Assembly (NCBI RefSeq): GCF_030028105.1
Contig: NC_092374.1
Span: 19,722,630 to 19,786,629, forward strand
Reading direction: 5' to 3'
DNA from: Mobula birostris
Lineage: Eukaryota
DNA: 64,000 nucleotides
The notes below the pieces were generated by a model that was not told where the DNA came from, did no database searches, and saw only the letters and a program-made list of their open reading frames with translations. A program made the position numbers and the translations under genes. Positions 1 through 64,000 of the stretch are shown here, in pieces. Position 1 is the stretch's first letter, and the number at the start of each line of letters is the position of its first letter.

Positions 1-20
1 ACGTTCCTACTGCCCTCACG

Positions 21-397
21 GTGGACGCATCCAACACAGCGGTCGGTGGAGTGCCGGAACAACTCATCGAGGGTCGCTGGCAACCCCTGGCGTTCTTCAG
101 CAAACACCTACGACCACCCGAACTCAAATACAGTGCTTTCAACCGGGAGCTATTGGCACTATACCTGGCAATCCGGCATTTCAGGTACTTCTTAGAAGGT
201 AGGCCCTTCACCGCGTTCACAGACCATAAACTGCTTACCTTTGCGTTCACTAAGGTGTCCGACCCCTGGTCGTCCCGCCAGCAGCAACATCTGTCCTACA
301 TCTCCGAGTACACGACGGACATCCGGCATGTCTCTGGAAAGGACAACGTCGTGGTGGACGCACTTTCCAGACCTACCATACAGGCCCTGCCCCAGGG
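21..397 (+). pseudogene. Gypsy pol RNase H domain, frameshifted relative to integrase near 395-400
   Basis: ORF 21..497 matches retroelement RNase H up to ALSRPTIQAL, then runs out of frame while integrase continues in ORF 398..1732. Confidence 0.85.
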
Positions 398-1732
398 GTG
401 CACTATGCAGCGCTGGCAGAGGCACAGCAGGCAGACACTGAGATCCCCAGTTACAGGACTGCAGTCTCCGGTTTGCAGCTCCAAGACCTCCCCGTAGGCC
501 CAGGTGAGAGGACCCTACTGTGTGACATAGCTACCGGCCAACCCCGCCCCGTCGTCCCAGCAGCCTGGCGCTGGTGGGTTTTCGAGTCCATTCACAACTT
601 AGCGCACCCCTCCATCAGGACAACCGTCCGGCTGGTCGCCAACAGGTTCGTGTGGCATGGACTTCGTAAGCAGGTCAGTGAATGGGCCAAAACGTGCATG
701 CAGTGCCAAACGGCCAAGGTGCAGCGGCATACCAAGGCTCCGCCGCAGCCGTTCGAACCCACCCGCCGGAGGTTCGACCACATCCATGTGGATATCGTGG
801 GGCCCCTGCCAGTGTCACGAGGAGCGCGATACCTCCTAACTATGATAGACCGGTTCACCAGATGGCCAGAGGCAGTCCCGCTCAGCGACACCACCTCCGA
901 ATCCTGCGCCCGAGCACTGATCGCAACCTGGGTAGCACGCTTTGGGGTACCGACCCACATTACCTCCGACAGGGGCGCCCAGTTCACCTCCAGCCTGTGG
1001 TCGGCTATGGCCAGCCTTTTAGGAACACAGCTACACCACACAACTGCCTACCACCCACAGTCGAACGGACTAGTGGAGCGCTTCCACCGTCACCTGAAAT
1101 CGGCTCTCATGGCCCGCCTGGAGGGGTCTAACTGGGTGGACGAGCTTCCCTGGGTCCTGCTCGGAATCCGCACGGCACCCAAGGAGGATCTGCACACCTC
1201 GTCGGTCGAGTTGGTGTACGGCACACCCCTGGTAGTCCCAGGAGAGTTCATACCAGCCCCAAGGGGGCAAGAGAAAGAACCCACAGCAGTCCTGGACAGA
1301 CTGCAGGAGAGGCTCGGTAACCTGGCCCCCTTACCCACTTCACAGCACGGACAGAGCCCGACCTGCGTACCCAAAGACCCGCAGAACTGTAAGTTTCTTT
1401 TTGTACGACGGGGCGGACACCGGGCACCGCTACAGCGGCCCTACGAGGGGCCGTTTAAAGTGATCAGGAACAATGGGTCCACGTTCGTGCTGGACACTGG
1501 GGGGAGAGAGGAGGTATTCACGGTGGACCGACTCAAACCGGCCCATGTGGACTTGGCGCAACCGGTGCGCAGGCAGAGGGCCGGCCCCAAAAAGGGCGCC
1601 AGGCCATCTTCACCAGCAGGGGGAAAATCCCGCGCGCGGAAAGGGTCTGGGAATATGCATTCCCCACAGCAGTCCCGCCCCAGGGAGGGCGGGAACGGGA
1701 AGGCTTTAAAGCGGGCCGCGAAGTTTGAATAA
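398..1732 (+). CDS. Gypsy integrase remnant (HHCC zinc finger, DDE core, GPY/F motif) reading through into LTR sequence
   Basis: HNLAHPS...CMQC; HVDIVGP...SDRGAQF...SNGLVERFH; YEGPFKV; VDRLKP. Residues after DLAQPV do not look like integrase. Confidence 0.9.
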   Translation: MHYAALAEAQQADTEIPSYRTAVSGLQLQDLPVGPGERTLLCDIATGQPRPVVPAAWRWWVFESIHNLAHPSIRTTVRLVANRFVWHGLRKQVSEWAKTCMQCQTAKVQRHTKAPPQPFEPTRRRFDHIHVDIVGPLPVSRGARYLLTMIDRFTRWPEAVPLSDTTSESCARALIATWVARFGVPTHITSDRGAQFTSSLWSAMASLLGTQLHHTTAYHPQSNGLVERFHRHLKSALMARLEGSNWVDELPWVLLGIRTAPKEDLHTSSVELVYGTPLVVPGEFIPAPRGQEKEPTAVLDRLQERLGNLAPLPTSQHGQSPTCVPKDPQNCKFLFVRRGGHRAPLQRPYEGPFKVIRNNGSTFVLDTGGREEVFTVDRLKPAHVDLAQPVRRQRAGPKKGARPSSPAGGKSRARKGSGNMHSPQQSRPREGGNGKALKRAAKFE

Positions 1733-2214
1733 ATCTCTTTCATCGCAACTCTAACTCACCAACTCCGTGTGGTTATTCTAGCGCTGTGTGTAGCACACCG
1801 CTACACTACCATGATTCACAGCGCGATGAATTCAGCTTAAGTAATCCAGAATTCACAAGGGGAACTGGAATGGAACAATTCACAAGTTATTTAACATTGC
1901 TTCTAATATTTCCTATTTGAAATTTGTTTTATGAATTTCACTTGTGTTTGCTATTGACACTAATTGCATTTTGACAATATCATTATGAATCCTGATTTTG
2001 AGGTAATTTACTTCCAATCTACTAATAATTTGCTTACAGTTTGCAGAGAGCATTAGATATTTCAAGCACGTTTATTACATCTCTGAATATTTAAATCAGT
2101 GCTCTTGGACAAGGGGAAAATATTTTAGTTATGTTCAAGCACCAAGGAGGATCAAATATTAAGATTTTTTTTTAAAAGCACTACAGTTTCTAGAAATCTG
2201 AATACAAACAGAAA

Positions 2215-2640
2215 ATTCCGGAAACATGAAGACACAAGAGACCACAGCTTCTGGAATCTGGAATGAAAACAAATTGCTGAAGGATCTCCACAGGTCAGGC
2301 AGCACCTGTGATGGGAATGGACAGTCACCATTTCCAGTCAAGATCCTTCGACCAGACCAGGAAAAACAGAAGAACAATTATAAGTTGTAAAGAAGATATG
2401 GAAAGAATCTGATTGTGTGAAGGTAAAGATGCCATGGGGATAAGCTGAAGATAAAGTTATCCAGTTGATATCTCAGAGGGCAAAAAAATGAGCTGTTGGA
2501 GGGATACAAGCAGCATCTGTGGAGGGAAATGGATACTTGATGCTTTAAGTCGAGACCTTTCATCTGTACTGACTATTTCCCTCTACAGATGCTGCCTGAC
2601 CCATTCAGTCAGGTTGTATTTTTTTGCTCCAGATTCCAGC
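2215..2640. mobile_element. Degenerate PLE terminal-repeat fragments in both orientations
   Basis: caggtcaggcagcacctgtg and gatgctgcctgaccca...gctccagattccagc, matching the PLE terminus seen throughout the window. Confidence 0.6.
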
Positions 2641-3744
2641 GTGTTGAGTGCAGCTTCAACAACACTCAAGAAGTTCAAAAGCACACAGGATAGAGCAGCC
2701 CAATCCACAAGCATTCAATCACACCCACCACTGGCACACAGTAGAAGCAGACTGTACCACCTACAGAATGCAACTCACCTAGGCTCCTTAGACAGCACCA
2801 TCCAAACCCACATCTAGCAGGTACAAGTTCCACTTCCAGCCACACGCAACCCTGACTTGGAAATACTGTATATCATCAATCCTTCAACATCTCTGGGTCA
2901 AAATCCTAGATCTCTCTCCCTTACGGCATTGTAGGTACATCCACACCTCAAGAATTACAGAGTTTTAAGAAGTCAGTTCACCATCACTTTCTCAAGTGTA
3001 CTTACGGATGGGCAATTAAATGCTGGATTAAGAAGCACAATCCCCTTGAATGAATAAAAAAATCTAAAGATGCCCTGAAAAGTGGTCACAAATTTGATTT
3101 CTCTAATATAGAGGAGAGAAAGTTGTGAACACCAAATGCAGGACACAAGACTGGAAGAAGTGCAGCTTAATGTCTTGGATGGGAAAATGCTGCAGAAAAA
3201 GCAATGAAGACAGAAAAGCTGGCCTGGGAAGCATAAACATCCTTTTTAGAGTATTGAAAGGGAAGGGAAAGACCTGTTTCATGATTTATTTCATTGGTGG
3301 AACAAAGTTTACTTGTCACTTGCTTGACCATATGCTTAAATTAAGGAGAAATAAATCTATTTTACTTCATTTTAATACAGAGGAGTTTACGTGTAAATCC
3401 GTATAAAAAGCACAACATAAATAAATGTGAACTTTTGTTTTCTCACCTCAGGAGGAATGCATTAAAATGATGCAATTATATGAAGTCCAAAAGATCTCAT
3501 TTCAGAGACTAGAAAATAATAATCATATTTAATTCCATACATTGAGTACAATGACAACAAATAAACTGTCTCTGATTTTAAAGAGTATTTTAGTTCCTCC
3601 TGTGATATTATTTTTCCCCTCAGAAGTACAGTGCAAATATATAGAGTCATTCTAATTCAATCACTATCTCTCAATCTATGGTTTGTAAACATAAATATAA
3701 AATTTACAGGTACTAGCTCATTATTGTGTCTCATTCTACATCAT

Positions 3745-4110
3745 CATTACCATCGTCATGTGCCGTGTCGTATAACGTAGGCAGTCATAGTCTATGACCA
3801 TGATTGTTACTGGCAGATCTTTCTACACAAGTTGTTTACCATTGTCTTCTTCTGGGCAGTGTCTTTACCAGATACTCTTCAGAGATTGTCTGCCTGGCAT
3901 CAATGGTCACATAACCAGGACTTGTAATATGCACCAGCTGCTCATACACCCATTCACCACCTGCTCCCATGGCTTCCGAAGACCCTGATCGGGTAGGAGG
4001 GGGTGTTAAGCAGGTGCTACACCTTGCTGAAGGGTGGCCTGCAGGCTAGTGGAGTGAAGAAGCGTCTTACACCTCCTTTGGTAGAGACATATCTCCACCC
4101 CGCCACCCAT
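3745..4110 (-). mobile_element. Short non-autonomous retroposon (RTE-related SINE-like)
   Basis: Reverse complement aligns with 33497-33960; ATG-rich tail. Confidence 0.6.
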
Positions 4111-4754
4111 CTACATCAGTGATTTAATAAAGATTGACACTTCTTGTATTCATAAGGCTAGTAATTAAGTTTCCTTGTCAGACATGTTTCGATAAAACTT
4201 ATTATTCAAAAGTTTCTAGATTATTTTTTATTCATACACAAGTTATGAAGATCACAGACATTGAAAGCAGTTTACAGTTCTCTCCTCAGTCCAATAATAA
4301 TGCAATACAAATCATATGATTTGGTATGCAAAATGATTATTTTCTATGTCACGACTATGAAAGCACATTTCAGAACAGAAACTATGTGACTGGTTTGGGG
4401 TCTGCCTGCAGATGGAGATTGTTTCAAATGCATGCTCTCCTTGTTCTTCTTGGTGGGGCCATAGGTTCAGCTTTTGCTTTAAGTAAACTGCAGGAAGAAA
4501 TATACTTTGACAAAAAGGACGAAAAAAGTGATGGGGCTACTTGTCTAATACTTATAATGACACTGAAGAAATGTGTATAGTTCTGTTGACATAGTCTTTA
4601 TTTACATAAATAGCTTTTAATAAAATTATTTGCATTTCTTTATTTTCCTACAAATGCCTGCAAGAAAATGAATCTCAAGGAAGTATATGGTTACATATAC
4701 GTACTTTGACAATAAATTTACTTCGACTTTGACTATACCAATGATATGATTAAA

Positions 4755-5262
4755 CAAAAAAAGATGGTGCAAAAAAATCACAAGGATTTTGCCAGGTTGC
4801 CAGGACTGGAGGGCTTGGATTATGAGAAGAGACTGGATAGACTAGAGCAAAGGCGGCTGAGGGGTGATCTTTTACGAGGATATAAAATCATTAGTGGCAT
4901 TAATATCTTGGATAGCCATAGATATTTCCCCAGAGTAAAGGAGGCTAAAGCTAGCGGGCACAGTTTTAAGGTAAGAAAAGATAGTTCTAATTGGAACCTA
5001 GCCGGGGGGGGGGAGGAGGGGTTGGATTTGGTGGTGGAGAGACAATTTTTCTCTGAGAAGTTGTTGAGTAAATGGACAGAGTTGCCAAATAAAGTTGTCG
5101 AGGCGGGCACAATTACAACATTTAAAAGACTTTTGGACAGGTATATGGATAGGAAAGGGTTAGAGGGATACCGGCTAAATCAAAGCAAAAGGAACTCAGG
5201 TAACCAGCTTGGTGTGAATGGATGATCTATGTTGATCAGCTTGTTTCCATGTTGTATGGCTC
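4755..5262 (+). mobile_element. CR1 LINE 3' fragment
   Basis: LPGLEGLDYEKRLDRL..EQRRLRGDL..YKI, GHSFKV, W..LP..VVEAGTITTFKRLLDRYM: CR1 ORF2 C-terminus. Confidence 0.85.
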
Positions 5263-5417
5263 CTACCCCATCTAGTCCATGTAAGATCTTAGAGGAGCAA
5301 TCCCATTTGTCCTATTCCACTTCTCCATATTTCATTCAAGTTTCATTAAGGCTTTGCAATGTATTCTAGTCATGCATGCCAATCAATTCCCCTTGATTCT
5401 TTTTGCTCTTCTTACTA

Positions 5418-5620
5418 GTGTGATCACTCGAGTTGAGTAAGATGTTCTCCTAAGGGGTTGTCTATTGATGGGTCCTCAGGTGGTTGTAGAGGCTGATCTG
5501 GGATCCACATATTCTGGTGTGCGTGATCACTCAAGTTGAGTCAGATGTTCTACTAAGGGGTTTTCTTTTGGTGGGTTCTCAAGTGGATGTAGTGGCTGAT
5601 ATGGGATCCACATATTCTGG
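5418..5620. repeat. Two tandem ~103-bp units, probably an RTE-type 3' end on the minus strand
   Basis: gtgatcactc(g/a)agttgagt...gggatccacatattctgg occurs twice. Confidence 0.75.
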
Positions 5621-5974
5621 TACAGTGTGGACACCTGTAAGTGGTAGCTGTGGCAGGTGGTGGGGTTACATTAAGAAGAATTTACAGTCATCAGTTAACC
5701 TACCAGCACATCTACTGTGTTACAACAGAAGAGGAAACTGGAGCACTCAGAGGAAACTCGCTCAGTCACAAAAAGAAGCTGGAAACTTCTCACAGGCAGC
5801 AACTGAGCTCTGCTTTTGAAATTTGGTTATATTGATTTCCACAGCGTAAATTTTAAGAAGTGGAATACAGTAGTTCCATAGAGATGGGTTTTCAGCAGGA
5901 AGGTTAGACTGAGCAAGTTATGGATGCTCTCCTCAGAGCAAAGGTGGTGGAAAAGGGACTTAGGTAGAGACATG

Positions 5975-6505
5975 CACTCAGTGGCTACTTTATTAGGTAC
6001 ACCTGTACGGTAATGCAAATACCTAATCAGCCAATCATGTAGCAGCAACGTAACACATAACAGCATACAGACATGGTCAAGAGTTTCAGTTGTTCTTCAG
6101 AGCAAACTTCAAAATGGGGGAGAAATGTGAAGTAAGTCACTTTCACCATGGAATAATGGTTGGTGCCAGATGGTTAGGATTAACTATCTTAGAAACTGCT
6201 GATCTCCTGGGATTTTCACACACAGCAGACTCTAGTTTATAGAGAATGGTGCAGAAAAAAAAAGTGGGCACCTGTTCTGTGGGAGAAAACACCTTGCTAG
6301 TGGCAGAGCTCAGAGGAGAATGGCCAGACCAGCCCAAGCCAAAAGGAAAGTGACAGTAACTCAAATAACCATGCGTTACAACAGTGGGTACGGAAGAGCA
6401 CAACTCTTGAAGCAGTAGGTACAGAAGCAGAAGACCATGAACATACGTTCAGTGGTCACTTTATTAGTTACAGGATGCACCTATTGAAGTGGCTACTGAA
6501 TGTAT
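5975..6505 (+). mobile_element. Non-autonomous Tc1/mariner derivative (family A)
   Basis: TIR cactcagtggctactttattaggtac; decayed transposase N-terminus (consensus from the copies: KCDLSDFDRGMIVGARxGGLSISETADLLGFS); doubled TIR at right end. Confidence 0.85.
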
Positions 6506-7915
6506 AAATTCATATAGGAGAAACAGAGGGAAGTTGCTCTACAGGTGAATAGTTCAAGGACCAGGGAATTGAAAGCTGGGAGAACAAAACACAAATAGGG
6601 TGTGCGGAAAATACTTGTAATCATGGAATTATTATGGTATGGAATTCATTGTCTTTAGAACTGGTGGAAAGAATCAATGAGTGGTTTTATAGGGAAATTA
6701 GAGAAAATAATTTGCAGGACGACTGGGAGAGATCAGAGGAATGAAACCACTAGTATTGAAATATGTTAGGGACCAATATAGACTCAATGGGCCAGTGGTC
6801 TCCCATTGAGCCCTGAAAATTATATGATTTGATAAATGTGAACATGCTACAAAAACTGTACATTCAGCAAACATGATGGAAGATAAATTTCTGCCACACA
6901 TAGCAGAAATGCTTTTCAATATTTCATCCTTTGAATCTGTGCTGTTAAATCCCTTTAGGGAAAAAAAAAATCTCTCTCCTCAGTGAGCGAACTAATGAAT
7001 TACATTATTTCCCTCTCCAGGCATCACACAATATTACGATATTCATTGTGGACTTCAGCTTGCCTTGTAATGGCCACAGTAGAGATTTCTATTACCCTAG
7101 CTTTATGATTTGGTGGTATGGATCAGTATGGTTCTAATTATGCAATATGATGGTACATTAAACAGTTTAAAGCTGAAGCAGTGGTGGGAGTGAACAAAGG
7201 AAGGTGGTGAACATAAATAAGTAAGCCATCTTTTGCAAATTCTGCTGTTCGAATATTTATTCAGCTTCATCCCCCTCTCCAGTGTGTAAAAACCACAGGC
7301 ACACAAGCACTCCTTATGCATTTTTCATTGACCAATGTGGTTGCTATGCCAACTATTGGTGCTGAATCTGAGCACAGATCGAGGGCTTTCTGCAGTGACC
7401 CAATTACTGCCTGTCAACAGATTTGCGGGGACAATAGCAAACTTGACATTTTACCAAAACTGAGCCGCGGGAATCACAATTACAGATCAGGCAATGCAGC
7501 AATTAAATTTTCCCAAATCAAAAACTAAACATAGAAAGTTACTATTTTATTAAAATTCTGACTAAATGTGATACATTGGGATTCCGGGATTCAATCTTCT
7601 TCACATTCAGTGTTTTGTAAAATCAGAGAATTACTGAAATGTTCGACAGAGAAGGAGGACATTCAGTCCATCCTCCTAATGCTGAAACAATGACTAATAA
7701 CAACAATGGACCAGCCAATAAGTTAAGGAAAGTAGAGGTAGATGCCTTTACAAAAAGAACAACACCCTGATGACACATTCAAATAATGTCTATGAAGGTT
7801 CTCAGTCATCCAGGTCATTATATATCAAGCAACAGCAAATCAAGGCAACAGGACTTGCTGTCCAAAAGACACTTCACAACTCATCTAAGAGGCTTCTTTA
7901 GTTCTGATCCATGGT

Positions 7916-8040
7916 CTGTCTGTATCTTGTTTTACAACGGTTGGCATCCAGCTTAATGGTGCATTACCACCACCCTCTGCTCTAGAATGTGCACTAGACA
8001 TACATTCTAAATCCCTTCACCCAATCACACACACCCACGC

Positions 8041-8119
<79 letters not shown>

Positions 8120-8506
8120 AACCTACACTTCACCCTCCCATCTTTGACCATCCTAGTATCCTATTCCTGTTTATTCATCATATTCTATAAAAAAACACTG
8201 TACCCCTTAAAAACACTAAAAATACCCAGACTTGTGCTCTCTCACCCATGCCCAGCAACCCTTTTAATGTGAATTCCTGCATCCCCAACTCCCTTAATTT
8301 ATTTCTCATCATCTCTCTCTGTATCCCATACTTCCTGCAACACAAAACTACATGTTCTACTGACTCCTCTTCCTGACATTCCTCACACAATCCTGTCTGG
8401 TGTTTCCCTATCATTTTCAATGTTTTGTTTAATGCACAATGCCCCAGCCTTAACCTAGTCCACACAATTTCCTCTCTTCTGTTTCCATTACCTACCCTAG
8501 TAACTG
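7916..8506 (-). mobile_element. 5'-truncated I-group (I/Nimb-like) LINE with 12-bp TSD
   Basis: TRLRLGH...CEEC...ESVEHVVLCC (C-terminal CCHC finger); TSD ctgatccatggt at 7904-7915 and 8507-8518. Confidence 0.8.
8040..8113. repeat. Compound (GT)n(AT)n microsatellite
   Basis: Direct reading. Confidence 0.98.
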
Positions 8507-9239
8507 CTGATCCATGGTGGGTAGTTTTCCAGTTTATAAACTCTGTGAGTTGTTTAAAGGTATACTAATCACCTGAGGGTCATTAAGAGTCATAGAGCTG
8601 ATAAGAGGATCATTAGACTAAGCTTTGCATGAATGGAGGTGTGAACTGTTGGGAGACTCTGGGGTAGAGGTATTTGGACTGCATTGTAAGTAGCTGATTG
8701 GTGGTGTCGTGCCCCATCCTCTCTAGTCAGGGATGGGTCTTCCATTTTCACAAAGACAGCTTCTTTAACCCCTTCCCTTCTCTTTCCCAAAATGTGCACA
8801 TTGTTGTCATCAAAGGAGTGATCCTTGTCCTTTCAGTGCAGGCACACAGCCAAGTTTTGATCTCAGGAGTTAGCCTCCTATGTTGAGCCAACCGTTTGTG
8901 AAGTGGTTGTTTTGTCTCGCCAATACACTGATCCGTGCAGTTCCCATTGCTTTGGTTAGCACATACAATATTGCCCTGTTTATGTTTGGGTGTAGGATCC
9001 TTGGGTTGCAATCCAATCCCAAATAAGATTATTTGAGTACAATTAATGCAAAAAATTTTTAGTTTATTTAGCAGATACAAGCAGGTTAAACTGCACTGGA
9101 ATACATACCTATGCCTGTAACCACAGCAACTGCTCTGAATGAAAACAATCACAGTCACTTATGGAAGAATAGCCCAACATCCAGGCTCTGCCTCAGAGTT
9201 CTGTCCTTAGTATAAGCAGTAACAATACAGTCACTTTTC

Positions 9240-9596
9240 GAATATGCACAGCTCCATCATGGGCACCAGTCTCCCCACCATCAAGGACATCTTCCAAAGG
9301 CAATGCCTCAAAAAAAGGCAGCATCCATCATTAAAGACTGCCACCAGCCAGGCCATTCCCATTTCTCATTACTACTGTCAGAGAGGAGGTACAGAGCCTG
9401 AAGACATACACACAACATTTCTTCCCCATGAACACTACCTCACTATTTTCTTGCTTCATTTCTTATTTATTTTATATATATGCATATATTTCTTATTATA
9501 ATTTATAGTATAGTTTTTATATTGCAATGTACCACTGCCGCAAAACAACAAATTTCACAATTTATGTCATTGATAATAAACTTGATTCCGATTCTG
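9240..9596 (+). mobile_element. Rex/Babar-type LINE 3' fragment
   Basis: SIMGTSLPTIKDIFQRQCLKK; tail aataaacttgattccgattctga. Confidence 0.7.
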
Positions 9597-9779
9597 AGAA
9601 TTGCTGTTAACATTAACAATTAATATTTATTCCTGACTGCCATTGAAAAGATAACACCACTGTTTTCTGCCTATTATCTTTGAAGTTCTTTAACCGCAAA
9701 ACACAGTCCAAATTTAATTTTAAAAGGCCTTTATGGAATCAGATAGTTTCTTTGTTCCAGGGAGAACAGACCTAGCAAC

Positions 9780-11088
9780 TCTACTGCCTCTTCACAACTG
9801 AAAGCTCCATCTCCTGCAAAATTACAGTGCACCTCCTTTTCCACACTCTTCAGTGCTTATCATATCCTTTCCATAGAGTAGCATCCCGATCTCCAGCTGA
9901 AGGCTGATCAAAACTTTATAAAATCAGAGCAGACCTGGCCTGCTTTTGTATTGCCAGTGTCCCATGCACCTTCTTTACCACATTATCTACTTACACGGCT
10001 ACCTTGAAAGATCTCTAGACTTGTACTCAAAAATCCCTCTGTTCATCAATATTTACCAACACCCCACCAGGGTATGTCCATACTCCCGAAATCTATGACC
10101 CGCATTGATCTGGATTGAACAGCTTCTACTATTTTTTTAATTCCAGTTCACCATCAATTAATGTCTCTCTGTTGCCTAAGACTACCTTTCATACCATCCA
10201 TCGCTCTGCCAACCTTCACGCCATCTGCAAACTTACTGATCATGCCTCAGACATACACTCCAAATCATTCGCATATGTTGCAAATAGCAAAAGTCCCAGC
10301 ACCAGTTCTTGAAGAACATCACAAGTAAGAGGCAGTCAGTCAGCAAAACAGCACTCTATCATCACTCTTTGTTTCCTATTACCAAAGTGATTTTGGAACC
10401 AGTTTGCCATAGCACCCTAAATTCAATGGACCCCTTTTTTTTTGAACCATTCTCCCATATGTGATCTTATCAAAGCCTATGTAAATCACATCTAATACGC
10501 TGCCCTTATTGATATATTTCATTCCCTCTTCAAAGAATTTACTCAGATTAATTAGTCAGGGTCTGCCCTTCTCAAAGCCACTTTCTCTATGATTAGACCC
10601 TGTTATTCCAAGTAATGATTAATCCTGTCCCTCAACATTTCTCTAATAACTTCCAGAAGATTATGGCACATGTGATCCATGGTGACATGCAGATTGGAAT
10701 CACATTGCTTTGATCATAGGAGATAAAAGTATGGTATACGAATACAGTACGACCCTACAGGTAGTGGTAGAGTGGTGTTAATCTGACTGGAGATCTGTAA
10801 CCAGTGGTGTCTCACAGGAACCAGTGCTAGGAATTTTGTGTTAAAAAGATTTGGTGGTCTGATTCATAGGTTTGCAAGCACCTAAAAATTGGCCAAGCTG
10901 TGGATAGTGAGGAAGGTTGTCAAAAGATACAGCAGAATATAGGCTAGTCAGAAATATCAGAGGGAAAATGACAGATGCCATTTAATCCAAATGTTTTGAG
11001 GCCAAATGTGACAGAAAAGGAAATAGCAGAGAACTTTGGAAAACTGATCATTGACAGAGGGATCTGGGTACACACCCATAGCTCCCTA
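9780..11088. mobile_element. Old CR1 LINE RT fragments: minus (~9780-10650) then plus (~10655-11088)
   Basis: tgtaaccagtggtgtctcacaggaaccagtgctagg is a decayed VTSGVPQGSVLG; the left block carries CR1 motifs on the reverse strand. Confidence 0.65.
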
Positions 11089-12060
11089 GTTCATAGTTCA
11101 TAGTTCATAGTTCGTAGTTCAAGATAAATTGTCTTTCAACCATACATGAATACCCATGAATACAGTCAAAGGAAACAGTGTTACTCAGGGCCAAGGTGCA
11201 AAACACAGAACCAACAGTCACACACAGCACAAGGCACACATAGTACATATAAGATTTCAGTAAAAGTACAGTCACACAAAAAATATATTGTCCAAGATCT
11301 TGGGTCCATGAACAGTACAGAAGTTTCAGTTGAACACAATACGTCTTGGCTCCAACCTCGTGGCATGAACATCGATTTCTTGAACTTCCAGTAATTGCCG
11401 CCCCCTGACTTTCACCATTCCCATTCCCGGTTCCCTCTCTCACCTTAACTCCATACCTGCCCGTCACCTCCCTCTGGTGCTCCTCCCCCTTCCCTTTCTT
11501 CCATGGTCTTCCACTCTCTCCTATGAGATTCCCCCTTCTCCTTTATCTCTTTCACCCATCAACTTCCCAGCTCTTTACTTCACGGCCTCTCCCCTCCCGG
11601 TTTCACCTATCACCTACCATCTTGAACTTTTTCTTCCCTTCCCCCTACCTTCTTGCTCTAACTTTTCATCATTTTTTTCCAGTCTTAATGAAGGGTCTCA
11701 AATCATCGTCTGTTTACTCTTTTCCATAGATGTTGCCTGGCCTGCTGAGTTCCTCCAGCATTTTGCGCGTACGCCTTGTCTTCTGCCAAGCAAAGACGGG
11801 GGGGCAGCACCGATCCCAGCTCGGACACCATGCCACACGGCCCCCAGCACTTTGGTGGAGCGCACCAACTCCAACACCTCTTCTCTGGGCAGCTGTAAAC
11901 AGGTGACTCCACAGCCTGAGGTCTAGTGCGCGTTACGACCAAGGGCACACAGCTCCCCTGCTGTCGGCCAATAAATCAGTGAATGGAATTTGCAGCATTC
12001 CACATTAAAAATGTCCAACAGGGGCCTGTGCTCACAAGAAAGGTAACTAAGAGGATCAGT
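11089..12060 (-). mobile_element. Non-autonomous LINE-like element (GC-rich 5' part, repeated tail), interrupted by a PLE
   Basis: (gttcata)n tail at 11089-11120; similar to 18688-19490. Confidence 0.55.
11345..11770 (+). mobile_element. PLE 3' fragment
   Basis: LQPRGMNIDF C-terminus, pyrimidine-rich UTR, gatgttgcctggcctgctgagttcctccagca terminus. Confidence 0.8.
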
Positions 12061-12984
12061 CACCGTTGGAGCACACTACCTTCGCTCACTGACTCTTCTG
12101 ACACCTGAATATAAGTATACAAGACAGTAAAGAAGTCATACCAGAGAGTTGTGTTCAGTGACTAGGGAATTAATCATAAAAGTTGGCAAGCCAGAGTAAT
12201 AATCATTTTGTTCTCTGTTACACTTGTGTACTGACAATAAACTGTCTTGAATCTTGTCTGACCATTCTTCATCATTGCTCTGCGTACCTTTGAAATATTT
12301 CCCTAATATCTTCTCAGAATGCTGAATAGTGCTCTTGGCCTGATCTGATGACGGTGCTTTCGTAATGATATTAGGCAAATATTTCAAAAGGTAATCCACA
12401 TGGGATATCATTGCCATCCGTTCCTGAAGAATGTAACAAATTACATCCTGATGCAGTCTGGACCCACACCATTAACCATTTGCCACCACAGATGCTGCCC
12501 GGCCATCAAGTAGTTTGTGTCTTTTTCTCCAGATTTCAGAGTTTGCAGTGTGTTGTGTCAGCCAATTACACTGAATATCTTTGTATACTGAATCATCAAT
12601 AACGTGTGGATACCAGAGTGAAATTGAAATAGCATGTGGATACCACAGTGAAATTAGTTGTGCATCAGTTCAAGACTACTGGAAAGTAATTGGTATAATT
12701 ATATCAAGGTAATTTCCTAAGTAAAAAAAAATAGATTTTTGCTGGAATTTTGCATTGCAAACACATTCCACTTGTTCAGACAGCCTCTCACTGAGCTTCA
12801 TTAGGTCAGGAAGTCTATATTCAGCTATGTGGCTTTATCATTCAAGATTACCAGTCTCAAAATAATAATATCCAGCTGTTTCATAAATGAGCATATTAGT
12901 CTGGTCCAGTTGTTAGTTATCTTCCTTTTAAGGAAATACGGTCTGGTATCTTCCCTCAGCTCTTAAACCAACTTTCCTACACAG

Positions 12985-13570
12985 GCCACCCATTTTAATT
13001 GGACTTCCCATTCTCATTCTAACATCTGTGTCCATGGCCTCCTCTACGGCCATGATGAGATCAAACTCAGATTGGAGGAGCAACACCTCATATTCCGTCT
13101 GGGTAGCCTGCAACCTAGTGGCAAGAACATCGATTCCTATAACTTCCAGTATATTTCTCACAACTTCTCTCTTTTTTCATTCGCCATTCTGGTACACTGT
13201 CACTCCTTCTCATTTCCTCAGCTGCCCATCACCTCCCTCTGGTGTCTCCTCCTTCAATTACTTCCATGGTCCACTATCCTTTCCTATTAGATTCCTTTTT
13301 CTTCAGTCCTTTACCACTTCCCCTCCTAGCTTCTCACTTCATTCCCCCCACCCTTGTCACCTGGTCTCACCTATCAACTGCCACCTTGTACTCTTACCCC
13401 CTTCCTTCGCCTTCTTGTTCTGGAAGCTGCCCACTTCTGATGAAGGTCTCAGCACAAAATATTGATTCTTCATTCCCCACCAAAGATACTGCCTGACTTG
13501 CTGAGTTCCGTGAGTAACTTATGCGTGTGCTCAAGATTTTCAGCATTTGCGTATCTCTTGTTCATGATTT
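12985..13570 (+). mobile_element. PLE 3' fragment
   Basis: LEEQHLIFRLGSLQPSGKNID (GIY-YIG C-terminus) plus terminal repeat. Confidence 0.85.
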
Positions 13571-13954
13571 TCTACACAGACTATTGCTAAGCTGTTTCAA
13601 ACAGAAGTGAGCACTTCTGATTTTTTTTCAAAAGTAACGCTTCTCACTGAAATGAAAACTCATTTCATTTCCAGCACTTCCTCCATATTCATAAGGGCAA
13701 GACTTTTCTGTCACCCCGTGCTGAGCGATAGAATTAGGAGTCCAGGGAGTTGCCTCGTTGATCTTTTAAATCAGAGTAGAAATTCAAATCAAGCTCACAA
13801 CATTGAATATTTCAAAGGGTCAGGCATTCATAATGATATGTCAACCAAGAGGAAGGGTATCAAAGGGTTAAGTTAGTGAACTAGGAGGCCAGGAGTTTTC
13901 AGATACAGAGCTTCAAATCCCACCAAAATAATTAAACTTGTAGTTAAGACACAT

Positions 13955-14588
13955 ACACTTAGTGGGCACTTTATTAGGTATACCTGTTCATTAATCAAAT
14001 ATCTTACCAGCCAATCATGTTGGCAGCTGACAGGAAAATGACAGTAACTCACATAACCATCTGTTACAAAAATGGCATGCAGAAGAGCATTTCCAAATGC
14101 ACAACACATTGAACTTTGACAACACACTGGAGGAACTCAGCAGGTCGGGCAGCATCCGTGGAAACGATCAGTCAATGTTTCCGGCCGGAATCCTTCCCTC
14201 TACTACCCATTGTGTTTTCCCCTATTCCTTCTTCACCTTTCCTGCCCATCACCTCCCTGCTTCCCCTCCCTGACCCCTTTATCTTTCCCCTTACTGGTTT
14301 TTCACCTGGTACCCACCAGCCTTCTCCTTCCCACCCTCCCCCCACCTTCTTTATAGGGCCTCTGCCCCTTCCCTCTTCAGTCCTGACAGAGGGTTCCAGA
14401 CCGAAACGTTGACTGATCGTCTCCGCAGATGCTGCCCGACCTGCTGAGTTCCTCCAGAATGTTGTGAATGTTGCTTTGAGCCCAGCATCTGCAGAGTATT
14501 TTGTGTTTATACCGAACTTTGAAATACATGGGTTATAGAAGCAGAAGACTGCAAGCATACACTCTGTGGCCACCTTATTAGGTACAGG
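13955..14588 (+). mobile_element. Tc1 derivative family A, internally deleted, interrupted by a PLE
   Basis: cacttagtgggcactttattaggta...ctctgtggccaccttattaggtacagg. Confidence 0.75.
14120..14513 (+). mobile_element. Short PLE insertion with inverted terminal segment and 9-bp TSD
   Basis: TSD gaactttga at 14111-14119 and 14514-14522; ~14120-14187 is the reverse complement of ~14397-14466. Confidence 0.8.
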
Positions 14589-15272
14589 ATTAGATTAGAT
14601 TAGATTATGAGGACTCTCAGACCTCGTTTATTGTCATTCAGAAATGCATGCATTAAAAAATGATACAATGTTCCTCCAGAATGATATCACAAGAAACACA
14701 GAACAAACCAAGACTAAAACTGACAAAACCACATAATTACAACATATAGTTACAACAATGCAAAGCAATACCGTAATTTGATAAAGAGCAGACCATGGGC
14801 ATGATAAAAAAAAGTCTCAAAGTTCTGATAGCCTCATCATCTCACGCAGACGGTAGAAGGGAGAAACTCTCCCTGCCATGAACCTCCAAGCGCCGCCAAC
14901 TTACCGATGCAGCATCATTGGAAGCATCCGACCGCAGCGGACTCTGAGCCCGTCCGAAAACTTCGAGCTTCCGACCAATCCTCCGACACAGCCTCTCCGA
15001 GCACCATCCTCTGCCGAATGCTTCGACTCTGCCCCGGCCACCAAGCAACAAGCAAAGCCAAGGACTCGGGGCCTTCTCCTCCGGAGATTCTGGATCGCGC
15101 AGTAGCAGCGGCAGCGAAGCAGGCATTTCAGAAGTTTCACCAGATGTTCCTCCGTGCTCTCACGTCCGTCTCCATCAAATCAGGATTGTGCACGGCACCT
15201 TACTTGACAAATAACAGACATCACCACCGGAGTGGCCACTGCAAGCTGTGTCGCGCCACCATCTTCTCCTCC
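14588..15272 (-). mobile_element. ~680-bp non-coding retroposon with (TCTAA)n tail
   Basis: Starts ggaggagaagatggtggcg on minus; ends aatgacaataaa...ataatctaatctaatc; full-length similarity to 58025-58697. Confidence 0.8.
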
Positions 15273-15764
15273 CGAATACATAATACACTGGCCAGACCAC
15301 TTTCAGCTACAGTAGGTATAAAGTGGCCACTGATTGAAATTTGTCTCCTAACAAGCAAATCCTTCATGTTTACTTTCTCATTGTTGGGTACAAAGTCTCT
15401 TCTACACCTCAGCTTCATCCTGTCACTTTTCCTCCTAAAGCTTTAGAGATCCTTGAAGGCAGGGGTCCATGGCATAAAAACAGTAGGGAACCCCTGCTCT
15501 AAGATCTTTAAGTCCCCATTCACATACTCAATAACAATTGTCCCACATTACATGTTCATCTCTTCATATATGTTAACACCGTACTGTCTAGACTTCTCTC
15601 CTCGCTCCTTCAACCTCTCTGGCAAATTGGTAAATTGGTTTATGTACTGAGCTAGAGGGAAAAACGTGTCTTTTACACTGAATTAGATAAATCATTGCCT
15701 TGACAGCTTTCCATTTTACTAGCATAAAAGTGAGGATTCTACCATTCCTTTGTTTGTTTATCTA

Positions 15765-18060
15765 TACTCAGTGGTCACTTTATTTACACCCGTAGACCTG
15801 CTTGTTAATGCAAGTATCTAATCAGCCAATCATGTGGTAGCAATTCAATACATAAAAGCATGCAGATATGATCAAGAGGTTTAGTTTTGTACAGACCAAA
15901 CATCAGAAGTCATATTGAGTGTGGAATGACTGTTGGTGTCAGGCAGGGTGATTTGAGTATCTCAGAAACTGTTAATTTCCTGAAATTTTCACACACAATG
16001 TTCCTAGAGTTTACAGGGAAAGGTGCAAGAAACAAAAAAAATATCCAGGAGCAACAGTTGTGTGGGTGAAAACACCTTGTTAATGAGAGAAGCGAGAGGA
16101 GAATAGTCTGACTGGTATAAACTGACAGATAGGCGACAGTAATTCAAATAACCATGTGTTACAACAATGGTGTGCAGAAAATCATCTCTGAATGCACAAC
16201 ACGTCAAGCTTTGAAGTGGGTGGGATACAGCAGCAGAAGACCACACTGATTCCAATCCTGACAGAATAAAATCACCAGAACAAATAAAAGTTTTCCCCAA
16301 TCAGAAACCATGGATGAATAGAGAAGTTCGCCTCCTGCTCAAAGCCAGAGATTCAGCCTTCAGGTCTGGAGACCGGGAGGCTTACAGCTCAGCCAGGGCC
16401 AGCCTGAGGAGGGGAATCTCTCAGGATAAACACATGTACAAACAGAGAATCGAGGAGCGTTTCAGCTCCTCGGACCCCCAGCGAATGTGGCATGGCATAC
16501 AGGTCATTACAGTCTTCAAACCACCTAGTACTGTGCCCCCTTCCAGCTCTGCTTCCCTCCCTGATGAGCTCAATTACTTCTACGCTCGCTTTGACCAAGA
16601 GAACAAGGAGGCAACCCTCAAAGCAGGTCTCCCACCTGGTGAACTGCCTCTCTCACTTTCCACCTCCAATGTTTGCTCCACCCTGAGCAGGATGAATGTA
16701 CGGAAAGCAGCTGGTCTGGATGGAATACCTGGCTGTGTGCTCAGAGTCTGTGCAGTGCAGTTGGCCGGGGTCTTCAGGAAATTTTTAATCTGTCCTTGGC
16801 CCAGGCAGTTGTCCCCACAAGCTTCGAGATTGCCACCATTGTGCCAGTGCCGAAGTATTCCACTGCCACGGGCCTGAATGACTTCCACCCAGTTGCACTC
16901 ACCCCCATTAGTTCGGCATCCAATACCGTGATCCCCACCAAGCTGATCGCCAAACTTCGCCAGCTTGTTATCAGCTCATCCCTCTGCAACTGGACCTTGG
17001 ACTTTCTGGCTAACAGACCCCAATCAGTTAAGATAGACAACCTCTCCTCCTCCACTCTCACCCTGAACACTGGCGTGCCTCAAGGCTGTGTGCTGAGCCC
17101 TCTTCTGTACTCTCTTTTCACCTATGACTGCGTTCCTGTACATGGTTCTAACTCCATAACCAAGTTCACACGACACCACGGTGGTTGGCCTGATCGGGGG
17201 GATGACGAGACGGCCTACAGGGATGAGGTCCAGCACCTGGCCGCGTGGTGTGCAAACAACAACCTGGCCCTTAACACCCAGAAGACCAAGGAGATCATTG
17301 TGGACTTCAGGCATGCTAGGAGCCACACCCACGTCCCCATCTACATCAATGGAGCTGTAGTGGAGTGTGTATCAAGCTTCAAATTCCTTGGTGTCCACAT
17401 TTCCGAGGATTTCACCTGGTCCCTGAACTCCTCCATCCTGATCAAAAAGGCACAATAGCGCCTTTATTTCCTGTGGAGCATCAAGAAAGCTCACCTCTGT
17501 CCCAGGATACTGATGGACTTTTACCGCTGTACCGTTGAGAGCATACTCACCAACTGCATCTCAGTGTGGTATGGCGATTGTGCCGTATCGGACCACAAAG
17601 CACTCCAGCGTGTGGTGAAAACTGCCCAGCGGATCATCGGTACCCAATTGCCCACCATTGAGAACATCTACCATTAACGCTGCCTGGGCAGAGCGAAAAG
17701 CATTATCAAAGACGCATCTCACCTTAACCATAGACTTCTTAACTCTCCTCCCATCCAGTAGGTGCTACAGGAGCCTCCGCTCCCACACCAGCAGACACAG
17801 GAAGAGCTTCTTCCCTGAGGCTGCGACCCTGCTGAACCTCACATCACAGCGCTAAGCAGCATTGCACCCATATTGTACTGTCTCAGTACTTTTATAATTG
17901 TGTGCTGTAACACTTTTTATTCACAGTTATTTTGTAAATAACACTATTCTTTGCATTTCTGGTCAGATGTTAACTGTATTTCATTGGCTTTGTATCTGTA
18001 CTCGGCACAATGACAATAAAGTTGAATCTAATCTAATCTAATAAAGTGGCTACTGAGTGT
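15765..18060 (+). mobile_element. Tc1 derivative family A split by a Rex/Babar LINE
   Basis: Left TIR tactcagtggtcactttatt; right TIR aataaagtggctactgagtg at ~18040-18059. Confidence 0.8.
16262..18041 (+). mobile_element. Rex1/Babar LINE, 5'-truncated, RT pseudogene with internal deletion
   Basis: KPWMNREVRLLLKARD, KAAGLDGIPG, NDFHPVALTP, NTGVPQGCVLSPLLYSLFT, LNTQKTKEIIVDFR, FKFLGVHI; (TCTAA)n tail. Confidence 0.92.
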
Positions 18061-18219
18061 ATATTGGCAATATTGATGATGAATAAAAAGGATTCATAAA
18101 ACCTATCTTGTTCACCAATGCCATTTGGGGAGGGAGAATCTGACATTCTTATTGAGCCAAGCCTGTTTTGTGAGACCCAGAGCAATGTGGTTGCTTGTTA
18201 ATAAATCTCTGAATAATCT

Positions 18220-18645
18220 ATCAGGGACATTTATCAGGACCACTAGTATTATTAAGGATCCCACCTATCCATCCAGCATCCTCTTTGACTTTCTACCATC
18301 TACCATCTACCATCTACCATCAGGCAGGAGACTCTGATGCATAAAAACAAGAACTGTGCAGGATGAAAAACAGTTTCTTCCCCCAGGCCATTAGGCTTTT
18401 GAATTCCCGGCCACATCGTATTCGAAGTGTCACTGCTTAATCTGTTCCGTACCTTACAATATTTAATATAAATTCACTTTAGTTTGTTATTTATGTGTGG
18501 TTCTTCTGTAGATGTTATCCTTACCTTCATAAGTTATCATGTGTTGCACCCTGGTTTGAAGAAACGTTGTTTCATTTATATATACATTATATATGTTATA
18601 TACATGTATGTAGTTAAATAACAATAAACTTCATTTGACTTGATT
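18220..18645 (+). mobile_element. Rex/Babar-type LINE 3' fragment
   Basis: SIIKDPTYPS..LPSGRR; tail aataaacttcatttgacttga. Confidence 0.7.
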
Positions 18646-18687
18646 TGAATGCTGCTGCAAGCCATTCATTGGAATGGTTTCCAACAA

Positions 18688-19490
18688 GATGTCGGTGTGT
18701 TTGGATGCAGCAGTGGCCTCTTCGGGGCTGACCAAGAGTGTTTTTGTCTTTTTAAAATATCGTTTTTTAAGGTCGCGAGCCTATGCTGGATATCAAGAAC
18801 TTCATGTACTGCAGGACTACCACATCAGCAAGTTGCTCGTTGGCAGAGGAGCTGGAGGAGTTGGACTTTGTGTGGACTGTGTTACAGCCTGCTACAAGAA
18901 GGCATCAGGGTTGGTGCACGATGGCGGTGTGCAATCTAACAGCAAGTGATCGTCTTGAGCATTTTTCTTGCGATTACAAAATCCTGTTGAACATTGATAA
19001 TGTAAAATACTGCAAGTCTGTTTCCATGTTTATTGCTGAGACAGATGGCGAGGGAGCTGCGTGGCCTCGGTTGTAGTAAGGACTAGGTCTCAAGCCACGG
19101 GGTTGCCTGTTGCAGCTGTTCAGGAGAGAGAAGATGCCAGAGGCGGTGTGGCGCAGCATCCACACAGGGTTAGGGCTGGCCCCTCCTGTCAGTGCTCGAA
19201 TAGAGGAATGGCAAGCTGGATTGCATGCATACGTTTGTTTGCAGACTGCTGAAAACTGCTTTTTCTTGCCGATAACACCAATGCACCATCAATTTATAGG
19301 ACGTGTCACTCAGGGACTTGGGCTATATATTTGTGTGACTGTATGCTTACTTGCTATTTTACATGTACTATATGTGCCTGGCGCATGTATGACAGTTGAT
19401 ACTGTGTTTTGGACCTTGGCCCCAGAGGAATGCTCTTTCATTTGGTTGTATTCATGTATGGTTACATGATAATTAAACTTGAACTTGAAC
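18688..19490 (+). mobile_element. Non-autonomous LINE-like element with (TTGAAC)n tail
   Basis: caagatgtcgg start, GC-rich 5' part, 3' part shared with 11100-11330(-). Confidence 0.6.
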
Positions 19491-21019
19491 AGTGGTGAAT
19501 GTATGATGAGTAATAAATTTTGGCCAGACAAGCAGCCCAAAATGAAATTCTAAGAGTGCGAGATCCAAAATATTCCAGTGAATTTTCACTTTAGCTCGGG
19601 CTTATTGGCTCATTATCCTTTGACTTAATAACCTGCTGATTTCCTGTTCCCTAGACAACTGTTTTCACTCCTCATCACCTTCAAAACTTCTTCATTGCTT
19701 TCACCCAACTCTCTCATTTCTCCTGCAGTTCTCCATTGGCGACTTACTTTCATTTGCCTCTCTCCTGGGTTCCCAATACATTGAGTAGCCGCTCCAGAAG
19801 CCACTCAACCTCCAGCCTCGCATTGTAACTATTCATATACATTAACATATAATACTTTTATATAACAACTGCAAGATCCTTCATCGTAAGTATTATCAAA
19901 TAAAATTTGACACCCAGCCACATGAAAATTGGTAGCTTTTAAGGTGTATTATGAAGTGGGCAAATGAGACAGAGACAGGACTGTTTGGGAGAGAGAAAGG
20001 AAAAGAGAGAGATGGACAGAGGGCTTTCTCACAGCTTGGGCCCTTGACAGAAGGTGGATCTTTTTTACATCAAAGATGTTCAACAGAGGCTTAACACAGA
20101 GAAATGAAGAAACCTCCGTCAATTTGATGTCTGTATGGTACTTAAAATCACAACTACAATTTTTTGGACGTCAAGATATTAATGAACTGAGAAATGCAGC
20201 CAAGCAGAGACAGGGTTGATGGGAGAATGGGAATTGGTACAAACAGGCTTCAATGTTACAAACTTCATCCCATGATATAAATGTGGAGAAGTGCAACGAT
20301 GTATACTTATATATATATATATATATATATATATACTGTAATTCACAGCTTTTACTATTATGTATTACATCGTACTGCTGCCGCAAAAAAAAAAACAACA
20401 AATTTCACTACCTATGCCGGTGATATTAAACCTGATTCTGAATCTGATACTGATGACTCTGAAGAAGGCCAACACTGGTACCAGATGTTCCGAAATGCTT
20501 TGCAATCTTGCAGTACTTCTGGACTGTGTGGTGACAGTCACAACACAGGAAGTGTACCAGCCAATTTATGCATAACAGGATCACATCAGTGACATTATAC
20601 TAAGTGCATTATCTGCTTTAAAAGTATTTGAAGGTAAATATCCAAAGAGAATTCCGCTGCATTTCCTATGTGTAATGGCAGGGGACCTTTAGCTCAGAAA
20701 ACAGATGGTGACTCATTTTAATCTCATCTAAAAGACGGTACAATAATTTCTCCTTATTGCACTGAGGCATTAGCCTGGAATTTATGTTCCCTAAAGAGAG
20801 ACCTGATTCCACGACTCTTTGACCCATGGATAAAAGGTGCTATTGATTGCTACACCATATAACAGTGCGATCAAGAACAAGGAATCATAGCAGGTGCAAG
20901 GAGGAGGAGATTTACAACCAATCCAGCCTGTGCTAGTTCTCTGAAAAAAATGGTTTAATTCTCCAAAGTGCTAATTTTTAATTATAAACCCAATTCCAAG
21001 AATCTCCAAGAGAACCACA

Positions 21020-21362
21020 GCCTTGTTGTAGGGTTTGGAGGCTTGTGTGCCTCAATGACCAGGAGAGCTATGTTGGCTTTATGTTTTGGCTCTTGGTAGG
21101 GTCACCCATGCCAAGCAGGTCAAAGGGTAGAGGTCAAATCTGCCAGGTCTGGGGGCCTCAGCTCTGGGCTACCAACCCTGACTTATAAAACAAAATTGTT
21201 ACAGAAACAGCAATGGAGATCCTGTCCACATCAGAATGCAATTATACTCCACCAGGGACTTGCATGACTGACAGGAGTTAAAACCAAGAGGAAGCTACTG
21301 ACATGACGAAGGAAGCCCTGAACACTGCTAGGGATAAAGGACCTTCACTGCTGCCCTAAATG
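21020..21362 (+). mobile_element. RTE-derived non-autonomous element
   Basis: ggtagggtcacccatgcc...ggtcaaaggg...ctaccaaccctga, resembling RTE 5' UTR elements. Confidence 0.45.
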
Positions 21363-22073
21363 ATGTGTCCTCTCTCTGCTCCAATCCTAAATAACAGGTT
21401 ACAAATACAAAAGTGATCGAAATATTTTCAGATGAAGGGTCTTCAATCTGAAATATGAACTCAGGAGATGAAGGGACATAGGCTACACCCAGGCAGAAGA
21501 GATTAGTTTGGTTCGTCAACACAGATGTCCGAGGTCATCCTGCACTGTACCGCTCTATGTTTTTTGTTTCATATTCATCCTTCTTCAGTTGCTTCCCGAT
21601 TTTCTATTTTTAAATCTTTTTTTCTACCACTGTCCATGGATGCTGCCTGACCTGCTGAATGACGTTTCCAGCATGTTCTATTTTTACTGCAGATTTCCTG
21701 CATCTGCAGTTTTGTTTTACTTTGCAGAAATAATATATCAGGTGTCGTTGCCTGAGGAAGAATTCATGAATTGAGACAGTGTTCATGTCTTCCTCCCACA
21801 TAACAAGATGTAAGTGTGATAGCAGCTGAACCTATACAAGCCTAACCTGAGTCAGGCAGAGGCGGTTAAATAATGTAATACTCAAATACTCAAGGCTCCT
21901 GATCTATGAACCACAAGACATGCAGTATGCTTAGTCCTGCTTAGATCTTGTTCTGAAAATCACAGCCATAACAAATGGAGGTGCATTCTTAGAAGCATCC
22001 TTTTTGACTAATTGCACTGTGCTCTGGTGTACCAGACTAGCTTAAACAAGAAGAGGTATCGGATGTACATAAG

Positions 22074-22620
22074 CAGCACTGTGCAAAAGTCTTAGGTATA
22101 TATTTATATAGCCAGGATGCCTAAGACTTTTACACAGCTCTGTAGTAATTTTCTGTATTGCACTGTATTGCCATAAAAAAAAACACATTTCATGACATAT
22201 GTGAGTGATGATAAACCTGATTCTGATATGGGTCTCTACTGTGGACTGAGAGTGGGAAGAGGGCAGGGAGAATCAGGGTTGGGAAAAGGGGAAAGGAGAA
22301 AAGAGGGAGTAAGAATCATCAGAGAGACTTCTGTAATGATCATTAAGACAATTGTTTGGAACCAAATGAGCTTGCCTGGTGTCTCAGGGATTGGTGTGTC
22401 TGCTCCTGCCCCCCACCCCGCCGCCCCTGGCCCTCCTTCTCTGTCACTTACCCCACACCTTCCCACAGTGAGCCACCCTCACCATTCCCAACATTCTTTG
22501 CTCCCTGCTGAAGGGTCTCAGCCTGAAACATCGACTGTACTCTTTTCCATAGATGCTGCCTGGTCTACTGAGTACTTTCAGCATTGTGTCTGTGATCCTT
22601 TGCTCCCGCCAGGTTTACAG
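22074..22620 (+). mobile_element. Hairpin-ended composite MITE (family B), truncated, with a small PLE piece at ~22503-22595
   Basis: ctgtgcaaaagtcttagg..cctaagacttttacacag hairpin; body shared with 34350-34888 and 57016-57582. Confidence 0.8.
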
Positions 22621-24534
22621 GGATGTTAACAGGACTAAAGAAACAGACCTACAGGCAGAGGTTAGGCAGGATGGGACCTCTTTCCTTATAATCATCTATG
22701 AGCTGACCATCTGACTCTAAGACCATAAAGATATAGGAACAGAATTAAACTATTCAATCATGGCTGATTTATTATCCCTCTCAATCCCATTCTGCTGCCT
22801 TCTCCCCACAACCTTTGACACCCTTAGTAATTAAGTACCTATGAACCTCCACTTTAAATATACCCAATGATGTGGCCTCCACAGCTGTCTGTGGCAATGA
22901 ATTCCACGGATTCACCATCTTCTGGCTAAAGAAATTCCTTCTCATTTCTGTTCTAAGGAGGAATATAAAATGATGAAGAGACTAATCAGAGAGACTGCAC
23001 TCAGTCCTTTTCCCAGGTGTTAAGTGAAGGGAAGGATTTCTAAAGCTTCAGAGAGATTCTACAAATGCTGGAAATGTTGAGCAATACACACAGAGTGCTG
23101 AATGAAATCGGTAGCTCAGGTAGCATCTATGGAGGGAAGCAGTCTGTGGTCAGATCTTTGCCTGAAATGTCGACTCTTTATTCACCTCCATGGATGCTGT
23201 CTGACTTGTTGAGTTCCTCCAGCATTTTGTGGGCCTGACAACTAGAGTTAATGTCTATCTCGTTACTGTTATTAAACTTTGTTTGTACTCGCTGGGATGG
23301 TGATAACATAATCAATTGCTAAAGCATTAGGCAATCAACTCTTGAGGGTTTTATTTGGATTAATATCCCGAAGTATCGATGCATCATGCTCCTTGGTTAA
23401 ACTGGCAGCCTGCTTCTGCTGTGCTTTACTGTGTGTAGGACTTTACAGAGGTAGTCTGGCACACTTCAGAGAGCTTTCTCCCTAGAGGTACAGGACCTGA
23501 AGACCCACACTCTGCTGGAAGAATAGTTTCTTCACCTCTGCCCTCAGATTTCTGAACAATTGATCAATTTGTGAATATTTACTTGCTATTCCTCTCTTGC
23601 ACTATCTGTCTATAAATCTATCACTGTAAATTAATAGTAATTTTTATATCTTGCACTATACTGCTGCTAAAATATGTCAAACTTCACATAATATATATCA
23701 GTGATAATAAATCTGATTCAGATTCTGAAATGAATACTTGAGTTGCAACCCTTACCAGGGAATGTTTGTGACTTCTAAGGTTTCTTCCTCACAATTACTA
23801 AATGAGCACCTTCTTGCAACTTTCATCTTCAGGACCTGGTCTCTCATTCTCTGCAGTGTTTCAGCAGTGTTTCTCTGGAGTGGAGTAGAAATCCAGTGTG
23901 GTGAATTACTGACCAATGTTTTCTTGCTGTGATGTGCCCTGTCGGCAAAGCCCAGGAATGAGGGAGAAGGGCAAAGGACAAACTTTTGTGTCTTGTTATG
24001 TTACCTGAACACTACCAGGTGAGGCATGCTCACCTCTTAATTGTGGTCCAAGATCCAGTAAATCTTTTGGAACCCATAGTAGGAGTGATGGTGGTTGAAT
24101 AAGGTGCACGGAAAATTTTCCTCAGCTTCCTTCAAGAAAGAACAGTGAGTTTTCTGAGGTGGTCCGACCAATTTTTATCCTTAGCGCCACTAAATACGTT
24201 GCTGATCGTGGCAACTTGCTGTAGGCTGATTGGCCACAAACAATCTTCTAGAGGAACTTGGTGGGTTGAGCACCATTTGTAGGCAGAGAGAAATTACCCA
24301 CTCATCAGGTCCTAATGCAGGGTTTAGGTCTGAAGTGTCAACAATATGCCCACCGCCTCTCCCACAGATACTGCTTGACCCGCTGAATTCCTGCAGCAGA
24401 TTGCTTGTTGCTGCAGATTTCAGTACCTGCCGTCTCTGTGCCTCACATGGTAACCGTTCCTTCTATAGCAGCATTAACTACACTTCAGAGTCTGCATAGG
24501 TTAAGGGCATGAAAAACACTTTAATAATCTTTCA

Positions 24535-24693
24535 CAGACATGAGGAAATCTGCAGATGCTGGAAATTCAAGCAACACACACATAAAATGCTGGTGGAACG
24601 CAGCAGGCCAGGCCCGAAACGTCAACCGTACTGCTTCCTATAGATGCTGCCTGGCCTGCTGCGTTCCACCAGCATTTTTTGTGTGTGTTGCTT
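24535..24693. mobile_element. PLE terminus in fold-back configuration (45-bp arms)
   Basis: 24569-24613 is the near-perfect reverse complement of 24649-24693. Confidence 0.85.
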
Positions 24694-24796
24694 AATAACT
24701 TTTCCTTTCTTTTAGATTTACTGAACTAATTTCACAGGTAGCAGGATTAACACATGAGGAGAGATAGGGCTATTCGTCCACACTGCTGATTATTGC

Positions 24797-25125
24797 ATGG
24801 CACAGCAGCAGAACGGTTAGCATAACGCTTTACAGTTGCAGCATTAGGGTTCAATTCCAGCCACCCTCTGCAAGGAGTTTGTACGTTCTCCCCCGTGACC
24901 ATGTGGGCTTCTTCCCGGTGCTTCGGATTCCTCCCATGTTTCAAAGATGTACAGATTACAGTTAGTAAGTTGTGGGCATGCTAGGTTGACACTGGAAGCA
25001 TGGTAACACTTGCGGGCTGCCCCCAGCGCATCCTCAGACTGCGTGAGTCATTGACAAAAATGAGATATTTGCCAGTATGTTTTTGAAGTTTCAACGTACA
25101 CATCACAAGTAAAGCTAATCTCTTA
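24797..25125 (+). mobile_element. tRNA-derived V-type SINE
   Basis: A-box/B-box-like head (ggttagc...gggttcaattcc) then ggagtttgtacgttctccccc...tcctccca...caaagatg. Confidence 0.75.
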
Positions 25126-26894
25126 TCACTTAAAAAAATTTCATTACTTGGGCATAAAGAATCAGAAGCTATCTTTTTTTGTAATTTATTTTTTATTGAA
25201 TTTCATCATTAAACAAACATTTCCATAAGATGTATTTCAGATACTGTACATATAGAACATAGAACATAGAATAGTACAGCACAGCACAGGCTCTTCGGCC
25301 CACAATGTTGTGCCGACCTTCAAAGCCTGCCTCCCATATAAGCCCCCACCTTAAATTCCTCCATTTGGGCCCCTTATCTTAGAAAGGACGTGCTGAAATT
25401 GGAGAGGGTTCAAAGGAGTTTCTCTATATATCATATAATCATATTTGTCACAGATCTCCATTTAATATTTATCTGAGAGGCTATCTTAAAGACACATACA
25501 CAATTGTATCAGAAATAAACAGGCTAGATTTAGGGTGGATATTCCTAATAGTTGGAGAGTCCAGAACCAGGGACAAAGCCTCAGAAAATGGACTACGCCA
25601 TTTAGAACTAAGATGAGTCTTAAACCTGTGGAATTCCATCATTGAAGGCAATGGAGGCCATGAATGGTCTCCTCCTGGTCCTACTTTCATTGGCATGTAC
25701 TTGGTTCCATATGCTTAATTGTGATGTGACATCATTTTCGCAACAGAATTGAAATTTGGGGCACCATACACTGGTAGAATCAAGTCACAAAGACACACAG
25801 TATGGAAACAGGCCCTTCAGCCCAACTCATCAATGCCAACCAATCTGCCTACCTAAGCTGGTCCCATTTACCGGCATTCTGCCTGTAGCCCTCTAAAACT
25901 TCTGTATTCATATCCATGTCCGAATGTCTTTTAAAAGTTGTTACTGTACTTGCCTCAACCACTTCCTCTGGCAGCGCATTCCACATACCCACTATTGATC
26001 TCTCTCTCTTTTATCTTGTCATTTCATGCTCATTATTTATTGCTATTTCTGCACTTGCACAGTTAGTTGTCCATTGATCCTGTTTGCAGTTTCTGTTCTA
26101 TAGATTTGCTAAGGATGCCCACAGAAAAAGAATCTCAGGGTTGTATGTGGTGACATGTATGCACACTGATAATAAATTTTCCTTTGAACTTTGTACTTTT
26201 CTCTCTCTCTCTCTCTCTCTTCATATAAAGTCCTCATTCAAATACTTCACTGTAAGATATTTATTTAATAATTGCTCCTGTGAAGCAGCTTGAAATGTTT
26301 TAATACATTATAAGTGCTAGGTAAATGGAAGCTCTTTCTGCATAGCATTTTTTTTAAAATACAAGCCAGCATTGTGGGCTTAATTTACTCGTGGGCGGCA
26401 ATTTTCTTGTCAACAGTTAAGAGCTAAGGAAATGTTTCCACAGTTTTGTCCATGCTGGCATGAGTAGGTTGGTGTTGTTGTAGAGCTGAGGAAACAGTGA
26501 CTGTAAGGGCAGAGGAAGGCCCTGGAACATCTATAGCTCCATTTCTTTTAGTTAATAATCGTCATTCATACTGAAAAGGTTCAAATCCACAGTGATGTAG
26601 CTAGTAGATTTGCTGCTTCGCCCATTTTCAATCCTGACCTCTGGTGCTAACAGTGGAGAGTTTACATCTTCGCCCCGTTACCTACCAGATGCATTGGTTG
26701 CCTCCCACACCCCAAAGACATGCTGGCTAATAGGTCAATTGGCCTCTGAACATTACCCTTGATGTAGGTGAGTAGGAATAATCAGGAGGTGTTAATGAGC
26801 ACCTGAGTGAAATTAGGTCAGAGGGAAATAAGTGGGGGAATGGGATTGGTCTGAGAATCAGAATGAACTGACCATAAGACCATAAGATATACAT

Positions 26895-27462
26895 ATAATG
26901 GCCACTTGTGTGTTTGTCCTGTATCTGCTGTACCTAATAAAGTGGCCACTGAGTATATGTAGTGGTCTTCTGCTGCAGTATCCCATCCAAATCTAGGTTT
27001 GATGTGTTGTACATTCAGAGGTGTTCTTCTGCACACTGCTTTTGTAACACGTGGTTATTTGAGTTACTGTCACCTTCCTGTCAGCTTGAACTAATCTGGC
27101 CTTTCTCCTCTGACCTCACTCATTGACAAAACACTTCTGTCCAAAGAACTGCCACTCACTTCTTTTTGTTTCTCCCACCATTCTCTGTAAACTCTAGAAA
27201 CTGCTGCGCATGAAAATCCCAGCTGCTCAGCGGTTTCTGAGATACACAAACCACCCCATCTGGCACCAACAATCATTCCATGATCAAAGTCACTTAGATC
27301 ACATTTCTTCCCCATTCTGATGTTTGGTCTGAAAAACTACTGAACCTCTTGACCATGGGTGTGTGCTTTTATGCATTGAGTTGCTGCCACATGATTGGTT
27401 GATTAGCTATTTGCATTAATACACAAGTGTACAAGTGTACCTAATAAAAAGGACACTGGGTG
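26895..27462 (-). mobile_element. Tc1 derivative family A
   Basis: ORF 27091..27315(-) MGKKCDLSDFDHGMIVGARWGGLCISETAEQLGFS; TIRs present. Confidence 0.85.
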
Positions 27463-27689
27463 TAGGAGCAGAATTAGGCCATTTGGCTCATTGAGGCAAC
27501 TCTGCTATTCGGTCATGGCTGATTTTTATTCTTATTCAAACCCATTTCCTTGCCTTCTCCCCAAAACATGATCAAGAACCTATCAACCTCAGCTTTAAAT
27601 ATACCCAATGACTTGGTCTCTGCAGCAGTCTGTGGCAATCAATTCCATAGATTCCCCACCTGAGTGGGATGAAAGCCTTATTTCTATGA

Positions 27690-28180
27690 ATTGAATTGAC
27701 TTGACTTTATTTCTTACATTCTTCACGTGAGGAGTAAAACTCTTTACGTTACGTCTCCCTCTGACTGTGCAATTTATAGTAATTTGTAATAAATAGAATG
27801 TACAACAGGACAGTCAATATAACACAGAAATACAATTGTATCAGTGTGAATTAATCAGTCTAATGGCCTGGTGGAAGATTGTTGTTCCAGAGCCTGTGGT
27901 CCTGGCTTTAATGCTGCGGTACTGTTTCCTGGATGGTAGCAGCTGGAATAGTTTGTGGTTGGGGTGACTCCAGTCCCCAGTGATCCTTCAGGCCCTTTTT
28001 ATGCACCTGTTCCTGTAAATGTCCTGAATAGCAGGAAGTTCACATCTACAGATGCACTGGGCTGTCTGCATCACTTTCTGCAGAGTCCTGTGATTAAGGG
28101 AGGTACAGTTCCCATACCAGGCAGTAATGCAGCCAGTCAGGATGCTCTCAATTGTGCCCCTGTAGAAAGTCTTTAGGATT
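27690..28180 (-). mobile_element. Rex/Babar-type LINE 3' fragment
   Basis: Reverse strand encodes decayed FYRGTIESILTGCITAWYGN; short tandem tail near 27690. Confidence 0.75.
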
Positions 28181-28732
28181 GGGGACTCATGTACAAGAAT
28201 TGAGTCGAATGATACTTATTTTCAATTTTCCTCACGTATCCACACGAAATGACATCATGCATGTGTGTTCTCATTCCTAAAATCACTGCTAAAGGAGAAG
28301 ATATGAAAATCAAATTCAGCCCAAGCGCCAAGTTTTCCTCTGTGGATCAGTATGAACGTTAGTTAAAAGGATAATAAAACATCTTGGAATGAACACTCCT
28401 GTGCAGTGTCCCCCCTAGAATTTATTGGACAAATAGAAGGTTGACAAAGACTTTTTCCCATCACCCCACACTTTTGGCTGATTCTGCATTTGAATTTTGA
28501 TCCCCAAAATATTGCTTCTTATCCTATAATTAAAATTAGATAAAGTACTGTCTTAATAACTTTCCATTTTACCAACTTAAAAATGAGGATTCTACCATTC
28601 ATTTGTTTGTTTATCTACGCTCAGTAGCCACTTTATTAGGTACACCTGTACACCTGCTTGTTAATGCAAATATCTAATCAGCCCAACAGTAATGCATAAA
28701 AGCATGCAGGCATGGTCAAGAGGTTCAATTAG

Positions 28733-29754
28733 TCAAGAAAATCAGCAGTTGTTGGAAATCCAAGCAACACACAAAAAATGTTGGAGGAACTCAGCAGGCC
28801 AGGCCTCATCTAGGGAAAAGAGTAAACAGTCAACATTTCGGGCTGAGACCCTTCATCAGGATTGGAAAAAAAATGAAAAGTTAAAGCTAGAAGGTGGAGA
28901 GGAGGGGAGGAAGAAGTACAAAGTGGTAGATGAAACGAGGAGAGGAGAGGGATGAAGTAAAGGGCTGGGAAGCAGAATAGGTGAAAGAGATAAAGTGCTG
29001 GAGAAGGGAGAATCTGATAGGAGAGGGTAGAAGACCATGGAAGAAAGGGAAGGGGGAAGATCACCAGAGGGAGGTAATGGGTGGGTAAGGAGATAAGGTG
29101 AGAGAGGGAAAGGGGAATGGGATTGGTGAAGGATGGAGGGGGACAATTACCAGAAGTTCAAGAAATCGATGTTCATGCCATCAGGTTGAAGGCAACCCAG
29201 GTGGACCATACTGTAAGGTGTTGATCCTCCAACTTGAGTGTGTCCTCATCACAGCAATAGAAGAGGCCATGGACTAACATGTTGAAATAGGAATGGGAAG
29301 TAGAATTGAAGTGGGTGACCAGCCTGAGATCTCACTTCTTCTGGTGGACAGAGTATAGGTGCTTGGTGAAGCAACCTCCTAATCTACGTCTTATCAATAT
29401 TGGTCTTACCAATATACAGGAGGCCACACTGGGAGCACTGGATACAGCAGTTGACCCAACAGACTCACAGTTGAAATGTTGCATCACCTGGAAGGACTGT
29501 TTGGGGCCTGGAATGGGAGGAAGTATAGGGGCAGGTACGGCACTTGTTTTGTTTCCAAGGATAAGTACCAGGAGAGAGATCGGTGGGGAGAATGAATGGA
29601 CATATGAGTTGTGTAGGGAGCGATCCCTGTGAAAAACAAAAAGTGGGAGGAAGGGAAAGATGGGTTTGGTAGTGGGATCCCATTGGAGATGGTGGAAGTT
29701 ACAGAGAATTATGTGCTGGATGCGAAGGCTACTGCGGTGGTAGGTGAGGACACT
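28733..29754 (-). mobile_element. PLE 3' fragment (~1 kb)
   Basis: HIILCNFHHLQWDPTTKPIFP...FHRDRSL, GPKQSFQVMQHFNCES; terminal repeat with hammerhead motif. Confidence 0.88.
28827..28864 (-). ncRNA. Minimal type I hammerhead ribozyme motif (PLE-borne, partly decayed)
   Basis: Minus strand: caatc CTGATGA agggtctcagccc GAAA tgtt gactg. Confidence 0.6.
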
Positions 29755-30309
29755 TAATGCATAAAAACATGCAGATCTGGTCAAGAGGTTTAGTTGTTGT
29801 TCAGACCAAAAACCAGAATGAGGAAGAAATGTGATCTAAGTAACTTAGACCGTGGAATGATTGTTGGTGCCAGACAGGGTGGTTTGAGTATCACAGTAAC
29901 AGCTGACCTGCTGGGATTTTCACAAACAATAACCTCTATAGTTTACAGAGAATGGTGCAAAAAGCAAAACGCATCCAGTGAGCAGCAATTGTGTTGGTGA
30001 AAAGGTCTTGTTAATCAGAGAGGGCAGAGGAGAATGGATAGACTGTTCAGCACAATGTCACAGGCCGAAATGCCTGTATGGTGCTGTAGTGGTCTATGTT
30101 CTACTCAAATATTTCCTTTGCATGTCCTACTGCCAAATTTATGATGGTTCTGTACTGCAGGTTGGGTCATTTTGTAAAATTGAGGGTGCTTCTTTATTAA
30201 TACAAGGTAATGTTGATTTCGTACATTAAAGAAATGAGTAACACACAGTTGTTGTGTGATATCATGGGGTTGCAAAATTTAGCTTCTTATGTCTATTGAT
30301 GTGTAGGGG

Positions 30310-30900
30310 AGAGTATATTGACCTGTTGCATCAAGGCCTGGTATGGAACGTCAATGCCCTTGAACAGAAAATCCTTCAGAAAGTAGCAGATAGAGCCTAG
30401 ACCATCACGGGTAAAGTCTTCTACCTTTGAGCACATCTATACGGAGCGCTGTTGCAGGAAAACAGCGTCCATCATCAAAAACCCCCACTACACAGCTCAG
30501 CCTCTTCTCGCTGCTGCCATCAGGAGGAAGGCACAGGAGCCTCAGGACTTACACCACCAGGTTCAGGAAGAGTTATTACCCATCAACCATCAGGCTCTTG
30601 AACAGGTGTGTTTAACTTCACCTAACTTCACTTACCCTATCACTGAACTTTTCCTGCAACCTATGGACTCACTCGCAAGGTCTCTTCATCTCATGTTCTT
30701 GAAATTTATTGTTTATTTGTTATTATTATTATTATTTCTTTTCTATTTGCACAGTTTGTTATCTTTAGCACATTGGTTGTTTGTCCATCCTGTTACCTTG
30801 ATTCCATTATGGTGTGGACTTTCTGAGTATGTCCACAAGAAAATGAATCTCAGGGTTGTATATAGCGACATATATGTGCTTTGACAATCAATTTAGTTTG
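30310..30900 (+). mobile_element. Rex/Babar-type LINE 3' fragment
   Basis: LFSLLPSGGRHRSLRTYTTRFRKSYYPSTIRLLN. Confidence 0.8.
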
Positions 30901-32784
30901 GCTTCGACAAATCCTACTCTTTGTTACCTGAAAGCAGAACAGTTAACGAACCTACAATGGAAAACCCAGGCAGCAGATGTGACAGCCATTCTGATTGCTA
31001 CCATGTCCGAAAGCTACCATGTTATTTTCACGACTGTTTCCACTGGGTGCGTCGATGCTGACATAATCCTAGGGGCACGAAGATGGTAAACACCAGCGGG
31101 AGGGAGCTCTGGTTATTACAGCCATAGCAGGAAGATACAACCCATCTGTTCAGTCAGCAGGTGTAATTGTATTGCATCAGACACAGCTACAGAGGCAGAA
31201 AATTTAATGCTCCATATGGAACTAGGACTGAGAAAATTATTTGTTTACTTTGCAATGAGCAAGGCAAACGTGGCGGAAATACTGCTGATCCCTGAGAAAG
31301 CACCAACTAATATAACTATTTGTAAAGGGTATTTAGATGAAGTTTCAATGATTCGCAGTAAGTGTCTTTATTTTTTTTGCAGCAGGTCTTATACATTACA
31401 AGCTCCTTATTTTCTAACAGAATAAGATGTCTAAAAGTGGTGATAACCCTGGATTATTTTGTGGATTAGGCAAGTGCCGAGATCAGGAATGGTTAATGGT
31501 ACAAGCGCAGATTTACATGCAACATGAACAGATGATGATCCGTGTATTCATTGTTTCTCAGATCAACAATATTGGATTAGTGTCCGCGGATTACAATGGC
31601 TTTAGAAACAGCAAAAGGCACAAACAGAGCCTTTAGCACCAGACTGCAAGCAAACTGCCAGATTCACTCCTCCCCTGACGGCCTTGCCTCTTCCTCCAAT
31701 CTGTTAAGATTTTCAGATGGGTTATTATCGCAGAAATATTACACACCAACTGATCGATGATAAATTCATCCAGTGATTTGGTCAAGTGGTTATGCAACAG
31801 GGAGACAGGCCCTTCAGCCTAGGCTGACCATGCTGACCAACAAGCACCCACTTACACTCTACACTAACCCCATGTTATTCTCTCCACTCTCCCATCAATT
31901 CTTCACAGAATCTATGGATTAGGGTCAACTTACAGTGACCAATGAACCTGCCAACCAGAGTGGCCTTGGGATGTAGGAGAAAGCTAGGGCAGTCATAGAA
32001 AATCCATACAGTTACAGGAAGAACATGCAATCTCAACATAGACATCACCAGAGGGCGGGATTGAACTCAGGTTGCAGGGCCGTTGTACCACCTAACTATC
32101 AGTTAATTCAGCCAAGCTGCATGCATGGAAAATTAAACAGAATTCATTCCCTGTGAAATTTCACCACGAAGTTTTACGCCAACCCCAAATATTGAGTAAA
32201 GCAGTAACACCACTTCCTGTCTTCTCCCTTGCTCCAATAAGTAAAAATCCCATTACTCAGCCTACAACAGTGCAACACGCTAGTGCCTTTTGCCTGCAAT
32301 AAAACACCTTATGGTATGGTATAAGTGAAGGAGGAGCATCTTTTTGTTCCTGCAGACTTCTGGAAATGAGAGCGCTATTCTTGAGTACTTGACTGCCAGA
32401 ACATACATGGTAGGTCAAAGAACCTGCCTCTACGTCATATTACTCCATGAACCAACTAGTGGGACGTTGCTATGCTGGGAACTTAGATCGGGGCTTATTT
32501 TTGGCTGCTGTCTCAATGTCTCAACCAATTCAAAACATTACAGAAATTCAATCTGTGTTGAATGGAAACTGGGACTAAAATTCTACAATCACCTGGGCTG
32601 GTCTTACAATTTTCTGGGGAATTGCACTGAATAAGCCAAACTAAGGAGGAATAACTTCCAGTGGCATATTCCAATAAAATATTCATATTAATAACAAATA
32701 GGTAACAAGGCACATCTTCCTCCCTGACACCAAGATACAGCTTGATTTTGTGCACAAGTGAAGGCAGAATATAGGTCTGCGTAC

Positions 32785-33280
32785 CTCAGAGTCGGCATCA
32801 AGTTTATTATCACTGAAACAGGTCATAAAGTTTGTTGTTTTGCTACAGCAGTACAAAGCAACATACAAAAATTACTCTATGTTACAAAAGTAACTCGTAC
32901 AAATGATGAATAATAAAGTAGCACTCAGGGGCCATTCACAAACCTGATGGTGGAGGAGGTGAAGCTGTTCCTGAAACCTTGGGTGTAAGTCTTCATGCTC
33001 CTCCTTCTCCTCTGGATGGTAGTAATGAGGAGGGCAAGTCCCAGGTGGTAAGGGTCCTTAATGATGAATGCTGCCTTCCTGGGGCACGGCGTCTTGAAGA
33101 TACCCTTGATGGTGGGGACAGCTGTGCCCACGATGGAGCTAGCTGAATCTTCAACTCTCTGCAGCCTCTTCCAATCCTGTGCATTGGAGCCTCCATACCA
33201 GACTATGATGCATCCAGTCAGAATGCTCGCCAATGTACACGCAAAGAAACCTGCAAGAGTGTTTGGTGACACACCAAATA
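32785..33280 (-). mobile_element. Rex/Babar-type LINE 3' fragment
   Basis: SILTGCIIVWYGGSNAQDWKRLQRV...IIKDPYH. Confidence 0.85.
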
Positions 33281-33496
33281 TCCCATCTCTCAATTTGAGT
33301 AGCCTGCCCACAGAACCTATACTACTTTAAACTGGCAGAGGCACAGCAAGCTCCATCCAGACAAGGCTCAGAGAATGGCATAAGGATTAATTTTTAGTGA
33401 CTTGTTTGTTACTTTTCAATATTTTAACTTTTTATTACACCAATGTTCTGCTCACAAACAGATCTTTTAATTAATTTTCTTGATATTTTTTCTCTT

Positions 33497-33960
33497 GGGT
33501 GGCAATGTGAAGATACACCTCTACCAAAGGATGTGTTAGACGCTCTTTTCCTCTGCTAGCCTACAGGTCACCCTTGGCACCCCTGGGCAGGGTGTAGCAT
33601 TGCTTACCACTACCCCCCTCCACCCCAGATCAGGGTCACATGAAGCCATGGGTGCAGGTCATAGATGGTTATATGAGCAGCTGGTGCATATCACAGGTCC
33701 TGGTTATGCAACCACTGTCACTGGGCAGACAATCTCTGAAGAGTATTGATAATGGCTGGGGTCACCTGTCTTGAAGAAGGCAATGGTAAACCACTTCTGT
33801 AGAAAAATTTGCCAAGAGCAATCCTGGTCATGGATTTAGAAAAGAATAAGAACAACAGCATGAAGGGAGTCTTCCCTAAAGGCAACACTCAGTTTAAAGA
33901 CAGATGGAAGACCGTGATCGCCCACGTCATACAACACAGCGAATAAAGATGGTGATGATT
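33497..33960 (+). mobile_element. RTE-related short retroposon (copy of 3745-4110)
   Basis: Similar to reverse complement of 3745-4110. Confidence 0.6.
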
Positions 33961-34349
33961 TTTTTTTCTTAAATAATATTCACAAAGAATGGTTTTAATA
34001 ATATCTGCTGAGCTTGGGGACAAAGCCCTACCACCTGCCAGTGTCATGTTATGAGTGCAGCCTGTTCTAAGAGAGCAAATACTGTACTGTATATTGTAGC
34101 ACCGTGAAGTGCTGAGAGCCAGGATTTTGCCATACACTGCAGCCAGGGCCACTTTGGAAAAAAACAACTTCTTCCCCTCTGTACTTACTTCTTTTATTTA
34201 ATATGTGCAATATTTTTCCTCTTTTGCACATTGAATGGTTGCCAATCTTTATTATGTATAGTTTCTTTACGTAAATTCTAATGCGTTCCTTTATTTTCCT
34301 ATAAATGCCCGTAAGAAAATAATCCCATATATATAGTAACATATATGAG

Positions 34350-34888
34350 ACTGTGCAAAGGACTTATGTACATATATATATAGCTAGGGTGTCTAAGACT
34401 TTTGCACAGTGCTGTATTTTTCAATGTGGAGCAGAGAGCGAGTTTGTAAATCTGGTGGGAGCAAAGGATGCTTGGAATGATGAGGGTGGAGCGCCATGGG
34501 AGGAGTGAGGGACAGGTGCAAGAGAAGGACTGCCAGGAGTGGGGTTAGCACAGGTACAGACACACCCAGCCCTGAGACACCAGGCAAGGTCATTTGATTC
34601 CAAACAATTGGTTTATTGATCACTACAGAATGTCTCTCAGTTGCTTCCTGCTCCCTCCTCTCTCCCTTCCCTTTTTCCAAACCATGACTCCCCTCTCCCT
34701 GCTCTTTCCCACTCAGTCCACAATAGAAACCCATATCAAAATTATGTTTATCATCTCTCACAAATGTCATGAAATTTGTTTTTTTGCATCAGCAGTGCAA
34801 TGCAATACATAAAATTGCTAAGGCACTGTGCAAATATTTGAGGCATCCTAGCTCTATATATGTGCTCTAAGACTTTTGCACAGTTCTG
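34350..34888 (-). mobile_element. Hairpin-ended composite MITE family B, full length
   Basis: Hairpins at 34350-34414 and 34824-34888 flank the shared body. Confidence 0.85.
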
Positions 34889-35904
34889 TACATACTTCGA
34901 TAATAAGTTGGCTTTCAACTTCGAACTTTTGAATCAACACCCATCAGCCTCTCAGGCAGTGCATTCCAAGATCATAACGATCTCAGGGCATAAAAACACC
35001 AGCAGCTCAAAAGAGATTGGATCTTCTATGTTTGTGCCTTCGGTAAGGCTTCAATGACTGCATCGGAATATTATCATTCTGACTCATCTCTAACAAAGTG
35101 TTATAAACGGGCTCAATAAGGAGCCTTGAGGGATTAATATCAAATTAAAAATGAGACATGAGCTAAGTCTGTACTAAGTATTTAGGATCATTAGGTACTC
35201 ATGTGAGTTGAGCAGCTCAGAAAGTTAATTTTAGCTCCTCACAACCATTAATAAAACAAACAAATCACTAATATTATAGGCACATAAAAATTGTCATGAT
35301 GCACTTCTTGAGGGAAAATAACTTTCGAGAGACCAAGCATTTTGTATTTTATAATCAACATTACTCAACCAAGCCATTGCATAAACCACCTACAGAATAG
35401 TTTATTTTTACATGAATTGAATAAACATTTGTATGATACCAATATTCGCATGGGACAATAGTATTTCATCATCCTGATCTATAAACTGCTTTCTTACAAA
35501 TCATTGTTGATAATGTATTCAGTTATTTAAGCATACCTGGGGATATAAACCACCCATGTTCCCTTACTTCAGGTAGAGTGCTTGTCATCAGAGAAAAAAA
35601 TACAACAGTCAGGAGATCCTCAAATCTGGAGCAAAAATGCAAACTGTTCAGTGGATCAGGCAGCATCTGTGAAGGAAGGGGGATGTTTGATGTTTCAGGC
35701 TTACTGGAGACCTGGTTCAGGGTCACAACCTGAAATGTTGACCCTCCTTTTAGCTCGACAGTTGACCCAATGAGTTCCTCAAACTCATTGTTAACAGCTG
35801 TTCTATCCCATCAAAATCTCACCCATTTTGGAGTTCTGACTACCTTACCTGTAAAACAAATCCATGAATATTTCAAGTTCTACGGAGGTTGTACATTTTA
35901 CTCT

Positions 35905-36520
35905 CTTAAGACCAAAAGACCATAAGATATAGAAGCAGAAATAGGCGATTCGGTCCATCAAGTCTGTTCCACCATTCATTCCTCGGCTGATCCAAGTCTT
36001 CCGGTCGTCCCCACTCCCCTGCCTTCTCTCCAAATCCTTTGATGTCCTGGCTTATCAAGAACCTGTCTATCTCTGCCTTAAATGCACCCAATGCCATGGG
36101 CTCCACAGTTGCTTGTGGCAACAAATTCCACAGATTTACCACCCTCTGACTAAAGTAATTTCTCTGCATCTCTGTTCTAAATGGACATTCTTCAATCCTA
36201 AAGTCGTGAAATCCTCTTATCCTAGGTTCCCCTACCATGGGAAATAATTTTGCCATATCTCATCTGTTCAGGCCTTTTAATATTCGGAATGTTTCTATGA
36301 GATCCTCCCCTCATTCTCCTGAACACCAGGGAATACAGCCCAAGAGCTGCCAGACGTTCCTCATATGGTAACCCTTTCATTCCTGGAATCATTCTCGTGA
36401 ATCTTCTCTGAACCCTCTCCAATGTCAGTATATCCTTTCCAAAATAAGGAGCCCAAAACTGCACACAATACTCCAAGTGTGGTCTCACAAGTGCCTCATA
36501 GAACCTTAACATCACATCCC
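35905..36520 (-). mobile_element. CR1 LINE 3' fragment
   Basis: LVRPHLEYCVQFWAPY...LERVQRRFTRMIPG; FSQRVVNLWN. Confidence 0.92.
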
Positions 36521-36872
36521 TCTTAGTTGATCCACTGCTATTATTAAGTAAGTTGCCTCCTCATTACTTAAATTTTGTGCGGATACTGGTGTGCAATTAA
36601 TGAGAAAATCTACATCTTATTTTTTCTTGTAGTTACACAGCACCTTAAATATAGTAAATATATCAGGTTTCTTAAACAGCATAAGGCACAGGAGAAGAAT
36701 TAGGCAACTGAGCCCATTGATTTGATTTGTTTTCCCTCTCAACCGCACTCTCCTGTTTTCTTCTAACCATCAACTTCCTTACTAATCAAGAATCTATCAA
36801 ACTCTGCTTTAAATCTACTCAGTGACTGGGCCTCCACAGTTATCTGTGGCAATAAATTCAACAGATTTACCA

Positions 36873-38068
36873 CCTCCCATGGCTACCTTAACTATACCTC
36901 TTTCCACCCTGTCTCTTGCAAAAATGCTTTTCCCTTTTCTCAGTTCCTTTGTCTCTGCCACATTTGTTCCCAGGATGAGACTTTCCTTTACAAGACATCA
37001 GAGATGTCCTCCTTCTTCTAAGAATGGGGTTTCCCTTCTTCCATCATTGATACTGCTCTGACTCACAACTCCTCCATTTTCCGGACATCCGTACTCACCC
37101 CATCTTCCTGCAGCCTTAACAGTGACAGAGTTCCACTTGTCTTCCCCTACCACCCCATGAGCCCCCGCTTCTAACGTAACATTCTCTGCAACTTCCAACA
37201 TCTCCAAAGGGATCCTACCAATGCACATATCTCAACCTTTCCCCCCTCTCTCTGCTTTCTGCAGGGATCCACGATTCCCTTGTCCATTCGTCCCTCCCCA
37301 CTAACCTCCCTCCTGGCACTTATCCCTGAAAGCGGCCAAAGCGCGACACCAGTCCATTCGCCTCCTCTTTCCCCTCTATTCAGGGCCCCAAACAGTCCTT
37401 TCAGGTGAGGCAACACTTCACCTGCGAATCTGCTGGCGTCGCCTATTGTATCCGGTGCTCCTGATGTGGCATCCGCGACAGTTGTGAAACCCCTCCTAAA
37501 TTGGGGGGCTGATTCCTCTCCATCTACCAAAAGCAGAACTTCCATGCAGCCAAATATTTTAATTCCGATTCCCACTGCTGTTCTGACGTTGTCCATGGCT
37601 TCCTCTTGTGCCATGATGAGGCCACCCTCAAGGTGGAGCAGCCTACATCCTGATGGCATGAATGTCGAATTTTCCTTCTAGTAAACAAAACTACCCCCCA
37701 CTTCTATTCCCCACTCTGTCCTCTTAGCTCTTCTCTACCTGCCCATCACTTCCCCTGAGCCCCTTCCTCCTTCCATTTCTCCTATGGTCCACTCTCTTCT
37801 CCTATCAGATTCCTTCCTCTCCAGCTCTTTACCTTTCCTACCCGCCTGGCTTCACCTATCACCATCCAGCTATCTTCCTTTCCCTTCCCCCCCAACTTTC
37901 TATTCTGGCATGTACCCGCTTCATTTACATTCCCAAAGAAGAGTCTCAGCACAAAAAAAATCAACTGTTTATTCATTTCCATAGATGCTGCCTGACCTGA
38001 TGAGCTCCTCCAGCATTTCGCGTGTGTTGCTTTGGATTTCCAGCATCTGCAGAATTTCCTTTGTTTAT
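36873..38068 (+). mobile_element. PLE 3' fragment (RT thumb to GIY-YIG plus terminus) inside a CR1, 9-bp TSD
   Basis: Decayed YLNYTSFHPVSCKNAFPFSQFL; TSD gatttacca at 36864-36872 and 38069-38077. Confidence 0.85.
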
Positions 38069-38641
38069 GATTTACCATCCACGCTGGCTAAAGAAATTCT
38101 TCTTCATCTCTGTTCTAAAGGGAAGTCAATCTATTCTAAGGCTGTGCCCTCTGGTCCTAACTCTCCCCTGTAGGAAACGTCCTCTCCACATCCTTCTGGT
38201 TAAAGAAATTCTTACTTTTGTCTATTCTAAAGGGACATGTATTCTGAGACTGTACCCTTTGGTGCCAGATTCTCCCACTAATGGAAACATCCTCTCCCCA
38301 TCCATTCCATCTAAGCCTTTTAATATTTCGTACTTTTCAATGAGATCCCGCCACCCCATATTCTTCTAAGTTCCGGTGAGAACAGACCCAGAGCCATCGT
38401 ACATTAACCTTTTCATTCCTGGAAATATTCTTGTAAGCCTTTTCAGGACCTTCTCCAATATCAGCATGTTATCTTAGATATGGGGGTCAAAACTAAAAGG
38501 AAGATATTCAGGGGGAAAAAATTAACACTGTTTGAAAGTGCTTCCATACAAAAACATTATAAAATGGAAAAAGGGGAGATAGAAAAGTTAGAGAGATTTA
38601 GGGACAGAAGTCCAGAATTTAGGGCTTGGTAGCTAGGTAAC

Positions 38642-38884
38642 TGTTATGTTTTGTAACTCCAAAACATTAAACTAATTGCAAAGAAAATGAAAGAGCTGGG
38701 AATGTGAGTCTAACTTCATTTTTTTTTTAACTTTAAGTGAGGCGTGCACATATCATGTGACGACGAGATAGTGTATGCCATTTACATACTTCTACAGATA
38801 GCCCTCAATGCATTACATAAACAACGAAGAATGCATAATCAAACATTATATTTGCAGTACTATTGAAATATTAAATACACTGCA
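38642..38884. mobile_element. Probable solo LTR (243 bp)
   Basis: TG...CA ends with 5-bp TSD gtaac at 38637-38641 and 38885-38889. Confidence 0.7.
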
Positions 38885-39570
38885 GTAACCAATTGGGAAA
38901 GGAGCATAGAAGTTCGAGTACATATAGGAAGAGAATGAGATCTTATGGGTTGTTGGAGTGGTGTAACTTATAGTTGGTTTTCAGTAAAGTCTGTGAGGAA
39001 ATCTTAACATGAGAATTACTTGGTCAACAAGAAAGGGTCAGTGATGGTAAAAGAGGCTGGTTGGGTACTGAAGTTCTGGATGAGCAACCATTTGCTAGAA
39101 GAACTCAATGAGTTAAGTAGGATCTGTAGGAGGAGAGGAATTGTTAGCATGGCATTTCGGCCAGATGCCAGGTCTCAACCCAATATATCAACAAGTCCTC
39201 TCCTCCCACATATGCTACTCGACTCATTGAGTTCTTCCAGCAGGTTGTTTGTTGGTCCAGATTTCAGCATCTGCAGTCCCTTGTGTCTCCAAGTGTTGGA
39301 AGAGGGAAGGTTTAGTGAGAGTGGATGCTTGTATCCTGCAAAGGATGGTCAAGTTTTGATGGGCAGAATTTCAACAGCAAGTAACCTGATTTGGTATTGA
39401 GGGACTTCAAGTTGCAGCCGACAGCTTTTCGTGGGAGGACCTGAATCACAGTGCAGGATGAAAATGAGTGGCAGGCAGTGGAATACAATTGATAAGCTTC
39501 CAACTCCCACAATCATGAAACCTTTTCCAGGCTTATTTACTAAATAAATTCTTTGGATAGAAATTTATTG

Positions 39571-39787
39571 GCAGTACTGTGCAAAAGTCGTAGGCCCCCT
39601 TCCCACTCTCAGTCCACAAAAGAGACCCATATCAGAATCAGGTTTATCATCACTGACACATGTCATGAAATTTGTTTCTTTTACAACAGCAGCAGTGCAG
39701 TGTAATACATAAAATTACTACAGTACTGTGCAAAAGTCTTAGGCACCCTAGCTATACATAGGTGCCAAAGACTTCTACACGGTATTG
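39571..39787 (-). mobile_element. Internally deleted copy of MITE family B
   Basis: TIR joined directly to mid-body; intact hairpin at 39721-39787. Confidence 0.8.
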
Positions 39788-40315
39788 TATTTGTATCCAA
39801 ATAGAGCATTACATTTGCAAGATAAATTCTTCTCGCTGAAAGTTAATTCTATTGAAGTCAAAGAAAGATGAAATCCTACAATTTCTTTAATCTCTCTCTC
39901 AGTTATTGCTGTGCTTGTTGCTTCAGCACAGGGAATGACTTTACAGCATCCCACCCATCTAATCCCCCAGAGTAACATCCTCTCGTTTCAAAATCTTAGC
40001 TGGTCTTTGGCAACTCCTCCCAAACTCATTTACCTCTTCATCGGCACCTTTCCTTCCAATACTAGAATGATCCAGAAAGGTCCATTATGGTTATGAGACA
40101 ACAGGGGAAGCTTCAATGCTCATGTAAAGTCTGCAGTTAATCCCTTGAATATTTAGTATATATAGGCGAGTCCTTGGAGGTTTTTCCCCTTGATTAGAGT
40201 GAGACTAAAACTGGAAGGTCATAGGGTTAGAATGAACGCTGAAATATTTAAGGGGATTCCGAGGGGAACTTCTTAACACAGAGAGTGGTGAAAGTAAGGA
40301 GTAGATGCGTTCAGT

Positions 40316-41007
40316 TATACTTTATACTTTATACTTTATTGTCGCCAAACAATTGGTACTAGAACGTACAATCATCACAGCGATATTTGATTCTGCGCTT
40401 CCCACTCCCTGGATTACAAATATTAAATATTAAAAATAGTGAAAATAGTAAATATTAAAAATTTAAATTATAAATCATAAATAGAAAATAGAAAAATGGG
40501 AGGTAAGGTAGTGCAAAAAAAACCGAGAGGCAGGTCTGGATATTTGGAGGGTATGGCCCAGATCTGGGTCAGGATCTGGTCAACAGTCTTATCACAGTTG
40601 GAAAGAAGCTGTTCCCAAATCTGGCCATATGAGTCTTCAAGCTCCTGAGCCTTCTCCCAGAGGGAAGAGGGACGAAAAGTGTGTTGGCTGGGTGGGTCAT
40701 GTCCTTGATTATCCTGGCAGCACTGCTCCAACAGCGTGCGGTGTAAAGTGAGTCCACGGATGGAAGATTGGTTTGTGTGATGTGCTGCGCTGTGTTCATG
40801 ATCTTCTGCAGCTTCTTTCGGTCTTGGACAGGACAACTTCCATACCAGGTTGTGATGCACCCTAGAAGAATGCTTTCTACGGTGCATCTATAAAAATTAG
40901 TGAGAGTTTTAGGGGACAGGCCAAATTTCTTTAGTTATCTCAGGAAGTAAAGGCGCTGGTGGGCCTTCTTGGCAGTGAACTCTGGTTGGTTGGACCAAGT
41001 CAGGTCA
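40316..41007 (-). mobile_element. Rex/Babar-type LINE 3' fragment with (TATAAAG)n tail, inserted in a CR1
   Basis: IIKDMTHPANTLFVPLPSGRRLRSLKT...SFFPTVIRLL. Confidence 0.85.
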
Positions 41008-41361
41008 AGTCAATTGTAACATTTAAGGGAAGTTTGGATAAGAGAGGTATGAACATAGAACAGTAAGGCACGGTACAGGCCCTTTGGCCCACAACCTCCT
41101 CTAAAATCAATCTAACTCTTCCCTCCTACATAGCCCCCATTATTCTATCATCCAGGTGCCTATCTTATAGTTTCTTAAGTGCCCTTAATATACCTGCCTT
41201 TACATTATGGAGGGGTATGGTCAGAGTGCGGGTAGATGGAAGTAAGCAGAAGACCAGACTAGATGGGCAGAAAGGCTTGTTTCTGAACTGAGGTGTTCTA
41301 CCATTCTATGGTATCTCACTGATCAAACAACCCAAAGAACAGTCTCTGACAAAGAAAACTG

Positions 41362-41658
41362 GGCACCACGGTAGCATCATGGCGCGATGCTATTACAGCT
41401 CAGGACATTCCTGAGTTTGGAGTTCAAATCCGGCGCCGTTTCATAAGGAGTCCGAACCCGGTGGAATGTGTGGGTTTTCTCCAGGTGCTCTGGTTGCCTC
41501 CCACAGTCCAAAGATGTACTGGCTAGGTTAATTGCTCATTGTAAATTGTACCGTGATGAGATTAGGGTTAATTGGGGTTGTTGGGTTGCTGGGGCAGTAT
41601 GGCTCAAAGGGCCAGAAGGGTCCACTCCACGCTGTATTGCTAATAAATGAATAAATAA
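41362..41658 (+). mobile_element. tRNA-derived V-type SINE
   Basis: ggcaccacggtagc...gagttcaaatcc...gggttttctccaggtgctctggttgcctcccacagtccaaaga; AATAA-type tail. Confidence 0.75.
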
Positions 41659-42257
41659 ACACAGAAACCCTACTACAGCAAAAATAAATCCACAAAGTGG
41701 GATCAATAAGATTCCAATCTTGTTTGAATGTTTGTTGGTTCCAAATCATGTTTTCTATTTTCCAGCTGGTGTGCTGCTGCCTGATGTTCAATTGCTGTTC
41801 ATCGATTAAATACAACTATATATTTCTTCCAACGATATTTGCTGTTTTGCTCTGTCTATAACTCAGGGACTATTCTGAGTGCTCATCGCCTCCTTAGAGA
41901 GTACAGTGGCTCTCCTGATTTCTCGGTACCCTATGGTGATACAGTCTGTGACGGGCCCTTGTCACATTCCATATGCCACCCTGCATCTTCTCAATAAAAC
42001 ATATGCCGTTAAATGAGGGGCCAAACACCAGTGATTTGCCCAGTGTAATCTTTGAATCTGGCAGAAGGTGCCACAAACTAAGAGGACAGGTGGTTTCATC
42101 TCACGTTATTGACAATGCTTCTGTCAAATGGAAATGAGTTCATAAGTGGGGAATAGATGACATAACAACTGATTTTTCTGTAGCACACAGATTATAATTT
42201 GTGCCTTACTGGTAGCACAAAACAAGTTACATAATTGTGCATTTACTTAAATCTAAA

Positions 42258-42780
42258 AGACCATAAGATATAGAAGCAGAATTAAGCTAATCAGCCCATC
42301 AAGTCTGCTCTGCCATTCAATTAGGTCTGATTTATCTACCCTCAACCCCACTCTCCTACCTTCTTCCTGTAATATTTGATGTTCCTACCTATCAAGAACA
42401 TATCAAACTTTGCTTTAAATATACCCAATGATTTGGCCTCCACAGCCATCCCAGGTAATGAATTCCAGAGATTCACCACATCCTTGAGAAAGGAGTTCCT
42501 CTCATCTCTGTTCTCAAGGGATGTCCTTGTACTCTGAGGCAAAGGCCTCAGTTCCTTAGCTCTCGCACTACTGGAAACCTCCTCTCCACATTAACTCTAT
42601 CTAGGCCTTTCAATACTCAATAGGTTTTAATGAGATTCCCCGCCTCATTCTTTCAAACTCCGGTGAATACGGGCCGAGCCATCAAATGCTCCTTATTCAT
42701 TAACCTTTTCATTCCCAGCATTATTATTTGGTAACCTTCCTCCAATGCCAGCACATCCTTTCTTAGAGATGGGGCCTAAA
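42258..42780 (-). mobile_element. CR1 LINE 3' fragment
   Basis: VVNLWNSLPGMAVEAKSLGIFK. Confidence 0.85.
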
Positions 42781-44297
42781 GCTCAATTCAATGGATATCA
42801 AAAGCAGAGTTAATCTGGCTGATGACACTACGTAACACTTTCAACATGATCAACTGGGATGAATTCTTCTGGGATGAAGTCCCTTTAAAACTGCATCAGA
42901 GCAGGACTCCTTTCTCACTGGAAATTGGTAGTCTGCCACCAGGATGAATGGTACTTTGTGGGCAGTTTGTTTACATCAGTCATGACTCAGATGGAAGGCA
43001 GGAATATTTTGAACAATACCACTGCAAAGTGGGAAAATTTGGGGTTGGGAACAGAACAATGGCTGATGTGTACGGCCAGTACTGACGTCAGGTCCCCAAT
43101 GCTTCGTGTTTACATCCTGGAAAAAAGCCTTGTGTTTGTATCTGTGCTGCTGAGACGGGTGCACCAATGTGACAAACAACAAAGGCAAGAAACAAGAAAC
43201 GTTTCAATGCCCCTTTTGTAAGTTCTGAGTGAGTAACAGGAACTGGGAGAATGGCTGGCATCTTCAGAGAGTCTATCATTAGCCCAGATGTCGCAGCACT
43301 TCACAGCCAATTATGTACTTCTTTCTTGTGTAATCACTCTTGTAGGGAAGGAAACGGGGCATATGATTTTCATGAAGCACAGAGAAGGCAGCAAACGGGG
43401 TGCTCAGGAAGGTGGCATCTATCATTAAAGACCCTCTCTATCTGGGAGTAACACATACAAAATGCTGGACAGTTCAGGCAGCATATATGGAAAGGAATAA
43501 ACAGTTGATGTTTTGGATTGAGATCTTTCATCAGGACTGGTAAGGAAATGGGAAGCCTGGACATGCCCTCTTCTCATTACTACCATCAGGGACGAGGTGC
43601 AGGAGCCTGACGATGCACACTCAGCTTTTAGGAACAGCTTCTTCCCCTCCACCATCAGATCTCTGAACAGTCCATGAACCCAGGAACACTTCCACACTAT
43701 GTGTTTAGTTTGTTCTATTTTTTATATAGTGCACTGTCCTGCTGCTGAAAAACACCAAATTTCATGACGTGTCAATGATAATAAAGCTGATTCTGATTTT
43801 GGTTCAATTAATCCCTGCCAGTGTTTGTACTATTTGAAGATATTTCTTTCTTCCCCTTTTAGGCCATCTTTGCTTGTCACCTTAACTGTTATCTGCATGA
43901 ATGAATTCCACTTTATAACTATTCTCTAGGTTACAAAATTTTCTCTGAATTTGTGCCCATATCAACATCCTGCAAATGAGTGAAAGATAAATGAAAGAGG
44001 CTGGTAAACTGTTTAATAGTGATGCTCTTTCATGTTTTATTGGCCAGGATCTTGTTCTGCTGCTCTCCTTTGAAATAGTGCCCTACTAAATCATACATTT
44101 ACTGAGAAGATGCATTGGGTGTTAACATCTTTGCCCAAAAGACTACAATTCTAACTACACCAGGGATCTCAACTTGGATTATGTGATCATATCGCTGTAT
44201 AAAACCTCTGTAAGCATATGTTTAATAAAAATGAGAGATCTTTTGCATCAGGGTGCATAAGTTTAGAAGCATACATGCAAAACTAAAGCAAACACAT

Positions 44298-44715
44298 TAA
44301 GAGGTAGAATAGAGTGTGAGAGTAGAGAAGAGAGGGAGAAGGAAGAAAGAAAGGATGATATACAGAGAGGAAGAGAGAGTCAGAAGAGGAGAGAGAGGGA
44401 GGGGGAGGAGAGAGATAGAGATGAACAGGAGGAGAGAAAGAGACAGAGAGAGGGAGAGAGAAAGAGAGGAGCTGGGGAGAGACGGACAGAGAGGAGGAGG
44501 AGAGAGAGACAGAGAGAAGGAGGAGGAGGAGGAGGAAGAGGAGGGAGAGAGAGAAAGAGAGAGAGGAGAAAGAGGGAGGCGAGGGAGGGGAATAGAGAGA
44601 GAGGGTAAAGAGGGAGGAGTAGAGAGAAGGCGGTGAGTAGAGAGGGCAGAGCAGAAAGAGGAAACAGGGAGAGAGAGAGCGGGCAAGGCAGCAAGGAAAG
44701 AGAGAGAAAAGAGAT
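44298..44715. repeat. Long GA-rich low-complexity tract
   Basis: ~400 nt almost entirely A/G on the plus strand. Confidence 0.95.
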
Positions 44716-45749
44716 ACAGTGCAGGCCTTTCAGCCCTCTAAATCCATGCTGATCACTTACCCATTTGCATTAATCCTACAGTAATCCCATTTTTAAAAGA
44801 TTCCTTCATACTCATCAACTCCGCCCAGATGACATCACTTTACTTATACACCAGAGGCAAGTTACAGTGGCCAATTACCCCACCAGCCCGCGTGTCTTTA
44901 GGAAATCTGAGAAAACTGGACTTGCAGGAAATAAAGGGAGAATGTCCAAACTCCACTAAGACAGCAGTGGAGCTCAAAGCTGGACCCGGTTCACTGGCAC
45001 TGTAAGACAGTAGCTCTAGTTAGCTATGCTACTTTGCCACCTAATGATCACCCGTTGAGATCTATAGGCGGACCACTTTAAGCTCAACGTGATTGCGGGA
45101 CGAAGGATATCCAGAGTCTGCGCCTCTTGAGCTCAGTTCATTGGTCGGCAACGTGAATGAGTAACGAGTGACGTGCACTGATGTCTGGCTGTCGGAGGTT
45201 GGTGGGTCCTGAGAATAGATACAGGCAGGAGGTACAGGGAGACACAAGGACCAGTCAGTTAGCACACCCAGGGGTCGATACCAAAGATCAGAGCCCAATG
45301 GTTAATTGAAAGCCCAATGAGTCAAAGCCTGGAGACTGGATTCTGCAAGTGTGCCCTGGAGTTGGAGGGATGTCCATGTGTATGGAAAGAGAAGAAAAGG
45401 GCTTGTGTTGCTGTGGTTGTCCTGTTGTCTGTTGTTGTGCTAAGCATCATGGGCATGCTAAGTTGGTGACGGGTTAGAGGCAATGCTTGCGTGTTGTTTG
45501 TTCATGCAAACAATGCATTTCACTGCATGTTTCGATATAAATAAATAATCAGAAATCTACAAATGTGCTTAAATATCAATAACAGGAAATGTTGCATTGA
45601 AAGATCACATTTGATTCCTTCCACAGGCACATGAGGAGACTTTCTAGCCCCTCAATCATGCACCACCTTTCATTTAAACTATGTCAGATGTGAACTTCAG
45701 TTTGATTTTCCCTTGATGTCCATGGCTAATAAATGTTGATTTATCCTGA

Positions 45750-46520
45750 ACTACACACACAAAACACTGGAAGAGCTCAAAAAAAATCAGTTGACATCTA
45801 GAGAAATGAAATAGAAACAGCCGATGTTACGTGCCAAAAGCCTTCTTCAGGGCTGTAAAGGAAGGGGAAAGATACCAGTATAAGAAGATGGGGGGCAGGG
45901 GAAGGACAAGCTAGAAGCTGACAGGTGAAGCCAGCGGGTGAGGGAGGGGGAAATTAAGTAAGAAGGTGGGACGTGATAGGTGGAAAAGGTAGAGGGCTGG
46001 AGAAGAAGGAATCTGATAGGAAAGGAGAGTGGGCCATGGGAGAAAGGGAAGAAGGAGGGGCAGCATGGGGAAGGTGAAAGGCAGGGAAAGAGAAGAGGCA
46101 AGAAGCCTAAGTGGGGAATTAAGGAAGAAGAAAGGTGAAAAAAATTACCGGAAGTTGGAGAAATCGATGTTCATGCCATCAGGTTGGAGGCTAGCAGGAC
46201 AGAATGTAAGCTGTTGTTCCTCCAACATAAGAATGGCCTCATCATGGCAGAAGAGGAACCCATGGATCAACATATAAAATGGGAATGAGGATAGCAATTA
46301 AAATGATTGTCCACTGGGAAATCCCACATCTCACCTGGAAGGACTTTTTGGGGCCCTGAATGGAGGTAAGGGAGGAGGTGAATGGGCAGGTATAGCACTT
46401 TTGACTCTTGCAGGGATAAGTGCCAAGAGGGAGATTAGTGGGGATGAATGAATGGACAAGTGATTCACATCTTTACCTCCCTCCCACTCTTCACTTTCTG
46501 CAGCGATCACTCCTCCTAAT
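45750..46520 (-). mobile_element. PLE 3' fragment, with a short inverted piece at ~46465-46515
   Basis: aaatcgatgttcatgccatcaggttggaggct; terminus at 45750-45855. Confidence 0.75.
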
Positions 46521-46686
46521 TCCCTTGATTGATAAGGTGTTGAAAGCAGAAACTCAAGACCAATTATGGCACATGTATCAACAGTCAAAAAGTTCAGTTG
46601 ATTTATAAAATGTATCAGAGATTTACTCTAATATCTAGGAAATGGGAGATTAGAGTTCAAGAAACTGTCTACCCATCTGAGAATAT

Positions 46687-47215
46687 ACACTCAATGCCCA
46701 CTTTATTAGGTACACCTGTATACCTGTGCATTAATGCAAATATATAATCAGTAATCATGTGGCAGCAACACAAAGCATAAAAGCATGTAGACATGGTCAA
46801 GAGGTTCAGGTGTTATTCACCAAACATCAGAATAGAGAAGAAATGTAACTGTCACTGTGGAATGATTGTTGTTGCCAAATGGGGTGGTTTGCGTATTTCA
46901 GAAACTGCTGATCTCCTGGGATCTTCAACAGTCTCTAGAGCTTACAGAGAATCGTGCAAGAAAACAAAGACCATCCCGTGAGTGGCAGTCCTGTGGGCAA
47001 AAATGCCTTATTAATGAGAGAGGTCAAAGGAGAGCGGCCTGACTTCCTCAAACTGACAGGAAGGCGACAGTAACGCAAACAACCGTGCATTACAACAGTG
47101 GTGTGCAGAACAGGACCTCTGAATCCACAACACGTCAAACTTTGAAGTGGATTTCCTACAGAAGAGGAAATCAGTGGCCATTTTATTATGTATCTAATAA
47201 ATTGCCCACTGAGTG
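46687..47215 (+). mobile_element. Tc1 derivative family A
   Basis: TIRs; GMIVVAKWGGLRISETADLLG. Confidence 0.85.
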
Positions 47216-47810
47216 CAGCTCATTATTCACCATCTATGTTTGTCTTTCTTTAAGGATCAGACACCTCTTTCAGTCCACCTGCTCCTCAAACATTCAAGCT
47301 TAACTCATCAGTCCAGACCCAACCACCCCAGTGCTCTCACAGGCGTATTCAAGTGTCCCCTGCACTTTAATTCATCCAAAACCCTAGTGCTCAGATCATC
47401 TCATTTACAAGGGCCCAATCACTCTTCCTTTATGCCACAAATAACAAAATAAAAAAATTACATATTAAGGGAACTAAGGGTTATGGGGGAAAGGCAGTTG
47501 GGTGGAGATGAATCAAGGTCAGATCAGCCATGATCTTATTGAATGGCGGAGCAGGCTCGACCAGCCAAATGACCTACTCCTGCTCCTGTTTCTTATGTTC
47601 TCATGTTCAATCTCCTATTTATTGTAAGATCTCTTCACAACTTCAAGGGGGGGGAGTGGGAGGGGCAAGGGTTGATGCTTTTGCTGCTGCTTATGCATGG
47701 GAGAGGGAGGAGGGCCTTTGGCATTCTAACATTCCTGTCATTCATTCTTTGAGGTTTTTTTCTGTTTCGTGGATGTCAGCGAAGAGCAAGAATTTCAGGT
47801 TGTATACTGT

Positions 47811-48120
47811 GTTGGCGCATGGCCAAGTGGTTAAGGCATTCGTCTAGTGATCTGAAGGTTGCTAGTTCGAGCCTTGGCCAAGGCAGCGTATTGTGTCCTT
47901 GAGCAAGGCACTTAACCACACATTGCACTGTGACAACACCGGTGCCAAGCTGCATGGGTCCTAATGCCCTTCCCTTGGACAACATTGGTGTTGTGGAGAG
48001 GGGAGACTTGCAGCATGGGCTACTGCCGGTCTTCCATACAACCTTGCCCAGGCCTACGCAGTGGAAACCTTCTATGGTCTCACGAGACTAACGGATGCCT
48101 ATTATTATTATTATTATTAT
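47811..48120 (+). mobile_element. tRNA-derived CORE-type SINE with (TAT)n tail and 8-bp TSD
   Basis: A box tggccaagtggt, B box agttcgagcc, CORE-like gtgtccttgagcaaggcacttaacc; TSD tatactgt at 47803-47810 and 48121-48128. Confidence 0.85.
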
Positions 48121-48985
48121 TATACTGTATACATTCTCTGACATTAAATTAAACCATTTGAACACCATACTCTCCTCCAGCCCAATCCCTTTCATCCTTT
48201 TCTCCTCTGCACTTAGATCCTCTTTATTTCTTACCCTCCACATCTCCATTCTTCTCCACCTCTCTTCCCCAGCCCAGCCCTTTAGTTCACCATTGAGATA
48301 TGTCCTTTCAGATCATCGATTCCTTCCCTCAGATCCTTGCCTCCATCTCCATCCTCCATCCTCAATTTCAATACCATATTCCCGCTCTTTTCCACTTCCC
48401 CCTTCCCATTTGTGTCTAGAAATCCATCTGTTTCCTTGCGAACTAAGTGACTTGCCCTCTACCACTTGATAAGGAAGAGATGTCCTTAGGTTCACTACCT
48501 TCGAAAGAAATAGTACATCTTCTATAAATCCCTTTATACTGTATATCCCAATTAGGAGAGTACTCCTACTTATTGCTTCCACTGTCCTTCAGTGCCTGCA
48601 TCTGGCTCTATCCCTGTAACCTACTTATGAATGTCATTCACTACTAAAATTGCATTACAAACATAATTTGTTTTTATTAGTATTACCTTATTTCATTGAT
48701 GTCTATTTAATTGCTTTTTCACAATATACTTGTTTCAATTAGATAGAAAAAAAAAGGACAGCATAGTTTAGAAGCACTACGCTATGGTGAAGTTATATTA
48801 GCTACTGATTAAAGTACGTTTCATATCTAACTGGGTCCCATCTTATAATAGAGAGTGGAATCACGATTTTCTTGTCTGTTGTGAATGCAGTGATCAGAGT
48901 TGGTCGTAAATGTTTACAGTATTTTCTTCTTCCTTCTTGATGAAGCCTCTGTGTTTTGTCTTCATTTTAACTGTGTATCCATTTT

Positions 48986-49445
48986 TAGATTAGATTAGGT
49001 TCAACTTTATTGTCATTGTGCCCAGTACAGATACAAAGCCAATGAAATGTAGTTAGCATCTAACCAGAAATGCAAAGAATAGTGTTATTTACAAAATAGC
49101 TGCGAATAAAAAGTAAGTGCTACAGCATACAAATATCAAAGCACTGAGACAGTACAATATGGGTGCAATACTGCTTAGCATTGTGATGTGAGGTTCAGCA
49201 GGGTCACAGCCTCAGGGAAGAAGCTCTTCCTGTGCCTGCTGGTGCAGGAGCGGAGGCTCCTGTAGCGCCTACCGGATGGGAGGAGAGTAAAAAGTCCATG
49301 TTTAGGGTAAGGTGCATCCTTGATAATGCTTTTCACCCTGCCCAGGCAGCATTTATGGTAGACGTTCTCAATGGTGGACAATTGGGTGCCGATAATCCGC
49401 TGGGCAGTTTTCAGCACACGCTGGAGTGCTTTGCGGTCCGATACA
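48986..49445 (-). mobile_element. Rex1/Babar 3' fragment, same family as 16262-18041
   Basis: SDRKALQRVLKTAQRIIG...SFFPEAVTLLNLTSQ; (TCTAA)n tail. Confidence 0.9.
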
Positions 49446-49651
49446 GGACAAAGCACTTTCCATACCCTTCTAAGTAAAAGATACTTAGAGAAGGTACAGG
49501 GATAGGAATGGATTTAATCGATATGGGCCAAACACTGGCAAATGGGATGAGCTCAGATGGGAATCTTGCTAAGCTCAGACCCAGTTGGGCTGGTGGGCCT
49601 CTTTCTGGGCTGTATGATTCCATAACAAAGAATTCATGTAGATTAGACCAA

Positions 49652-50160
49652 AATCAAAGTTCAAAGTAAATTTTATTATCAAAGTACATGTTTGTCACCA
49701 TACACAGCCCTGAGATTCATTTTCATGTGGGCATACTCAGTAAATCTATAGAAAAAAGCCATAACAGAATCAATGAAAGACCGCCCAACTAGGGTGTTCA
49801 ACCACAGTGCAGAAGACAAAAAATGTGCAAATACAAACAGATGTAATAATAATAAATAAATAAACAATAAATATCAAGAACATGAGATGAAGACTCCTTG
49901 AAACTGAGTCCATTGGCTGTGGAAAAACTTCAATGATGGGACAAGTGAAGTTGAGCGTGTTTGTCCCCTTTGGTTCAAGAGCCTGAAGGTTGAGTGGTAA
50001 TAACTGTTCCTGAACCTGGTGGTGTGAGTCCTGAGGCTCTTGTATCTCCTTGCTGATGGCAGCAGTGAGAAGAGTGCATCTCCTGGGTGGTGGGGCTTCC
50101 CTGATGATGGATGGTGCTTTCCTTTGTGACACTGTTTCATGTAGATGTGCTCAATGCTCA
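49652..50160 (-). mobile_element. Rex/Babar-type LINE 3' fragment
   Basis: LFSLLPSARRYKSLRTHTTRFRNSYY; TTTGAAC-type tail. Confidence 0.8.
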
Positions 50161-50583
50161 ACAGAAATCTTCCATGCAACATTATATAGATCTTACATCA
50201 TAGGAATAAGCCAATTACAGTACTCTATTTTAATATTTCTGTTCTACACGGCATCATATTATCAAATCTGTGTGATAGCTGATGAACTGTGACAGAAGAC
50301 TGTAAATATAGGAAGATGACAAGAGTACTTCAGTAATGCAGGACAGGGAGAAGGCAACAGTGAGACAAACTAAAAGAGACAGCTGGGTGTAACGAAAGGG
50401 AGTAATAAGAATAGGCACTGAAAGGAAAGATAAACATACAGAGAACAAGCAGCAAGATGAAATGAATGGTCATTTTGGTACCATTAAATGGAATTAATTA
50501 TACATAACTATTTTTGAGAGGTATGGCAACGTAATGGTTAAGTTTCTTGACTATAGGTCAGAACTTTGACCATTGATCACGAG

Positions 50584-50877
50584 CAGAGGATCCCAATCTA
50601 GGGTCCATGGACTCCTCAGTTAATGACAGGAGTCCATGGCATAAAAAGATTGGGTACTCTGACCTAGAGGCAGATCGGGAATTTACGTTCAAATAAATTA
50701 TTAAAATCTTTAATAAAAAGTGAGCCTCAGGAGCAGTGGCCATGAAATTACCAGATTCTCTAACAATTTACCAGTGAGGGAAATGTCCCTTCCCAAGTAG
50801 GGGCTCCCAATCTGGGGTCCACAGACCCCTTGGTTAATGGTAGGGGTTCATGGCATAAAAAACATCGGGAACCCTTG
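50584..50877. mobile_element. Two ~80-bp hAT-like MITE copies (50584-50660, 50798-50877)
   Basis: Similar to 61338-61418. Confidence 0.6.
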
Positions 50878-51217
50878 TTCCCAGGTCTGCAGATCATGTG
50901 GTCAACTCTTAACTGCTCACTTATGTTAGCTACCAAGCCACATACATCCGGGACTGAATGATCCTGTCATACTCGCCACCAAGAAAGTAACATATTGACT
51001 CCCGTGTAATAATAAAAGAGAGAGACAAGAAAAGCACAATAATAACAAATATGTGGGCTTCAGAGAGAAGCAAGAAATATGGAGGGAAATGGGGAGGGAA
51101 GGATTAGATTGTAGAGTAAGTTAAAAGATCAGCGCAACATCATTTGTCGAAGGGCCTGCGTGGTGCTGTAGTGTTCTGTTCTATGTTCTAGAAGTAAACA
51201 CAGGTCAAGGATGTCAT

Positions 51218-51675
51218 AAACACAAAAGGTTCTCCAGATAATAGAAAACTAGAGCCATAGACAGAAAATACTGGGAGATCTCAGCAGGTCATTCAGCATC
51301 TATGGAGAGCAATAAACAGTCGACATTTCAGGCCTTGACCCATCATCAGGACTGGAAAGGAAGGGGAAAGAATCCAGAACAGGAAGGTGGGTGTGTGGGG
51401 GACAGGGGGTAGGAAGTGAGAAGCTGGGAAGGAATAGCTGAAGGTGGTAAACGTCTGAAGGAGGAGGAATTTGATTGGAGAGGAGAGTGGCCTACGAGAG
51501 AAAGGGAAGGAGGAGGGTCACCAGAAGGAGATAATGGAGATGTGAGGAAAAGAGAAGGGGATAAAAGAGAATAGAGAAGGGTGTAAAAGGGGAATCAGAA
51601 TGGGGATTGGAAAAAGAGTGAAGGAGAAGAGTGGAGAAATTACTGGATATAAAATCATGGATTTTAAATTGCCCA
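51218..51675 (-). mobile_element. PLE 3' fragment
   Basis: Terminal repeat plus purine-rich body on the plus strand. Confidence 0.8.
51317..51354 (-). ncRNA. Minimal type I hammerhead ribozyme motif, best-preserved copy
   Basis: Minus strand: cagtc CTGATGA tgggtcaaggcct GAAA tGTC gactg; stem I cagtc/gactg is perfect; GUC triplet. Confidence 0.65.
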
Positions 51676-51897
51676 GAACAGATGTTCTAGAAGACCCCAG
51701 TTCCAAACACTCTAAACATGATTCTCCATTAAGATTCTTTCCATGTTAGATAAACTTCTCCAAATACCTAAATGTATCTTGCATAGAAGGCATTCCAGAA
51801 ACATGTATCAATGAGTCCCTTGCAAACTCAGCTGAACTCATGCATTACCTGAACTTAAAGTACAGCGGATAACCACACCCTCAATTAGCCACTCTAA

Positions 51898-52345
51898 CAA
51901 CAAACAAGAGAAAATCTGCAGATGCTGAAAATCCGAGCAACACACACAATGTTGGAGGAACTCAGCAGGCCAGGCAGCATCAAAAAAAAAAGAGTACAGT
52001 CCACATTTCAGGCCAAACTCCTTCGGCAGGACTGGAGAGAAAAAGCTGAGGAGTAGATTTAAAAGGTGAAAGGAGGGGAGAGAGAAACACCAGATGATAG
52101 GTGAAACCTGAAGGGGAGGGATGAAGTAAAGAGCTGGGAATTTGATTGCTGAAAGAAACAGAAGGCCATGAAAGAAAGAAAAGGGGGTGGAGCACCAGAG
52201 GGAGGTGATGGGTGGGCAAGGAGATAAGATGAGAGAGGGAAAAGGGGATGGGGGGGTGGTTGGTGGGCATTACTGGAAGTTTGAGAAATTGATATTCATG
52301 CCATCAGGTTGGAGGCTACCCAAACAGAATATAAGTTGTTCCTTC
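51898..52345 (-). mobile_element. PLE 3' fragment
   Basis: LKEQLIFCLGSLQPDGMNINFSNFQ plus terminus. Confidence 0.85.
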
Positions 52346-53349
52346 AGCCACAACAGGTTGCCCGAGGTTGCCCGAGAGGGTTGCAGTGAGCAGCAAGAGA
52401 AGGTGGCAGCAGCCGTAAGTTGGCTGTGTCGAGCACACAGATGGCGCAGTGCTGATTCGCAGTGGTCCATACACAAAATAAACCCCAACACGTTCATCAG
52501 TTTCCATCTCTCCGAGGCTGGCTTTTCAATATTTAATGAGGAGAAGCAGATGGGAAAAATCTTTTCTTACCGATTACACACATGACCTAATTAGTCCATA
52601 CAGTACACACATGAAGTGCCTTGCACGTTTTGGAATAAAGAAGATTCACATTTATAAATGCAGCAACTGCTTGCTCATACATTATTAAACAGGACTATTT
52701 ATCTGAATATTTAATCGCAAATATGCACAAAAGATATGCTTGGAATATTGCAATATTCCTGTTCTGCAGGTATTATCTGCGTCTTTCATTTTTTGTTCGA
52801 TGTGACATTAGCTTCTCCAGCGCCTCTTCCTGTGTTGCCCTCAGGAAAGAAGGCACACAATCTGCTCCTGGGCATTTGCCAATTCTGTAGTGCAGCCTGC
52901 TGTCAGCAAATATGAGCAAAGAGACTATCAGAGTGAGTGGTGACCTTGCCTCCATTTTGTTTGGGGTCAAATCCAGAGTGTCCATCCGTGTGCTGATAAG
53001 ATCACCTTGTTGCACCATGGAACTCACTACACTGGAGTCACAAAAAGGAGTCAACAGAGATATATATCATCAATCTGGGCATTGTAGTTGATGTTCTGTT
53101 CTACTGAGTCACCGCACTATCTCAGTTATTGGCGGAACTCAGCAGGGTTACAAGTTCGTATTGGAGTCATCCAGAAATCACCAAAGTGGTGGCCACTCTG
53201 CACCCAAGGCTTCTTATTTTTTCTCTGAACTCATTGGAAAAAAAACAAGTTTGTGAGCAGAACTTAGAATAATATTCCACCATGGCTCAAGCTGACAAAC
53301 AGACACTTAAATTGCATTTCGAAAACACTTTCCAAAACCCTTGCTTAAA

Positions 53350-53945
53350 ATAAGCAAGGATGAGATGCTGACACTGTATGAGGCATTGGTCACACCATAC
53401 TTGGAGAGTTCTGAGCAGACTTGAGCCCCATATCTATGAAAGAATGTGCTGGCATTGAAAAGGGTCCAGAGGAGGACTACGAGAGTGATCTAGGAATTAA
53501 AGGGTTAATGTATAAGGAGTATTTGATTGTGCTGGGCCTGTCCTCGCTGGAGTTTAGAAGAATAAGAGGGGGATATCATTGAAACCTAGTGAATGTTGAA
53601 AGGCTTAGGTAAAGTGGACATAGAGTTTGCATTAGTGAGAGTGTCAAGGACCACAGTCACATGATACAAGGTTGTCCCCTTAGAACAGAGATGATGAGGA
53701 AATTTCTTTAACCAGAGGTGGTGAATCTGTAGAATTGGTTGCCACAGACAGCTGTGGAGTCAAGTCATTGGGTATACTGTATTTCAAGCAGATATTGATG
53801 GGTCCTTGATTAATGAGGACATCAATGGTGATAGGGAGAAGGCAGAAGAATGGGGTGGAGAGGAAAACTAAATCAGTTACGATGAACTGTCAGAGCAGAC
53901 TCTATGGGCTGATTGGCCTAATCATGCTCCTGTGTCTTGTGGTCC
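53350..53945 (+). mobile_element. CR1 LINE 3' fragment
   Basis: Decayed LYEALVxPxLE...LEFRRIRG...VVNL. Confidence 0.85.
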
Positions 53946-54749
53946 AACAAACGCTGATGTGATAGTTCATTTGAGTGCAAAATTAAATTTGAATTTGTGC
54001 TTTGGAAATATATTTCAGCTGGGCAGTCAGCATGAAGGATTAAGCAGTGAGGGAAGTCAGAATCAGTTCTACATGAAGTCAAATTAGTGACAAAATATTA
54101 TCAACTGAAGAGTTGAACTTACTACAAAATAAAGAATTTGCCGGAAGAACTCCGAGGGACAGGCAGCATCTATGGGGTTAGGGGAAGGGAGAAGAGAGTA
54201 ACAGTTGACATTTCATATCCAAATTATGCATCAGGGCTTAAGAGTGAGGAAGGGAGGTGGGAGCCAGTACAAATAGGAGGCGCAGGGGGGAGTTGGTGAA
54301 ACCAGAACCAGTGGATGGAGGAGAGTGAAGGTGGAGGATGACGAGCAGATCAGAGGAGGGGTGGAGTCAGGATACAAAGGCCTCCTCTCCTCTTACACTC
54401 ATCATCTTGCACGCGACATACCCATCCTGTAAACATGTGAAAAAAAATCTATCTGATTCCAAAAGGACTAACATTTGTTTTGTTGTCTTGTTTTTCGTGG
54501 ACTTTATTGCGTTTCTTTGTTTTGTGGGTACCTGCAAGAAAATGAATCTCAAGGTTGTATATGGTATACATACTTAATAATAAATTTGAACTTTGAACTT
54601 TATATAAATGCATTTTGAATGTCCAAGTACACTCATCTGGCACCCCATATGCACGCTGCTATTAAAGCCTAAAAGCCACGATTATCAAATGTGATCTCCC
54701 TTTCATATCTATGTGTTGATCCTATCCAATCAATTATAATTCTCTAAGG

Positions 54750-56590
54750 GTCTACCATTGTGTTCCTAATGATTGACTGCACTTTCTACACACTGGATAT
54801 CGATTAACTGGGAAAGTGGACAAAAGAATGACAGATTGTATTTGACTCAGACAAGTGCAAAGTGATGCATTTTGAAAGATTAGCTGGGCTGGGATGTATA
54901 CAGTGACAGATAGGACCCATAAGACCATAAGACATAGGACCAGAATTAGGTCAGTCTGCACATCAGGTCTGCTCCACCATTCCATCATGGCTGATTTATT
55001 AACCCACTCAACCCCATATTCCAAGCAGGGAGTCTAGAGAAGGCCTTAGACAGATTAGGAGAATGGGCAAACAAGTGGCAGATGGAACATAGTGTAAGGA
55101 AATGCATGGTCATGCACTTTGGTAGAGGAATAAAGACATAGACTATTTTCTAAATGGCGAGCGAATTCAAAAATCAGAGGTGCAAGGGGACTTGGGAGTC
55201 CCCATGCAAGATTCCCTAAAGATTAACCTGCGGGTTGAGTTGATTGTAACATCGGAACGACGAGTTGCTGGTCCCTACCTTTGTTGTTTCAGGAGTGACC
55301 TCTCTCTCCCTCTCCCCAGAGAGGGAGAGAGGGGTCACTCCTGAAACTCCTGACCCTATCTGAAATACTGAATTACTGGTTTGTGAACTGTAGTTTGATG
55401 GACTTTGTATTAATGGACTCGTCGAGGCTTCTGCTGTTTGCTTGCGTTGTGAGGGATTCAGTGCTTCTGCTGGCACAGGTGGGGCTCGATGCTCTTGCCG
55501 CTACTCCTGCGGGGAGGGGTGAGCGGGTCTTCAGGGTTCTGAGGTTTCTATCATTCTATGGGGTTTCTTTGTTTCATGGATATCTGTGATGAATTTCAGG
55601 CTGTGTATTGGTTACATTATCTGATATTAAATGTACTTTGAAACTTTGGTAAGGAAATGCAACTTTAGCATTCATTTTGAAAAGACTAGAATACAAAAGC
55701 AAGGAGGTAATGCTGAGGCTTTATACAGCATTGGTGAGACTGCAAGTGGAATATTGTGAGCAGCTTTGGGCCCATTAGAAAAGATATACTGGCACTGGAG
55801 AGGGTTCAGAGGATGTGCATGAGAATGAACCCAGGAATGAAAGGGCTAACATATGAGGACCAATTGATTGCTCAAGACCTGTACTTGCTGGAGTTTAGAA
55901 GAATAAGCGGCGATTTCATTGAAACCTATCGAATATTGAAAGGCCAAGATAGAGTGGATGTTTCTGCTAGCGGGTGAGTCTAGGATCAGAGGGCACAGCC
56001 TCAGAAAAGAGTGACATCAATTTAGGATAGAGATGAGGAGGAATTTCTTTAGCCAGAGGGTAGTGAATCAGTGGAACTCAATGCCACAGACAGCTGTGGA
56101 AACTATGCCATTGAGAATATTTTAAATGGAGATTAGTCAGGGTGTCAAAGGTTATAATAAATCAGTTGTGGTGGGCTGGCAGAGCAGACACAATGGGCTG
56201 AATGGCCTCATTCTCTTCCTATGTCTTATGGTCTTGTATTGAAAGGCTGAGATAGAGTGGACATGGAGAGGATGTTTGCATTAGTGGGAGAGTCTAGAAC
56301 CAGAGGACACAGCTTCAGAATAGGACATCCCTTTAGAACAGTAATGAGGTGGAATTTCTTTAGCCAGAGAGTTGTAAATCTGTGGAATTCATTATTTTTT
56401 GGCTATGGAGGCCAAGTCACCGGATATAATTAAAGTATAGGTTGATAGTGTTTTGATTAGTAAGGGTGTCAAAGGTTACAGGGAGAAAGCAGGAGAATGG
56501 GGTTGGGAGGGAAATTAAATTAGCCATGATGGAGTAGCAGAACAGACTCGATGGGCCAAATGGCCTACTACTGCTCCTTCATCTTGTGTT
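54750..56590 (+). mobile_element. Cluster of nested CR1 fragments with a non-autonomous LINE-like insert at ~55246-55648
   Basis: LDRLGEWANKWQM, KDILALERVQR; two successive CR1 3' ends (~56230, ~56590). Confidence 0.75.
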
Positions 56591-57015
56591 CTAACTAATA
56601 GGAAAACATCTGACAAAACATCGTACTTCTGTTGTGCTGAACACTGTCTGCATGCATGTTTTAATTCAAGGCCACTTCTCCTGCAGCTAGTTAGTATGCA
56701 TTTTAAGAAGATTTTAAGAAGTGACAATCAGTCTGACATTCTGCTGTGTAAATCGGAGCCATTCAACACAGTCCACCCCCGCCTGCAAACTCAAATCTGA
56801 CCTGTGCTTGAACAAAGGCTCCAGGCAGCCAGGGATGATCGCCAGCGCAGATTTAACTCATGCAAAGAACCAATAACAAATTAACAAAACAAGCCTTTGC
56901 TGCACTTGAAGGAAATAGGAGAGATTCTTGTTCACATAATGTAACAGACAGCCTGAAAATCAGAGAGGTTTAAATTGTAAATAGGAATCTAGGGGTCTAC
57001 TAGGTGTGTACAGGA

Positions 57016-57582
57016 CTATGAAAATATCTTAGGCACACACACACATATATAGATATAGATAGATATAGCAAGGTTGCCGAAGACTTTTGCACAGTACTGT
57101 GGTAATTTTATGTTTTGCACTGTATTTCTTCCACAAAAAAAAACAAATTTCATGACATATGTGAGTGATGACAAACCTGATTCTGATATGGGTCTCTATT
57201 GTGGACTGAGAATGGGAAAGGGTCAGGGAGAGGGGAATCATAATTGGGAAAAAGAGAAGGGAGAGGGGAGGGAGCAGGAAGCAAATTCTGTAATTTTCAA
57301 TAAACCAAATGTTTGGAATCAAATGTCCTTGCCTGGTGTCTCAGGGGAGGGGTGTGTCTGCACCCAAGCCACATCGTGCCCCCCCCCAGCTTCTGGAACT
57401 TCTTCTCTGCCACCTGTCCCACATCCCACCCACAGCATATCATCCTCGCCACTTCCAACGTCCTTTACTCCTGCTAAATTTATGAACTTGCTCTCTGCTC
57501 CGTGTTGATAAATGCAGTACTGTGCAAAAGTGTTAGGCACCCTAGCTATATACATGTGCCTAAGACTTTTGCACAGTACTGT
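57016..57582 (+). mobile_element. Hairpin-ended composite MITE family B, full length
   Basis: Right hairpin cagtactgtgcaaaagtgttaggcac-cctagctatatacat-gtgcctaagacttttgcacagtactg. Confidence 0.88.
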
Positions 57583-57764
57583 ATATGTATAAACACAGAA
57601 CTATGGTCCAGCAATAAGAGGTGCTGCCTCAATGATCCAATGACTGGGGTTCAACCCTGATTCCCTCCCACATTCCAAAGACTTACTGGCAGGTTATCTG
57701 CACAGACCGAATTTTCTCTCGAATAAATGGGCAACAGAATTGGTGAGCACTAGCACTAATGGGC

Positions 57765-58830
57765 ACTAACCTCCATAGTATCCAGGACATCTTCAATGAA
57801 CAATGCCTGTCAGAGGTGGCATCCATCATTATGACCCCCATCACCCAGGACATGCCTTATCCTCATTGCTATCATCAGCAAGGAGGTACAGAAGCCTGAA
57901 GGCACACACTCAATGATTCATGAACAGCTTCTTCCCCTCTGCTATTTGATTTCTGAATGGACGTTGAACCCGTGAACACTGCCTCACTACTTGTTTTATC
58001 TTTATTTTTGCATTACTTATTTAAGGAGGAGGAGGAGATGGCTGCGCAATCAGCGTGCGCGGCCACTTTGGTGGTGATGTCTGTTACTTGTCAAGTAGGG
58101 GACCGTGCACAATTCTGATTTGATGAAGACAGACATGAGAGTACGGAGGAACATTTGGAGAAACTTCTGAAATGCCCGCTTTGCTGCCGCTGTTACTGTG
58201 TGATCCTGAATCTCCAGATGAGAAGGCCCCGAATCTTCGGCTTTGCTTGTTTCGGCGGCTGGGCGAGGTCGAAGGCGCTCGGCAGAGGATGGCACTTGGG
58301 AGGCTGGTCGGAGGCTCAAAGTTTTCGGATGGATGGACTCAGTGTCGGCTGTGGTCGGCTGCTTCCAATGCATCGGCAGATGTCGGTGCCTGGAGGTTTA
58401 TGGCAGGGAGTTTCTCCCCTTTGCCGCCTGCTATCAGGGACTCGGGAGTCGATCGACTTGGGACTTTGAGACTTTTTTTTTACCGTGCCCATGGTCCGTT
58501 CTTTATCAAATTATGGTATTGTTTTGCACTGCTGTAACTGCACTGTTATAATTATGTGGTTCTGTCAGTGTTAGTCTTTGGTTTGTCCTGTTTTTCTGCG
58601 ATATAACTCTGGAGGAACATTGTATCATTTCTTAATGCATGCATGCGTTTCTAAATGACAATAAATGAGGACTGAGTATTCTCATAATCTAGTCTAATTT
58701 AACATATATTTTTTTTAACTGTAATACTCAGTTTTTTCCTATTGTTATTAGCATTAAACTGCTGCTACAAAGACAGCAAATTTTGCGACATTTCCTGGTG
58801 ATATTAAACCTGATTCTGATTCTGATTCTG
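57765..58830 (+). mobile_element. Rex/Babar-type 3' fragment interrupted at 58025-58697
   Basis: ctccatagtatccaggacatc...aacagcttcttcccctctg; (TGATTC)n tail. Confidence 0.7.
58025..58697 (+). mobile_element. ~680-bp non-coding retroposon with (TCTAA)n tail (copy of 14588-15272)
   Basis: Full-length similarity; possible short TSD atttaa. Confidence 0.8.
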
Positions 58831-59699
58831 AGGAAGTTCTTGATGAGAATGAGTAACCTATCAGATACTGAAAGGTCCGGACGAAATGGATGTGGAGAAG
58901 ATGTTTCCACTAATCAGAAAGTCCACAATCTAAGGGCACAACTGCACAAAATATGCGGCGGTTAGTAGAGGTTCAGATGAAGGGCCTCAATCCAAAATGC
59001 CAGCTCTTCACTTCTCTTTATAGATGCTGTCTGACCCACTGAGTTTGTGTGTTGTTCCTGTATCTGCAGTCCCCTGTGCCTCCATTCTGTCACATAGAGA
59101 GCATCTCCGATTTGACATGAGGGCTTTTAAGGATTTTGGAGAATAGTCAATATTCAAGGGGGAATTGAAGAAATATTTGACCAGAGAGGAACTGGGACCA
59201 GTTGATTTCCTCCCCGCTGTGCATTGCACAATTTGAAGTTGACCTCTAGCTGCTCCCACTAAATGGATGTGCCTGTATCAGACTGAGTCATATCCCCTCC
59301 ACACATGGACCTCCACTAGCCAGCTGCACAGAGTATCCAGTGGTTTGCACAGGTCACCCATCAAGACTCCTGCACTTAGCAACAGCAGCAAAAACAAATC
59401 TTTCGCTCCATGCCTTTATGTGCAGCCAGTGAAGCTGAACACAAGGAAAAAGATGCTGCATAAAATATTACAAAGGAGAAATGGTAGCTTAAACACTTTT
59501 CTATCTGCTCAGGGATCATCAGTCAGTCACACCGCCAGACTGCATTTCCTAGAAATGAATAATTGAGATATGTCCCCAAAGAGGAAAATAGAGGTAAATG
59601 TTCATCCAAGATCCACGCAGTGAACTCTTCACCTAAATTAAATTTCATGGCTGTCAATAGAACTCAGTTTCTGAAGCCTTACTTTAAGGGAGTCATGAA

Positions 59700-60233
59700 G
59701 AGAGCAATCCCTGTGGAAAGCAGAAAGTGGAGAGTGAGGAATGGGAAGGGAAGCATGGGCTTAATGGTAGGATCCCATTGTAGATGACAGATGTCCACTT
59801 CCCTCTCCTATCAGATTCCTTCTTCAGCCCTTTATCTCTTCCAGTTATCACCTTCCCACTTCTTACTTCAGCCTCCCTCCTCCACCCACTCACCTCCGCC
59901 CGACCTGATTTCACCTATCTGCCGCCAGCTTATACTCCTTTCCCTCCCCATACCTTCTTATTCTGGTTTCTTCCCCCTTCTCTTCCAGTCCTGCAAAGGG
60001 TCTTGGCCCAAAATGTTGAACGTTTATTCCTCTCCATAGGTGCTGCCTGAGCTGCTCAGCTCCTCCAGCACTTTGTGGGTTTGGCTCAGAATCGCTGACA
60101 TAAGAGGTAGTGCAGATGCTGGAAATGTAGCGTCGTGCACACTATGTGCTGGATGGGGCTCAGGAGGTCAGGCAGCGTCTATGGATGGGAATAAACAGTT
60201 GACGTTTCGGGTCGAGACCCTTCATCGGGACCA
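59700..60233. mobile_element. PLE fragments in alternating orientations
   Basis: Pyrimidine-rich UTR and terminus on plus, then inverted terminus with hammerhead-like motif at 60196-60233. Confidence 0.75.
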
Positions 60234-60295
60234 GTTGATCACCCCCCTCTATTCATTGCACAATTTGAAGTTGGTCTGCAGCACATGGTTTTTCA

Positions 60296-60810
60296 GTCGG
60301 GCGCCAGACGCTCGGAAAGATTCGGCTGGGGCCGTGGTTGAGTGGTCAGCAACTTGGGCCAGCTCCCCCACCGGACTTAGACAGGTGAGGAGGGTGTGAG
60401 GACATCCAGCAGGACTAGAAAAAGCAAGACCTGACAAAGGGCAGATGAGCTCCTTGTGAGCCAACGGCCATCTTCCGTGGAGGAGATTAAAGCCTCACCA
60501 CATATCTACGAATCGTATGCTATGCACCTAGTTAGAAGAGACACGATGAACTTGGGCGCTGCACTGTGTACCTGGACCTGACCAAGGCCTCTGCTTAGGG
60601 AAGGGCCGAGCTCGAAGAAGCGGCCGGGGCTGGAGGCCGACACGGCCTTGGGCTCAAGTTCGGCGGGGGCAGCGGCGGACAGTGCCAAGGCGGCCAGCGA
60701 GAACAAACTGGAGGAGAGGCTGTACTCGGTGCTGTTGCAAGATCGAAGAAGATGGAGGTACATAGCTGCCAACCCTGGATTCGGGACGGCACCTACTGAC
60801 TGACTGACTG
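60296..60810 (+). mobile_element. RTE-type non-autonomous element with (ACTG)n tail; hosts the ZFTRAF1 fragment
   Basis: 3' part encodes an RTE-like C-terminus QDRRRWRYIAANP, then actgactgactgactg at ~60795-60810. Confidence 0.5.
60558..60735 (+). pseudogene. ZFTRAF1: Circularly permuted 178-bp fragment of the ZFTRAF1 (CYHR1) 5' coding region
   Basis: 60600-60734 encodes [45 protein letters not shown] and 60560-60592 encodes CTVYLDLTKAS. Vertebrate CYHR1, as I recall it, reads ...PPKKR...[26 protein letters not shown]. Confidence 0.88.
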
Positions 60811-61337
60811 CAGCACATTGTCTGTATCTGCAGGATCTTTTGCATTTATATAATGCAATAGATTTGTTTCTACTCAACATTAAACTGAGCTTTCAAATAT
60901 GGATCTCCACTGATTCGTCTGTTCACTGAGAAAGAATTTGAAAGAGCAAACTGCTGAGAATATTCAACCCTTGGGAGGTGTTTGAGAAAAGAATAACATT
61001 TCAGGTCCCGACCTAATACCAGGTTGGAATTTTCAGCTGATGTTGCCTGGCTCACTGACTACTTCCAGGATTTCTTGACTTTGATTTGCAGTCCGCTCTA
61101 TCTGTCCCCCTTCATATCAATCAAAGTCGCCTCACATACTCCGTCATTCCAAAAACTTGTTAGTTTTTAGGTAATTACCTCCAGAGAATCACTCACTCCC
61201 GCACAAACCTTCCCCTACCCTCAACATTTATTTTTGAGGTCAACTCAGACAGAACGTATCCAATATTATGCCTTGAAATAGCTATGGATATAACTCAGCA
61301 CCTCAGGGAATGATTAGAGGTCCTTATTTATTTAGAG

Positions 61338-61418
61338 CAGGGGTTCCCCACTTGAGGTCTACGGAGCACTCGGTGAATTGTAGGGGCCCATGACACAAAA
61401 AATGGGTGGGAACCCCTG
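61338..61418. mobile_element. 81-bp hAT (Charlie-like) MITE
   Basis: TIRs caggggttccc/gggaacccctg; 8-bp TSD atttagag/attgagag (1 mismatch). Confidence 0.8.
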
Positions 61419-61875
61419 ATTGAGAGAAACAGCACAGAACAGGCCCTTCTGGCCCAGTGGGCCACACAGCTTAGCAACCCATCTATGTAACCCTAACTGG
61501 TACGACTTTGGAACCAGAGCACCCAGTGGAACCCACATGTTCACGTACAAATTCCTTACAGACAGCACTGGAATTACACTGAGCTGTAATAGCTAACCAC
61601 TATGGTACCATGGCTCCCCAATTTCTCCAATTTCAAGTTCAAGTTATTGTTATCTTTCTGTACATAAACTGTATACACGATTCAAGATTCTTTAATGTAA
61701 TTTCCAGCATACTCGTGTAAAGGGGAATGAAATAGTTGTTACTCCATGTCTGATGCAGCACAAAAAAGATAAACACAATAATAATTTAAAAAAACACAAT
61801 AAATATAAATATGTATAGCTCATATACATAGATTGATTTTGCATGTCCATGGAGTTATATTGTATAGAGTGTTGC

Positions 61876-62470
61876 ATGTTGAAATTGTTAAAATTGTACA
61901 AGGCATTGGTAAGGCCAAATTTGGAGTATTGTGTACTGTTCTGGTCACCGAATTATAGGAAAGATGTCAACAAAATTGAGAGAGTACAGAGAAGATTTAC
62001 CAGAATGTTACCTAGGTTTCATCTCCTAAATTACAGAGAAAGGTTGAACAAGTTGTGTCTTTATTCTTTGGAGCGTAGAAGGTTGAGGGGGGATTTGATA
62101 GAGGTATTTAAAATTATGAGGGGGATAGACAGAGTTGATGTGGATAGGCTTTTTTCCATTGAGAGTGGGGGAGATTCAAACAAGAGGACATGAATTGGGA
62201 GTTAAAGGGCAAAACTTTAGGGGTAGCATGAGGGGGAACTTCTTTACTCAGAGAGTGGTAACTGTGTGGAATGAGCTTCCAGCAGACGTGGTTGAGGCAG
62301 GTTCGATGTTGTCATTTAAAGTTAAATGGGATAGATATACGGACAGGAAAGGAATGGAGGGTTATGGGCTGAGTGCAGGTCGATGGGACTAGGTGAGAGT
62401 AAGGGTTCGGCACGGACTAGAAGGGCCGAGATGGCCTGTTTCTGTGCTGTAAATGTTATATGTTATATGA
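61876..62470 (+). mobile_element. CR1 LINE 3' fragment, well preserved, one frameshift
   Basis: LYKALVRPNLEYCVLFWSPNYRKD...ERRRLRGDLIEVFKIMRG; FFTQRVVTVWNELP. Confidence 0.93.
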
Positions 62471-62479
62471 GGCTAGGCA

Positions 62480-62950
62480 CAATTAAATGAAACAATGTCC
62501 CTCCAGACCATGGTGCACCCATAATACATATATTACACACAGCACATAAAACAAAACATTACCACAAATAAGTAAATAAAATATAATTCAAAATGTATGT
62601 GAAGTGCACAGCACAAGTAAACAGTAAAGAGTAAACAGCTTGCTGCCCTAGTGACAAGACCTGGGTGGTGGCTGAGTATTCATTAGTCTCACAGCCTGGG
62701 GGAAGAAGTTATCCAGTCTGGCCATCCTGGTCCTGATGTCCCTGTACCTCCTTCCTCATGGTAGTGGATGAAAAAGATTGTTGGATAGGTGGTAGGGTTC
62801 TTCAAAATTGTTTCAGGCCCTTCATCTACAATGCTCCTGGTAAATGTCAGAAATGATGGGAAACCGGACCCCAGTGATCCCCCTGCAGTTTTTGCTGACC
62901 TCGGTAGGGTCTTGCAATCTTTGCAGCTTCTGCGCCACACGAAGCACTCA
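62480..62950 (-). mobile_element. Rex/Babar-type LINE 3' fragment
   Basis: ORF 62689..62985(-) remnant; reverse strand of acagcctgggggaagaagtt matches the SFFPQAVRL end. Confidence 0.65.
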
Positions 62951-64000
62951 TCAACATCCAGGATTCTTGCCTTTGACTGAATCAATTTCCTTCAGTGAAC
63001 CCCCCACAGATCAGTTTGATCAATCTGTACGGTGGGACCTGCTCTAATATCAGAGGCAGAGCTGAATCCAGATTAACCTGATTGGCCAGATACCAGCAAA
63101 CCAAAAGGAGAGCACTGAATGGAAAACGCAAGAGCCGTTTCTTTGCCATTTCATAAGTACATAATTTAATGAAGGCGGTGTCACTGGTAGATAGGGTGGT
63201 GAAGGAGGTTCAAGGTTCAAAGTAAATTTATTATGAAAGTACATATATGTTTATTTATTGGATAGAGTGTCGTACTAGCTTTTTGAGCCATGCTGCCCAG
63301 CAACTCTATTGATTTAACCCTGTGCTAATCATGGGACAATTTACAATGACCAATTAACCTACTAACCAGTACGTCTATGGACTGCGGGCAGAAACCGAAG
63401 AACCCAGGGAAAACCCACACGCACACGGGAAGGAACATACAAACTTGCTTACAGAGGTCGCCAGAATTGAACTCTGAACTCCGACCACTAGGCTACCCTG
63501 AGATTCATTTTCCTGCAGCATTCACAGTAGGACAAGGAAATACAATAGAATCAATGAAAAACCACAGACAAACACAGACTGACAAACAAGCAATGTGCAA
63601 AAGAAGACAGAAAATACAGAAAACGCAAATAAAAATAACAACGAATAAGGAAGTAAATAAATAATACTGAGAACACTGAAGTGATTTGCATGTAGGCATC
63701 ATTATTCACTGAGTTTAAGAGTTGGAACAGTATGTTGCAATTTTACAAGACAAGTTGGTCCATTGTGCACAGTTTAGGTCATTTTGTTATAGAAAGGCAT
63801 CATTAAACTGAAAAGAATGCAGAGAATATTTACAATGATCTTAACAGGACTCGTGGACATGAGCTGTAGTCAGAGATTGGAGAGGCTTGGACTTCAGCTT
63901 TTGAACTGTCACACAATCTTGAAGATCTCTCCAGTCAGGTTCCTTTCTTTACAGCCCTTCGCTTTTCCTACCCACCTCTCTTCACCTATGATAGCCCTAC

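Follow-up and report, generated by a model that had tools for sequence, protein, structure and literature searches.

The question raised by this locus is how a short coding fragment of the gene ZFTRAF1 (CYHR1) came to lie in the window, i.e. in the whole 64,000-nucleotide stretch of DNA that was analysed, with its two parts in swapped order. The original prediction took it for the fossil of a small DNA circle that had been opened and built back into a chromosome. The permutation of the ZFTRAF1 exon piece is real; what surrounds it is more complex than was thought. The features of the locus are as follows:

60276-60286, + strand: left target-site duplication (11 nt), an exact repeat of 60808-60818 (13 of 14 positions with extension)
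60287-60521, + strand: non-coding 5' part of the retroposed unit, tentatively an RTE 5' UTR
60522-60557, + strand: twelve codons resembling the C terminus of the RTE ORF, the last of which directly adjoins the captured piece on its left
60558-60593, + strand: segment B, the ZFTRAF1 codons that come next after segment A in the parent, with Cys changed to Tyr and Pro to Thr
60585-60599, + strand: closure zone at the passage from B into A, with a probable imperfect microhomology at 60585-60593
60600-60735, + strand: segment A, chondrichthyan ZFTRAF1/CYHR1 first-coding-exon sequence, sense to the RTE element
60736-60795, + strand: 3' end of an RTE-clade LINE, with the last ORF codons (QDRRRWR...) and a terminal 11-mer at 60785-60795
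60796-60807, + strand: (CTGA)3 microsatellite tail, whose repeat unit matches the first three bases of the target-site duplication
60808-60818, + strand: right target-site duplication, directly after the tail

The parent gene was correctly named in the original prediction, as seen from the translation of segment A, a protein search and tblastn. In a search of 5.8 billion proteins the best match of the 73-residue frame of segment A was ZFTRAF1 of the sawfish Pristis pectinata (E 7.5e-8; 1 protein, 299 candidates), and tblastn of the Pristis protein against the window gave 74% identity over 53 residues at 60585-60734. The homologues used for comparison were 72 proteins retrieved with the first 130 residues of Pristis pectinata ZFTRAF1. 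The motif directly 5' of the basic stretch is common to the window and five chondrichthyan ZFTRAF1 proteins only, and the Arg that precedes it occurs, besides the window, in three batoid proteins only, which makes a ray or one of its relatives the probable host. Other ZFTRAF1 exons were not found in the 64-kb window, which ends 3.2 kb downstream of the locus.

Segment B is below the length that tblastn can handle and was therefore sought by a codon-degenerate scan of both strands (127,936 positions). Position 60560 has two nucleotide mismatches to the 11 parent residues that follow segment A, whereas the runner-up has eight, and the chance of a match of this quality is about 2e-11 per position. 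Both changes in segment B are non-synonymous; the Cys and the Pro concerned are kept in all 70 homologues that carry the anchor motif (72 examined). The last base of A and the first two of B form a single Cys codon between them, so the pieces abut, and neither of them extends into the flanks. In other words, two blocks that adjoin in the donor are present in swapped order, as judged at the protein level against the orthologues of other species. The predicted B-then-A order with abutting ends is thus supported by the scan and by the shared Cys codon, and the adjacency of A and B in the parent gene, on which the prediction had staked itself, was found at the protein level. The claim that A joins B with no base gained or lost would be correct only with a parent Cys codon ending in C, a base on which protein data are silent.

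The piece is not the free-standing insertion that had been assumed. It forms the middle of a 521-nt unit (60287-60807: 271 nt, the 178-nt piece and 72 nt) that is bounded by a target-site duplication and ends in an RTE 3' terminus with a microsatellite tail. As a background for the duplication, recurrence of an 11-mer 100-1500 nt upstream is seen at 180 of 62,389 window positions (0.29%). The target-site duplication, the RTE 3' end and the tail indicate that reverse transcription took part in the history of the locus. The missing poly(A) tail, which had been offered as evidence of a DNA route, argues for nothing since the piece lies in an RTE unit that ends in (CTGA)3. The region upstream of the piece (60287-60557) has three to five stops in every forward frame. 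Two published RTE 5' UTR motifs match at 60371 and 60400 with two mismatches each, and their window-wide counts are at chance level (1 vs 0.66 expected and 7 vs 6.5 expected). No further copies of the 5' part were found in the 64-kb window, i.e. the unit is present there once. We note that the capture created a 73-codon stop-free frame (60582-60803, + strand) in which segment A, with its basic KKR stretch, is fused to RTE C-terminal codons. This fusion frame has no ATG and shows no sign of expression, and no sign of function was seen in the captured piece or in the unit.

The RTE assignment was made from the 3' terminus and from the ORF codons on both sides of the piece. The terminal 11-mer is identical to the bases that precede the microsatellite tail in RTE-1_OAf, RTE1_Pca and BovB_La (PMC5786205 supplement), and it has a single match in the window at one mismatch or less (0.27 expected). 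In three hagfish RTE consensus sequences, translated by eye, the ORF ends in two conserved blocks that are six residues apart (PMC7245038 supplement). Residue-set motifs of the C terminus were built from two hagfish RTEs and applied after the likeness had been noticed; read with this proviso, 60522-60557 ranks within the best 4 of 127,924 positions in six frames, and 60738, which shares the frame of 60522, within the best 2 of 127,954. When read as an N terminus, 60522-60557 is among the top 1,291 only, and the alternative of an RTE ORF beginning in the codons that precede B, with the piece at a 5'/3' deletion junction, is placed far below the C-terminal reading. Between the two blocks 2 nt of spacer are left vs 18 nt expected. 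As RTE C-terminal codons stand on both sides of the piece in one frame, the piece apparently replaced about 16 nt of the RTE ORF, provided that this family has a hagfish-like spacer. The searches yielded no RTE relative at the protein or the DNA level, so for the RTE identity and the 16-nt loss we depend on elements published from distant animals. The C-terminal motifs have other high scorers in the window, at 19971 (+ strand), 13170 and 8318 (- strand) and 47453 (+ strand), with one motif each; these are probably chance matches or remnants of other LINEs.

Searches with the frames and other parts of the locus had the following outcome. Among longer proteins, the 73-aa frame and the 93-aa read-through matched only ZFTRAF1 (1 match among 299 candidates and 1 among 1,230, respectively) and no RTE relatives. 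For the 41-aa upstream frame a single repeat protein with 39% identity was found among 1.84 billion representatives, which we judged spurious. In a protein atlas the frames of the locus gave three unnamed clusters at 0.76-0.77 and otherwise no usable match; none of the three locus frames has a Pfam family (24 ORFs scanned). Rfam gave three matches, all far below the gathering score, and the window contains no tRNA. An HDV-like ribozyme, sought with a descriptor of our own that had no positive control, was found neither in the insert nor in any of 114 window pieces. Folding is not significant in the 5' part (z 0.59) or in the 3' part (z -1.39).

The composition of the piece is as predicted, but its meaning is different. 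The 178 nt have a GC content of 0.66 and a CpG observed/expected ratio of 0.69 vs 0.31 for the window. The flanking element DNA is nearly as rich (0.60-0.61), hence CpG richness is not special to the piece, whereas the microDNA-like size and the exonic, GC-rich source stand as claimed. The ratio of 0.60-0.69 across all three parts suggests that the element and its passenger are similarly young. Compared with the parent, the piece has at least four amino-acid-changing substitutions in 40 comparable codons, a comparison that leaves out five junction codons and the unalignable Gly/Ser/Ala stretch at 60636-60683. These changes amount to an estimated 4% or so of the non-synonymous sites, and two of them are at residues kept in 70/70 homologues. 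An intact 11-nt duplication is compatible with this level of divergence. The piece looks like a neutral relic.

The closure point may lie anywhere within 60593-60599, and the junction can be parsed in two ways. In the frame of A, 60585-60602 reads R-P-L-L-R-E, as compared to R-P-(Q/E)-L-E-E in all three batoid parents. The last nine nucleotides of B differ from the upstream register of A by one mismatch with Pristis (4 of 327 offsets are equally good) and by two with the skates (22-23 of 303 offsets). Closure at a microhomology is therefore probable, though the comparison is with back-translated proteins of other species and the likeness is only modestly unusual (1-7% of offsets). In the microhomology parse the linker of the original prediction is parental sequence, in which two bases (60597-60598) are substituted, and base 60592 agrees with B. 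In the second parse B reaches 60597 with one substitution and is followed by one filler base, and no microhomology is needed. Closure occurred 8 nt short of the end of a Gln codon at which one of 70 homologues diverges in a manner resembling intron read-through, which would place an exon border at this codon. The junction is thus inside continuous coding sequence and short of the putative donor; by the definition in PMC4897178 this is no canonical back-splice, and the earlier views that closure took place within the exon and not at a splice site, and that back-splicing is unlikely, are both sustained. A cryptic back-splice was considered and rejected: the required donor and acceptor are one base off. 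At the other border of the piece, the first four bases of the right flank (60736-60739) repeat at offset 2 in segment B (60558-60563), for which we estimate a chance of about 2% over five offsets. This recurrence may stem from a switch guided by homology, or the piece may overlap by 4 nt.

MicroDNA has a length peak near 180 bp. The explanation that we prefer, with a confidence slightly above even, is the incorporation of a microDNA-like circle into an RTE retroposon, the circle having formed within the exon and having been cut a single time; the weights attached here to this and to other mechanisms are a matter of judgement and were not computed. According to this explanation a small DNA circle would have arisen from about 178 bp of the GC-rich first coding exon of ZFTRAF1, its ends joining at a short imperfect repeat within the exon or next to it. 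The permuted order and its position near the RTE 3' end are plain; the presumed circle would have been opened once, within the Cys codon, and joined there without net loss, and about 16 nt of RTE ORF would have been replaced in the process. Two moments of capture seem to us about equally likely: reverse transcription into the target, when the enzyme would have switched to the opened DNA and then returned, or a subsequent break, be it in this copy or in the copy from which it stems. The 521-nt unit itself would have been inserted by target-primed reverse transcription, of which the target-site duplication and the tail are visible.

Several observations are consistent with such a circle. The ends of A and B abut without extension into the flanks, as is expected of a circle that was cut once, and the published signature of circular intermediates is just this B-A order with micro-scars (PMC7450558). 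MicroDNAs are 100-400 bp long, come preferentially from 5' UTRs, exons and CpG islands, and depend on MMEJ (PMC9527254). The length of 178 nt is thus within the range of the review, but the predicted equation with one nucleosome plus linker is based on one length from one event. The LINE reverse transcriptases make several rounds on intact RNA circles (PMC11331410) and displace annealed strands (PMC4117753), so that copying which ended after precisely one round is easier to reconcile with a circle that had been opened beforehand than with internal copying. The B version at 60592, the one informative base in the microhomology parse, would be allowed by end joining, whereas minus-strand cDNA made from the repeat copy in A would be expected to carry the A version. 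Against the circle speaks the place of the piece, which lies sense to a CpG-rich, apparently young retroposon that makes up about 0.5% of the window: random integration of a DNA circle need not give so rare a location or the sense orientation, and capture of RNA by the element's own enzyme predicts both. The R2 reverse transcriptase jumps onto DNA as well as RNA templates (PMC4117753), so a DNA circle captured during integration would satisfy both the once-round permutation and the sense placement. The whole evidence base is one event.

The strongest competitor dispenses with the circle and we regard it as possible but rather doubtful. The RTE enzyme would have abandoned its own RNA at a distance of some 70 nt from the tail, copied a once-cut ZFTRAF1 RNA through A and then B, run off the end of B and returned to the RTE RNA. 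The template would be a cut mRNA whose halves were held together, or a nicked, non-spliced RNA circle, and one cut in the RNA would yield both abutting ends. The sense orientation, the exon-only content and the place inside a unit with a target-site duplication all agree with this. RTE elements do make template-switch chimeras (PMC4476161), mRNA/LINE-1 chimeras are known (10.1101/2025.02.02.635956), and the end-to-end jumps of R2 add up to five untemplated bases (PMC4117753); the filler-base parse suits such a jump. However, three switches are needed in one event, base 60592 in the microhomology parse would be the wrong version for first-strand synthesis, and in the published chimeras, as these sources describe them, the foreign RNA is at one end of the LINE and not between two LINE parts. 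A break in an RTE copy repaired by serial template switching (polymerase-theta or MMBIR-type) from the ZFTRAF1 locus, B and then A, would likewise need no free circle. The apparent loss of about 16 nt at the site, the clustering of substitutions at 60597-60598 beside the closure and the possible microhomology are in line with repair, but the to-the-base abutment of the start of B and the end of A is left without a reason, and we hold this to be improbable.

Two further alternatives are of very low probability. A canonical back-spliced circRNA pseudogene has precedents (PMC4897178), but the junction lies within one exon and not at the putative donor, and neither cryptic site falls in place. An assembly or library chimera is given, jointly with the circRNA pseudogene, the same very small weight: the piece differs at residues that are invariant in 70/70 homologues, the unit around it is coherent and has a target-site duplication, a structure that an artefact would not produce, and the plasmid and phage collections contain no match to the locus. 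The sequence decay within a coherent unit also argues against a technical origin. Least credible of all is the copying of one unit from a tandem duplication, in the parent gene or in a paralogue, that already contained the B-A junction. The same closure junction would be expected; yet 178 nt in a coding exon would shift the frame, none of the five aligned chondrichthyan proteins has such a duplication, and the copying of exactly one unit would be a coincidence.

The proposed opened microDNA-like circle has partial counterparts in known systems. Duplications that arose by way of circular DNA (human segmental duplication pairs, PMC7450558; the cattle KIT translocation as cited in PMC12722694) share the swapped abutting blocks, the apparently distant donor, the small junction scars and the repeat breakpoints, but they are 22 kb to 3.9 Mb long whereas here we see 178 bp, inside one exon and a retroposed unit. 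The microDNAs (PMC9527254, PMC11879418) share the size, the unique, exonic, GC/CpG-rich source and the probable closure microhomology. In these sources they are free circles, and the present case would be their integrated, inherited trace only. Bipartite derivatives of RTE are common in this size range (PMC5786205, PMC7245038). The bipartite non-autonomous RTEs and RTE-tailed SINEs described there (RTE-N2_Lch, Bov-A, SINE1-1_EBu, platypus snoRTE) are also short units with an RTE 3' end, a microsatellite tail, a target-site duplication (published 6-19 bp) and a non-coding 5' part of similar length. Their foreign parts, however, are small-RNA heads at the 5' end, whereas here it is the RTE 3' part that is broken up by a permuted coding fragment, the 5' part is only tentatively RTE and there is one copy in 64 kb. 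The LINE template-switch chimeras (U6/L1, U6/RTE, mRNA/L1; PMC4476161, 10.1101/2025.02.02.635956) have in common with our locus a host sequence sense to the LINE 3' end within one target-site duplication, but the foreign sequence is here internal, flanked by the element on both sides, and permuted. The circRNA-derived pseudogenes (PMC4897178) are likewise non-colinear exonic copies without a poly(A) tail; they are defined by a back-splice exon-exon junction, which is absent here.

Each of the ingredients, i.e. circle-mediated duplication and LINE chimerism, is known, and their combination is seen here once. In the literature covered (most subscription journals and Repbase excepted) we found neither an RTE element holding a permuted, non-spliced exon of less than 200 bp nor a report of germline-fixed microDNA, and ZFTRAF1/CYHR1 was not mentioned in what we found on the subject. 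A 2025 perspective describes the reintegration of circles in the animal germline as sparse and cites gene-sized cases only (PMC12722694). The locus bears on the inherited return of the smallest DNA circles to chromosomes: the piece may record, as a rare case, the inheritance of a tiny DNA circle, and at 178 bp it would extend the record downwards about a hundredfold. As a single relic without sign of function its own biological weight is small. A bolder extension, which we consider a long shot, is that the 521-nt unit belongs to a mobile family driven by RTE, and that an opened microDNA circle from a protein-coding exon had been taken up by the founder of this family. If this were true, retrotransposition would be a route of germline entry and amplification for microDNA, and the unexplained middle bodies of SINE-like elements would have a concrete origin. 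Other RTE copies should then carry once-round permuted exon pieces of microDNA-like lengths in both orientations.

The rest of the window contains other repeats. A 48-nt stretch to the left of the element (60227-60273, + strand) recurs about 1 kb upstream at 59194-59241 (+ strand) with 87.5% identity, an unexplained repeat that may be a local duplication or a shared old repeat. The neighbouring region 59996-60231 is 67% similar to its own reverse complement, has many related pieces in the window and is MITE-like by structure. At 254-1732 (+ strand), in the other GC-rich part of the window, a 492-codon frame is intact and encodes an integrase core (Pfam rve, E 2e-16) and a zinc-binding domain (Integrase_H2C2); it is LTR-retrotransposon-like and apparently young. 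A 271-codon frame at 16643-17458 (+ strand) with a partial reverse transcriptase domain (RVT_1, E 6.5e-10) is a LINE remnant, and at 5420-5621 a 103-nt unit is found in two tandem copies with 88% matches.
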